A stretch of 51,630 nucleotides of DNA from Candidatus Nanohaloarchaea archaeon (GCA_041639695.1 JBEQBQ010000007.1:1-51630); one strand, 5' to 3'; numbered from the stretch's first letter, positions 1 through 51,630 are shown. The notes: generated by a model from the letters alone, not told the origin. A program made the numbers and translations.

Positions 1-46
1 AATTTATTCGAATGGTATTAAGAATCTTCACGCCCGAATTGGAACT

Positions 47-1843
47 ATGTCTACGGGAAAAAACTCGAAGAAGTTTATCGTAACTATCGATCAAGAGAAA
101 ATTGAACCGGACTTAGCCCGTGAAACAGTTATCAAATACGATCCTTTGAACCGTTCGGGTCAGGACGGTGGTTTCTATATTGATGAGAACGAGGAACTTC
201 ACATAGATAATGAAAAAGTGATGGAAGCCCATAAGATGGCTATCAACCGCTATCCTTACGATGGCGCGATCCAAATGATCCAGCTTCCTTTCGAGGAAGG
301 CGAAAAAGTCCACCAGTTCCACGACAACAGCTTTAGACTGTACGGTTTGCCGGTACCGGAAAATGGAAGAGTAACAGGCATCATAGGTAAGAACGGGATA
401 GGAAAGTCGGTCTCCCTTAATATTCTGTCAGGCAAACTGAAACCTAATCTTGGGGACTTCGAAGAACCTCCTGAATGGGAGGATATTGTGAAGGAGTACC
501 GAGGTACAGGTCTTCAGACCCATTTCCAGCAACTAGAGGATGAAGGAATTGAATCAGCTTTCAAGCCTCAGCAAGTTGAAAGACTTCCCGAAATGTATGA
601 GGGAGAAGTAAGAGAGCTTTTAGAAGGTGTCGACGAAGAAGATAACCTAGAGAATATTGCCGAAGAAGTAGATATTGACCACCTGCTAGATCGCGAACTA
701 GGGCAGCTGTCGGGAGGCGAGCTCCAGAGAGTTGCTATCGCCTCCACTTTACTGAAGGAAGCTGAGCTCTACATGTTCGACGAACCTAGCTCCTTTCTTG
801 ACGTTAAACAGAGATTGAAAGCCGGAAACAAGATCAGAGAAGTAGGGGAAAAACAGGAAAATACCGTGCTTACAGTAGAACACGACCTTGCTACACTTGA
901 CCTGATTTCGGACAATATCCATATTTTCTACGGTGAGCAGGCAAGTTACGGTATGGTCTCGAAAGCTCTCTCGACGAGAGAGGGAATTAATAATTATCTT
1001 GACGGTTATCTTCCGGCTTCAAATGTCCGTTTTAGGTCGAACTCTATCAAGTTTGACAGGACAAAGCGTTCGCAGGTCGAGAAGAAACCGGTTGTATTCT
1101 CGTTCGATGAACTGGCTAAGGACTTTGGTCAGGACGAGTTCGACTTGGAAGTTAAGTCAGGAAAGCTTCACGAGGAAGAGGTTCTAGCTATCTTCGGCGA
1201 GAATGGTCTTGGAAAAACAGTATTCGCCAAAATGCTTGCCGGAGCTATCGAACCAGAAGAAGGAGGTTCTCCGGACGTCTCGATTTCCTACAAACCACAG
1301 TATCTTGAGGCAGAGAATGAAACAGTAAGGAAAGCTATCTCACAGCATGTTAACCCGGACAACAAGAAGTTTGAGAACCGCATCGCCGAACCTTTAGGTC
1401 TTGAGGAGCTATATGACCAGAATCTTGAGGAGCTTTCAGGAGGAGAGCTGCAGAGAGTAGGTATCGCGATCTGTCTCTCGAGGGATGCAGAAGTCTATTT
1501 ACTTGACGAGCCTTCAGCCTATCTTGACGTTGAATCACGTGTCGAACTTGGAAAGATGCTGAAAAGGTTTGCGAGGAAGGAGGAAAAGCCTTTGATGATT
1601 ATCGACCACGACCTGATGATGCTAGACTATGTAGCCGATAGAGGCATGGTATTCACCGGCGAACCTGGCATAGAGGGCATAGGTTCGGAGCCGACACAGA
1701 TCGGTGACGCGATGGATTCTTTCCTTAAGGAAGTCGATATTACTTTCAGGAAAGACCCGGACACAGGCCGTTTAAGGGCAAACAAGCCAGGAAGCCAGAA
1801 GGACCAGGAACAGAGGAAAACCGGCGAGTACTACGAGAAATAA
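47..1843 (+). CDS. rli: Ribosome recycling ATPase ABCE1/RLI; N-terminal Fe-S domain lacks Cys
   Basis: Two ABC NBDs (GKNGIGKS, GENGLGKT, LSGGELQR twice, DEPSSFLD/DEPSAYLD, H-loops), FRLYGLP motif and C-terminal RANKPGSQKDQEQ typical of ABCE1. Confidence 0.96.
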   Translation: MSTGKNSKKFIVTIDQEKIEPDLARETVIKYDPLNRSGQDGGFYIDENEELHIDNEKVMEAHKMAINRYPYDGAIQMIQLPFEEGEKVHQFHDNSFRLYGLPVPENGRVTGIIGKNGIGKSVSLNILSGKLKPNLGDFEEPPEWEDIVKEYRGTGLQTHFQQLEDEGIESAFKPQQVERLPEMYEGEVRELLEGVDEEDNLENIAEEVDIDHLLDRELGQLSGGELQRVAIASTLLKEAELYMFDEPSSFLDVKQRLKAGNKIREVGEKQENTVLTVEHDLATLDLISDNIHIFYGEQASYGMVSKALSTREGINNYLDGYLPASNVRFRSNSIKFDRTKRSQVEKKPVVFSFDELAKDFGQDEFDLEVKSGKLHEEEVLAIFGENGLGKTVFAKMLAGAIEPEEGGSPDVSISYKPQYLEAENETVRKAISQHVNPDNKKFENRIAEPLGLEELYDQNLEELSGGELQRVGIAICLSRDAEVYLLDEPSAYLDVESRVELGKMLKRFARKEEKPLMIIDHDLMMLDYVADRGMVFTGEPGIEGIGSEPTQIGDAMDSFLKEVDITFRKDPDTGRLRANKPGSQKDQEQRKTGEYYEK

Positions 1844-1870
1844 ATCTCTGGCCACAAAAAGGTTCTAATT

Positions 1871-2746
1871 ATGAAAGCGAAAACCGTTGGCAGGATACTT
1901 CTAAGGAACGAGGATGGAGAGTTTCTTGTAATTCCAGCCGGTGAGGAAGATCCGGAGGTTTCCTGGAAGCTGCCAGGCTGTGATCTTGGAGATGTTGAGA
2001 ACCGTTTCTCTGAGTTAGTGAAATACCTGGAAGAGCTAGGTATCAAGGTAGAGAACCCAAGAGACGTGGTGCGTATAGCTACGGAGACAGAAACAGAGAT
2101 CAACCGGTACACGATATATTTTGACAGTTTTTCTGGAAGTGTCGATGAGGGGCGCTGGGTTTCCGGCGAAGAACTACTTGATCTTGAAAAATCTCCTGAG
2201 TCCGGTCTTTACGTAGTTCCGATGAGGTTTCTTGATAGCTATCTCAAGACAGAGGCGGATTACAGCGGTAAAGGACATGAACTCGATGTGGAGAAGACCC
2301 TGGTTTCTGATAACGGGAGATTGCTGGTCTTGAAGAAGGCTAGAAGGTTGAAGGTTTCGAGTTCAGAGGTCGTGGACCGGTATGGCGAAATGTCGGGTTG
2401 CTGGGAACAACCTGGAGGCATAATAGAGGAAGAAGAAGACAGGTTCGGTGCCGCAAGGAGAGAGTTAGAGGAGGAAACAGACCTCCAAGTAAATGATCTG
2501 GAGGATTTGGTAAGGATGGAGATCGAACACGTAAACACGGTAAACTGCTATATACTTTTCACTGAGGACTTTGAAGGCAGAGTTGAGCTGTCGAAAGAAC
2601 ATACTGATTTCCGCTGGATCAAGCCTATAGAGTTCAGAGGGCTTGAGTGGCACAGGGACGCAGGTTACGGTATTGCTGCGATCGAAAACCTTGAATTTTT
2701 TTCTTTAAATCGGTCTGAATACACCGGAACTAATATTAGTTTTTAA
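1871..2746 (+). CDS. Tandem NUDIX-domain hydrolase (first domain degenerate)
   Basis: Intact Nudix box GGIIEEEEDRFGAARRELEEETDL and LSKEHTDFRW in the C-half; degenerate WKLPG..EELGI box in the N-half. Confidence 0.8.
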   Translation: MKAKTVGRILLRNEDGEFLVIPAGEEDPEVSWKLPGCDLGDVENRFSELVKYLEELGIKVENPRDVVRIATETETEINRYTIYFDSFSGSVDEGRWVSGEELLDLEKSPESGLYVVPMRFLDSYLKTEADYSGKGHELDVEKTLVSDNGRLLVLKKARRLKVSSSEVVDRYGEMSGCWEQPGGIIEEEEDRFGAARRELEEETDLQVNDLEDLVRMEIEHVNTVNCYILFTEDFEGRVELSKEHTDFRWIKPIEFRGLEWHRDAGYGIAAIENLEFFSLNRSEYTGTNISF

Positions 2747-2764
2747 CCAATAAGTTGTGGTTTA

Positions 2765-3445
2765 ATGGAGCTCTCAAACTTGCATGAGATACAGGTTTCA
2801 ATACTTAAGCAACTAGGCTATGAGGAGACAAAGAGTTTTTCGGAGCTCCAAGGCGACTTTCCAAGCAACAAGCTGGCTTTCCACATTAACCAGTTGCAGG
2901 ATAAGGATATTATCGAGAAAAAAGAAGATCTTTACACCACCACTAAGAAAGGTAGAGAGATGATTATAGAGTTTCTAGGGGCTGACACCTCAAATCCTGT
3001 GACGTTGTTGAGCCTTGCAATTTTTTCCGGAGATGATGTCTACCTCGAGTACCAGTCAAATCCGTTGACAATCTTCAAGAACATGTACCGGCTTCCAACC
3101 GATAAAGTTAGAACACGTGAAAGACTGAATGAAACAGCGGAAAGAATTTATAGGGAAAGAGTAGGTGAGGAGCCTTCCGGTTTTGAGAAAATGGGGGTAT
3201 TTGACAAGAAAGTTGAGCTTGAGGACGGTGTGGAGCAACGTTACATTCTTTTCTACCTGAAAACAGAGTACGAAGGCGATCTCGATAATTTTGTAAATCT
3301 TTCAGAAATTAAAGACTTAGAAATTATTCCAGGAGTTGGAGAAGTAATTAAGGAAGTTCATGGGGCTCAGGAGTGTGATTTTGTGGGCGATTGGGATGTC
3401 AAGCAAACTACTGAAGGCTTTATCAACACCAAGTTCGAGCTATAA
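2765..3445 (+). CDS. Winged-HTH regulator fused to a NUDIX-like domain
   Basis: SFSEL..SNKLAFHINQLQDKDIIEK..YTTTKKG wHTH, then YRLPTDKVRTRERLNETAERIYRERVG degenerate Nudix box. Confidence 0.7.
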   Translation: MELSNLHEIQVSILKQLGYEETKSFSELQGDFPSNKLAFHINQLQDKDIIEKKEDLYTTTKKGREMIIEFLGADTSNPVTLLSLAIFSGDDVYLEYQSNPLTIFKNMYRLPTDKVRTRERLNETAERIYRERVGEEPSGFEKMGVFDKKVELEDGVEQRYILFYLKTEYEGDLDNFVNLSEIKDLEIIPGVGEVIKEVHGAQECDFVGDWDVKQTTEGFINTKFEL

Positions 3446-3485
3446 CTTGGAAAAGATTTAAAAATGTTTATCTCTAGATATTAGT

Positions 3486-3992
3486 TTGTCAAGTCGATTT
3501 GAGTCGAGGCGGATTGATATGGAAATGATAGATACATCTAAGGCCAGAGAAACCATTAAGGAATCTGAAATTGTAGAAAGGTCTACTGAGACTCATTTTT
3601 TGTTTGGCAGGAACGATGTCTTCTCCTTCGAGGAGGACGGCTCCGTATTCACAGTTATCGAGACCGGTGAAACCGATTTCCTGATCCATGACTTTGTTTC
3701 ACACGGTAAAACGCAAAGAGAAATCTCAGAAGTAGAAAGAGAGGATTCTGTAGAGTTCTTGAAAAATACGGGACACGAACCGTTCATGAGACTTGACATA
3801 GAAAGATTTGATATCAGAACTGAAGATAACAGCTTCACTATTGAAAAAGTAGAACAGCTAGGTTATTTCTCGAATAAGACGTCTGACTCTGATAGAAATT
3901 ATGGAGAGCTCCTTAAGAAAAAGATGATTAGGGATGAGGACAAGAACGAAGAAGTTCACCGTGGCGCGAAAAAGGTTCTAAACCTGTCGTAA
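3486..3992 (+). CDS. Degenerate CYTH (CyaB-like) domain protein
   Basis: FLKNTGHEPFMRLDIER..FTIEKVEQLGYF..YGELL resembles the CYTH C-half; TTG start 29 nt after TTTAAA. Confidence 0.5.
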   Translation: MSSRFESRRIDMEMIDTSKARETIKESEIVERSTETHFLFGRNDVFSFEEDGSVFTVIETGETDFLIHDFVSHGKTQREISEVEREDSVEFLKNTGHEPFMRLDIERFDIRTEDNSFTIEKVEQLGYFSNKTSDSDRNYGELLKKKMIRDEDKNEEVHRGAKKVLNLS

Positions 3993-4032
3993 CTGGTCTG
4001 GTTTTAAGAAGTTTTAGGTATGTTCATTCTAT

Positions 4033-4236
4033 ATGGGACGTGTAAGACCAACATACATCAAGAGGCTCGCAAAGGATCTTGTTGAAGCTGATCCTGAAAA
4101 CTTCTCAGAAGACTTCGAAGAAAACAAGGAAGAACTTGACGAAAAGGCAGATTTCAAGTCAAAGAAGCTGAGGAACAGAGTAGCAGGATATATTGTTAGA
4201 GTCGTGCAGAATAGAGAAGACCCGACACCAGCATAA
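4033..4236 (+). CDS. rps17e: 30S ribosomal protein S17e
   Basis: MGRVRPTYIKRLA..FSEDFEENK..SKKLRNRVAGYI signature. Confidence 0.97.
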   Translation: MGRVRPTYIKRLAKDLVEADPENFSEDFEENKEELDEKADFKSKKLRNRVAGYIVRVVQNREDPTPA

Positions 4237-6565
4237 CAAATATTATTTGGATAAAGCCGAGCCCGGGAACCTCTTTAGAAACGGAGGTTGCAGTAGATTC
4301 CCTTACTAGAACAGGAAGTTTTCTAACTGTTTTAGTCCCGAACTCTCTGTTTCTGGTTGTTACCACAAGTTCTCTTTTCTCTGAGCTTCCTGAGGGCGCA
4401 GTAGGAGTCACTTCCATAAGAAGTCTCTTGGATTCGCCAGGACCTAGCTGGAAGCTTATGTCCTCTTTTCCATTTGACTGGAATCTTGCTTCTACACCTG
4501 AAAGATTTACCGCCAGCTTTCTCGGATCACTGAAGTCAACCAAGTTGGTTACAGTTAGCGGTACAACTTTAGCATTTTTATGTGAGGTAACCAGTGAGCC
4601 ATATTCATATTCTATCTTTGGTCTTACTCTGAAGCTTGAACCAATTACTTTCTCAAAAGAGTACGTTTCAGTGGTTCTATCCACACCATCATAAACCTCG
4701 ATTCTCCATCTCAGCTGTCCGAGTTGTCTTACACGCCAGTCCTCTCCAATACGCCTCTCATCAGATGTAGAGAGCTTATTGCCTATCAAGGTCCCATCAT
4801 CCGCGTTATAGAATGAAACATCGACGGAATCATTATTTCTGTCTTCAACTAACGCATTTATATCGACAGGGTAGCGGAAAGCATAACCGTCGTCTTCGGG
4901 ATCTGGGTTGCTAATTACCGGAGGCGGATTCTCGACGTAGTAGTTTTTCCGATATACCGAAGTGGCTCCGTTTGAATCCCGTAGTCTAAATGTAAAGTTG
5001 TACCATCTCTCGGCCTCATCCGGGATTATGTTATCTGTCAGGAACTTTTTCCTATCACCCGACAAGCTTTGCTCGTTTAAATTAGCTCCATCGATTTTGA
5101 GGACGGATCCTTCCTTCATAGTGTAAGTGCCGTCCACACCAGAGACTTCATGGTGTTTAACGTCAAAGCTTGTTGTAAATTCTCGGTTCCAGTCCGGATG
5201 TTCTAACTCCGAAGGACTGTAAGATGAAACAACCTGTGGCGGGTACCCAATATTCACCCGATTATTGTTTTCATTAGGCTCCAGAGTGTTTCCTTCTCCA
5301 TAGGAAGTTGAATCCCATTCGCCTTGTGGATCGACATGAGCGTAAACAGGTTCATTATCGGAAAATAGGCTGTTAGAAGATGAGAGAGTTATATCGAAGT
5401 TTTGTGATGAACCAGGATCTAAAGATGTTACCTGTCTTTTAATCCTGTTGCTGCCGGATTGGTCCTCTATCCATAACTTCCGAACTTTGGAGGCTGCGTT
5501 TCCGTTGTTCGTCACTTCTACCTGTATTCGGACAGTACCATCTGATTTGGTTTCTACCATGCTGTAGTCGGGGATAGCTAAATCTACGTATTTCACGTTT
5601 CTTTGCTGCGTACCACTAAATCCATATTCGACCGAGTTTCCATTAGCCTTTCTAATCTTGATGAAAGACTGTCCTGTCTTGACAGGAAAGCTTCCGTAAG
5701 ATGTAGGTCTCCAGACGAACTCTATTGAGTGTGAGCCCCCTGAGAGGTCTATGCCTGAGATATTGTAGTCTTTAACGTTTCCATAGACGGAGGCATCTGA
5801 ATAAGAGTCAAAGGAGTGAGTCTGAGAATCATAAACGGGATGTAGTTGTCCCCAAGCTCCGGTCCCAGCTTCTTGGGAGATATCATCAAGAATTTGATCC
5901 CAGTCGGTTCCGAAAGAGTAATGTGAACCTCCCGTTGTATCAGGAAGATCATTTGCTACAGCATCATAACCTCCGCAACTAAGTCCATCGGTAACTGTGA
6001 ACACCTTGTATCCCTGATTATCCAGGTTTTCTGCCATGGTTCTTATGCTCGACGGGGAGTGAACTCCTGCCCCGACCACGAGAATCATTATTTTTCTTTG
6101 ACCGGAGTCCCAGTTAAGATCATTCAAGGATTCTGAAAGCCCTCCTGACGCATCCTCTGCGCAGTCCCCGCCTCCACCGGCAGAAATTCCGTTAACAGAA
6201 GACTCCAAGGTATTCTCACTGGTTGTAAATGTTTGATCGGTCTCCGGATAGTCCTTGAAAGTTACGATCGAGCCCCTTGCATCTGAACCAAGCCCCTGGA
6301 AGAATTCCTTGATATTATTTTTTATTCCATCAATCTGTCCCCCCATAGAACCTGTATCATCGATAATGAACGATACTTGTACAGGTTCAAGTTCTTGAAC
6401 GTCATACTGGAAAGTAGAATTTATCATACGCCCCATAACCAGTTCTCCATCGCTATTGCCGTCTACAAAAGTGTGTGACTGGCTTAATATTTCAGTATCA
6501 GCTGCGGCTTGACAGGAAAGGGCTAGAATCAAGATGAGAGGTAAAAATTTTGCCAGATCTGCCAT
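4196..6565 (-). CDS. Surface protein: signal peptide, VWA domain, CARDB/Ig-like stalk, C-terminal VPGxG + TM anchor
   Basis: Signal peptide; DDTGSM MIDAS-type motif; CARDB-like VTNNGN..VDP..EPNENNN; VPGLGFIQIIF tail. Confidence 0.8.
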   Translation of the reverse strand: MADLAKFLPLILILALSCQAAADTEILSQSHTFVDGNSDGELVMGRMINSTFQYDVQELEPVQVSFIIDDTGSMGGQIDGIKNNIKEFFQGLGSDARGSIVTFKDYPETDQTFTTSENTLESSVNGISAGGGGDCAEDASGGLSESLNDLNWDSGQRKIMILVVGAGVHSPSSIRTMAENLDNQGYKVFTVTDGLSCGGYDAVANDLPDTTGGSHYSFGTDWDQILDDISQEAGTGAWGQLHPVYDSQTHSFDSYSDASVYGNVKDYNISGIDLSGGSHSIEFVWRPTSYGSFPVKTGQSFIKIRKANGNSVEYGFSGTQQRNVKYVDLAIPDYSMVETKSDGTVRIQVEVTNNGNAASKVRKLWIEDQSGSNRIKRQVTSLDPGSSQNFDITLSSSNSLFSDNEPVYAHVDPQGEWDSTSYGEGNTLEPNENNNRVNIGYPPQVVSSYSPSELEHPDWNREFTTSFDVKHHEVSGVDGTYTMKEGSVLKIDGANLNEQSLSGDRKKFLTDNIIPDEAERWYNFTFRLRDSNGATSVYRKNYYVENPPPVISNPDPEDDGYAFRYPVDINALVEDRNNDSVDVSFYNADDGTLIGNKLSTSDERRIGEDWRVRQLGQLRWRIEVYDGVDRTTETYSFEKVIGSSFRVRPKIEYEYGSLVTSHKNAKVVPLTVTNLVDFSDPRKLAVNLSGVEARFQSNGKEDISFQLGPGESKRLLMEVTPTAPSGSSEKRELVVTTRNREFGTKTVRKLPVLVRESTATSVSKEVPGLGFIQIIFVMLVSGLLYSARL
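4296..4342. repeat. 47-bp exact direct repeat shared by the VWA paralogues (other copy 6708..6754)
   Basis: GATTCCCTTACTAGAACAGGAAGTTTTCTAACTGTTTTAGTCCCGAA at both positions, inside a longer paralogous region. Confidence 0.9.
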
Positions 6566-6589
6566 AACTATAATACGGGTTTAGACTGT

Positions 6590-8968
6590 TCAAAAACTCT
6601 TCCACCAAGCATTTATCCCAAGCTTGAATGAGAGAGATACAAACAGAATGAATATGATTTGAATAAATCCTATACCCGGGACTTCTTTCGAAATTGATTT
6701 TGCGTTTGATTCCCTTACTAGAACAGGAAGTTTTCTAACTGTTTTAGTCCCGAAGTTGGTGTTTCTAGTGGTTAAATTGAGGTATCTATCCTCCGAACTT
6801 CCTGAAGGCGGTTGCGGAGTAACCTCTATTAACATCCTTTTCGACTCTGCCGGCCCTAGCTGAAAGCTTATATCTTCTTTTCCATTTGACTGAAATCTTG
6901 CTTCTACACCAGATAAGTTCACGGCAAGTTCTCTTGGTTCATTAAAGTCCACCAGGTTCGTGACTGTGAATGGGAGTACCTTGGCATTCTTATGTGATGT
7001 GACCAGCGAACCATAGTCATATTCAATCCTAGGTCTTACCCTAAAACTCGAACCGATTACTTTCTGAAAACTGTACGTCTCAATAGAGGTATCTACCCCA
7101 TCATATACTTCTATCCGCCACCTCATCTGCCCCAGATCTCTGACACGCCAGTCTTCACCGATACGTGCTTCATCCGCCACGAAAAGCTTTTCACCTATTA
7201 GGTATCCTGTGTTATCGTTGTAGAATCTTACGTCTACAGAATCGTTATTCCTATCTTCGACCATAGCGCTTAACTCTACAGGATAACGGAAAGCATAACC
7301 ATCATCATCTGGCTCAGGATCAGTAATTACTGGAGGCGGATTTTCAACGTAATAGTTTTTTGTGTAAACCGATCTGGCGCCGTTAGGACCTTGAACTGTG
7401 AAAGTAAAGTTGTACCACCTCTCAGCCTCATCAGGAACCAAATCTCCCGTTAGAAACTTTTTTCTATTTCCTGCCAAGCTCTGCTCTTCAAGCGAAGCAC
7501 CATTCTTTTCTACTTCCAATCCTTCCTCTAGTTTGAATGAGCCATCAACTCCGGAAATTGAATAGTGCTGGATATCAAAGCTAGTTACAAACTCCCTGTT
7601 CCAATCCGGGTGTTCTAACTCCGAAGGATTAAAACTAGAAACAAGTCTTGGGGGATAACCAAGTTCTTCTCTATTGTTTGCCTCGTTAGGCTCTAAAGTT
7701 TTACCTTGACCATATGACGTTGAATCCCATTCCCCTTCAGGGTCGACGTGAGCAAATACCGGTTCGTTATCCGAGAAGAGTCTATGTCCTGTCGAGAATT
7801 CAAAACTGTATGTTTTCTGCTCGCCTGGATCCAAACTCGGCAAGTCTCGATCCACTTTATTTCCTGAGGCATCTTCAATTCTGAAAACCCTCTGTTTAGA
7901 TGGTTCATTTCCCTTGTTCTCAACAGTTACCGATACCTTAACGTCCCCCTGATCATTCTCATTATAAGATACAGATCTATCTACGATACCAAAATCCACG
8001 TAAGTCATCTCACGTCTGTCCTCGGCAGAAAAGCTGTATGTATTTGTGTCACTATTCTCCGTCAGCCGTAGGTATGAGTTACCTGTCTTTAACAACTTAT
8101 TCTGGCCTTCTGAAGTGTAATGCCACGGAAATTCGAAGGTGTTAGATCCCTCCTTCACATCTATGTCGAAGACGAATTTTTTCTGTCCGCTTGAAAGAAT
8201 ACTATCAGGGCCGTAAGTAAATGATTTAGAATTTTCAGGCATAACTAGGTGGAGCTCCGCACTTCTTTCCGGCTTCACGGCCTCACGAATTGAGGAATAA
8301 ACCTTGTCAACCGTACCGGACTGGGCGTACCAACACCTGTCCCCATCATCGTTTTCCGAGGAAGAAGTTGTGCAGCTTTCCCCTGTAAGCATGCTTTCAA
8401 AATCTCCAGTACAGGCACCGCTACCGTACATAATTGCGTGTATTTCGATACCATTCTGCCTAGCTTGGTCGGCTTGAGTGCTTGCTGAACCTCCGCATCC
8501 GTCACCCAGCACGATCATGACTTGGCCGGGGTTAGAACCGCTAGTTAGGGCATCATGTCCCTCCGATACCGCCGACGAGTGATCAGTTCCTCCGCCTGCT
8601 GAAAGACTGTCTATAGCATTCTTTGCCTGGGACTTACTCGAGGTCAGGGACTGAACTGTGTTTGCACCAGAGGAGAACGAGACAACGGCGTTTTCGTCAC
8701 CCTTACCAGTATTTGTGTTATCAACATAGTTTTTTGCACCGCTCTGCGCATTTGATAATGCTCCACCGCCCATGCTTCCCGAAGTGTCAATAACTAAAGC
8801 CGTATCAATTGGTTGGTAAGTTACTGTGATATCCCAGTTGAAATCTGTTGTGAGCTGCCTCCCCATAACCTCTTCACCTGAAATAGAGTAACCTAGATTG
8901 TCGGCTGGAGCAGCACTTACAGGCAGAAGACCTGATAGTAAAATTATCAAACAAATCCAACGAAACAT
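6590..8968 (-). CDS. Surface protein, tandem paralogue: VWA + CARDB/Ig-like stalk + VPGxG TM anchor
   Basis: Signal peptide; DTSGSM..GGT..VLGDG MIDAS; C-terminal half highly similar to 4196..6565. Confidence 0.8.
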   Translation of the reverse strand: MFRWICLIILLSGLLPVSAAPADNLGYSISGEEVMGRQLTTDFNWDITVTYQPIDTALVIDTSGSMGGGALSNAQSGAKNYVDNTNTGKGDENAVVSFSSGANTVQSLTSSKSQAKNAIDSLSAGGGTDHSSAVSEGHDALTSGSNPGQVMIVLGDGCGGSASTQADQARQNGIEIHAIMYGSGACTGDFESMLTGESCTTSSSENDDGDRCWYAQSGTVDKVYSSIREAVKPERSAELHLVMPENSKSFTYGPDSILSSGQKKFVFDIDVKEGSNTFEFPWHYTSEGQNKLLKTGNSYLRLTENSDTNTYSFSAEDRREMTYVDFGIVDRSVSYNENDQGDVKVSVTVENKGNEPSKQRVFRIEDASGNKVDRDLPSLDPGEQKTYSFEFSTGHRLFSDNEPVFAHVDPEGEWDSTSYGQGKTLEPNEANNREELGYPPRLVSSFNPSELEHPDWNREFVTSFDIQHYSISGVDGSFKLEEGLEVEKNGASLEEQSLAGNRKKFLTGDLVPDEAERWYNFTFTVQGPNGARSVYTKNYYVENPPPVITDPEPDDDGYAFRYPVELSAMVEDRNNDSVDVRFYNDNTGYLIGEKLFVADEARIGEDWRVRDLGQMRWRIEVYDGVDTSIETYSFQKVIGSSFRVRPRIEYDYGSLVTSHKNAKVLPFTVTNLVDFNEPRELAVNLSGVEARFQSNGKEDISFQLGPAESKRMLIEVTPQPPSGSSEDRYLNLTTRNTNFGTKTVRKLPVLVRESNAKSISKEVPGIGFIQIIFILFVSLSFKLGINAWWKSF

Positions 8969-9012
8969 ACCTATATCAATAGAGGGACATTTCTAGAATA
9001 AAAAATAACGAT

Positions 9013-9975
9013 TCAAAGAACTCTACGATCCCTCCTTTTAACTTCAGGCGAAAAACGTTTCTCCAGTCTCTTCAAATATTTCTCGCTAAGTTTTGCCCTT
9101 CGATCTGCCTCAACTACCGGCGAGGGAACAGTATAGCGTTCTGAAGTCTTCATGTAAAGCAGTTCTCCGGCGATATCATCTGCATGTTCCGGTTCTCCAA
9201 AGTAATCTATTCTTAAAGGAAGATCCTTCGAGGAAAGCTTCACGTAGAAAGTATGGATCTTGTTGACATCCCTTTCTTCGAGCTTCCCTAGTACAGGATG
9301 TTCTACAGGACCTTTTGCGTAGTGGCGGACGAAGCTTCTTTCACCTTCATCAAGTATCTTATCCATCAACAAAGTGTCCCGGATATTGCCTATTTCTATA
9401 CCCAGTTTTTCCTCGAGAAGTTCTGCAAGCTTGAGACCATAAGAATCTTCTACAACCCCTACAAGTCTTCCGGAACCTGCCATTTTGAACAGCTCCGTGT
9501 AGTTGTCCATCGCCTCATCATCTTCAAGGTAGCTGGGGACCACCGATCCATCCATGAAAACTCTATCGGATTTTTCTGTTGCTTTTATAGCTACTGAGGT
9601 CTCTTCTTTCAGTCTTTTTGTTTCAGCGTTTCTGTCTATCGAGTCAGCTTCTTCAGGTTTGAAGACGAAGTATTCAGGTTCAGGACTTTTAGAAGGCAGA
9701 TAAGTGGACTCAATATCCTTTTTCGAGAAGTCGAGTATTGCCGCGACCGCTCTAACAGCCACAAAGTCGCCTGAAGAATACCTCTTCTTTAGTAATCCTC
9801 CGTCTATACCCGCGACTTTTCCAGGGTTTTTCAGTTCTATCTCTCTCTTGAGTGCAGATTCTTTGACTTCTGCATCCCTTTCAATAGTATCTATTCCTTC
9901 GAACTTTTCCTTTAGTTTAGTGTCCTTACTGCTGTTTTCTGAAAGTTTTTCTGCGGCCTCCTCTATCCCGGGCAT
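9013..9975 (-). CDS. nurA: DNA double-strand-break repair nuclease NurA
   Basis: VAGIDGG, FMDGS, LVGVVEDS, DTLLM and Y..PSPVVEADRRAKL motifs. Confidence 0.85.
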   Translation of the reverse strand: MPGIEEAAEKLSENSSKDTKLKEKFEGIDTIERDAEVKESALKREIELKNPGKVAGIDGGLLKKRYSSGDFVAVRAVAAILDFSKKDIESTYLPSKSPEPEYFVFKPEEADSIDRNAETKRLKEETSVAIKATEKSDRVFMDGSVVPSYLEDDEAMDNYTELFKMAGSGRLVGVVEDSYGLKLAELLEEKLGIEIGNIRDTLLMDKILDEGERSFVRHYAKGPVEHPVLGKLEERDVNKIHTFYVKLSSKDLPLRIDYFGEPEHADDIAGELLYMKTSERYTVPSPVVEADRRAKLSEKYLKRLEKRFSPEVKRRDRRVL

Positions 9976-10013
9976 AAACAGGTATAAGAGCTTTAAAGCT
10001 TTAAATCCCGGTT
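9976..10013. promoter_or_regulatory. Overlapping divergent promoters for nurA and the HAD gene, with palindrome TTTAAAGCTTTAAA
   Basis: TATAAGAG at 9983 (+) and TTTAAAG from 10005 (-), each ~30 nt before an ATG; perfect 14-bp palindrome at 9992..10005. Confidence 0.6.
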
Positions 10014-10793
10014 ATGGAACTTCACGAACAGCTGGACGAGATCAAATACTTCTTCCTTGACCTGGATAAAACACTCTGGAACTGGGACGACACTATTATT
10101 GGTGCAGAAGACCTGGTTCATTCTTTGAGGCAGAGGGATAGACAGGTTTACTTCCATACAGACAACACTTTGCTTACACGTGAGCAGTACGCCAAAAAGC
10201 TTACTTCTATGGATATTGAAGCAGAACCTGACCACATCTTGACAGCAGGACATGTAACCGGCAGAAGATTGGAGAAAGATGACGTCAACAAAGCCTACGT
10301 TATTGGCGAGTCCGGTCTTATTGAGGAGCTTGAAAGGCATGATGTGAAGATGACTGATGAAGCTGAGAATGTGGTAATGGGTTTTGATAGGCAGTTCAGC
10401 TACAGGAAGGCTCGGAAGGCGATGAAGATTCTTGAGGATGGCGGAAATCTTTATGTTTGCTCGACCGAGGAGAAGTTCAGAACCTCCAAGGTCACTCAAC
10501 CTCACCAAGGGATGTTCAACCCGGGCTTTGAGCGTTATGACCCTGTGTTAACCGGTAAACCGGGTGAAGCTTATGTTGATGCTTTTCAGGACTACTTTAA
10601 TTTCTTCCCCGATCGCTCTCTAATGGTGGGGGACAGATTGGCGGACATCGAGCTTGGTAACAGACTTGGAATGAAGACAGGCGCAGTCATGTCAGGTGAA
10701 ATAACCAGAGAGAAGCTGAAGAGGGCTGATGACATACAGAAACCTGACTTCGGTATTTCCAGCCTCAACAGTTTGAGAACGAAGTTTGTTTAA
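10014..10793 (+). CDS. HAD-IIA (NagD-like) phosphatase
   Basis: DLDKT motif I, VMGFD cap, TGKP, MVGDRLADI..GNRLGM..VMSG. Confidence 0.88.
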   Translation: MELHEQLDEIKYFFLDLDKTLWNWDDTIIGAEDLVHSLRQRDRQVYFHTDNTLLTREQYAKKLTSMDIEAEPDHILTAGHVTGRRLEKDDVNKAYVIGESGLIEELERHDVKMTDEAENVVMGFDRQFSYRKARKAMKILEDGGNLYVCSTEEKFRTSKVTQPHQGMFNPGFERYDPVLTGKPGEAYVDAFQDYFNFFPDRSLMVGDRLADIELGNRLGMKTGAVMSGEITREKLKRADDIQKPDFGISSLNSLRTKFV

Positions 10794-10831
10794 CCTCCCG
10801 AATATAAGCTTTTGCTACCACTTAATAATAC

Positions 10832-11470
10832 ATGGACTTCGAGTATACAGATAGGATGGATACGTTGATGGATTCAGTAAACGAAATCGATCTCGAAGAT
10901 AGTCCCTACCCTGATAGGATAGAGAATTTTGTTGAAGGACAGATCGATCCGTCCTTAGATAGTTTACCGGATTTCATGCAGGAATCTGAAAGATGGGATG
11001 ACGTCTCCAGACCAGGTCTTAGAATGGATTTCTGGGATTTCCCTGATACTACGATCGAGATGCTTGAATCCTACGCCCAGCAGGAATTTGATACTCCTGG
11101 CGTTGAGGGCGCTAAGCTGGCACAAGAAGCTCTTGAACTTATGGACTTTGGTTTTTCCCGCATTCCCGTGAACTATGTTCTTTTAGCGGTTGAACCAGAC
11201 CTTCCCGACGACCTGAACAAAGTAAACCAAAATTTGTACTTCAGCCCTACAAATATTGATAATGTACTTCCTGTACCTGAGGAATATCAGGGTGATGACG
11301 TGTTCACGGAAGTTGAAGGAGGCTATTTCGCTACCCTGGTAGACGATCCCGCTGTGCTGGCGAACCAGATTAACTATTTGATGGATCATATCGAGGGCGA
11401 AGGATACGAGTTCCAACCCGGTTTTAGAGACGCATTTAATGAAACAGTGGAAGGCTACACCGGTCTCTGA
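10832..11470 (+). CDS. Acidic hypothetical protein
   Basis: 212-aa ORF with host-like composition; TATAAG about 29 nt upstream. Confidence 0.75.
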   Translation: MDFEYTDRMDTLMDSVNEIDLEDSPYPDRIENFVEGQIDPSLDSLPDFMQESERWDDVSRPGLRMDFWDFPDTTIEMLESYAQQEFDTPGVEGAKLAQEALELMDFGFSRIPVNYVLLAVEPDLPDDLNKVNQNLYFSPTNIDNVLPVPEEYQGDDVFTEVEGGYFATLVDDPAVLANQINYLMDHIEGEGYEFQPGFRDAFNETVEGYTGL

Positions 11471-11520
11471 AGAAGAAGTTAAAAGATTCTTCTCCTTCTT
11501 TACTTCTAGGTGAACTGAAA

Positions 11521-13587
11521 ATTAAAGACCGCGTAACCGTTACCTCAGCACTACCGTACATCCACGGCGTACCACACCTAGGAAACATCGTAGGATCACT
11601 TTTACCCGCAGATATATTTCACAGATACCTCGATGTTAAAGGAAAAGACAACGTCTACATCTGTGGCAGCGATGTCCACGGCACACCTCTCGAACTCGAA
11701 TCAATAGAAAGAGATATGGACGTAGAAAAATTGAAGCAGGAGCAGCACGAGAAGACTAAAGAAGTACTTGAACGTTTTGACATGGATTTCAGTATTTACT
11801 CGGATACTGACTGCGATCACAACAGGAAGCAGACCTACGACATGTTCGAGGAGCTTTACTGCAGCGGTTACATCAAGCAGAAGGAGCAGAACCTGCCGTA
11901 CTGTTTAAATGATAGAAGATTTTTGCCTGACCGTTATATTGAAGGTGAGTGTCCTCACTGCGGAGGCTTGGCGAGAGGCGACCAGTGTGACGACTGCGGA
12001 AAACTGGTTGAACCTCAAGAACTTGACAACAAGGAATGCCAGATCTGCGGTAACTCCAACATAGAATTTAGGGATACGAAACATCTTTTCCTTGACCTTG
12101 AACCTTTCAAGGACGATCTGAATGAGTGGATGAAGTCGGATCCTGTACCTGAGAACATGAGGAGCCAGGTTGAAAACGATATTGAAGAGGCGGAGGACCG
12201 TTCTATCACGAGGGATCAGAACTGGGGCTTTGACGTACCTGTTGAAAGAGTGAACAAGAGAATTGAAGACGAAGGCTTAGACGTTCCCAAGTTAGGCGAA
12301 GAGTTTGAGGAAAAGGTTCTCTACGTCTGGTTTGACGCGCCTATAGGCTACATCGGTTTCACCAGAGAGCTTTTCGATGATAACGAGGAGTGGAAAGATT
12401 ACTGGATGAACGATAGGAGCGATGTCTACTACTCGATCGGTAAAGACAACGCAATTTTCCATAGCGTGATCTGGCCAAGCATGTTGAAAGGCGCCAGCAC
12501 CGAGGAAGAGGAGTATACTCTGCCGACTTACGAGTTTATCCACCAGTACTTGCTGGCGGAGGACACGAAGTTCTCAAAGTCGAGAGGCAAAGGTTTGAGT
12601 ACTGAGGAAGCGCTTGAAATGTATCCAAGTGATTACTGGCGTTTCTACCTCGCAAGGAATCTTCCGAACCATCACGACACACGGTTTGAATGGAAGGATT
12701 TCGAGAACGAGATCAACAACGTGCTGAACGATACTGTAGGCAACTTTGTTAACAGGACATTAAGTCTTGCCGAGCAGTGGTTCGACAATCAGGTTCCCGA
12801 CGCAAATCTAACTGATGCCGATGAGGAAGTCGTCGAGGAAGCCGAAGAAATAGTCGAAAAGTACCAAGAAAAGTTTGAGGAACATGATTTGAAGGAAGCT
12901 CTTGACGAGGCTTTGAAGCTTGCCAGGCTGGGAGACCAGTATCTTTCGGACGAAGAACCTTGGAACAACGAGGAAAGAAGGGAGGAAACAATCTATGTTT
13001 CGGTCCAGTTGTGCAGGGCGATCGGAGCCACTTTGTATCCTTACACGCCGGAGGCCTCAGAGAAGATCGGCGACATGCTTGACATAGAGATAGATACTTC
13101 GGAACGTGTTGACGAGCTTTCGGACCCTCTATTAGGAGGAGTAGACTCGGGCCATGAACTTGGTGAGAGGGAGATCCTGTTCGAGAAAATCGATGTCGAC
13201 GAAGACCGCGACACAGAACAGGAAAAAGAAGTCAACGATGAGCTGAAACGTTTGAACTCTGAAACAGTCGGTTTCGAGGAGTTCGGAGTGAACGAGATCC
13301 GTATCGGAAAGGTACTCGAAGTCGATGAGCATCCGAACGCCGACAAGCTCTACAAAATTAAAATTGATGTTGGCGGTGCAGAGCTCCAGACTTGTGCAGG
13401 TCTAAAGAACCATTACTCGAAGGAAGAGCTCGAAGACAGAAAAGTTGTGGTACTTGCTAATCTTGAACCTGCCGAGTTAAGGGGCGAGAAGAGCGAGTGT
13501 ATGATCCTGGTTGCCGAGGATGAAGAAGGAAACGTCTCCTTGTTAGAAACAGGAGAGGAAATGAAGGTAGGGAGCGAGATAAAGTAA
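11521..13587 (+). CDS. metG: Methionyl-tRNA synthetase with C-terminal tRNA-binding (Trbp111-like) domain; probable ATT start
   Basis: Frame upstream of ATG 11716 encodes TSALPYIHGVPHLGN (HIGH) and GSDVHGTP; Zn knuckles; YVWFDAPIGY; KFSKS; C-terminal HPNADKLY OB fold. Confidence 0.95.
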   Translation: MKDRVTVTSALPYIHGVPHLGNIVGSLLPADIFHRYLDVKGKDNVYICGSDVHGTPLELESIERDMDVEKLKQEQHEKTKEVLERFDMDFSIYSDTDCDHNRKQTYDMFEELYCSGYIKQKEQNLPYCLNDRRFLPDRYIEGECPHCGGLARGDQCDDCGKLVEPQELDNKECQICGNSNIEFRDTKHLFLDLEPFKDDLNEWMKSDPVPENMRSQVENDIEEAEDRSITRDQNWGFDVPVERVNKRIEDEGLDVPKLGEEFEEKVLYVWFDAPIGYIGFTRELFDDNEEWKDYWMNDRSDVYYSIGKDNAIFHSVIWPSMLKGASTEEEEYTLPTYEFIHQYLLAEDTKFSKSRGKGLSTEEALEMYPSDYWRFYLARNLPNHHDTRFEWKDFENEINNVLNDTVGNFVNRTLSLAEQWFDNQVPDANLTDADEEVVEEAEEIVEKYQEKFEEHDLKEALDEALKLARLGDQYLSDEEPWNNEERREETIYVSVQLCRAIGATLYPYTPEASEKIGDMLDIEIDTSERVDELSDPLLGGVDSGHELGEREILFEKIDVDEDRDTEQEKEVNDELKRLNSETVGFEEFGVNEIRIGKVLEVDEHPNADKLYKIKIDVGGAELQTCAGLKNHYSKEELEDRKVVVLANLEPAELRGEKSECMILVAEDEEGNVSLLETGEEMKVGSEIK

Positions 13588-13821
13588 CTAGTTGTAACTA
13601 ATGTGGTCAATCCCCACTTTTGTTGCTTCTCTTGTAAGGGGATTGTCCTCTACCACTATATCCCTTCCCGAGTAAGTCGTTTCTTCCTGTCTCAGTTCGC
13701 CTCTAATTCTGACATCGCTATCTCCATTAGAGTATCGGGAGTCGAACTTATAGGATGCGTCTGTTTCTTCCATGGCCGGTATTAGTTCATCAATAGGCAC
13801 GTCTGTTAGATCTTCTGTCAT
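13588..13821 (-). CDS. Small acidic hypothetical protein
   Basis: 77-aa ORF preceded by GAGGT SD. Confidence 0.6.
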   Translation of the reverse strand: MTEDLTDVPIDELIPAMEETDASYKFDSRYSNGDSDVRIRGELRQEETTYSGRDIVVEDNPLTREATKVGIDHISYN

Positions 13822-13881
13822 TTTTTACCTCTCTTTGGTTTTTCTGTAGGTTTTGAGTTCGATTACGGTTTCATTCAAACT

Positions 13882-14281
13882 CTATATACGTTTTTCATCC
13901 GATTCTTGAGTTGCCTGATCGTAGGCCTCTACCAGGTTTCTGAAAGTAGCAGTAGCGGATACACGTTCAAGGCCTTCTAAACGGTTCTCTACATCACGTA
14001 GGTCAATCTCTAGATGGCCGGGAAAGTCATCATCCGTCTCGAAATATGCAATATTTTCACGTTTTTGCTTTAGTGTAAAGCTTATTACGCCGTATTCGGT
14101 ATTTACAGCTCCTTCCTGGAAGGTTTCATCCTTGTACTTGAAGTCTAGTATTTCAAAATCCATTTCTGAATCAGGTTTCAAGTTTAATTTTATTTTTCTG
14201 GATTTCTCTTGTTCCGACCTCGTCTCTTAGTTGTTCGAGGCTTTCGCTGGCCGCTTCGTTGTATAGAACGTCCGGACTCAT
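13882..14281 (-). pseudogene. Hypothetical protein apparently split by a +1 frameshift (or two small genes of 36 and 93 aa)
   Basis: ATG 14281 follows a TTTATA box and stops at 14171; removing one A of the A5 run (14193..14197) fuses it to the 13882 ORF to give 132 aa. Confidence 0.45.
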
Positions 14282-14353
14282 ATGTTGTTATTACCTAGTC
14301 ACACATATAAAGGTTATGGCGTATCGCAACCAAGTCAGGTAATTTAGAAACCT

Positions 14354-14716
14354 TCAGAATAGGTAACGTTGAACATCCGAAAAACAAACGCTCTGATTTA
14401 CAAAAACCTCAGTCTCATAACGCTCATCAAGCCCTGCACCAATCTTCTTCACCAAAGGCTCATACCCTCCCAAACCAACTGCTTCATACTCAGAAAAATC
14501 TATATCAGAAAGATCGTTCTCATCCAAAACTTGGTCAAAAAATTCATAGCACGAAACATCCTCCTTCCGGGGCTCAGGGTCCATAGGAACAAGATATGAA
14601 TCGCCTTCCCAAGAATCTAAGAAACTCTCTAGCTCTTGATCAACCTCAGAAGCAATCTGCATATCCAGGTAGACTCCTAGAAAAACGCTTTCAGAGGTTT
14701 CAGAAAATTGATCCAT
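14354..14716 (-). CDS. Acidic hypothetical protein
   Basis: ATG 14716 lies 29 nt from TTTATA on the minus strand; acidic composition. Confidence 0.6.
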   Translation of the reverse strand: MDQFSETSESVFLGVYLDMQIASEVDQELESFLDSWEGDSYLVPMDPEPRKEDVSCYEFFDQVLDENDLSDIDFSEYEAVGLGGYEPLVKKIGAGLDERYETEVFVNQSVCFSDVQRYLF

Positions 14717-14770
14717 AACCAAGCAGTCAGGTTTTAAACTATAAAACAGTGAATTTCAGGATTCTAAATC

Positions 14771-15550
14771 ATGAAACTAAAATTTTTAGGAACCGGCGGA
14801 GGTAGATACGCCACAGGAAAACAGCTCAGAAAAACCGGAGGAATAGTGGTAAAGACGGAGGAAACACAGATACACGTCGATCCAGGTCCAGGCGCTTTAG
14901 TCGAAAGCCACGAAGAACTAGAAAATCCGGAGGAAACAGAACTTTTGGTTGTCTCACATGGACATCCGGATCACTCAAGCGACGCAGAACCCATTATTGA
15001 GATGATGACAACCTGTTTCGAACACCCGGGAACCTTATTTGCCTCAGAAAGCGTTCTATCAGGTTACGGAGACATAGAAAAAAGAGTCAGCGACTACCAC
15101 CAGAACCTCTGCGGGAAAGTGAAAACGCTAGACGAGGGAGCCGAGTTCGATTTCAAAGACGTTAGTGTAGAGTCGCAGCAAATGTTTCACAGCGACCCGA
15201 AGACACAGGGACTTTTCTTTGAAACTGATAAGAAGAAGATAGGTTTCTGGACCGACACCGAATACTCTGAAGAACTGCTTGAATTCTACGAAGGCTGTGA
15301 TATTATGGTTGTCTACTGCTCAAGGCCTAGGAACAAAGGGATATCCAGCCACACCTCGGTAGATGAGGTGCCAGAACTACTTAACTCAATAGAACCAAAG
15401 ACCGCGATACTTACTCATTTCGGTTCGACTTTTCTAGAATCAGATATGGAATCAGAAAAAGGGTGGATCGAAGAGAAAGTTGATTCAAAAATTATTCTGG
15501 CGGAAGATGGGATGGAGTTTCCCGGCAATAGAAGTTTAGGAGATTTCTAG
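14771..15550 (+). CDS. MBL-fold metallo-hydrolase (RNase Z/PhnP-like)
   Basis: FLGTGGG, VDPGPG, SHGHPDH, WTDTEY, LTHFG, AEDGM. Confidence 0.9.
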   Translation: MKLKFLGTGGGRYATGKQLRKTGGIVVKTEETQIHVDPGPGALVESHEELENPEETELLVVSHGHPDHSSDAEPIIEMMTTCFEHPGTLFASESVLSGYGDIEKRVSDYHQNLCGKVKTLDEGAEFDFKDVSVESQQMFHSDPKTQGLFFETDKKKIGFWTDTEYSEELLEFYEGCDIMVVYCSRPRNKGISSHTSVDEVPELLNSIEPKTAILTHFGSTFLESDMESEKGWIEEKVDSKIILAEDGMEFPGNRSLGDF

Positions 15551-16980
15551 GCCGGTACCCGACCTTCTACATTTTCTCTGACTTCTTCGAACTCTTCCTC
15601 AATCTCATCCCTACGGCCCCATATCTCTTCAAGCTTCTTTTTCTCTAGCTCAAGTTGCTGCTGTTTCATGTCCTCATCCATTTCTTGCTGATCTAATCGT
15701 TCTTCCAGGTTGTCTCTATGCTCTTCCCAGAACTCATCTACCCCTCCTTCTTGTTCGATGCCCCTTACAGTCTGCATTTCGTTGATAGTCCCCCTCTGTT
15801 CATCAGATAGTTCGGGCCCGGGCTCGGAAACATCCATTTCGTATTGTTCTACATGGAGTTTATCCCCCATACCTATTTCGGTGTAGGTCTGTGATGCGTT
15901 TACAACATCTGTACCACCCAGCTCAAAGATCTCATTTCCGTGGTTATGGCCTCCAGTCACTACATCGAGCTCTTCTCCATACTTTCTCATTACTTCAGTT
16001 ACGACTGTCGATCCATGTTCGTCTTTCTCACTGTAAGGAGTTGAGTGGTGGACAAGCATTACGTCGCCCTCGGCTTCTCCTATCATTTCTCCAATTTCGT
16101 CAACTCTTCCCATGAACTTCTCTACTTCTTCACTGTCTTCGAGCCCTTCAATTTTTTCTTCGTGTTCTTTGTGTTCTTCGGTCTTGAGCTCGTCAGGTAT
16201 GTCTTCAAGGTCGATTTCTTCTGGTTCAACATCGACTTCCCCATATCCTAGCATGCCCCCTATCTTCTTTGCTAATCCTCCGAGAAGCGGTATTTCTCCT
16301 AGAAGTCCGTAGTCAGGTTCATTTTCCCCCTCCATAACTTCTGCTACCTCTTTGAGATCGTCTTCTTCATATCCGAGATCATCGGTATCTGGATCACTCT
16401 TTAGGAGGTCATATACATCGCCTTCCAGCTCGAACTCATTATGGTCGTTCCCCATGTGGGTATCGAGCCCGATTATAGTGTTTCCGTCTTCAGTCTCGTA
16501 AGTAGAGTTTACAAAATTAACTAGGTTGTCGTGAGAGTCTATGAAGAACTCGAACGCATTACCTTCATAGTCGGAAAAGTCTCCATATTCCTCCTCTAAT
16601 TTTTCTTCTATTCGCTCAATCTTGTCCTCATCGTTATAATGTGTGCCCTTGACTGGAGCGTGGTTCCCGGGCAGGGTGAGGACGTCTGCGTCGAAGTAGT
16701 CTCCCAGTTCGTCCAAGTTCTCATATGTTTCTTCGAGTTGTTCGATGTAGGTATCATCGTCTATCTCTGCGTCTCCACCTATAGCGCCCTTCTCGACTTT
16801 TTTCGATGCGTCACCGTGATATACTATCTGGTCTACATCTTCGGAATCATACTGTTCAACAATATCGTCGTAGGGTACGCCGTCCAGTTCTGTATCGCCA
16901 AGTTGAAGAGTTCCATCCATATCTCTGAAATTTTCCAAGTCAGAACCGGCTGAACCTTCTTGGGCTTTTGATTCTGTCAT
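15547..16980 (-). CDS. Highly acidic calcineurin-like metallophosphoesterase-fold protein
   Basis: LGDTE, YHGD, PGNH, LVHH and GGHNH motifs in order. Confidence 0.65.
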   Translation of the reverse strand: MTESKAQEGSAGSDLENFRDMDGTLQLGDTELDGVPYDDIVEQYDSEDVDQIVYHGDASKKVEKGAIGGDAEIDDDTYIEQLEETYENLDELGDYFDADVLTLPGNHAPVKGTHYNDEDKIERIEEKLEEEYGDFSDYEGNAFEFFIDSHDNLVNFVNSTYETEDGNTIIGLDTHMGNDHNEFELEGDVYDLLKSDPDTDDLGYEEDDLKEVAEVMEGENEPDYGLLGEIPLLGGLAKKIGGMLGYGEVDVEPEEIDLEDIPDELKTEEHKEHEEKIEGLEDSEEVEKFMGRVDEIGEMIGEAEGDVMLVHHSTPYSEKDEHGSTVVTEVMRKYGEELDVVTGGHNHGNEIFELGGTDVVNASQTYTEIGMGDKLHVEQYEMDVSEPGPELSDEQRGTINEMQTVRGIEQEGGVDEFWEEHRDNLEERLDQQEMDEDMKQQQLELEKKKLEEIWGRRDEIEEEFEEVRENVEGRVPA

Positions 16981-17097
16981 ATTAGTTAATGGGGCGGCAA
17001 GACATAAAAAGCTTTTGTTACCTTTGCCTCAAAACACAATATTTCTGGTAGCTTCTTTCGGGAAGCTGTTAAAAAATTCAGCTCTACAATCTAGTAC

Positions 17098-17163
17098 ATG
17101 AGTTTGAAGGCAACATCGGGTGGACGCTTTGTACCCGGAAACACGTTTGAACAGTCTTTCTAG
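17098..17163 (+). CDS. Candidate 21-aa small ORF or sRNA upstream of valS
   Basis: ATG exactly 29 nt after TTAAAA; encodes MSLKATSGGRFVPGNTFEQSF; internal CGGGT..ACCCG stem. Confidence 0.3.
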   Translation: MSLKATSGGRFVPGNTFEQSF

Positions 17164-17304
17164 CCTTCGCTATAACTTTAAACTTTCACTTGATCTTTCT
17201 CGTGATTTATCTATGAAACTGAAACACCTAGACACAGCTCTTTCACAGCTTCAAAACCCATTTAATACTGGTTTGAACATCCCGAGAACAAGAGGCAACT
17301 AAAA

Positions 17305-19911
17305 ATGGTTGAAGGAAACTACAACGCGGATGAAGTTGAAAACAAATGGCAGGAAAAATGGGAGGAAAACAAAGTTTACAGATACCAAGGAGGAAGAGAC
17401 TCAGAAAAGGAAGAGGTCTTCTCTATCGATACACCTCCCCCAACGGTATCCGGGAACCTTCACTTCGGCCATACGTATGGAAACACACTGGCTGATTTCC
17501 AGGCACGTTTCCAGAGAATGCGCGGGAAAGAAGTTTACTTCCCGTTCGGCCACGACAACAACGGCATCGCATCGGAAAGACTTACAGAAAGAGAACTAGG
17601 TATTAAGCACCAGAATTTCGAGAGAAAAGAGTTTCAGGAAAAAGTTAGAGAAGTTTGTACGAAGTACCAGAACGAGTTCGAGGAAGGAATGCGTTCGTTC
17701 GGTTTCTCTATGGACTGGGACAACACATACACAACAATTGATCCTAGAGTCCAGAAAATTTCGCAACTCTCGTTCATCGACCTGTACGAGAAAGGAAGAG
17801 AGTACAGGAAGAAAGCGCCTGCAATTTGGTGCCCTGAATGTGAGACCGCGATCAGCCAGGTCGAGACAGAGGACGACGAACAACATTCGCACTTCAACGA
17901 CATCGAGTTTCCTTTAACCGGGGGTAATGGCTCAGTTATGATCTCCACCACAAGACCAGAACTATTACCGGCTTGTGTCGCGATCTTCGTCCATCCTGAC
18001 GATGAATCAAACCAGCACCTGGTTGGAGAGACAGCAAAGGTTCCGCTTTTCGACCGTGAAGTCCCGATTATCGAGGACGAAGGGGTTGACATGGAGACCG
18101 GTACAGGAATTGTTATGTGCTGTACGTTCGGAGACCAGAACGATATTGAATGGTATCAGAAGCACGATCTCGACCTGAAGGTTGCTATTGACGAGACAGG
18201 AACCATGACAGAACTCGCAGAGAAATACGAAGGAATGAGTACCAAAGAAGCCCGGGAAGAGATTGTAGAGGATCTTAAAGCAGAGGACTACTTGATGGAT
18301 AGAAGAGATATTGATCACACGGTCCAGGTCCACGAACGCTGTGGCAGTTCCCTAGAGTTCATGGTTTCCGAGCAGTGGTACGTCAAACTCTTGGATAAGA
18401 AAGAGGAGTACCTTGAAGCCGGAAAACAGATGGACTGGAACCCTGAGAAAATGTTTACACGTTACCAGAACTGGATTGAAGGACTTCAGTGGGACTGGTG
18501 TATCTCAAGGCAGAGAGATTCGGGCATTCCTTTCCCTGTCTGGTACTGTGAAGAATGTGGCGACGAGATAATCGCCGACAAGTCCGATCTTCCGGTCGAT
18601 CCTCTAAGCGATGAGCCTCCGGTCGCTAAATGTCCTGAATGTGGGTCGACAGAGTTTGAACCTGAGGACGATGTCTTCGATACCTGGGCAACCTCCAGTC
18701 TGACACCTATGATCAACGCAGATCTCCAGTACAACCAAGAGGAAGACGAACTGGATATAAGACGTGAGGAGCTTTACCCTATGAACCTTCGTTACCAGGG
18801 ACACGACATCATTTCGTTCTGGTTGTTCCACACCGTCATCAAATGCTTAGAACATACTGGCGAGGTTCCGTTCGAGGAGGTCCAGATCAACGGCATGATC
18901 CTCGACGAGAACAGGAAGAAAATGTCCAAGTCCAAAGGAAACGTTACAACACCTGACGAAGTAACAGAGGAGTTCTCGGTTGATGCCGCACGTTACTGGA
19001 GCGCGAACGCTTCTGTCGGCGACGACCTTGCGATGAAGAAGGACGAGCTCAAGTCCGGAGAGAAACTGATGAGGAAGCTTTGGAACGCCTCGAAGCTTGT
19101 TGAACAGATCGGGAACAAGAACATGCCTGACATAGATGAGGAAGATTTGGATGAAGTCGATCGCTGGATTATCGGGGAAGCCGATCAGGCTGTTAAAGAA
19201 GTCACGGAGAAAATGGAGAACTACGACTATTCAAAAGCTCGGGACACGTTAAGGGTCGCGTTCTGGCACAAGTTCTGTGACGACTACCTTGAGATCGCGA
19301 AGCAGAGGCTTGACGAAGAAACCAGTCTTTCTACGGTTTACGCTTTGAAGGTTGCGCACAAGAAGTTCCTGAAAATGTTCGCGCCTTTCATGCCGCACAT
19401 CACCGAGGAAATCTGGAGAGAGATGTATTCAGATTCTTCAATCCATAGAAGTGACTGGCCTGAGACAGAGGACGTTGAGGCAGAGCTTCAGAAAGGGGAG
19501 AATGCGATGGAGGTCATTTCTGCATTAAGGAAGTACAAGACTCAGAACCAGATGTCTCCAACCGCCGAAATCGAAACGGTTAAGGTCTTCGGAGAGATAG
19601 GAGGATTCACGGATGCGATAAAAGGAGTTATGCACGTTGAGAACCTTGAAATTCTCTCCAAGGAGCCTGAGACAGAGAAACAGATCGTTGAGATCAAGCT
19701 GGACTACTCGAAGGCAGGACCTAAGTTCGGCGACTCGATAGGTGAGATAGAAGACGCTTTAGAAGAAAACAACTGGCATATCGACGCAGGAATGCTTGAA
19801 GCCGCAGACCACCACATACCTGCCGAGATGTACGAGGTACACGAAGAAAGAACCTACAAGGGAGATGGCGAGATGATCGAGACAGAGAACTCGGTCGTCA
19901 TCGTCCAATAA
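17305..19911 (+). CDS. valS: Valyl-tRNA synthetase
   Basis: DTPPPTVSGNLHFGH, TTRPEL, DWCISRQR, KMSKS, anticodon-binding domain. Confidence 0.97.
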   Translation: MVEGNYNADEVENKWQEKWEENKVYRYQGGRDSEKEEVFSIDTPPPTVSGNLHFGHTYGNTLADFQARFQRMRGKEVYFPFGHDNNGIASERLTERELGIKHQNFERKEFQEKVREVCTKYQNEFEEGMRSFGFSMDWDNTYTTIDPRVQKISQLSFIDLYEKGREYRKKAPAIWCPECETAISQVETEDDEQHSHFNDIEFPLTGGNGSVMISTTRPELLPACVAIFVHPDDESNQHLVGETAKVPLFDREVPIIEDEGVDMETGTGIVMCCTFGDQNDIEWYQKHDLDLKVAIDETGTMTELAEKYEGMSTKEAREEIVEDLKAEDYLMDRRDIDHTVQVHERCGSSLEFMVSEQWYVKLLDKKEEYLEAGKQMDWNPEKMFTRYQNWIEGLQWDWCISRQRDSGIPFPVWYCEECGDEIIADKSDLPVDPLSDEPPVAKCPECGSTEFEPEDDVFDTWATSSLTPMINADLQYNQEEDELDIRREELYPMNLRYQGHDIISFWLFHTVIKCLEHTGEVPFEEVQINGMILDENRKKMSKSKGNVTTPDEVTEEFSVDAARYWSANASVGDDLAMKKDELKSGEKLMRKLWNASKLVEQIGNKNMPDIDEEDLDEVDRWIIGEADQAVKEVTEKMENYDYSKARDTLRVAFWHKFCDDYLEIAKQRLDEETSLSTVYALKVAHKKFLKMFAPFMPHITEEIWREMYSDSSIHRSDWPETEDVEAELQKGENAMEVISALRKYKTQNQMSPTAEIETVKVFGEIGGFTDAIKGVMHVENLEILSKEPETEKQIVEIKLDYSKAGPKFGDSIGEIEDALEENNWHIDAGMLEAADHHIPAEMYEVHEERTYKGDGEMIETENSVVIVQ

Positions 19912-19974
19912 TTTTTCCTTTTCTACTTTTCCTTCCAAACAACTGGTTAAAGCTTCCGTCACTAAATTCTTTCT

Positions 19975-20751
19975 ATGACATCCGAAAACGCGATGCGTGT
20001 AGGGCTTTCACTCGGCCCCGATGGAGACCTTATCGAAAACCTTGAGATGGCAGAAGACATGGACTTCGTTGAATTTGGTCTAGGTGAAGGAGAAAGACTT
20101 CAGGAAGAAATAGATACTGAAGAAGTCAACGAAAAGCTGGAAGAACTTGATCTCGACCTGGTCGTCCACCTTCCCTTCAGACAGGTCTTGGCCACAGCGG
20201 TACCAGAACTAAACAAATCGATACTAGAATACCATGATAGACTGCTCGAGTTTTCAGAGGAAATGGGTGCGGAGAAAGCGGTTGTGCACGTAGACACTAG
20301 AGGAAAGCACGAAGAGATCGAGGAAGAGCTTATAGTTGAGCAGATCGAGAAGCTGGACGAACTTGGAAAGGAGCATGGAATAGAGATCGTGTTTGAGAAT
20401 CTTGGACACTGGAGAGGCATAGAGCTCGAAGAACTAGGTCCTATGCTTGAAGAACTTGGTGTCTCTATGTGTTTCGATACAGGTCATGCCTTTTCCGAAG
20501 TTGGACAGGAAGAGGTCGAGGAATTTCTGGAAGAATACTCGCATCTAGTCTCGCATATCCACTTCACTGATACACGGGAAGGTAGGGACATGCATCTTCC
20601 TATCGGTTCTTCAGAAGTCGGCTTCGAAGGAATGATCGAGAAGTTCGATAATTTCGAGGGCACGAGCTGTATGGAGATCTTTACAGAGGATCCGGATTAC
20701 ATCCAATTATCAAAGTGGAAGGTAGAGGAGTTATTTGGAGATGAAGAGTGA
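19975..20751 (+). CDS. Sugar-phosphate isomerase/epimerase (AP endonuclease 2) TIM-barrel protein
   Basis: VHLP, VVH, FENL, CFDTGHA, HIHFTD..DMHLPIG, MEIF. Confidence 0.85.
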   Translation: MTSENAMRVGLSLGPDGDLIENLEMAEDMDFVEFGLGEGERLQEEIDTEEVNEKLEELDLDLVVHLPFRQVLATAVPELNKSILEYHDRLLEFSEEMGAEKAVVHVDTRGKHEEIEEELIVEQIEKLDELGKEHGIEIVFENLGHWRGIELEELGPMLEELGVSMCFDTGHAFSEVGQEEVEEFLEEYSHLVSHIHFTDTREGRDMHLPIGSSEVGFEGMIEKFDNFEGTSCMEIFTEDPDYIQLSKWKVEELFGDEE

Positions 20752-20756
20752 TTCAA

Positions 20757-20775
20757 GGAGAGGTTTTTCCTCTCC
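20757..20775. terminator. Hairpin between convergent genes
   Basis: GGAGAGG-TTTTT-CCTCTCC perfect 7-bp stem just after the stop at 20751. Confidence 0.45.
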
Positions 20776-20876
20776 AGATTCAACTTTTTATCTCTGAGTC
20801 TTTCTAATTGATGTCTACATTATGTATTGAATGAGATTCTGTGCTCTGACCTCGTAATCATGAATTATTTAATTAA

Positions 20877-21545
20877 TCAGTTAATTTTTTCCACTATACA
20901 CCTATATCCTGTCCCATAAGTATCGTTACTGGTCTTAAGCTGGATATAACCTCCGCTTAGACGAATATGATTGCTATCTCCCTGGTAAAGGTTGAGAGAA
21001 GAACCATCTTTGACATGGCCCCTAAATATTGTTTGAATTTTATCAGCGGCACCTATACCTCCCCTAATAAACACTGTGTTCGTTGAACTTACCTTGATGA
21101 CATCGTACCATGTGCCAGTGCTATCAAGACTTCCGTTAACTGCTGATATCTCAGCTCTTGATAAATTCCCTGCGTTTAAGGTCCCAGAGACATTATAATT
21201 CAGTGAATTTGTACTTATTTGGGAGATGTTAGATAGGTCATTTGAACCGAAGTTTAATTTGGTCTCAGTAAAATCAATACCAGAACCTCCACTGACACCG
21301 TTTTTGGTCAGTTTAAGTCCGGAAGCGGATGCCAAACCCATCGCTCCTATACTTGCAGCTCCTGCACCGATTTTCTTCAAGAAACTTCGTCTAGAGAGCT
21401 CTTCGTTATTTTCACTTTCCTGGACAGGGATTGATTCAATCTTTCTCTTTAATTTATTTTTCTCCTTCCTAAGCTCTTGGTTTTCAGCCTTTAATTGCTC
21501 CATCTCCTTTTCCAGTTTCTCAAGTCTTTCAGCTAAATTATCCAT
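20877..21545 (-). CDS. Coiled-coil + internal twin-arginine signal protein with a beta-rich exported domain
   Basis: Heptad coiled coil (aa 1-38), SRRSFLK at about aa 51, hydrophobic stretch, ASA site. Confidence 0.75.
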   Translation of the reverse strand: MDNLAERLEKLEKEMEQLKAENQELRKEKNKLKRKIESIPVQESENNEELSRRSFLKKIGAGAASIGAMGLASASGLKLTKNGVSGGSGIDFTETKLNFGSNDLSNISQISTNSLNYNVSGTLNAGNLSRAEISAVNGSLDSTGTWYDVIKVSSTNTVFIRGGIGAADKIQTIFRGHVKDGSSLNLYQGDSNHIRLSGGYIQLKTSNDTYGTGYRCIVEKIN

Positions 21546-21677
21546 GAAAAATACTTCACGCTCCGGAATAAAATTGTATTCCTGTTATAACTTCAGAATT
21601 CTGGTTTTTACAGGGATTCGGAGGGGTCGCCATCCAAAGCGATTTCTAGGATTGAATGCCACATTAAACCGGGCAAC

Positions 21678-22772
21678 CTACTTTTTTCTTACAACCTCTT
21701 TGTTCTCCTTTCCTTCTCTAACTCCTGTAACCCGGTAATCAAAACCTACATTAGATTCATGAGGTCCCTCTACCTTAAAACCAGACCTTGTTCTCTGCGT
21801 AACACCTAGGCTTCCGGGAACATAGTCACGAGGCGTTATCTGGATTAGAAGTTCAGGAGCGCTTTCTGAGACAACTTTAGTGAAATGGTTTGGCAGATCT
21901 ACCTCCGCAGTTCCGTTTTCAAGCCTTTCAGTTCCTTCAACTACCGCCCGTGCATCTGGAGATTCTTGAGATGTATAGACTGCGTTATAAGTAGAGTTAA
22001 TCTTCTGTACAAAGTTTTTGGTATTTGCGTTGAGGGTTCCTACGTTGAGACGCATCGAGGGACTGTCGCCGCTGTTTCCTGTATCATGAATTACTTCTCC
22101 GACTATATTAGATTGGTCAATCTCTTTGAAGTCAAAATTACCCCATGTGGCATATTCTATTGTTATTGGAGTGCTTGTATAGCTATCAGCCCTAACGTAG
22201 AGATAATGAGTATCGTAGTCAGTTGAAGTATCTCGAGTTACCAAGAAGTCAACGGTATCGCTATATGAGGTCGTGCCTGTAACTTTGTGTTCATAGTTGT
22301 AGTTATCACGGATGAACTTGCCTCTCAAGGTTACCGATCTATGCTCAGAGCTTGCTGCTCTTGTTGAGGCCCGGATATGAGCTTTGAAGTCTGCTCTCTG
22401 ACCTCCTGTAATCTCACCTATCTTAAAGTAATCGGTGCTGGATCCTCCCCCTGCCCAGAATGTTCTCGTTCTCATTGCGAATTCACTGCGGTTAAGATTG
22501 TCAAGAAGGTCAGCATCCATCTCGCTTCCAGGACCATCATCGCTCTCAGACCAATTAACATTCAGGAGAGCATTATCTGAAAGATCGAGATCGCCACTCA
22601 TAGACGAACTACCATCCAGCGGCAGATAGTTAGTTGGCGAAAAGATACCTTGATGCCAGAAGCTATTACCGTTTTTATAGACGTTATCAGATGTGATTTT
22701 GACGGCTCCAGACGAGACTGTTAAGCCAAAAACCAGAAATATCAGAACCACCAGAGTTTTCTTCGAGAGCAT
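21678..22772 (-). CDS. Secreted phage-tail-fibre-like protein with C-terminal chaperone-like domain
   Basis: Sec signal; GNSFWHQG..YLPLDG..MSGDL and DGPGSEMDADLLD fibre motifs; KNFV..ESP..ENGTAEVDLP.HF..QITP..FDYRVTGVR C-domain. Confidence 0.7.
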   Translation of the reverse strand: MLSKKTLVVLIFLVFGLTVSSGAVKITSDNVYKNGNSFWHQGIFSPTNYLPLDGSSSMSGDLDLSDNALLNVNWSESDDGPGSEMDADLLDNLNRSEFAMRTRTFWAGGGSSTDYFKIGEITGGQRADFKAHIRASTRAASSEHRSVTLRGKFIRDNYNYEHKVTGTTSYSDTVDFLVTRDTSTDYDTHYLYVRADSYTSTPITIEYATWGNFDFKEIDQSNIVGEVIHDTGNSGDSPSMRLNVGTLNANTKNFVQKINSTYNAVYTSQESPDARAVVEGTERLENGTAEVDLPNHFTKVVSESAPELLIQITPRDYVPGSLGVTQRTRSGFKVEGPHESNVGFDYRVTGVREGKENKEVVRKK

Positions 22773-22849
22773 ACAAAGATATTCGCTGCGTGGAATAAAA
22801 ACCTGTAGTCAGGTTATCTGTTAAAAGAATTTATCACGAATCCCGAACT

Positions 22850-24097
22850 ATGACAGACCCAAACCAAAACGACGATGTCGGAATGAACAAGTACCAGCTG
22901 AAGAAGCTGGTGAACAAGCTTGAAGATATTAGAGGTAGGAACACCGAGCTTGTCTCGCTTTACATTCCCGCTGGCTACGATATGTCAAAGATCTCGGAGT
23001 TCGTAACTTCGGAGCAGAGTGAAGCAGAGAACATCAAGTCGAAACATACGAGAACTAATGTCCAAGACGCTCTAGGTAAGATAGGCAGGAAGGTTCAGGA
23101 AGAGCATGAGACGCCGGAGAACGGTGTTGCTTTCTTCGCAGGAAACGTTTCGGATACTCAAGGACGTCCGGACATCAAGATCTGGGAGGTCGTGCCGCCA
23201 CAACCGATTGAGTCCAGGCATTACCGGTGTGACAAGGAGTTTGTTCTTGAGCCTTTGAAGCAGATGATCGTGGATGACTCGGTCTACGGTTTGATTGTCT
23301 GCGACAAGAACGAGGCCGCAATAGGCTACCTACAGGGAAACTCGATCAAGACAGCTTACACATTAGACTCTGAAGTGCCAGGTAAAACGAGGGCAGGAGG
23401 CCAGTCTGCCCAGAGATTCGCACGTTTGCGTAAAGAGATGTTGAAGTCTTTCCTTGGAGAGATCGCTGACAAGTCACAGACCGCGTTCCTTGACAAAGCA
23501 AGGGATGACAAATTGCTCGGTATTATTGTCGGAGGACCGGGATTTGTGAAGGACAAGCTTCTGGATGACGACTACTTACACCAAGAACTTCAGGACAAAG
23601 TTATTACTAGAGAAAGCCTAGGACATTCAGGAGAAGGAGCTTTGAAAGAGCTTGTAAATAGGGCAGAAGAATCTATCGAGGACTCTCAAGCTGTTCTTGA
23701 GAAGCAGGAGGTTCAAAGGTTCTTCAAGAACTTGAAAGAAGAGAACGGTAAATCCGAGTACGGACTTGAACCGGTCATAAAGGCTTTGAAGATGGGTGCT
23801 GTCGATACGGTGCTTATTTCAGAAGACTATGACATGTTCGAAGCCAAGTACGAATGTGATAATGGGCATGAGAAGACTGTTTTCGAGGAAGAAGCTGAGA
23901 TAGATGATTCGATCGATTGTGACGAATGTGGCGAGGAGATGAATTTGGAAGAGCTTTCCGATATTATTGATGTTGTGGCTGAGAAGGCCGAGGAGATGAG
24001 TTCCGACATGGAGATAATTTCTACCGACCACGAGGAAGGTCAGAGGCTGATGAACATGGGAGGTATTGCGGCAGTTCTGAGATACAGGATTAGATAA
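22850..24097 (+). CDS. prf1: Peptide chain release factor aRF1
   Basis: TELVSLYIP, NIKS, YRCD, GGQSAQRF, GGIAAVLRY. Confidence 0.98.
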   Translation: MTDPNQNDDVGMNKYQLKKLVNKLEDIRGRNTELVSLYIPAGYDMSKISEFVTSEQSEAENIKSKHTRTNVQDALGKIGRKVQEEHETPENGVAFFAGNVSDTQGRPDIKIWEVVPPQPIESRHYRCDKEFVLEPLKQMIVDDSVYGLIVCDKNEAAIGYLQGNSIKTAYTLDSEVPGKTRAGGQSAQRFARLRKEMLKSFLGEIADKSQTAFLDKARDDKLLGIIVGGPGFVKDKLLDDDYLHQELQDKVITRESLGHSGEGALKELVNRAEESIEDSQAVLEKQEVQRFFKNLKEENGKSEYGLEPVIKALKMGAVDTVLISEDYDMFEAKYECDNGHEKTVFEEEAEIDDSIDCDECGEEMNLEELSDIIDVVAEKAEEMSSDMEIISTDHEEGQRLMNMGGIAAVLRYRIR

Positions 24098-24129
24098 GCC
24101 CTTAAATCTCCAACAAAAACTCTTTTTGC

Positions 24130-24684
24130 ATGGACTTTGATATTAAAGGAGTAGAACTAGAAGATAACCACTACGTTATCAAACAGTCTCTTTACAGAAA
24201 CAAGTACCGAGTTGAAGATAAATCCGGCAACACTGTCCTTAAAACAAAGCAGAAGCTTTTCAAGGTGAAGGAAGAGTTCCCCTTCACTGATAATAATGAC
24301 AACACAGTTTTCAGGATCAAAGCCCAAAACTTGATGGATATAGCGGGAGACTATGCATTAATTGACGAAGAAACCGGTGAAACGTTTGCAACTCTTGAGA
24401 AGAAGTTCACTTTTTTCAAACATGACTGGAAAGTAAAGGATTCGGAAGGTCAAGAGATAGCAAGGATTGAGAGCCAAAGCTTCGGACTTGAAGTACTTCG
24501 CTCATTCGTTGGAATCCTGAACCTGATACCACAGAAGTATGATATATCAAGAGGAGAAAAGAAGATAGGAAGTCTTAACGGAAGATTTAAGCTGAGGGAT
24601 GTCTATGATCTAAAGTTTGACGAGAAAGTTTCAGAGCCTTTGATCGCTGCAGCGATCGCGGTTGACGCTTTGGAGCATAACTAG
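24130..24684 (+). CDS. LURP-one/Tubby-C2 (scramblase-like) protein
   Basis: KQKLFKVKEE, DIAGDY, KKFTFFK..W, AAAIAVDALE pattern. Confidence 0.75.
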   Translation: MDFDIKGVELEDNHYVIKQSLYRNKYRVEDKSGNTVLKTKQKLFKVKEEFPFTDNNDNTVFRIKAQNLMDIAGDYALIDEETGETFATLEKKFTFFKHDWKVKDSEGQEIARIESQSFGLEVLRSFVGILNLIPQKYDISRGEKKIGSLNGRFKLRDVYDLKFDEKVSEPLIAAAIAVDALEHN

Positions 24685-27600
24685 AGCTCTGACTCTAGTT
24701 CCTCCATTATTTTCTCCGCCTTCGAATATTTACCAAGCCTCATAGCTTTCTGAGCATGTTCTACCTTCACCATCGAATCCTTCGGAAGTTTTCCGCCACC
24801 CTGTAGATTCTCTTTCATCTCTGAAGTGATCTGTTCAATTTTCTTTCTCAAACTTCTTCTCTTGTGTATCCTGAATCCTATATATCCAGCGGATCCGAAC
24901 AGCACAAGTAACAATATACTGACTACAGGCAAGACTAGGCTCTGCGGTCTCTGTGATGGGTCGGAGCTTTTCTTTTCAGTTCTATTTACCGTCGACTGCT
25001 TTTTGGCGGGAGAATTATTTATCTCTTGTAACCCTATCGCGAACTCAGTTGGTGCCGACAGTGCTGCACTGAAATATGTTTCATCTGGTTCTTCCACTAG
25101 TTTCTTTGAATCCGTACTTTCCCAGCCTTGTCTCCGATCATAGACATTCAGATTTGAATTGTTCAGGACATTACTACCGACCGAGAAGTTTATTCTGAAA
25201 CGGCTGTTCTGTAGACTCGAGTCAAGATTGTAAGCCTTAAGTATCCTGAAATCGTTCACTTCAAACGCCTGTCTTTTTATGGTAAGGTTCATCCTACTCT
25301 CACTACTCGATGTGATCAAAGTTATCGAATCAAGTCCTTCCAAGCCTTCAAGGTCCAATTTCTTGTTTCTAGTTATGTTGATATTTCTGAAAACCGCTTG
25401 ATCGTTTTCGACCGTTCTCTCTTCCTTGATCTGGGTTTCCGCCTGTTGTTGGGAAGTTGATAGACCTGTGGCGCCGCCTCCGGACGATCCTCCGCCACCC
25501 CCCGAACCACCAGAATCGCCGGAGGAATCAGTAGAGCTCTCGGTTTCTTTTACAACGGAGTAGGCTGAGAAGCTTGAGATGTTGGCTTTAGCTGTACCTG
25601 AACTGAAATCTGCATCGCTGACTTCCTGCCAATCAGAACCACAATTTTCGGAACTAAATTCCCAGTCGCCACATCTAAGCAGTTTAGGATTCTCGATCTC
25701 AGTATAGTTTATCTCGAGTTCTGCTTCTGAGAAGTTTAGATCTGTCTTCGCTGCCAAGACCTCCTTGAACTCCGTGTTTTCCCTTTCGAGTTTGTTAGTT
25801 GATACCTTTTCTGACCAGTTAACTGTAGCGTTAGTATTTCTCGATAAGTTAATTTTTTTCAGGACGGCCTTTGAACTGTTACCTATCTCCAAGCTCCATA
25901 TTCCTTCTGGAACTTCTTCTGTGGTATTGGAGACTCCGGACTTGTTTGCTGTGTAGTTCTTAGTAAACAACTTGTAATCAGTCTTTGTTTTGTTCTCGCC
26001 GTCGGAGAAGTTTAAAGTTAGGTTAACAGGTTTTCTTACCTCGAAGTCTCTTTCAACAGATGTTTTTCTTGAGTAGGTGTCGTTTACCTTAATTTCAACA
26101 GTATAGTTTCCTATCTGTTGGGTCGAGTTAAATAGCTCTGTAACCTTGAAACTTGTCGGATAAGGATTGTTCTCAGGTTTATTTAGGTATCTTGTAATGC
26201 TCGTGGAGTTAGGATATGTGATGTTTAGACTAAAGGAGTCAGGAGTTTCTTCTTTAACATTATAACCAATTTTAACTGTATCATTAACCTTGTACAGATC
26301 TCTTGGGTTTGCTCTGTTTATAGAGGGCGGAAGATTCTCTATAGTAAAGAAAGCGCTTCCAAAGTACGTGTTATTGAATTTATCCGTTGCATTTATTGAT
26401 AAATTTGCTTTACCAGGCTTTAGATTAAGTTTTGAGTAGTAAAAAGTTGAGTTCTCCCGGTTGAAGCTTCTTTCTGTTCCGTTGATGAATAGTTGTGCGG
26501 ATTTAAGGCCTTCTGTAGAGGTCATATTGGCCCAGAGAACCTCCGTATTGTATGTAGTGTTATCAATCGTCCTTATAATGGGTGAAGGAGGAGTATCATC
26601 TATAATAAAAGAGTCTGAAAGTTTCCCAAGATTTCCTGCCTCATCCATAACGTAGTAGGTTGTATTGTACTTAGTTTCGTTGAAGCTTACCGTCTGATTA
26701 TAGAAAAAGCTATTATTCCGGATAAGACTGTAGTTGGCTACTTTCTCGCCTGCTATATACTCTTCATATGATTGGAGTTCGGCTTTCGCCCATTTAATCG
26801 AGCTGTTGTCCTTGACAGAGATATTTATCTCGCCGAATATTTCGCTGTAATTGCCTTTAGGAGCATTAACAGTTATCTCAGGTTTCTTCGAGTCTACAGT
26901 AAAGCTGGCGTTCGCTTTATCAGTATTACCTTTAGGATCAGTAGCATAGACGGTTAAATTGTAAGAGCTGTCTTCCAAGTTCAGAGAAGTGTTTCCATTA
27001 ACTGTTTGGTTTCCTGAACCAAGGTTGTACTTTACTGTGGCGTTCTGATCAACCCAGTAGTTAAGATCTAAACTACCGGAATATGACGTATTACCGGGCG
27101 AGTAAAGCTTGATTTCTGGCACTGTGTCTACTGTGAAGCTTCTGTTAGTTGAGTTGAGGTTACGATGCTCGTCTTCAGAATACAACTTAATGTCATGGGA
27201 GCCTTCAGAGAACTCGAATGACTTATTTTCTGTTATAGTTGTGTTGCCGAACCCTTTGTTGTAAAATGCGCGGTCAGCATTCTTAGTGGAATAGTTTAGG
27301 TCGATTATATCCGTCGAATATGCCTTGTTTTCAGGGCTGTATAACCATAGCTTTGGCGGTTCAGTATCAACCGAGAAGTACCTTGTTGAGGAGTTCCAAC
27401 CGCCGGTAGAATGTTTCACGTAGAAACTTACATTATGGCTTCCATCCACGACATCCTGCTTTTTGAAAAAGTGAGTCTGAGAATCATTTTCCATAGATTT
27501 GTTTGAGCCTCCATCAATCGAGTAAACAGCTTTCTCAATATCGATATCCGTTGAGACGTTAAAGTAGATCGACTTATTCGTGTATGTTTTGTTGTCAGGA

Positions 27601-29477
27601 GATTCGATTGTTAGATCAGGTACTGTGTAAATACTGCTGTCCAGAAGCAAGGTGTAGTCTTGACTAGGCTCCGGCACTTTTGTGCCTTTAACTTCGACGG
27701 TTACCTGACCTTCTTCAGGTATGTATACCTGTTCTACGTTGTTTAGGTCGTCTGACTTGTTTCTCCAAGCATCCTGTGATGCTCTCGAGGAGTTCATGGT
27801 CCAAGGATAGAAACGGTGTCCTGTCGAGTTCCTGACAATAAGATCCAGATTGTTCACGAGATTAAAACCCGAGGAGCTTTCGGCTGCAGGATCCGACCAG
27901 ACAAGAGTAATGTTAGCAGAACTTTCAACATTTAGATCGTATGTATTTTTCTCTCCGTTAGTTAATGAACCGTTTCTCATCAGGTTTCCAGATTCCTCCG
28001 ATCTCAGGTAGTCTAAAGCCCTTGATACGTTTACTAGACCCCATCCCGTCTCATAGTCCGGTCCCTGCCCCTGAAGATCGGTTGCTGTCTGGATCAACAT
28101 GCCTCTTAGCTCTGCAGGGGTCGCGTTCCGGTTCTTTTCCTGTCTGAATTCCTGCTGCAAGAGTAATACTGCGCCGGATACACCAGGAGCAGCCATCGAG
28201 GTACCTTGCTTACTTGTGTACGAATTTCCGGGAATGGTAGAGGTTAAAGACTCTCCTTTAGCCATCAAATCCGGCTTTATTCTGCCGTCATCTGTCGGGC
28301 CGTAAGACGAGAAGCTTGATCTGGTTCTTTTCCCGTCTAGAGAACCTACAACTATCGTGTTCTTGGCTGTCGCGCCCGGCCCGGTTAAAGTACTGTTATC
28401 TCCGCTACAGCCTCCCAGGTTTCCTGCCGCGAACACTACAGGAATTTTTTCAACTACGGTATCACCAGCGATTACGTCATCGTATCCCGCACTTCTTGAG
28501 GTGTAAGCCCCCAAGTAAAAGTTGTTGGAGCAACTTAGATCGAAGCCCCAAGAGTTCTGTGACACTTCGGCGTTATAGTTATTTACAGCATCTTCGTGTT
28601 CGTTGATAAGTTCTGAATTGTTTTCCGGCCACTCGTATGTAGCCAGAGAGGCGTTAGGTGCGATACCTCTGTACTGAGAGTTCTTAATTCCTGCACCTAG
28701 CATGGTTCCTGCGACGTGAGTTGCGTGGTCGCTGATCTGGCAGTATGTTTCTGTACATCCTGCATCCCCTCTAAACAGTTTTCCTGAGTAGTTAAGATCC
28801 ATGTGTTTTGCGGCCCATCCTCCGTCCCAGATTCCTGCTGTTAATCCTGATCCGTTCAGCTTTGAGTCCCACTCCTCCAACATGTCGACCTCTATCAGAT
28901 CTCGGGAACCTTGGTTCATAGCTTTTAGAGCTGGTGGTATCGGCCTGACCCATTTTACAGGGCCTTTAGCAAGTTGTTCTGGAGCCTTGTTCGTCTTTAT
29001 CTTCCAACTAATGCCTTTTGAAATCAGCTTGCCGTTTTTACCGACAAATTTCTGCTTCTGGTCGGGAGATGTATTGTTAAAGAACTGAACGTAAAGGGTT
29101 CTAGTCTCTGATGTGTCTAAGGTTTTTTCTTTGAAGGCTGGCGATATTCTGTGCTGGGAATCAATATCGAGAACCTGTACGTTGGGATTGTTATCCAGCT
29201 TCTGTATCGCCTTTCGTGTAAGATCAGCATAGTAGGCGTTCTCAGGAATGTATCCTAATAGTTCCAGTCCCTTGATATTAATCTTAGCTCGGTCCGGTAG
29301 CTGCTCGAACTCTACGATGTGGTATCCTGGCTCTGTATTTTCCGTTCCGAAAGCAGTCATGGATGGTTTTCCTGGCTCAACCGGCCCTGTCTTCAGGTTT
29401 ACTTTGCCGGCAGAAATAGAGATCAAAATTAGTGTGAGAAGAACCGGTGCCATTCCCCGCCAAGAAACTTTAACCAT
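24681..29477 (-). CDS. Membrane-anchored S8 subtilase with Ig-like repeats and a PGF-pre-PGF-like domain
   Basis: Signal peptide; WDGG, HATHVAGT, AAGN, GTSMAAP; repeated SP.N.TY..VDT units; Gly linker; C-terminal TM. Confidence 0.92.
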   Translation of the reverse strand: MVKVSWRGMAPVLLTLILISISAGKVNLKTGPVEPGKPSMTAFGTENTEPGYHIVEFEQLPDRAKINIKGLELLGYIPENAYYADLTRKAIQKLDNNPNVQVLDIDSQHRISPAFKEKTLDTSETRTLYVQFFNNTSPDQKQKFVGKNGKLISKGISWKIKTNKAPEQLAKGPVKWVRPIPPALKAMNQGSRDLIEVDMLEEWDSKLNGSGLTAGIWDGGWAAKHMDLNYSGKLFRGDAGCTETYCQISDHATHVAGTMLGAGIKNSQYRGIAPNASLATYEWPENNSELINEHEDAVNNYNAEVSQNSWGFDLSCSNNFYLGAYTSRSAGYDDVIAGDTVVEKIPVVFAAGNLGGCSGDNSTLTGPGATAKNTIVVGSLDGKRTRSSFSSYGPTDDGRIKPDLMAKGESLTSTIPGNSYTSKQGTSMAAPGVSGAVLLLQQEFRQEKNRNATPAELRGMLIQTATDLQGQGPDYETGWGLVNVSRALDYLRSEESGNLMRNGSLTNGEKNTYDLNVESSANITLVWSDPAAESSSGFNLVNNLDLIVRNSTGHRFYPWTMNSSRASQDAWRNKSDDLNNVEQVYIPEEGQVTVEVKGTKVPEPSQDYTLLLDSSIYTVPDLTIESPDNKTYTNKSIYFNVSTDIDIEKAVYSIDGGSNKSMENDSQTHFFKKQDVVDGSHNVSFYVKHSTGGWNSSTRYFSVDTEPPKLWLYSPENKAYSTDIIDLNYSTKNADRAFYNKGFGNTTITENKSFEFSEGSHDIKLYSEDEHRNLNSTNRSFTVDTVPEIKLYSPGNTSYSGSLDLNYWVDQNATVKYNLGSGNQTVNGNTSLNLEDSSYNLTVYATDPKGNTDKANASFTVDSKKPEITVNAPKGNYSEIFGEINISVKDNSSIKWAKAELQSYEEYIAGEKVANYSLIRNNSFFYNQTVSFNETKYNTTYYVMDEAGNLGKLSDSFIIDDTPPSPIIRTIDNTTYNTEVLWANMTSTEGLKSAQLFINGTERSFNRENSTFYYSKLNLKPGKANLSINATDKFNNTYFGSAFFTIENLPPSINRANPRDLYKVNDTVKIGYNVKEETPDSFSLNITYPNSTSITRYLNKPENNPYPTSFKVTELFNSTQQIGNYTVEIKVNDTYSRKTSVERDFEVRKPVNLTLNFSDGENKTKTDYKLFTKNYTANKSGVSNTTEEVPEGIWSLEIGNSSKAVLKKINLSRNTNATVNWSEKVSTNKLERENTEFKEVLAAKTDLNFSEAELEINYTEIENPKLLRCGDWEFSSENCGSDWQEVSDADFSSGTAKANISSFSAYSVVKETESSTDSSGDSGGSGGGGGSSGGGATGLSTSQQQAETQIKEERTVENDQAVFRNINITRNKKLDLEGLEGLDSITLITSSSESRMNLTIKRQAFEVNDFRILKAYNLDSSLQNSRFRINFSVGSNVLNNSNLNVYDRRQGWESTDSKKLVEEPDETYFSAALSAPTEFAIGLQEINNSPAKKQSTVNRTEKKSSDPSQRPQSLVLPVVSILLLVLFGSAGYIGFRIHKRRSLRKKIEQITSEMKENLQGGGKLPKDSMVKVEHAQKAMRLGKYSKAEKIMEELESEL

Positions 29478-29521
29478 ATTGTATATCTATGAAAAGCTGT
29501 TTTTTATCACATAGGCTTAGC

Positions 29522-30163
29522 TTATTCGATCAGAAACCGCTTGTAAAGATCCTTCGTATTCCGGTAAACAAGAACCGCAACAACCAGTAACACGATAAAA
29601 ACAGCTACAGCCGTCGAAGCCTTATCAATCCTTGAAGCAATATCCCTGAAGCCTTTCTGGGCGTACCAGCCTACCATCGCCAGCCCGAAGTTTCTAGGGA
29701 GCATTCCAACAAAACTCCAGAAACCATACCGCTTCCAATCCATCCGGAAAAGCCCTGCACTACCTGAAATAAGTGATAGAGGTACTAACGGGATCGCCCT
29801 GAACAAAGCTACGTAGTAGCCTTCACGGCCAGAGTCAAAATGTCTCTCCAATCCCTTGATTTCATTCCATGAGACATCAATATACTTTCCATAACGCTTA
29901 ATTATAGGCTTTCCTCCCCTATAAGCTATTCCGTAGACAAAGTAAGAGCTTACAACAGAAGCTATAGACGCAGGTAAAGCGATCCAGAAAAACACCTCTA
30001 AAATAGCAGGCACTAGAGAAGTCGATTCAACCAGGAACGCTCCGGCGGCCATAGGTATAATAGGCGAAGGTATTGGAACAACAACCTCCTCGACAACCAT
30101 GCCAATTACAACAGCCAATAACTTGTACTCAATAACAAACTGGATTAGTTGAGAGGCCACCAT
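29522..30163 (-). CDS. DedA/VTT family membrane protein
   Basis: EEVVVPIPS..MAAG, YGIAYRGG, FRAIPLVP..ISGSAG..F. Confidence 0.9.
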   Translation of the reverse strand: MVASQLIQFVIEYKLLAVVIGMVVEEVVVPIPSPIIPMAAGAFLVESTSLVPAILEVFFWIALPASIASVVSSYFVYGIAYRGGKPIIKRYGKYIDVSWNEIKGLERHFDSGREGYYVALFRAIPLVPLSLISGSAGLFRMDWKRYGFWSFVGMLPRNFGLAMVGWYAQKGFRDIASRIDKASTAVAVFIVLLVVAVLVYRNTKDLYKRFLIE

Positions 30164-30205
30164 ACTGGAAAGTTGACACCCTGTTTATGTAAACCCTTCA
30201 ATCCC

Positions 30206-31639
30206 TTAGAAGCTTGAGAACAGATCTTCGAAGAAATTGACTATTCTTTGAAGTAAACCGGTTTTTCTCCCAACTTTCTGTGTTCTATCAGGAAGACTTA
30301 ACTTTTGGAACTGAAGAGTCCGTGAAGATTTTTCCGGTTTAGCTGTATAAACCGGGTAATCAAAGTTATTCACCTTCTCCAGACAGTTCTCGAACCTATC
30401 CCTATCCTCAAACTTACAAGGTGTCATATCCATCTTCCGGCTGAAAAACTCCCATTTCTCATCGGGACTATCAACCTTTGAATCAAATTCCATGCCCTCA
30501 TAAAGCTCATAGATCGAACCGTTATTTCTCACAAAGTTTCTCAGGATTAGCTCCGAATAAGCATATCCGAAACTTCTGTAATCAGCAAAATTGTGGGGAT
30601 TCCAGTTCTTCATGAAGCTCATATTTTTACTGTAGTACTGCCAAAGCACCTCCTGTGAACCTTTAGGCTCAAGAGAGTAGATAACGTTTTCACCCTCTAT
30701 CTCGGACCTATACTCCTTCTTATCTCCAAACAACGATCTTGGGCCAATATCAATTCTCCCAGAGTTGTAGAGTTTCTTCCTCATTAAGAACTCAGCGTAC
30801 TCCGAAGTACCTTCCTCAAAGTATGATGACTTCGTTGCATCCCACTTCAGCTTTCGATCATTCAAACCATGGACTATTTCGTGCGCAAGAACAGGCAAAG
30901 CGCTTCTACCTAAACCCTCTCTCAACCTGATACTGCCTGAAACATATTCTCCGGCACTCCACCTGTTGACAGTTTCATTATACTTATCTGATGGAAGAGT
31001 TGCGGCAGGAAATCTTTCGAAACCCTGTACCTGTCCGATAGTTCCAACTGCAACAGTGTAGGCTTCATCAGCATTCTTAGGCGTCGAACCGAAGAACTCG
31101 AAATAATCTGTTCTATTTCCATCTCCAAAGTTCAGCCTGATATTTGTCGGACCTTCCCCCCTGAAACGCATCTCAGAACCGTTATAGGACGAGACAAACC
31201 CGTAGCCGATCCATCCAGAAATGAAATCCTCGATTTTAACAGTTCCCGTAGTTTTCTCTCCTTTAAAGCTTGGAAGTGAGAGCTCTCTTCTGTGCCAGTC
31301 CTCGTGAATATTTTGGGCCTCCTCATTCACTCTCATCTTGATTATCAGAGTCTCTGAATTCCTTGGCCTGCCTTTATTCGTGGATATAACTACGGAGTCG
31401 TTAGAAACAGTATAGCTTTCTACCCGTCCAAGAGAATCGTTTATGCCGAGTATTTCAGCGTTTTCAGGTATTTTCCAGTCAAGTTTCCAGTTTGATACAG
31501 GACAGTCATCCTGGCAGTCCAACTTGACTGTAGTGTTCATTAAGATTTCCTGTCTGTCCGCTTCAATACTGTACTGGACTTCCGCTGCAGATAAAGCTGT
31601 AAAAATAATCAGTAGGAGAAAAACAATATTCTTTCTCAT
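30206..31639 (-). CDS. Secreted gluzincin-type zinc metallopeptidase
   Basis: Signal peptide; LAHEIVH followed by FEEGTSEY; GYAYS. Confidence 0.75.
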   Translation of the reverse strand: MRKNIVFLLLIIFTALSAAEVQYSIEADRQEILMNTTVKLDCQDDCPVSNWKLDWKIPENAEILGINDSLGRVESYTVSNDSVVISTNKGRPRNSETLIIKMRVNEEAQNIHEDWHRRELSLPSFKGEKTTGTVKIEDFISGWIGYGFVSSYNGSEMRFRGEGPTNIRLNFGDGNRTDYFEFFGSTPKNADEAYTVAVGTIGQVQGFERFPAATLPSDKYNETVNRWSAGEYVSGSIRLREGLGRSALPVLAHEIVHGLNDRKLKWDATKSSYFEEGTSEYAEFLMRKKLYNSGRIDIGPRSLFGDKKEYRSEIEGENVIYSLEPKGSQEVLWQYYSKNMSFMKNWNPHNFADYRSFGYAYSELILRNFVRNNGSIYELYEGMEFDSKVDSPDEKWEFFSRKMDMTPCKFEDRDRFENCLEKVNNFDYPVYTAKPEKSSRTLQFQKLSLPDRTQKVGRKTGLLQRIVNFFEDLFSSF

Positions 31640-31691
31640 GCCAACGAATTAGCTTGAAGTAAATAAAAGAACCTGTGGCCAATATTGAACC

Positions 31692-32276
31692 ATGGCAATA
31701 CTGTCGGACAAGGAGATAAGGAGAATCGTAAAAGAGAAAAGCGCGGTTGAAGGCAAGAAAGGTCCTGAAATCGATCTTGATCTACAGGTCGGTCCGGCAT
31801 CCATGGATTTCAGACTGGGCTACGAGTTCGGCATCATGAACACCCGGAAACTCGATATAATCGACACGAAAAACATGGAAAAATACCAGAAATACATCGA
31901 GAAAGAAACACATACTGCTGAAGACGGTATTGTTATCCACCCCGGCGAGTTCATCCTTGGTTCAACTCTGGAGAAAATAAACCTGCCTGACAACATGGTT
32001 GCAAGAGTAGAGGGTAGAAGTAGTTACGGAAGACTTGGAATAATCGTTCACTCTACAGCAGGATTTGTTGACCCCGGTTTTGAAGGAGATATCACGCTCG
32101 AAATCCAGAACCTTGGTAATGCACCGGTAAGAATGTATCCTGAAGACCGTGTGTGCCAGGTAGCGTTCGAGACCATGGAAGGAGAGGTGGAAAATCCTTA
32201 CGGCGACAAAAAAGACGTGAAATACATGGGACAGACCGGCGCCACCGGATCAAAGCTGAACAGAGAGAAGAGATAA
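31692..32276 (+). CDS. dcd: dCTP deaminase
   Basis: ILSDKEI, GPASMDFRLG, EGRSSYGRLG, AGFVDPGFEGDITLEI, KYMGQ. Confidence 0.95.
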   Translation: MAILSDKEIRRIVKEKSAVEGKKGPEIDLDLQVGPASMDFRLGYEFGIMNTRKLDIIDTKNMEKYQKYIEKETHTAEDGIVIHPGEFILGSTLEKINLPDNMVARVEGRSSYGRLGIIVHSTAGFVDPGFEGDITLEIQNLGNAPVRMYPEDRVCQVAFETMEGEVENPYGDKKDVKYMGQTGATGSKLNREKR

Positions 32277-33025
32277 TGAAGCCTGTCGACTGCCACTGCC
32301 ACCTAGACTTCGAACAGTACGAAGAGGACAGAGAGAAAGTAATCGAAAGAGCTAAAGGAAATTTGGAGTTTGTTGTGAACGCAGGCAGCAATTTAGAGCA
32401 TAACAGCAAAGCACTTGAACTACAGGATAAACACAAAGAATTTGTCTATGCTAATCTAGGGATTCATCCGACATATACAGATAATTTTGACCAAGTTGAA
32501 GAGATTAAACAGCAGATACGAGAGGAGAATCCTGTTGCGATCGGGGAGATCGGTTTAGACCACCACCATGTAAAAGAAGAATCCGAGCGGGAGAGACAGG
32601 AAGAGGTTTTCCGTGAGATGCTTGAACTTGCTGAAGAACTCGGTAAACCGGTTGTTGTCCATACGAGGGATGCGGAGAGGAGATCTATCGAGATAATCGA
32701 GGAATACGATATAGAGAATGTGATGCTTCACTGTTTCAACGGTTCTCCGGAGTTGGCTGAGAGAGCTGCTGAAAACGGATGGGCGGTAGGAGTTACAACT
32801 CAGGTTCTGTACTCTTCAAGGGTTGAGTCGATAGTTGAAAAACTAGATCTGGAGAATATTCTTCTTGAAACAGATTCTCCATTTCTTTACCGGGGGGATA
32901 GGAACGAGCCGGCGAATGTTGAGGAGTCGGCAGAAAAGATAGCGATGATCAACGACAAGGAGGGGAAGGTAATTGTGGAGAAGACCACGTTGAACGCAAG
33001 AACCTTCTTTGGTATTGAACCTTGA
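32276..33025 (+). CDS. tatD: TatD family DNase
   Basis: DCHCHLD, GIHP, IGEIGLD, VHTRDA, LHCF, LETDSP; ATG overlaps the dcd stop (TAATG). Confidence 0.93.
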   Translation: MKPVDCHCHLDFEQYEEDREKVIERAKGNLEFVVNAGSNLEHNSKALELQDKHKEFVYANLGIHPTYTDNFDQVEEIKQQIREENPVAIGEIGLDHHHVKEESERERQEEVFREMLELAEELGKPVVVHTRDAERRSIEIIEEYDIENVMLHCFNGSPELAERAAENGWAVGVTTQVLYSSRVESIVEKLDLENILLETDSPFLYRGDRNEPANVEESAEKIAMINDKEGKVIVEKTTLNARTFFGIEP

Positions 33026-33071
33026 TCGGTTGAAGCGTATTTCTTTATATGTTGGGCTTCAAGGTTTCTAT

Positions 33072-33536
33072 ATGGTACTCGAAAAGTTCAAGGACAAGGT
33101 TTCTACGGAGCCAAACGTCGCAGTTTACGTTGATGGTCCTAACGTGATTAGGAAACAGTTCGATCTTGACCTAGATGCTTTGAGAGAGAAAGTTGAAGGT
33201 TTTGGTACTATTAAAGTCGGAAAGGTTTTCCTTAACCAGTATGCTTCAGAAAAACTGATCGAAGCTATTGTATCACAGGGATTTGAACCTGCACTAGGAC
33301 TTGGGGGCGAAAAAGACAAAGAAAGTGATGTCGATGTCTATATGGCTGTCAACGCGATGGAGTCCGTGTTCTCAGATGAAATAGATGTTGTAGTAATTGT
33401 TACGAGAGATGCTGACTTCCTACCCGTTGTTCAAAAGGCGAAAGAACATGGCAAAGAAACTGTCGTTATCGGCATGGAGCCCGGATTCTCTACAGCTCTT
33501 CAGAACGCAGCTGACGAAGTAATCGAGCTTGACTAG
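33072..33536 (+). CDS. NYN (LabA/DUF88-like) PIN-fold nuclease
   Basis: VDGPNV, DVDVYMAV, TRDADFLP, STALQNAAD. Confidence 0.88.
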   Translation: MVLEKFKDKVSTEPNVAVYVDGPNVIRKQFDLDLDALREKVEGFGTIKVGKVFLNQYASEKLIEAIVSQGFEPALGLGGEKDKESDVDVYMAVNAMESVFSDEIDVVVIVTRDADFLPVVQKAKEHGKETVVIGMEPGFSTALQNAADEVIELD

Positions 33537-33539
33537 AAA

Positions 33540-33860
33540 ATGGCGCCGATAAATTTTAACCTGACTTCAACATTTGATCTTATCGTTGGAGTAATGATGC
33601 TCTTTACAGCATCACCCGTACCTATAGTCTTTGCGGAGATACATGCCTTCTTTCTGATATTCAAAGGAACTGTCACCCAGATAAGAGGCTTCCCTCCCAT
33701 GATGCCTATATTTATTTTAGGTACTGTGGCAGACATTATCTCTGCCGCTATAATTTATACCGGGCAGCCACCGATCTTCGCAGATTACAAGGTTTGGATA
33801 GCCGGCTTCCTAGCTTTCAAAGGCTTCTCCAGTCTACTAGGCATAATGTCGATGAGCTAA
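33540..33860 (+). CDS. Small multi-pass membrane protein
   Basis: Hydrophobic 106 aa with two internal D..I..FKG repeats. Confidence 0.7.
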   Translation: MAPINFNLTSTFDLIVGVMMLFTASPVPIVFAEIHAFFLIFKGTVTQIRGFPPMMPIFILGTVADIISAAIIYTGQPPIFADYKVWIAGFLAFKGFSSLLGIMSMS

Positions 33861-33867
33861 GAAAAAC

Positions 33868-34404
33868 TTATCTTCTGCCCTGCAAATTCTGGTTAATTCT
33901 CTTCAGAAGCTCGATAATTTGCTCATTTTGCGCCTTCAGCTCTTCAAAATCTCCTCTTTGATCTGAAACTGATTCATTTGAAGGCTGTAACTCGTTTCTT
34001 CCTCTCTGGCCCTGCCTACCAAGCTCTTGCTGGTTGTCTTGTCCTCTTTGCCTTTGCTGTCTCTGATTCTGGCCTTGGTTAATGCCGGCGTTCTCCATCT
34101 TCCGCTTAGTCTGGCTGCTTAACTGAGGCGAGCTTGAACCCGGGTCAGGTCTTCCTGCCTGTGCGTTTGGGTGTTGATTATTCTGGTTTCCGTTGTTTTG
34201 AGGCTGTCTCTGGTTCTGAGCATTACCTCTAGGCTGACCCTGATCCTGTCTTTGGTTATTATTCAAACTGTTTTGATTTGGAGGACTGTTTTGATTTCCC
34301 TGACTGTCAATACCTGAATCGTCTAGAGAGTTATCTAGGTCGGGCGAGTCAAATCTAGAGTTGTCATCGTTTGAACCTGGCTTCAAGTCGTCGAATACGC
34401 CCAT
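33868..34404 (-). CDS. Q/N-rich disordered protein with C-terminal coiled coil
   Basis: ATG 34404 (MGVFDDLK..); Q/N/G/R low-complexity body; DFEELKAQNEQIIELLKRINQNL tail. Confidence 0.7.
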   Translation of the reverse strand: MGVFDDLKPGSNDDNSRFDSPDLDNSLDDSGIDSQGNQNSPPNQNSLNNNQRQDQGQPRGNAQNQRQPQNNGNQNNQHPNAQAGRPDPGSSSPQLSSQTKRKMENAGINQGQNQRQQRQRGQDNQQELGRQGQRGRNELQPSNESVSDQRGDFEELKAQNEQIIELLKRINQNLQGRR

Positions 34405-34476
34405 GCAACCTTGTTTAAAAACGTGGTTGATAAGGTTTCCGGCCTCTTTAAGTACAAGTTTTACTAAAACCAAGGC

Positions 34477-36105
34477 GTGAGCCACGGCCACGACTACTCT
34501 GACACAGAGCACTGCGAGTTCGGCCACACCTTCGTAGACGAAGACGGACCTGAATATCCAAGAGAGGCCGGAGGCAAGGAAATCTATACACTAGAAGACC
34601 TGGAGGACGCTACTGACGACACTTTTCTAAAGCCTATAATGGGAGACCAGTGGAAAAAAATGAAAGTGAAGGGCTCACAAGGAGACGGCTTCGGAGCAAT
34701 ACTTGAAGCAATCGACACATGGGACACCGACGAGGACTGGGAAGTGTCCATGGTGGGTGAAGAACTCTTTGTCTCACCTCAAAGCGAGCTACACGGAAGC
34801 TACATGCAGCAGAGACAGCAAGCCGAACAAAGAGTTAAAGAGACCATGAGAAGTCTTTCCGAGCAGATAAAGCAGAAACACATGCTTGAACACGATATCA
34901 GAAAGCTAAGATCAAGATCTGAAGCCATGGAAGATCAAGATGATGCCGTTTTGAAAGGCGATTTTGTGGAACTAGTTGATTCAGCAGGCGGCGGACAAGG
35001 TGCGGCCCCTGGTTCTCTAGACTTCCTCAGAAACAACAATATCTATCCAACAATTGTCTCTGACTTCAACGAGATGGAGTCCGTAGAGGATCTTGAAGAA
35101 GGAGGACCCCTTGATGACCTGCCTGAGAACGAGAAAGCTATACTCAAGAAAAAGTTCAAGATGTACGAAAAATGGAAGGATCTGTACGGTTCTGAGGTAC
35201 AGAGAAAACTTCGGGAACTTAAAGGCGAGCTGAGAAGCACCGAAAGATCTATAGAGGAGACAAAGAGCTGGCTCGAACCTTACATCAAGGACATGGTTAC
35301 GATCAACGACATGACCGCAGGAGACACAGACCAGACCAAGGGAATGACTCCGCAGTACATTTCGAGAGGTTACTCCTCCATGGAGCGCCACATGACCTAT
35401 ATCGCTTACCAGCCCGTGAAGCCTCAGGACGGCAACCTAGTGGAAGCGGAGGACGAGGACCACGCCACTCACTTCAAAGTGATCTATCTTCACGGCGTTC
35501 TTGTCAATATAGGTAATCCTTCGGAACCGAGACAGGTTGGAAGCGAGACAGGCGTCATTATGTGGCATCCGGCAATTGTATGCAGACACGTCTTCGAAAG
35601 AATATTCAAGAAGAAGGTTGAGGAGGCGGAGAACAAGGTTGAGACCTTGATGGAGGAGTATACCGGCGAGTTCTCTCCAACAGACACAGATCTTAAAGCT
35701 GCAAGAAACGCGGAGGACCTTGCTATCAGAGATCTCAGGAAGAAAGTAGGCGAAAAACTGACCGAGATGGGCGAACTTAAGGAAAACCAGCAGGTATCCC
35801 TAGAGTTCTCCGCAAAGATCAGGAGGATTGAGGACGGCTTCGAATCAGTGGAAAGCATCGCAGAGGATTACAGTAAAGAACACTTAGAGGCTTTAGAAGA
35901 AGTATTAGATACTAGCTTTTCTGAAAATGAGGAGGATGACTGGGAGGAACCAACCGAGTTCCAGAAAAAGATGAAGCGATTTATCGGTAGTACTGACGAT
36001 TTCGATATTAATGCTCAAGCGCAGTACAACGATTATGCTTATAACCTGATAATGGATTACTATATTGATTTGAAGAAAGGTTTAGGACTTTACACGATGA
36101 AATGA
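34477..36105 (+). CDS. Uncharacterised coiled-coil protein with an XRE/MBF1-like HTH near the C-terminus
   Basis: GTG 30 nt after TTTAAG; two coiled-coil segments; LKAARNAEDLAIRDLRKKVG..IRRIEDG..LEALEEVL. Confidence 0.7.
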   Translation: MSHGHDYSDTEHCEFGHTFVDEDGPEYPREAGGKEIYTLEDLEDATDDTFLKPIMGDQWKKMKVKGSQGDGFGAILEAIDTWDTDEDWEVSMVGEELFVSPQSELHGSYMQQRQQAEQRVKETMRSLSEQIKQKHMLEHDIRKLRSRSEAMEDQDDAVLKGDFVELVDSAGGGQGAAPGSLDFLRNNNIYPTIVSDFNEMESVEDLEEGGPLDDLPENEKAILKKKFKMYEKWKDLYGSEVQRKLRELKGELRSTERSIEETKSWLEPYIKDMVTINDMTAGDTDQTKGMTPQYISRGYSSMERHMTYIAYQPVKPQDGNLVEAEDEDHATHFKVIYLHGVLVNIGNPSEPRQVGSETGVIMWHPAIVCRHVFERIFKKKVEEAENKVETLMEEYTGEFSPTDTDLKAARNAEDLAIRDLRKKVGEKLTEMGELKENQQVSLEFSAKIRRIEDGFESVESIAEDYSKEHLEALEEVLDTSFSENEEDDWEEPTEFQKKMKRFIGSTDDFDINAQAQYNDYAYNLIMDYYIDLKKGLGLYTMK

Positions 36106-38852
36106 GCGGATCAAACTTCATACTTCAACGGTTGAGAGAGAAGTTCAGTTCAGGCGAAGAAGTAGATCCAGATAGCTTAACCGATCTTAATTACAAGGTA
36201 GGCAACACCTCTGGAATGGATGTAACCGCCGATATTCCTTCCGAACTTGCGGAAAGAGTAGGCCAGCTAGCTCAGCGAGCGGGAGGAGAGATGGAAATAC
36301 AGGTAACAAACCCGTCAACATTCTTCATAGACAGAGAAGATCTCTACAACTCGGTTAACGGTTTAGACATAGATTTTTCGATCCACAGCGACCCCAACGT
36401 AGGATATACCTCACCTTACCAGGTTGGAGAGGGTGGAGGATTCGATGGAACCTTCAACTACTTCACCCAGTACCTACAGGCATTTACCTCATTCAAGTTG
36501 GAGGCAGAAAACAGGTCAGATCTCAAACTAGGGAAAGAAGACGGCATAAGCATAGGCAGGATCAACCCTCACGTTTCAGTCAGTCCACTTCCTCAAACGG
36601 AGCAGGAAAGGGCTCAGGGGGTAGGTTTAGATCCTTTCGGATATAATATCTCTAAATTTAACGAATCTATTTTTAAACAGAAATCTAAACAAGATGAAAA
36701 CATCTGGGCAAACCCCGAATTTCTTAGGAGATTCTACAGGATGTTTGTAAGGGATGAGTTAGAGGGAAACGAATGGAGATACTTTGAGGGCCTTTACAAC
36801 TCTTATTCGAACAAGTTCGACAGAGAGTGGAAAGAAGCAAAGAATGAAATCTTAAACGACATTTGGGAGGATCGAACAGGTACTAACGGAAGTTCTCAGA
36901 TTAAAGATAAGGCCGAAGTTATTAGTATCGCTGCAAGAGCTCCGGCAGTGAAAGATGAATGGCTTGAACTTCTTTCGAGTGAGGCAGGAAAACTGGATGA
37001 CGGAGGGTTTGAACTTCCTCCCTCTTTGAAACTTGACCCTAATACGAGAAGCGAAGCAGGTATCGGTTTCGATAAAGATAAAATTGAGGATCTTGAGGAT
37101 CTTGATCAGTTTATCAAGGATTTCCTAAGTCAAAGATACGCTATTTCGGAGGTTGGACGGGTTCAGGAGTTTATCTTCTTTATGCAAACAGACAAAATAG
37201 AGAGGATGATAGGTTCACAGACCCGTAGAATAGTTGCTAGAGCGCTGGATCAACAGGGAATTGATCTAGAGGAAGAGCTAACTGATATCCAGAGCGAACT
37301 TTGGGAGAAAGCTAGACCGGCACTAATCGAGAGTCTGAACAAACTTTGGAATGCAGAACCTAGAGAGGAAAATGATGAGACTAAGGTCTCCCTAATTCCT
37401 GTGGAAACCAAGACTCAGGCTGTTTCAAGACAGCTAGAGGTTCCTAACGAAAGAATTCCGAAAAGAGCCTTCGACAGATATGGAGACGAACTGAAAGAGG
37501 AGGCAGAGGAGCTGTATTCTCGTAACCTTGACTACTTCAGAGAAAAATCTGAGGGCGAGGAGGACGAGGAGAAACTTAGAGACAGACATCGAAATTTTTT
37601 GGAGGATGTTGTAAGACAGTTCCAACAGCAGATGTGGCAGGAATCAAACCTGTTCTATAGGTTGATTCCGGCATGGCTAGACGTTGCACATCAGCAACAT
37701 CCCGGACATGAAGGATGGAGAGCTCCCAACTTCTTATGGAAATTTTTAGTAGAGGAAAAGTGGGGAGAAAGAGAGAACGTAGAACTAGATCTGACACGTC
37801 CCCAGTCATCAAATGGGGATACAAAGAAAAGATATTTTGACCTTTTAGAGGATAGCAGGGAGTTTCAGATGGATGTGGCTGCAGCGGTTGGCGGAACATA
37901 CATGTGGTCTATGTTCACACAGGTAGAGGGCCAATTCGAATTAGACGGAAACGAGTATTTCGATGGTAAAAATGCTGAGGAGCCCTGGATTGACTGGATG
38001 AACAGGTATGGAATAGGTATAAACATGGAGACTATGGCTGGGCAACCTAGACAGTACTTTAAGCTCTGGCGTCCTGTTCACGTAGTCGCTGCTTGTAGAG
38101 CTGTCAATATTACTGCCAGAGAGCGATTGGAAGAAGGAACTTTGGGCGATAAAGCTCATATGGCGCCCGAACTTGATGATTGTCCTGTCAAGTTCACTAT
38201 CGACATGGAGCACGTCTCAAGCTTCGGAGTAGACCCTCTAAAAGAAATGAAGATCTGGAAAGACAGAGAAAAGAAGTTGCTAGAAAACCCGATAGAGGTT
38301 GGAGGAGAGAAGATAGAGATTCCTGGAGATCCGGAGAGGCCTCTAGCTAAGATGCTGAGAATGTATCACTTGACTAAGCCCGGTCACGAAACTAGTGGCG
38401 GAGTTGGACATACTCACGGACCGTTCAGGAAGGGAGACAAGGATTTGTACCGCTGGCTTTACAATATGGTTATCTGGGGCTTCACCAGAACCGGTGAAAC
38501 AGGTGAGAGAGCCTCTGTCATGTACGAGGTAGGTGGAGAACAGGTGGGAACTGTTTACCAGGCCAAATTGGCGATGGATCTTATTGAACTGGGTGTAGAT
38601 CCTGAAGAGTTGGATCCTTCCATGGTTGATCCGGGAACCGAGTATGAAAGCGAGAAAGAAGCTTTAATTGCACGTTTCTTCGACATGGATCGTACCACCT
38701 ATTCGAAAGAGTGGGCGAAGATCGAGCAGCATGCCTTCGATCCTTTGGACGGTCTGCTAGAGGCTGAGACGTTTGATGTCACGTTTTCGGGCAGCGCAGC
38801 TTTAGAGAACAATAACAGGATTAACGATTTCCTGCCTGAAGAGTACCAGTAA
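36102..38852 (+). CDS. Large AP-endonuclease-2/xylose-isomerase-like TIM-barrel protein with ~480-aa insertion
   Basis: Ordered motifs SIH, NPH, NME, IDMEH, MYHL, GHTH, MYEV; ATGA overlap with the upstream gene. Confidence 0.65.
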   Translation: MSGSNFILQRLREKFSSGEEVDPDSLTDLNYKVGNTSGMDVTADIPSELAERVGQLAQRAGGEMEIQVTNPSTFFIDREDLYNSVNGLDIDFSIHSDPNVGYTSPYQVGEGGGFDGTFNYFTQYLQAFTSFKLEAENRSDLKLGKEDGISIGRINPHVSVSPLPQTEQERAQGVGLDPFGYNISKFNESIFKQKSKQDENIWANPEFLRRFYRMFVRDELEGNEWRYFEGLYNSYSNKFDREWKEAKNEILNDIWEDRTGTNGSSQIKDKAEVISIAARAPAVKDEWLELLSSEAGKLDDGGFELPPSLKLDPNTRSEAGIGFDKDKIEDLEDLDQFIKDFLSQRYAISEVGRVQEFIFFMQTDKIERMIGSQTRRIVARALDQQGIDLEEELTDIQSELWEKARPALIESLNKLWNAEPREENDETKVSLIPVETKTQAVSRQLEVPNERIPKRAFDRYGDELKEEAEELYSRNLDYFREKSEGEEDEEKLRDRHRNFLEDVVRQFQQQMWQESNLFYRLIPAWLDVAHQQHPGHEGWRAPNFLWKFLVEEKWGERENVELDLTRPQSSNGDTKKRYFDLLEDSREFQMDVAAAVGGTYMWSMFTQVEGQFELDGNEYFDGKNAEEPWIDWMNRYGIGINMETMAGQPRQYFKLWRPVHVVAACRAVNITARERLEEGTLGDKAHMAPELDDCPVKFTIDMEHVSSFGVDPLKEMKIWKDREKKLLENPIEVGGEKIEIPGDPERPLAKMLRMYHLTKPGHETSGGVGHTHGPFRKGDKDLYRWLYNMVIWGFTRTGETGERASVMYEVGGEQVGTVYQAKLAMDLIELGVDPEELDPSMVDPGTEYESEKEALIARFFDMDRTTYSKEWAKIEQHAFDPLDGLLEAETFDVTFSGSAALENNNRINDFLPEEYQ

Positions 38853-38855
38853 AAC

Positions 38856-39503
38856 TTATTGAAGGCCTGAAAGAACTTCTGAGTATTCGAAGAAGTTTTC
38901 CGAGTAGGTTGACCCCAGGTAGAAGTCTCTGCTGTTGGCCCATTCAAAGTCAAAATTTCCTTCGAGAACCCCTCTTTTACCTGCGATATTTGCGAGTTCG
39001 ACCTGTCTATCATACGCAGCCGTGTTGAAGACTTCGAAGTCTTCAAATTTTGCCGGGAACGCCGCCATACTCCTATTTAACATATCCCCTACTTTTTCAG
39101 CGGTTTCGAAGGCTTTGTAGTCTACTCCTGCCGTAACAAGTTTGTCTTCTTCCTCAAGTAGTTTTCCTAGTTCTTCAGGTACTTCCTGAACGCCTTCTGT
39201 TTCAACGTATTCGGGTTCCGGGAAGTTCGATTCGTTAACTCCCTCCCAGGCATATGTTTCCGGCGCCACAACCGTTATCTGTTCCCTGTCTTCCGGCCAA
39301 ATGTTTTCTAGTAGTAGTTGTGTATCTTTGGCGATCTGTCTTTCCTCTTCCGGTGATCCGGGTTGGAGCCACAGCACGTCAACCTCCTCTGCTTCTTCGA
39401 CCAGCCTGTTCCCTACTTCTTCTCTTACTTTGTCGGACAAGTCCGGGTGCTGTCTGACTCCGTAAGGAGTTGCAAGGTTTCCTAGCCGGGCTCTGTTATT
39501 CAT
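38856..39503 (-). CDS. Acidic hypothetical protein, possible degenerate DUF218/YdcF-like
   Basis: DVLWLQP..EEE..I and KLVTAGVDY segments shared with its neighbour. Confidence 0.6.
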   Translation of the reverse strand: MNNRARLGNLATPYGVRQHPDLSDKVREEVGNRLVEEAEEVDVLWLQPGSPEEERQIAKDTQLLLENIWPEDREQITVVAPETYAWEGVNESNFPEPEYVETEGVQEVPEELGKLLEEEDKLVTAGVDYKAFETAEKVGDMLNRSMAAFPAKFEDFEVFNTAAYDRQVELANIAGKRGVLEGNFDFEWANSRDFYLGSTYSENFFEYSEVLSGLQ

Positions 39504-39545
39504 ATAAAGTAGTAATTTAACGGTAGTGTTTTAACTGTTCCGAGT

Positions 39546-40196
39546 TCAAGCCGCGGACGGTTGAGGATCGGTTTCGTTTGAACTGCTTGAGAACAGTCCT
39601 TTGACCAGTTTTGCGCCGTATCTGACCGGTTCAAGCATTCTCTTCGCTGTTTCGACGTACCTCATCTTGGTCGAGTCTCTTCCGATATCGTCGGTTTCAG
39701 GCCCGAAGGTTTGGTGTTGTTCGACATCAAGTGCTTTACTTCCTATCCAGTCGCTTCTCCTCTTGCAGTAGTCGCTTGCGACAGTCTGTACTTTGCTTTC
39801 TTTGTGAGTGTATTGATCTATTCCTTCGTAGTCGTCCCAGAAGGAGTTGAGTTCAATATCGTAGTGTTCGACTTCGAAATCTAGGTCTTCGAGGCCGTAG
39901 CCTTTTTCTTCCCTCATTCTTTCGGACGTTTCTTCCTCAACTACAAGCGTGGGGTCCCAGTCTTCGTAGAACTCGTCGAGGTATGTTACGTGGTCTTCGA
40001 AAAAGTTGTATCGTATTTCGTCCTCTTCTTCGCTGGGAGAGGGGTGTAAGGCGACTACGTCGGGCGCCTCGTTTTCTTCGAGGAATTCTTCGTAGAGCTC
40101 TTCGTATTCGTCCTCTTCTGCTTCTTTTCCGGGTCCAGGCGCCTCAAGTGCCTGGCCCATGTCGCTCCACGAAAACCCGTATTCTTTGTCTACCAC
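39546..40196 (-). CDS. Acidic hypothetical protein, possible degenerate DUF218/YdcF-like
   Basis: TVASDYCKRRS resembles the DUF218 VTSDYHxxRA motif; GTG start chosen by TATA spacing (start uncertain). Confidence 0.6.
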   Translation of the reverse strand: MVDKEYGFSWSDMGQALEAPGPGKEAEEDEYEELYEEFLEENEAPDVVALHPSPSEEEDEIRYNFFEDHVTYLDEFYEDWDPTLVVEEETSERMREEKGYGLEDLDFEVEHYDIELNSFWDDYEGIDQYTHKESKVQTVASDYCKRRSDWIGSKALDVEQHQTFGPETDDIGRDSTKMRYVETAKRMLEPVRYGAKLVKGLFSSSSNETDPQPSAA

Positions 40197-40260
40197 GGAG
40201 TGACAATTCACTAGTAAAGGTTTTTAAGTTTCCGGCTGAACAACCTTATTGTGGATTCTC

Positions 40261-41511
40261 ATGAGTTCCAAGGATAAAATGAAGAAGATGAGGGAGAAAT
40301 CCCAGGAAAGACGAATGCAGGCCGCAGAAGAGTTCTCAGAAAAACTGAAGGACAAGCTCGGCGACAAAGTAAAAGTAGTAGCCGTATGGGGCTCAGTAGC
40401 GAAAGGGGAACACGGACACGACTCCGATATCGACACACTGGTTATCCTTGACGATACCAAGCTGAAGAAGGATGTTCCTGACGACGCAAAAAAGAAAATA
40501 CAGAGAAAAGTCACTCAGGCCGCAAAAGATACCGATGACAGAATTACTATCCAGTACTTCCCGTTCCTGACAGAGTTCTGGGACTCACTGAGAAAGGGAG
40601 AACCTCTCGCAATCGAAGCAGTAAGAAACGGACAACCCGTTTACGACACAGGAATCTTCATGCCCGCCAAAAGACTTCTACAGAGAGGAAAGATCAAAGC
40701 AACGAGAGAATCCGTCAAGAAACGTTTGAAGATGGCAGCAGCAGGATACAAGAAAGCCGAGAAGAACTTGAGAAGCTCCATCCCGCACAAGCTCGAACAG
40801 GTTATGGCAAACGCAGGCCAGGCACCGATCATGCTTGTAGGTAAAAACCCGCCGCCTAAAGAGAAAGTCCCGGAGACACTCGAAGAAATGTTCGTCGAGA
40901 AAGACATGCTTGAAGAAGAGTACGTAGATATTGCACAGGAACTCTACGACTTCGGGGACAAAGGCGAGAAACATCCTGACGAAGTCACAGGAGAAGAAGT
41001 TGAAGAACATCTTAACAAGGCCGATGACTTTGTTAGAAGAATGCACAAGCTTGTCTCACAGCTGGGCGCACAGAAGAAAGTTAAGGGAATAGTAGATGAC
41101 TACAAGAAGTTCCTGAAGGCTAACGTCGCTGCGCTTAAATCCAAGGATATTGAGCCACCGGAAGACAGGGACGATCTTCCTGAAGTAGTTCAGGAGAACC
41201 TTGATGTTGACGAGAACCATATAGAGATGTTCGACAAGTGGGAAGACGTAGTAGAAAAGGTCAAGAACAAGGAAATGGATGAGGTAAACGAGAAAGAGCT
41301 CTACGAACTGAAACAGGACACGAAAGAATTCGTCTCAAGAGTAGGTAAAGACATTCAGAAGATGAAGGAGGAGAAAGCCGAAGAGATGACACCGGAAATG
41401 GATACCTCGAGCGTTGCGAAAGCCGCAGACACCGACGAGATGATTCCTAACCTCGACAAGAAAGCCGAGAAAGAGGTTGACGAGGACAAAGAGAACGAGG
41501 AGAAAGAGTAA
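40261..41511 (+). CDS. Minimal nucleotidyltransferase fused to HEPN-like domain(s)
   Basis: WGSVAKG..SDIDTLVILDD pol-beta motif, then helical QAPIMLVGKNPP..EVTGEEVEEHL..ADDFV and a second similar unit. Confidence 0.8.
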   Translation: MSSKDKMKKMREKSQERRMQAAEEFSEKLKDKLGDKVKVVAVWGSVAKGEHGHDSDIDTLVILDDTKLKKDVPDDAKKKIQRKVTQAAKDTDDRITIQYFPFLTEFWDSLRKGEPLAIEAVRNGQPVYDTGIFMPAKRLLQRGKIKATRESVKKRLKMAAAGYKKAEKNLRSSIPHKLEQVMANAGQAPIMLVGKNPPPKEKVPETLEEMFVEKDMLEEEYVDIAQELYDFGDKGEKHPDEVTGEEVEEHLNKADDFVRRMHKLVSQLGAQKKVKGIVDDYKKFLKANVAALKSKDIEPPEDRDDLPEVVQENLDVDENHIEMFDKWEDVVEKVKNKEMDEVNEKELYELKQDTKEFVSRVGKDIQKMKEEKAEEMTPEMDTSSVAKAADTDEMIPNLDKKAEKEVDEDKENEEKE

Positions 41512-41557
41512 CTCCTCGACCCCAACCTTTTCTATCTAAATTCTCCAATTTTCTGTT

Positions 41558-42166
41558 ATGCAGGTTTTCTGTTTCGGCGATTCAATAACCTATGGAGGAG
41601 CAAACTCCTGGGTCGGGAAACTGAGAAAGCATATGGAGGAGACAGACAAAAAGCGTGAAAGAGATTCGCTAGTCTACAATCTCGGTGTTCCCGGCAACAC
41701 CTCCAGAGATGTTCTTGAAAGGTTTGAACAGGAGTTCGAGGCCAGACCCGACTCTGGAAAAAAAGTTGTGATCTTCCAGTTCGGCATAAATGATGTAACC
41801 CGGTTAAGGGAAAGCAACCAGAACAGGGTAAGGATAGAGGAGTTTAGACAGAACTTAGAGAACCTTTACGCGAAAGCAAGAATTAAAGCCGACGAAGTTA
41901 TCTTCCTAGGATTTACCCCCGTAATAGAATCAAAGACAACCCCTCTACAAGACGACAATTCACAGAGGATAATTTTCAAGGACGTAAGAGACTATGAGGA
42001 TGAGCTACACGAGTTCTGCCGCCAGAAAAACGTTAAATTTGTTGAACTGTTCGACCTTTTCATGGAGAACGGTTACTCAGAACTTTTGGAGGACGGATAC
42101 CATCCAAATGCGGAGGGACAGCAACTTGTCTTTGAGGGAGTCAGAGATGAACTGGAGAAACTCTAG
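41558..42166 (+). CDS. SGNH/GDSL hydrolase
   Basis: FGDSIT, NLGVPGNTS, GIND, DGYHPN blocks. Confidence 0.92.
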   Translation: MQVFCFGDSITYGGANSWVGKLRKHMEETDKKRERDSLVYNLGVPGNTSRDVLERFEQEFEARPDSGKKVVIFQFGINDVTRLRESNQNRVRIEEFRQNLENLYAKARIKADEVIFLGFTPVIESKTTPLQDDNSQRIIFKDVRDYEDELHEFCRQKNVKFVELFDLFMENGYSELLEDGYHPNAEGQQLVFEGVRDELEKL

Positions 42167-42171
42167 TTTTT

Positions 42172-43206
42172 TCACTCCAGATCGAGATTTCTCTCTGCGT
42201 AGTCAAGAAGTTTCTCCGCGGACATACCGTTCTCTGCCACATAATCATCTTCACGGACGTAAAGTGCTTTGAGAGCGGCTTTGTCAAATTCTTGGATGTT
42301 CTGCCTAGCATCCTCAACCATGCCGGACAGACGGCCCTCTGTCTCCTCGAGCTTTTCACCCAGCTCATCGTAGGAGTCGACAAGTTTGACGGCTTTGCCT
42401 TCATTCTGGTCGTATCCCATGAGGTTACCCCAGCGATCTTCCCAAACAGACGAAACCTCGTAACTTTCTTCCCCAGGAAGCTCCCCCTGCGTAGCCATTT
42501 TTTTCACAAGCTCGGTTCTTTCATCCTCCTCTAGTTCAGCAAGAAGCATCTCTGCCTCTCCCGCAAGCGATCCCTGTGAGAAGCTCTCCCAGTCGACGTA
42601 CTCTTCAATATTGTCAATCTTCCATTCCGTTTCAAGGACTTTCCCGGCAAGCTCAACGTTGCCGTCGTAATCTTTGACCTCTTCGACGTATCCGGAGTCA
42701 AGGCCTTCTATACCCATGAAACCGGTTTTTTCAGGTTTCAGTGCGTTGTCAAGGCTTTCCAGCTGTCCCGGAATGGCGTGAGCATCAACCCTGTCAACCT
42801 GTCCTGCAAGGGATTCCAGATGTTCCCATCCCTCGACATCCCCTCTGAGACGTTCTGCCTCGCTTTCCAGATGGTTTGCGAGATGGCCTTTGTTTATGTA
42901 GGCCTCCTCCAGATCAAGGAACTGGAGATCGATTTCTCCAAGATCTAGCCGGTTTTCAGCGGACCTCTTGACGACCCTGTCCACAGCTTCTATCTGTGGC
43001 GGAGTTGAGTGAGGATCCATTCTCGGAACATCTTCTTCGGCTCTTTTCAGTACTTGTCGGCCCTCTTGATTGATCGGTAGCTGTTCCCTGTTCTCTGCCA
43101 GGTCATTTGAAAGCTCTTCACCGTTTCTATATTCTGTTTTGAGATCTAGAACCTCTAAGTCCACGTTTCCGTTAAGCCTTATCTTGTTTTCCTGTATTGC
43201 TGACAT
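42172..43206 (-). CDS. Acidic hypothetical protein with a duplicated ~77-aa N-terminal unit
   Basis: DL..LDL...Y.N...L.N.L..EG...L..V.R.D.H..P.Q.E..D pattern occurs twice. Confidence 0.7.
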   Translation of the reverse strand: MSAIQENKIRLNGNVDLEVLDLKTEYRNGEELSNDLAENREQLPINQEGRQVLKRAEEDVPRMDPHSTPPQIEAVDRVVKRSAENRLDLGEIDLQFLDLEEAYINKGHLANHLESEAERLRGDVEGWEHLESLAGQVDRVDAHAIPGQLESLDNALKPEKTGFMGIEGLDSGYVEEVKDYDGNVELAGKVLETEWKIDNIEEYVDWESFSQGSLAGEAEMLLAELEEDERTELVKKMATQGELPGEESYEVSSVWEDRWGNLMGYDQNEGKAVKLVDSYDELGEKLEETEGRLSGMVEDARQNIQEFDKAALKALYVREDDYVAENGMSAEKLLDYAERNLDLE

Positions 43207-43210
43207 TTTT

Positions 43211-44500
43211 CTACACCTCTGCCTTCTTTTTCTTGGATGATCCTTCTTTTGAGAGAGCTGCTTTTGCTATGCTGCTCCAGTCGCCGTTCTTGTCCGGAAA
43301 CGGGTTGAGAAAGTCTTCTGCTCTTGTACCTACAGCGCAGTCAGCCACCTTTTCAACCGGCAGCTGGTCGTTGTCTTCATCGTTTTCCCTAACGCCCATA
43401 GAGACCTCTTTCATCAGTTTGTAAGTATGGATCGGAGTCAAGCTGTGCTTGTCTCCGTTTCTAAGAGCACTTAAGTCGGCAATAGGATCAAGGTTCATAC
43501 TGACGTTCGTGACCATGTTTTTCCCTTCTAGTTCGGCGATCTCAACGTTCATCACGAGGTCGTCCTGTTTCACCGGCGTGTCTGGCGAGGTCTTGGTGAA
43601 CCTGGCCGGTTTGAAATAATTTACAACATCGTTCAATATTTCGAGTTCGGTGGAGTCCATTCTGTCGGCTTCTAGGCCGTGAACATTTTCCTCTATACCA
43701 ATATACTCTATGTTATCTTCGACCACCGAGTTCTGGAACCATCTAGCATGCACATCTTTTCTGAAGGGAAATACGTCCATTTCAGGTACCGGACTTAGTC
43801 TTTCTCCGTACCATGAACCTGCTAACTGGTCGTCGAACCCGCCAGTATATCGTACAGCGTTTACAGGCTCTCCTACAACGTTTATAGAGACGTATGACTC
43901 TATTTCTGGATCTGCTACCACTGTGAAGTTGTATGGGTCAGTTCCTTGCCTGTTTCCTGTTGAGTCAAGCCAGCTGCGGACATCTGAAAGAGAGCTTTTT
44001 GGTTCAAGCTCTTCGGATTCAGTATTGACAACCACATATCTGTCGGAGTCTGTAAACTCTTGTCCCCCCTCTCCGAGGATGTACTTCAGGCATTGACGTC
44101 CGTCTACCGCTTTCAGTGAGGGAATACCGGCCTCTTCCAGGTGTCGGACCATGGAAGATTTATTGGCGATTACGGGCGCAGCGTTTCTGTTAAGTACTTC
44201 CACGTTATGATCAGTTAAGACGTCTGTGTGGAAGCTTTCTCCCTCCGTAAAGTATTCTTTAGCTGCGGAGTCTGTTGGCAGAACTACTGTTGTCCCTGAA
44301 CCACTTGCATCTATCTGTTCGTACTCCGGGCCGGAGCTTATAGGGTAAGCTATCGGCGCCTCTACATCGGTGTTTGGACTTTCTGATACTTCTAGTCCTA
44401 CTGGGGATGCGATTGTCTCGTGGTAGAGGCCTAGCCTTTCTCCTCCTTCCGATGTCAGTAAGTATAGGTTGTCGTCCGGCAACCCGTTTCCAGAACCCAT
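43211..44500 (-). CDS. Degenerate RimK-like ATP-grasp protein
   Basis: VEVLN..APVIANKSSMVRHLEEAGIP and INVVGEPVNAVRY resemble RimK; C-terminal ExN absent. Confidence 0.5.
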   Translation of the reverse strand: MGSGNGLPDDNLYLLTSEGGERLGLYHETIASPVGLEVSESPNTDVEAPIAYPISSGPEYEQIDASGSGTTVVLPTDSAAKEYFTEGESFHTDVLTDHNVEVLNRNAAPVIANKSSMVRHLEEAGIPSLKAVDGRQCLKYILGEGGQEFTDSDRYVVVNTESEELEPKSSLSDVRSWLDSTGNRQGTDPYNFTVVADPEIESYVSINVVGEPVNAVRYTGGFDDQLAGSWYGERLSPVPEMDVFPFRKDVHARWFQNSVVEDNIEYIGIEENVHGLEADRMDSTELEILNDVVNYFKPARFTKTSPDTPVKQDDLVMNVEIAELEGKNMVTNVSMNLDPIADLSALRNGDKHSLTPIHTYKLMKEVSMGVRENDEDNDQLPVEKVADCAVGTRAEDFLNPFPDKNGDWSSIAKAALSKEGSSKKKKAEV

Positions 44501-44924
44501 GCCACTAATTGAAAGCTAAAGATTTTTATTATGTGTGGGTAACTAACCATCCAGAGTAGTCTTCAGGTTTTCAGAACCCTATTTTAAGCCTTTTAGACAA
44601 CTTTAAACCATCTTCTTACCGGGAAAAACATTCAGAAACATTTGCATGTTCAGGAAGCCAGCCCAGACCCTTTACCACTTCTTTCGGGACAAAAACAGGT
44701 TCTCCTTTCCGATGAATCCTAGTTTCAGTCCAATCTCCTTATTCGGCTTCAAAGCCTGTTCCCTCCACCCCTCAACTCTCGTTTTTGCAGCTTCTCGTGG
44801 AGCTTTTCATGAGTCTATTGGCCCTTCAAGAAGAAAGGAATCCCCTTAACACCTCCCTTAACATAGTACCTTAGAGCGGATGTAGAATAGGCAGATTTAA
44901 GATTAATTCTTTTTCTCTAATTGC

Positions 44925-45875
44925 ATGGATAACAACAAATCCGATGCAGAAAAGGCACTTGAAAGACTCGAAATAGATTACACTGAGTTGGAAAGCCTGG
45001 ACGGCGGAAGCGACAGCCTTTTCTCCTTCAAATCCGGAGACAGATCTCTTATCCTGAAGATGAGAGGTTTCGAATATCTTCCCGACTCCTGGTTCAGAAA
45101 AGAACCCCTCTTCCTCGAGAAGGCATCAGAGGAGATAGATATGCCGGTTCCGGAAACCGTCGACATGAATCTCAGGGCTGAAACCCCTTACTTTGTCATG
45201 GAAAGGTTAGAAGGAGATTCTCTCTCAAACATAAAAAATGATCTTGGAGAGGAAGAACTCTTAGACCTATGTTTTCAGGCAGGGAAAACGCTGGGAGAAC
45301 TCCACTCCTCAACTGAGTACGACAGCTATGGCTGGATGAAAGAAACCGACGGAGATATTGAGAGAACCAGAATGTCATGGCAACAAGTATTCCAGGCTAT
45401 GTATGATGATCGTATCGAAGGCCTTGAAGGAACAGAGTTCGCTGAATACAGAAAAGAGGTCAAGAAATTTGTCAAAGATCGTATAGATTCGATGAATCCG
45501 GAAGGGCCTGTCCTAGGACATGATGATTATCGGCCAGGCAACATCATGGTTCGAGACAGCGAGATAGTCGGAGTAATAGACTGGGCGAGAGCATACGCCA
45601 CAGATCCATTATATGATATGGTGAAAGCGGAGATGAACTTCATGAACGAGCTCGAAACTATTGTCGATGAGGAAGAAGTTTCAAAGAGCTTCAGAAAAGG
45701 TTACAGAACTAGCCGTAAACCTAATTTAGATGAAAGAGAAGAAGTTTACCGTGCAAACACAGTTCTAGGCATGATGAAAGGTTTCTCCAATCACTGGGGC
45801 GATCTTATGGAAAAGGGTAAGAGACGAGAGAAAGCAGATTATCTCTCAGAGAAACTAGAAACCCTTATTACATAG
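44925..45875 (+). CDS. Aminoglycoside-phosphotransferase/choline-kinase family protein
   Basis: LILK, PVPE, YFVMERLEG, HDDYRPGNIMV, VIDW. Confidence 0.88.
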   Translation: MDNNKSDAEKALERLEIDYTELESLDGGSDSLFSFKSGDRSLILKMRGFEYLPDSWFRKEPLFLEKASEEIDMPVPETVDMNLRAETPYFVMERLEGDSLSNIKNDLGEEELLDLCFQAGKTLGELHSSTEYDSYGWMKETDGDIERTRMSWQQVFQAMYDDRIEGLEGTEFAEYRKEVKKFVKDRIDSMNPEGPVLGHDDYRPGNIMVRDSEIVGVIDWARAYATDPLYDMVKAEMNFMNELETIVDEEEVSKSFRKGYRTSRKPNLDEREEVYRANTVLGMMKGFSNHWGDLMEKGKRREKADYLSEKLETLIT

Positions 45876-45907
45876 TTATCTTACGGACCAATAAATTTCC
45901 GAACACC

Positions 45908-46306
45908 TCAAGAGCCATCTCTAATGATGATAACTGCCAAGAAAATTATTGATATCAACCCCAGGAAAGGTCTGAGTGGCTCTATATAAGCCATTATAGT
46001 TGAGCTGGAGAGAAGAGCTAGTAAAACTACATTACATACTGGGCATCCGAATGCAAGAAAACCTGTAACCCCTCCTAGTGCAGCAAACCTTTTATCCAGC
46101 GTACTACATTTTTCCCGCCCGAAGTATACTGCTGCAAGCACAGAAGTTGTCAAAAGAAAGAAGTAATCGAGAAGAGTAATAGGAACCATTCTAACGTAGA
46201 GCGGGTTCGGGATTAATCCGGTAGTTAGACCTGTAGATATAAAAAAACCAAAACCAGCAATTAAACCCGTCAAAAGATTGAATTCATCGATGATTTCTAG
46301 ATCCAT
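45908..46306 (-). CDS. CxxC membrane protein (MerT-like C-half)
   Basis: About 4 TM; GLIPNPLY.RM, FGCPVCN, IEPLRPFLG. Confidence 0.75.
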   Translation of the reverse strand: MDLEIIDEFNLLTGLIAGFGFFISTGLTTGLIPNPLYVRMVPITLLDYFFLLTTSVLAAVYFGREKCSTLDKRFAALGGVTGFLAFGCPVCNVVLLALLSSSTIMAYIEPLRPFLGLISIIFLAVIIIRDGS

Positions 46307-46316
46307 AATCTCTAAA

Positions 46317-46847
46317 CTAGATCCTACAGGTTTCAGGGTTTCCAGTCCTAGTTATGAGAGCTACCAGCAGCAAAACTCCACCTAATCTTAGCAGGTTACC
46401 TCCGAACGGCAGCGAGGCAAGAACACCGCCGAAACCAAGGAGCGACATGACGCCTACCCCGCATGATGCGCATCCGCCCGTAATAAAACCGGGTAAAGCA
46501 CCCAGACTGCTGAGATCTACTCGGTTCATTTTCAATTGAATTACCGTGTTCGTCATCGTTACACCGACCAGTACTGAGAAGCCCGCGGTCAGAATCAATC
46601 CCATATATCCTGTGTTCATTATCAAGCCGGTTAGACGAGTTGTGAAGGCGATACCCCAGTACTGAATCCCGGAGGAAAGCATCTGAACCGAATAAGCCGG
46701 ATTAGCGGAAAAAATACTGAATAGAAAGGTGGCTAGAGCCACTGTTAAAGTGGCAAATGCCCTCTTTTTATCAGCCACCGCGCCTTTCAAACCCTGGAAA
46801 AGTTGCCTTCTCCAGTCAGCCGGATTTATCTTTATCGCGAAACCCAT
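46317..46847 (-). CDS. CxxC membrane protein
   Basis: About 4 TM; GGCASCG; C-terminal PETCRI. Confidence 0.75.
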   Translation of the reverse strand: MGFAIKINPADWRRQLFQGLKGAVADKKRAFATLTVALATFLFSIFSANPAYSVQMLSSGIQYWGIAFTTRLTGLIMNTGYMGLILTAGFSVLVGVTMTNTVIQLKMNRVDLSSLGALPGFITGGCASCGVGVMSLLGFGGVLASLPFGGNLLRLGGVLLLVALITRTGNPETCRI

Positions 46848-46851
46848 GTTA

Positions 46852-47673
46852 TCACTTCATCCACTGGTCTCTTCTCTCAAATAGCTCGTCATGGAACTCC
46901 CAGTAACTGTCCTGCTCATGTTCGTAGACACAGTTAGCTGCCTGGTGTGCCATCGGTCCGTTCGGATGTAGCTGTGGAACCGGATAGTCCTTCGAGATAA
47001 ACTCGACCTCTCCAGTATCTACATACTTGCTCTCTAGATTGTTTGCGATATTCATCTGGTCGATAGGCGTTCTTGATGAGGCATCAATCCCCTGCCATTC
47101 CGCGCAGAACGGACATCCGAACTCGTTGTATTCTACGACTTTTATCGAAGCATTCTCACTTCCTTTGCTTGGTTCTCCCTCTAACTCAATACCTTCAAGA
47201 CTGGTCAGATTTCCAGGTTTGTCGCTTTCTACTTTGTTGATGGCTTGTTCGAATCTTGAAAGTGGCTGTGCACCAGTAATTTTCACGAATCCTTTTTCCT
47301 TGTTTCCTACGAAGAATGTTGGTGTTCCGAAGCTCCCGATGTTTTGAACCGCTTTATTTCTGTCCTTGATAGCTTCCTGGTTGTCTGAGTCTTTGTAGCA
47401 CTGCATAACTTGATCTGTATCGAGTTCAAGATCATTAGAGATTTGCTTGAAAACCTCTTCAGGGCTCTGGCTATCAGCGTTGTCGCTTGAACTATCTGAT
47501 TTGTCTGGACCTATGTCCGTGTTTCCCTGTGGCGAGGTAGTTCCTTGTTGGGATGACACACTCATGGTTCCTGCCGCGAATCCTCCTAAACCGCCAAGAA
47601 CTAATCCAAGTACTAGAGAGGTTATGACTGCTTGGCGCGTGGTAAATTCCAGAGTTATCCCATCTTCACTCAT
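46852..47673 (-). CDS. Membrane-anchored, circularly permuted DsbA/BdbD-type thiol-disulfide oxidoreductase
   Basis: TM anchor; GTPTFF..GAQP (aa 116-137) precedes EYNEFGCPFC (aa 181-190) and AANC..YWEFHDELF. Confidence 0.85.
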   Translation of the reverse strand: MSEDGITLEFTTRQAVITSLVLGLVLGGLGGFAAGTMSVSSQQGTTSPQGNTDIGPDKSDSSSDNADSQSPEEVFKQISNDLELDTDQVMQCYKDSDNQEAIKDRNKAVQNIGSFGTPTFFVGNKEKGFVKITGAQPLSRFEQAINKVESDKPGNLTSLEGIELEGEPSKGSENASIKVVEYNEFGCPFCAEWQGIDASSRTPIDQMNIANNLESKYVDTGEVEFISKDYPVPQLHPNGPMAHQAANCVYEHEQDSYWEFHDELFERRDQWMK

Positions 47674-47739
47674 CTTGAACCACCTGATTCCCTACATATG
47701 GTTTTGAAATAGCTTCTCTGAACTCGATCAGAAGATGTG

Positions 47740-47754
47740 GTATCATATCGATAC
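47740..47754. promoter_or_regulatory. Candidate operator GTATC-N5-GATAC between dsbA-like and hxlR-like genes
   Basis: Inverted repeat in the divergent intergenic region; extra GATAC half-sites at 47795 and 47814. Confidence 0.4.
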
Positions 47755-47821
47755 TAGATATCCGAACGATATTAAAGGCCAAAGTTTAGTTGATGATACA
47801 TGGTTTCGGGGCCGATACAGC

Positions 47822-48196
47822 ATGTCTAAAAACCAGGGCAGAATTCCAGTGTGGTGCAAGACAGAGGAATGGTGCGCTCTTAAGTCCACTTCCAAAATCC
47901 TGGGGAGGAAATGGGTGCCAGCTATAGTATACCACATCCATGAAAACGAAGAGCTCAGATTCTCCCAGATACAAGAGAAGGTGGGCGGCATCACCAATAA
48001 AACTCTCAGCGACAACCTTGACAGGATGGAAGACCAAGGAATAATAGAGAGAGAAGTTAAGAACCAGAAACCTGTCAAGATCAGCTATGGACTTACCGAG
48101 TTCGGCGAAAGACTTGTGCCTTTAATCGAAGAGATGATCTCATGGGGTCAGGACAACCTCAAAGAAGGAGACAAAGAAGAAGCCTGGGTAAAATAA
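47822..48196 (+). CDS. HxlR/DUF24 (MarR-type) regulator with N-terminal cysteines
   Basis: VWC..EWC..ILGRKW, LRFSQIQ, ITNKTLS..L..ME..GII.R, P.KISY.LTEFG..L.P. Confidence 0.9.
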   Translation: MSKNQGRIPVWCKTEEWCALKSTSKILGRKWVPAIVYHIHENEELRFSQIQEKVGGITNKTLSDNLDRMEDQGIIEREVKNQKPVKISYGLTEFGERLVPLIEEMISWGQDNLKEGDKEEAWVK

Positions 48197-48258
48197 ATTT
48201 CTGTTCTGTTGAATTTCAACCGCCAAGATATATACGGCGGAAAACCGATGTTATTGTT

Positions 48259-48483
48259 ATGAAGGAAAACGTTGGCGACACCGACAGCCTGGTGAGAATA
48301 GTGGTTGGTGCAGTAGCCGGCCTGCTATCGCTTGGAATACTTGCAGACGTACTGCCTTCAAGCATGAACCTGCCGGAAATCGCATCTCCCATCCTAGGAG
48401 TTATAGCGATAGTGCTACTGGCAACAGGATTCACCAGCAAATGCGGATTATACTCCGCACTAGGAATCAACACCCGGGATTGA
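48259..48483 (+). CDS. DUF2892 (YgaP-like) membrane protein
   Basis: MKENVG..D..VRI..G and TG..CGLYSALGINT. Confidence 0.85.
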   Translation: MKENVGDTDSLVRIVVGAVAGLLSLGILADVLPSSMNLPEIASPILGVIAIVLLATGFTSKCGLYSALGINTRD

Positions 48484-48513
48484 ACCCCCCCAATTTTTCT
48501 TATTTCAAATATG

Positions 48514-48696
48514 CTAAGACAGAAATCTGTCATAGAATTTTTCAGGCGGGCAGAAACAGGTAAAAGAGCTTTGCAGCAAATTGAGTCCTGCAAATAGCGT
48601 CACCAGGTAGACGTATTCGTGCACAAACCATCCTCCCAGAAAAGCTGCTGTTATTACAAGTCCGGCGAAACGCCTGACAAACTGCTTTTTCTTCAT
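48514..48696 (-). CDS. DUF2892 (YgaP-like) membrane protein
   Basis: VRRFAG..GLNLLQSSFTCFCP; GGAGGTG SD. Confidence 0.8.
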   Translation of the reverse strand: MKKKQFVRRFAGLVITAAFLGGWFVHEYVYLVTLFAGLNLLQSSFTCFCPPEKFYDRFLS

Positions 48697-49985
48697 TCTT
48701 TTTCACCTCCTGAATCTTTCTCTACAGATTTTGATCTGTACCTGTAAACCGACCCAATTAATACAGCAAGAGCTGCAAGTATACCTGCATAGATCAGTGA
48801 TGACTGGGTTCTACCTGTAAGTTCTATTTTTGTTTCCTCGGTAAACGTATAGACCGAGTTATCTCCTTCTTCGCTGTCTCCGTTAGCTCTCAGCTGGATC
48901 TTAAGCTGATGTGTCTTAAGGTTGGCCGATCTGTCGGCCGAGACTTTCAGTACTGCTTCCGCTGTATCTCCTGCTTCAATCTCACCGATATAATTCGATC
49001 GATCCTCAAGGCTGAACGGCTGAGTTCTCTCGGCGATCATTCTCGCGGTGACTGACTCTGCGTCCTGTTCTCCAGTGTTCTTCACTTTAACGTGAAGCTG
49101 TTTTGTAGCTCCGGCTTTCATCTCTGTCTCTGCGTCAACCAGTTCGAGGTCAGACTTTCCTTCAACCCTTAAACGAACTTCTAGGTTTTCCGAGTAGGTG
49201 TTGCCTGATTCATCCTCGTACGTTGTCTCTAGGTCTACCCTGTGAAGTCCCGCCTTGAGTTCTTCATCAAGGTCAAGTGTCAGTGTTCTATCTGCTGATT
49301 CACCTTCCATCAATTTGTTGATGTAGAACTTTTCGTCCTGGGAATACGCGGGAGCGATGTTTTCCGGTGTCTCCGGCCTGATCTCTACTTCTTCCAGAGG
49401 CTTGTTGCCTGTATTTGTGTAGGTTACATGGGCTTCTACGTAGTCATCACCCGGTCGAGGCGTGCCTGGGTCGGTTCTTACAACGTTGCTGGAGATATCT
49501 ACACCTTCGTTGTCGACAGGCATCGAAAACTCCCTGATAACCGTCACGTTTGAGTTCCCGTCGCCAGTCTGGATCTCCACAGGTTTGCCGTTCTCCAGGT
49601 ACTGGATATGGAGCTCAAAGTCGTACATGCCTGTAGGCGCACCTGAATCAACCTTCACCTGGAACCGCTGGTTCCAAACTCCTTCAGGGTACAGGAAACC
49701 GATTGATTCATCCCTGTCATCTTCTATCGTGACATACTCCCGTGTCAAACGGTTATCCGGTTTCAGGACTACTTTAAGCTGCTTGTCTTCATCCCAGGTC
49801 TTGCCGGGATAATTTGTCTCTTGCATATTGGCCGAGATGTTGACCCTGTCACCTGCTGAAATAAATGCAGGATCAAAACTCACTCCATCAAGCTTTGGAA
49901 CTGCCGAAGCCGTGGATACTGAAAATACGATGATCGAAAATGCGAATGCAAACTTGAGTGCCGTGTGTTGTGTTGTTCGTTTCAT
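48693..49985 (-). CDS. COG1361-type exported Ig-like protein with C-terminal TM (RND accessory)
   Basis: Signal peptide; repeated V.NTG..A..V and YIGEI.AG; C-terminal TM; adjacent to MMPL genes. Confidence 0.75.
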   Translation of the reverse strand: MKRTTQHTALKFAFAFSIIVFSVSTASAVPKLDGVSFDPAFISAGDRVNISANMQETNYPGKTWDEDKQLKVVLKPDNRLTREYVTIEDDRDESIGFLYPEGVWNQRFQVKVDSGAPTGMYDFELHIQYLENGKPVEIQTGDGNSNVTVIREFSMPVDNEGVDISSNVVRTDPGTPRPGDDYVEAHVTYTNTGNKPLEEVEIRPETPENIAPAYSQDEKFYINKLMEGESADRTLTLDLDEELKAGLHRVDLETTYEDESGNTYSENLEVRLRVEGKSDLELVDAETEMKAGATKQLHVKVKNTGEQDAESVTARMIAERTQPFSLEDRSNYIGEIEAGDTAEAVLKVSADRSANLKTHQLKIQLRANGDSEEGDNSVYTFTEETKIELTGRTQSSLIYAGILAALAVLIGSVYRYRSKSVEKDSGGEKE

Positions 49986-50001
49986 AGTATAATTTTAAAC
50001 C

Positions 50002-51060
50002 TCATATAATCGATTCTTTTCCGTCTAAGAGTACGATAAGGGTTGGAAGTAGAAATACTGCGCCTATATATGCAGAGATAATTCCTGTGAAGAGGAATAT
50101 TCCGAGCGCATGCATCCCTGTGAGATTAGCCGCAAGTAATGCAAGGAATCCAACGCCTGTTGTCATAGAACCTCCTAGAAGCCCTCGAGATAGCTCTGTC
50201 ATGGTCTCGCTCATTCCTTCAGCTCCCCTCTTGGTGTTGAAGTATTTCTTGGTGACGTGGATACCGAAGTCTATTCCTAATCCCATTATCATCGCGGCCG
50301 AAACCATGGAGATAATCGTCAGATTGGCTCCCAGATATCCGCCAAGCCCCAGCATCCAGATCAGACCGAACATGACAGGAACTATAGGAAACATCATCCT
50401 TTTCAGATCCCTGAAAACCCCAAATAAGACGAGCAGCACTGCTGCAAAAGATACGCCTGTTATCATCATGAAGTCCGAGATAATTACCTGGAACGTGGCC
50501 AGATCGATCATGTTATATCCGGTAAGGTAGTAGTCTTCGGCTGTCTCAGCCTGTACAGCGGCGTGAATGTTGTCGTAGAGTTTCTGTATCTCACCGGAAT
50601 TGGCCTGAGTGTCTGCCCTAATTGCGATCATACCGGTTCTATGGTTATTTGATACCATGCTGCGGTAGTCGAAACTTTCCAGCTTCTCTCCATCTTCTGG
50701 AATGCTGTCATACTTCCTTTCAAGCATCGTGGCCGGCGACTCAACTGATTGAACGTTCTCTGCCTTCTCCACTCTATTACCAATCCTCTGCATCTCCTCA
50801 AGCAGTTGCTCGTTACGGACATCTTTATTTGACTCGAATACGATGTATGTAGTGTCGCCTGAGAACTTCGCTCTCAGGGTATCAAGTGACTCGACTGTTG
50901 GATCGTCCTCAGGCAAGATTGCCTCTGTACTTGGCTTGACCTCGAGATTCAGTGCACCGGGAAGGACCAGAGCCGTCAGCAATCCCATTATAAGTAGGAC
51001 TTTCTTAGGCTGCTCGACCTGGTATTCAACCAGTTTCTCTGCCAGGTTTTCTATAATCAT
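50002..51060 (-). CDS. MMPL/RND exporter half-subunit
   Basis: One TM, extracellular loop, five TM; MGLGIDFGIH; SMTTGVGFLAL. Confidence 0.85.
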   Translation of the reverse strand: MIIENLAEKLVEYQVEQPKKVLLIMGLLTALVLPGALNLEVKPSTEAILPEDDPTVESLDTLRAKFSGDTTYIVFESNKDVRNEQLLEEMQRIGNRVEKAENVQSVESPATMLERKYDSIPEDGEKLESFDYRSMVSNNHRTGMIAIRADTQANSGEIQKLYDNIHAAVQAETAEDYYLTGYNMIDLATFQVIISDFMMITGVSFAAVLLVLFGVFRDLKRMMFPIVPVMFGLIWMLGLGGYLGANLTIISMVSAAMIMGLGIDFGIHVTKKYFNTKRGAEGMSETMTELSRGLLGGSMTTGVGFLALLAANLTGMHALGIFLFTGIISAYIGAVFLLPTLIVLLDGKESII

Positions 51061-51062
51061 GG

Positions 51063-51630
51063 TTAGAAGTCGTGCCTCCATTTGATTGATTCATGGATTT
51101 TCTTCATCACCCTCTCCTCAAGCACAAAGACGGAAGGCAAGAGGAAGAAGCTGAAAATTAAAGCATAGCCTATACCTATTGACATGATTAATCCGAATCG
51201 GTGCATCTCCGGCATCATTCCGGAGAGAAAAGCCATAAATGCGCTGATAGTGGTGATTGATGTTGCGATAATTGCTACTCCTGTCTCTCCTACTGCCTCG
51301 GAGAGTGCTTCACCAACAGTGTTGTCTCTTCTGTGAAATCTGTAAGTGTTAAGTATGTGTACCGAGTAGTCTATGCCAATACCTATTACAAGGGCGGCGA
51401 CCGATCCTGCTAGTGTTGAAAGAGGTATACCAAGGTAACCCATGGTTCCGTACAGCCAGACTACTGAAAGCGCAACGACTAGTAGAGGCATGACTGCGGA
51501 GGAGAAACTCCCCTGGAAAAGTCCCAGGGTTATCAGGAACACGAGTCCGAGAGATATCATCGTTGTAATATTTTTGTCGCGGGAGACCATGGACGAAAGT
51601 CTCTGCTGTACTGCTGGAACACCTGAAATC
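51063..51630 (-). CDS. MMPL/RND exporter subunit (5' end outside the window)
   Basis: IGIGIDYSVH, TSITTISAFMAF; frame open to the window edge. Confidence 0.85.
   Translation of the reverse strand, partial: ISGVPAVQQRLSSMVSRDKNITTMISLGLVFLITLGLFQGSFSSAVMPLLVVALSVVWLYGTMGYLGIPLSTLAGSVAALVIGIGIDYSVHILNTYRFHRRDNTVGEALSEAVGETGVAIIATSITTISAFMAFLSGMMPEMHRFGLIMSIGIGYALIFSFFLLPSVFVLEERVMKKIHESIKWRHDF

Follow-up and report, generated by a model that had tools for sequence, protein, structure and literature searches.

A naturally permuted DsbA-family protein of a nanohaloarchaeon is encoded with two MerT-related CxxC membrane proteins that may act as its cysteine relay

In organisms with quinones and respiratory chains, extracellular disulfide enzymes are known to be recharged through DsbB or VKOR, and the reductive arm of this chemistry is known to run through CcdA or DsbD. 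A locus of Candidatus Nanohaloarchaea archaeon (GCA_041639695.1) raises the question of which partner serves a DsbA-family protein that is encoded directly beside two small membrane proteins, each with a CxxC motif. We analyzed the window JBEQBQ010000007.1:1-51630, a stretch of 51,630 nucleotides. Three genes lie on its minus strand: that of the membrane-anchored DsbA (46852-47673; 273 amino acids, with the motif CPFC), that of a 176-residue membrane protein, M176 (46317-46847; GGCASCG and C174), and that of a 132-residue membrane protein, M132 (45908-46306; GCPVCN and C67). The intergenic gaps measure 4 nucleotides (DsbA/M176, 46848-46851) and 10 nucleotides (M176/M132, 46307-46316), so that the open reading frame (ORF) coordinates bear out the tight operon described in a first-pass annotation of this DNA. 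The same annotation had assigned one Cys in addition to the CxxC to each membrane protein, and both indeed contain exactly three Cys residues.

The DsbA-family membership of the first protein is clear from its Pfam matches, with 69.5 bits for Thioredoxin_4 (PF13462, cut-off 23.2) and 43.4 bits for DSBA (PF01323, cut-off 25.6). A thioredoxin fold with a CxxC site, an inserted helical domain, and a cis-Pro loop is present, as seen from the CPFC and GTPTF motifs, from the domain in the AF2 model (pLDDT of 92 to 98 across most of residues 68-273), and from the Foldseek matches of this model, namely, BdbD (top match), Wolbachia DsbA1, Corynebacterium DsbA, and ScsC. However, the canonical segment order, in which the CxxC half precedes the cis-Pro half, is reversed. 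A hydrophobic N-terminal anchor and a low-complexity linker are followed by a block B (residues ~68-150), corresponding to the C-terminal half with the GTPTF cis-Pro loop, then by a short joint and by a block A (residues ~156-273), corresponding to the N-terminal half with CPFC. In Pfam, residues 72-145 match positions 122-190 of the DSBA profile, its C-terminal part, and residues 166-272 match positions 4-94 of the Thioredoxin_4 profile, its N-terminal part. Relative to a canonical homologue at another locus (L005), the two blocks are 75% and 63% identical and their order is swapped, whereas the N-terminal anchor has not moved. The only solved chain that aligned with the model over the full catalytic domain was 1UN2 (209 columns, TM score 0.63 by target length); canonical DsbAs aligned over ~100 to 110 columns. 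The permutation proposed in the first-pass annotation is thus seen in the split Pfam matches, in the swapped blocks, and in the structural alignment, and the protein is a circular permutant: a member of the DsbA family by homology, with a changed topology. The structure 1UN2 is that of the engineered Escherichia coli cpDsbA_Q100T99, a laboratory construct, whereas the protein of the window is natural and membrane anchored, and the two share 12% identity. Their alignment over the full domain indicates that the new termini of the natural protein are at about the same place, in the helical domain. The natural permuted form was found in at least 10 loci from several genera. A random-permutation study of DsbA was reportedly published by Hennecke et al. 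in 1999; the papers listed by our literature search for circularly permuted DsbA all dealt with engineered proteins or methods.

Neither M176 nor M132 matched a Pfam or NCBIfam family. M176 is a four-helix membrane protein in which the motif PG..GCASCG of the third helix and the C-terminal motif G.P..C are invariant; the Cys of the latter, C174, is present in all 20 aligned sequences and is predicted to face the cytoplasm. A total of 122 M176 homologues were retrieved, and none of the 120 homologues listed contained a Pfam domain. M132 also has four helices. Its first outer loop carries T.LIPNP...R, and helix 3 is followed by GCPVCN; the protein further contains the motif EP.RP and C67, the latter in a loop that is predicted to be cytoplasmic. 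The CxxC is invariant in the M132-family alignment, and 105 of 107 members have at least one further Cys, which is located either in the loop between transmembrane helices 2 and 3 or in the C-terminal tail. The AF2 model of M132 (pLDDT 85, pTM 0.73) contains helices at residues 11-29, 45-63, 69-86, 93-98, and 101-131. In the order of these helices, one end of helix 3 carries the CxxC and the other the extra Cys, so that a direct passage from one to the other would depend on movement or on a further partner. Searches with this model returned generic helical bundles (best E of 0.7 for Foldseek against the PDB and best Z of 7.8 for VIA-align wide), and DsbB, VKOR, CcdA, and MerF were not among the fold matches listed. 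Neither the M132 nor the M176 profile produced a meaningful match among PDB chain sequences, the ESM Atlas homologues of both proteins fell into "hypothetical protein" clusters that share no Pfam family, and our literature searches turned up no description of either family.

The two membrane proteins are related to each other. In BLASTP, a segment of 32 residues that includes the CxxC was 34% identical (E = 2e-4), and a profile-profile comparison aligned 116 columns with a probability of 95.4% (E = 1.8e-8). A match of this length makes M176 and M132 paralogues across the whole body, beyond the C-terminal half. The earlier proposal of a shared C-terminal half was therefore correct as to homology and too narrow as to its extent.

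Both families are closely linked to DsbA-like genes. We recorded 43 M176 matches in 41 nanohaloarchaeal genomes, and 35 of them are located ≤200 nucleotides downstream of a Thioredoxin_4 domain that is encoded on the same strand. M176 is present in 33 of these genomes (~1 Mb in size), often in two to three copies, and another contig of the genome studied here carries a second DsbA-M176 pair, with a 4-nucleotide overlap. Among the best 80 loci of the M132 family, M176 occurs in 43, a DsbA-like gene in 44, and both in 41; in 37 of the 80, there is no M176 within 4 kb. Moreover, 14 longer relatives of M132 were identified, comprising three M132-TM-DsbA, nine CcdA-M132, and two ArsR-rhodanese-M132 fusions. 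A co-occurrence of the membrane genes with DsbA, on which the first reading depended, is hence observed for M176 (35 of 43 matches) and for M132 (41 of the best 80 loci), as well as in the M132-DsbA fusions. In the M132-DsbA fusions, one more helix separates the M132 domain from DsbA, and the cytoplasmic domains of other fusions are attached at the N terminus; both features fit an N-in/C-in arrangement.

The data on a heterodimer of M176 and M132 point in two directions. Of 151 haloarchaeal genomes sampled, 25 contained both proteins, 2 contained M176 alone, 15 contained M132 alone, and 109 contained neither. M176 was consequently accompanied by M132 in 25 of the 27 M176-bearing haloarchaea, which we count in favor of a heterodimer. 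By contrast, a true M132 was detected in only 4 of the 41 nanohaloarchaeal genomes, and M176 occurs without it in 29 of 33; a heterodimer is thus not required, and we count this against it.

The reading that we favor, tentatively and with a confidence somewhat below even, is that the operon encodes a surface module regulated by thiol stress, in which M176 and M132 act as a cysteine relay across the membrane for the DsbA encoded with them. This reading has to be weighed against the placement of the CxxC and the extra Cys at the two ends of helix 3, against the 37 M132 loci that have no M176 nearby, and against the relationship of the membrane proteins to MerT, which is a mercuric ion transporter. 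The resemblance to MerT noted in the first-pass annotation proved to be real for the M132 family: hhalign aligned the family profile with MerT of Tn21/R100 over 68 columns (probability 94.4%, E = 9.1e-8), spanning residues 70-132 of M132 and residues 6-77 of MerT. The CxxC aligns with the CC pair of MerT, and the column of the tail Cys aligns with Cys 76 of MerT, the last aligned residue. The M176 profile compared directly with MerT gave only 1%, and its link to MerT passes through M132. MerC gave no alignment with the M132 family. The proteins of the window have no match to Pfam MerT (PF02411), and NCBIfam MerTP remained far below its cut-off of 180 bits (10.9 bits, E = 0.26). Two family members matched Pfam MerT below its cut-off of 32.9 bits, one with 21.5 and the other with 22.6 bits. 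Judging from these profile alignments, the C-terminal helix pair of the M176/M132 family is a distant relative of MerT. MerT and M132 have in common a helix with paired Cys residues, which the EP.RP turn connects to a second helix, and a cytoplasmic Cys that follows, and in both systems a CxxC protein located outside is encoded beside the membrane protein. However, MerT has a vicinal CC in the first of three helices, whereas the window proteins have a CxxC and four helices, including two additional N-terminal helices with a conserved outer-loop motif of their own. The partner also differs, with a DsbA fold in the window and an HMA fold in MerP, and MerT is encoded with merP and merA.

As MerT transports a metal, the homology by itself favors a role in the handling of thiophilic metals and argues against the relay. 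In this main rival explanation, which the first-pass annotation had named as an alternative, the CPFC of the DsbA-like protein would bind Cu(I) or Hg(II) outside and hand it to the CxxC of M176/M132 and from there to the cytoplasmic Cys, for uptake or sequestration in the manner of MerP and MerT. The homology spans both the Cys-bearing helices and the cytoplasmic Cys, and the two sub-threshold Pfam matches agree with it. Crude ORF clusters of the genes neighboring haloarchaeal M132 contain SCO1 (23 loci), a CcdA-like protein (16 loci), a TlpA-like Redoxin (9 loci), and a small LCC-motif membrane protein (7 loci); one Archaeoglobi locus encodes a P-type ATPase. A subpicomolar affinity for Cu(I) is reported for ScsC, a DsbA-like protein (PMC8900818), and a review terms ScsC/ScsB Cu-binding (PMC10907172). 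On the other hand, in the genome studied here, which is 89% complete, we detected neither an HMA domain nor SCO1, neither a haem-copper nor a bd oxidase, and no MerA above the cut-off (best match of 329.5 bits against 454.45). The HMA domain is also missing from all 14 longer fused forms, the partner has a thioredoxin fold rather than an HMA fold, and a gene pair that is nearly universal (33 of 41 nanohaloarchaeal genomes) fits a housekeeping function better than resistance. Taken together, we regard metal handling as unlikely, yet as an explanation of some weight.

We then have to ask how this DsbA relates to the classical oxidants. The first-pass annotation had proposed a system independent of DsbB and VKOR, and the expected absence of a canonical partner did not hold, since the genome contains a DsbB-family gene (PF02600) outside the operon, with 33 bits against a cut-off of 22.1. 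The existence of a canonical partner is among the findings that the annotation itself had named as refuting. DsbB is present in this genome and in 19 others of the 41. Ten of the 22 DsbB matches are located ≤1.5 kb from a Thioredoxin_4 gene, and none of these genes encodes an M176-linked DsbA. In a phylogenetic tree, 9 of the 10 DsbB-linked DsbAs group in a single clade (support 99/99), and all M176-linked DsbAs are outside this clade; it counts against the relay that the dipeptide within the active-site CxxC does not separate the two groups. Two separate DsbA systems thus coexist in this lineage. In 8 of the 41 genomes, M176 is present and DsbB, VKOR, and CcdA were not detected; three of these genomes (G010, G020, and G024) are at least 90% complete and also contain DsbA. 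"DsbB-independent" is therefore too strong for a genome that has DsbB, whereas the separate DsbA clades and these eight genomes make a DsbB-separate system a fair description. A simple replacement of DsbB, VKOR, or CcdA was rejected, as for each of the three there are genomes that also encode M176. One genus, with three genomes (G034, G036, and G038; 69 to 73% complete), speaks against the relay: the only DsbA-like gene detected in them is followed by M176, and VKOR is 0.6 to 3.4 kb away. Should VKOR oxidize this M176-linked DsbA, a reducing relay acting on the same enzyme would be futile.

The eight genomes mentioned, and in particular the three of them that are nearly complete and contain DsbA, also bear on a second rival, a quinone-independent re-oxidase, in which M176/M132 would pass electrons from reduced DsbA to a non-respiratory acceptor, in the role of DsbB or VKOR. 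As no terminal oxidase was found in the genome, a quinone-linked route would be without an obvious sink. In DsbB-DsbA and BdbC-BdbD, as in the window, a small four-helix CxxC membrane protein is encoded beside a DsbA-family gene. However, DsbB and VKOR have two outward Cys pairs, whereas M176 and M132 are predicted to have one outward CxxC and one conserved cytoplasm-facing Cys each. The two proteins also have no sequence match to DsbB (PF02600), and the model of M132 lacks a clear fold match, as its best scores given above show. Twenty of the 41 genomes, including that of the window, have DsbB, a DsbA gene next to it, where there is one, falls in another clade, and no acceptor can be named. 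A re-oxidase therefore appears improbable to us.

The reductive arm offers another comparison. CcdA/DsbD with ResA, TlpA, or DsbC, and also ScsABCD, are systems in which a membrane protein with intramembrane Cys residues serves an outward thioredoxin-fold protein. Islands of haloarchaea that encode DsbA-like, TlpA-like Redoxin, CcdA-like, and small CxxC membrane proteins are much like scsABCD, and ScsA is described as a small CX2C protein of unknown function that is possibly buried in the membrane (PMC10907172). CcdA has six helices, in contrast to the four helices and the third, predicted cytoplasmic Cys of M132 and M176. An analogue of CcdA by homology was rejected: M132 and M176 have no Pfam match to CcdA/DsbD (PF02683), and hhalign gave 0.85% against a haloarchaeal CcdA-like cluster, of which only one of eight members reaches Pfam DsbD_TM. 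Our literature searches returned no paper on a MerT-like protein together with DsbA, and the papers listed for DsbA and disulfides named neither haloarchaea nor nanohaloarchaea.

The two ArsR-rhodanese-M132 fusions suggest a third rival, namely, a trafficking of sulfane sulfur or persulfide, in which the membrane Cys residues would carry sulfur between a cytoplasmic sulfurtransferase and the outside DsbA-like protein. Neighbors of haloarchaeal M132 genes are in line with this idea, including rhodanese-metallo-beta-lactamase (8 loci), DUF2270 (7 loci), TauE (5 loci), pyridine-nucleotide-disulfide reductase (5 loci), and DUF302 (4 loci), and so are the two YgaP-like-TM genes found beside hxlR in the window. 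Polysulfides are reported to be able to oxidize DsbA in vitro and to offset the loss of dsbB in E. coli (PMC11921322). However, the haloarchaeal neighbors listed here are absent from the nanohaloarchaeal loci, the operon of the window contains no rhodanese, and the fused proteins stem from GC-rich records, one of them with a stretch that appears frame-shifted. We consider this explanation very improbable.

The regulator encoded divergently from the operon belongs to the HxlR/DUF24 family (Pfam HxlR, E = 4.5e-24, 84.6 bits against a cut-off of 20.8). The gene is on the plus strand and likely encodes 124 amino acids (47822-48196, ATG at 47822), since its orthologue in L005 is a 124-residue ORF. 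The motif WCKTEEWC, which agrees with the WC..WC pattern reported initially, contains Cys12 and Cys18, both of which are invariant in the four orthologues aligned. Its solved relatives are YybR, HxlR, YodB, and QsrR, and the best of them is YybR of Bacillus subtilis (HypR; 4a5m, E = 1.2e-16), a redox-sensing regulator of the MarR/DUF24 type. Cys18 aligns with Cys14 of HypR, which we take to be the sensing residue, and the proposed resemblance to Cys sensors of the DUF24 type is thereby strengthened. There are also differences, as the position aligned with the second Cys of HypR (RRICPS) is not a Cys in the window protein, which instead has the additional Cys12 six residues upstream of Cys18.

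The control region between the divergent genes (47674-47821) contains two inverted repeats that are candidate operators, GTATC-N5-GATAC (47740-47754) and GATAC-ATG-GTTTC (47795-47807), and between them an A/T-rich box on the minus strand (TTTAATAT, 47769-47776), a candidate TATA box. All three elements keep their position in the four aligned loci. The first repeat had been noted earlier as lying between the genes. It is indeed present and its place is conserved, but its count alone does not exceed chance, as the window contains 2 matches at ≤1 mismatch where 1.12 are expected, and 31 of 100 shuffles gave at least 2. It falls within the longest hxlR ORF (start at 47735), yet upstream of the likely start at 47822. 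The only run listed that contains the locus is a DNA run, which may be its source; no RNA run was among those listed. On the other side of hxlR, 63 nucleotides downstream, starts a plus-strand gene for a 74-residue YgaP-like-TM (DUF2892) membrane protein (48259-48483; PF11127, E = 1.6e-17), homologues of which adjoin hxlR in loci L003 and L005. It is possibly co-transcribed with hxlR, and its position suggests that the protein may be part of the system.

Under the relay reading, these elements would be connected as follows. The membrane-anchored DsbA would face outward with its CPFC active site, and M176/M132 would be its own membrane partner, presumably in physical contact with it. Their CxxC, just after the third helix, would lie on the predicted outer face beside the conserved outer loop, and one Cys per protein would lie on the predicted cytoplasmic face, so that the relay would join CPFC to the cytoplasmic thiol pool. 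Electrons would most likely flow toward DsbA, with the relay supplying reducing equivalents, and the role of DsbA would then be that of a reductase or an isomerase, or it would protect thiols at the surface. Such a module would operate in parallel to the classical DsbB-DsbA pair of the lineage and separately from it. With its N-terminal Cys as the sensor, the HxlR/HypR-type regulator may respond to thiol-oxidizing or electrophilic stress by releasing the two inverted repeats. A broader proposition, which we regard as possible but doubt more than we believe, is that M176/M132 represent a further class of DsbA partner: a quinone-free class with a MerT-like hairpin that connects an outward CxxC to a cytoplasm-facing Cys, that would be the sole partner in many non-respiring nanohaloarchaea, and whose DsbA client has been naturally permuted, possibly repeatedly.

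These data have implications for both the enzyme and its neighbors. The DsbA of the window is the natural counterpart of a laboratory circular permutant, and close canonical and permuted relatives that are 63 to 75% identical offer a pair, rare in nature, on which folding and evolution can be studied. The membrane family comprises 1062 representative clusters at an E value of ≤0.001. Gene order and fusions connect it with DsbA-like genes in nanohaloarchaea, haloarchaea, and actinobacteria, and in some genomes of 1 Mb, no other candidate partner was detected. Should the family work as a cysteine relay, the scaffold of a mercury transporter would have been turned into redox plumbing, and this would provide a testable answer to the question of how non-respiring archaea serve their DsbA.

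The ORF listing placed three closely spaced genes on the minus strand, namely, a DsbA-family gene (273 aa, 46852-47673; Thioredoxin_4/DSBA in Pfam and NCBIfam) followed by the genes for the membrane proteins M176 (176 aa, 46317-46847) and M132 (132 aa, 45908-46306), with gaps of 4 and 10 nt. Divergent from them, on the plus strand, is the ORF of an HxlR regulator (longest form, 47735-48196; HxlR in Pfam and NCBIfam). Flanking genes encode an APH-family phosphotransferase (44925-45875, plus strand; Pfam E value of 1.3e-26) and a surface protein of the CARDB/NPCBM_assoc type that is anchored at its C-terminus (48693-49985, minus strand), homologues of which also border the relative loci L003 and L005.

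The DsbA had been described as permuted in the first-pass annotation, and the analysis bore this out. Pfam matches it in two pieces: residues 72-145 correspond to the C-terminal portion of the DSBA profile, and residues 166-272, which include CPFC, to the N-terminal portion of Thioredoxin_4. Relative to the canonical-order protein of L005, the two DsbA blocks are 75% and 63% identical but swapped in order, and the N-terminal anchor matches in place. An AF2 model, whose alignment input took the halves of canonical relatives as separate rows, had a pLDDT of 92-98 across most of residues 68-273. In Foldseek searches of the PDB, canonical DsbAs (BdbD, Wolbachia DsbA1) aligned with this model over ~100-110 columns only, whereas the engineered permutant cpDsbA_Q100T99 (1UN2) aligned over 209 columns (TM 0.63 by target length), indicating that the new termini lie at about the same place in the helical domain of both proteins. 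No description of a natural permuted DsbA was found in the literature searched. A script run over the fetched loci assigned the permuted order to 10 of them, comprising the window, L004, and eight regions from seven relatives, and the canonical order to 16 M176-linked relatives. We built a maximum-likelihood tree of the CPFC half (38 rows, 118 columns); 7 of the 20 regions considered for it are not represented, as they yielded no ORF that passed the script filter. The 10 permuted DsbAs all group with 5 canonical M176-linked ones in a single clade (100/100 support). Explaining the permuted state takes two or more changes on branches that are well supported, which would reflect either repeated permutation or a duplicated intermediate that underwent loss. 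The permuted DsbAs fall into two subtypes, CPWC with an N-terminal zinc-finger-like tail (L088, L091, L092, and L093) and CPFC (L086, L087, L089, L090, and L004), with canonical-order relatives between them on the tree; this split points to repeated permutation or to an ancestor with a tandem duplication.

Neither M176 nor M132 had a significant match in Pfam or NCBIfam, and no solved relative was among the matches listed by sequence searches with both or by fold searches with the M132 model. The closest named homologues of M176 belong to a "Nanohaloarchaea archaeon" (95% identity) and Candidatus Nanohalobium constans (LC1Nh_0813, 74%), in keeping with the taxonomic placement in the first-pass annotation. 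For M132, we retrieved 56 word-indexed homologues, haloarchaea and an Arthrobacter among them, 1062 representative clusters at E ≤ 0.001 (670 at ≤ 1e-10), and at least 582 confirmed genome loci in haloarchaea, nanohaloarchaea, Archaeoglobi, Methanosarcinales, Chloroflexia, and Streptomyces. Judged from their hhalign alignment (95.4%, E value of 1.8e-8, 116 columns), M176 and M132 are paralogous across the whole body. Each contains exactly three Cys: C126 and C129 in GGCASCG plus C174 in M176, and C88 and C91 in GCPVCN plus C67 in M132. Residues Q55, PG..GCASCG, and G.P..C174 are invariant in M176, and T29, R39, L57, G78, CxxC, N92, P110, and P113 are invariant or nearly so in M132. The AF2 model of M132 (pLDDT 85, pTM 0.73) has helices at residues 11-29, 45-63, 69-86, 93-98, and 101-131, with CPVC in a break past helix 3. 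Among 8000 scored candidates, 14 longer M132 relatives were found at E ≤ 0.001, comprising nine CcdA-M132 fusions (mostly Micromonospora), three M132-TM-DsbA proteins, and two ArsR-rhodanese-M132 proteins. A comparison with a haloarchaeal CcdA-like cluster revealed no homology. Loop 2 and the N-terminus of M132 are rich in positive residues, and the fused forms carry either an additional helix that separates the M132 domain from an exported DsbA or N-terminal domains that are cytoplasmic. These features indicate a predicted N-in/C-in topology, which would place CxxC and the conserved loop 1 outward and C67 (or a C-terminal Cys) in the cytoplasm. Of 107 family members, 105 have at least one extra Cys in loop 2 or the C-terminal tail. 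A single extra Cys is confined to the loop in 38 members and to the tail in 29, the tail has two in 26, and 12 show some other combination; the remaining 2 lack any. This Cys shifts in sequence but keeps to one predicted face, which argues for a requirement at that face.

The proposed resemblance to MerT proved real but distant and restricted to the C-terminal helix pair. The M132 profile aligned with MerT of plasmid R100 over 68 columns (94.4% probability, E value of 9.1e-8): the CC of MerT aligns with the family GCPxCN, its EPYRP with EP.RP, and its Cys at residue 76, the last residue aligned, with the tail Cys column. M176 did not align with MerT directly, nor did MerC with the M132 family. 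Taken together, the findings show a predicted outward CxxC, a predicted cytoplasm-side Cys, and an apparent descent from a MerT-like hairpin. Kinship with a mercury transporter would suit metal hand-off by DsbA and M176/M132, which we regard as possible and rather doubtful; no HMA domain was found in the source genome of the window, G000 (89% complete), by a search that was positive in 13 of 14 control genomes.

The linkage to DsbA was analyzed in 41 nanohaloarchaeal genomes, G000 included. M176 was present in 33, Thioredoxin_4 in 37, and true M132 in 4 (three more weak matches are M176 genes). In 35 of 43 matches, M176 followed a Thioredoxin_4 domain on the same strand by no more than 200 nt, nine of these 35 DsbAs being of the permuted type; this count used 43 of 44 M176 rows (the other being the second piece of one place) and 81 of 88 Thioredoxin_4 rows (the seven weakest dropped). 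G000 has another such pair on contig C14, in which a canonical-order DsbA-like gene (330 aa, CPFC; L083:1054-2046, plus strand) runs 4 nt into the beginning of the genome's second M176 paralogue (168 aa, with GCAGCG plus a Cys in the tail; L083:2043-2549, plus strand), with no M132 after it. Among the best 80 of at least 582 M132 loci, 43 contained M176, 44 a DsbA-like gene, and 41 both, with M176 directly upstream of M132 on the same strand in 30. By group, M176 and DsbA accompanied M132 in 4/4 nanohaloarchaeal loci, in 39 and 37 of 58 haloarchaeal loci, in 0/4 and 0/4 other archaeal loci, and in 0 and 3 of 14 bacterial loci, respectively. A sample of 151 haloarchaeal genomes (M176 counted at E ≤ 1e-55, M132 at E ≤ 1e-10; relatedness not controlled for) had both genes in 25 cases and neither in 109; only M176 occurred in 2 and only M132 in 15. 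The two were at most 150 nt apart in 18 of the 25. In the literature searched, we found no report that presents this family as partnering DsbA.

Several further features of these loci were observed. In the G000 DsbA paralogues L083:1054-2046 and L082:1486-2280, the membrane anchor is preceded by an N-terminal C2H2-like zinc-finger motif that is predicted to be cytoplasmic (25.4 and 21.7 bits against Pfam zf-C2H2_4, short of its cut-off of 27), and N-terminal CxxC motifs of like kind occur in many DsbA relatives. Haloarchaeal M132 islands (L008-L014, L024, L038, and others) contain SCO1, a TlpA-like Redoxin, DUF7521 together with an HTH_20/PadR regulator, and a membrane protein of 87 aa with an LCC motif. 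They also contain a CcdA-like membrane protein that has the motif SPCxxPLLP and, for 7 of its 8 members, falls short of the Pfam cut-off. Many islands are located on plasmids or have transposase neighbours.

The first-pass annotation had also considered the system independent of DsbB and VKOR, which stood only in part: G000 has a DsbB-family ORF on another contig (33 bits versus a cut-off of 22.1; CMLC and a second Cys pair), but in its relatives the DsbB-linked DsbAs are separate from the M176-linked ones. DsbB was present in 20 of the 41 genomes, VKOR in 11, and CcdA in 17 at E ≤ 0.001 (9 above the cut-off). Of 22 DsbB genes, 10 had a Thioredoxin_4 gene at most 1.5 kb away, none of the latter being M176-linked, and 9 of these 10 DsbAs form their own clade in the CPFC-half tree (99/99 support). 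One DsbB-linked row of that tree, L102, sits on a very long branch. This separation in position and tree implies that two DsbA systems coexist. M176 occurred without DsbB and VKOR in 10 of 41 genomes, eight of which also had no CcdA match; three of these eight (G010, G020, and G024) contain DsbA and have a completeness of 90% or more. Since M176 co-occurs with each known partner somewhere, it is no plain replacement for any one of DsbB, VKOR, and CcdA. Three genomes from a single genus have VKOR at a distance of 0.6-3.4 kb from their sole DsbA-M176 pair. No haem-copper or bd oxidase was found in G000 (89% complete), in agreement with the premise of a non-respiring lineage, nor were VKOR, CcdA, or SCO1; its metal and respiratory gene set, without HMA, SCO1, CcdA, VKOR, and oxidases, is unusually bare. 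A quinone-free re-oxidase of DsbA might suit such a genome, and we consider this role for M176/M132 unlikely, an oxidative DsbB-DsbA pair being already present in the lineage.

The best solved relative of the HxlR regulator is Bacillus subtilis YybR (4a5m, E value of 1.2e-16), which we take to be HypR, with Cys14 presumably its sensing residue. Cys18 of HxlR aligns with Cys14, whereas the second Cys of YybR corresponds to a non-Cys position; Cys12 and Cys18 are invariant in 4/4 orthologues. The regulator is, as proposed, a predicted redox sensor by analogy. It probably starts at ATG 47822: its L005 orthologue is an ORF of 124 aa, and at that locus inspection by eye revealed no usual start codon for the extension, which is preceded by a stop. 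The extension (47735-47821) is kept among four loci with several differences at third codon positions and may serve in regulation or, in some lineages, be part of the coding sequence. An alignment of the 148-nt intergenic region from 4 loci has three conserved elements, GT(A/T)TC-N5-GA(A/T)A(C/T) (47740-47754), the A/T box TTTAATAT (47769-47776, minus strand), and GAAAC-CAT-GT(A/T)TC (47795-47807), from which we infer two putative operators flanking a shared A/T box. Beside hxlR are two small YgaP-like-TM (DUF2892) membrane genes with conserved Cys (48259-48483, plus strand; 48514-48696, minus strand), and homologues of the former adjoin hxlR in L003 and L005. This domain is the membrane anchor of the rhodanese YgaP, and the pair hints at a possible sulfur link. 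Sulfane-sulfur transfer by M176/M132, which the two rhodanese fusions would suit, appears very improbable.

We tentatively favour, at somewhat less than an even chance, a cysteine relay in which M176/M132 would serve their own DsbA across the membrane, probably supplying it with reducing power under thiol stress. A reducing role is suggested because the lineage already has an oxidative DsbB-DsbA pair, the Cys predicted to face the cytoplasm suggests a link to the thiol pool on that side, the M132 family has both CcdA and DsbA fusions, and the HxlR regulator is of the disulfide/electrophile-stress type. Overall, the data show that the pairing of the M132/M176 family with DsbA-like proteins is dedicated, ancient, and mobile.
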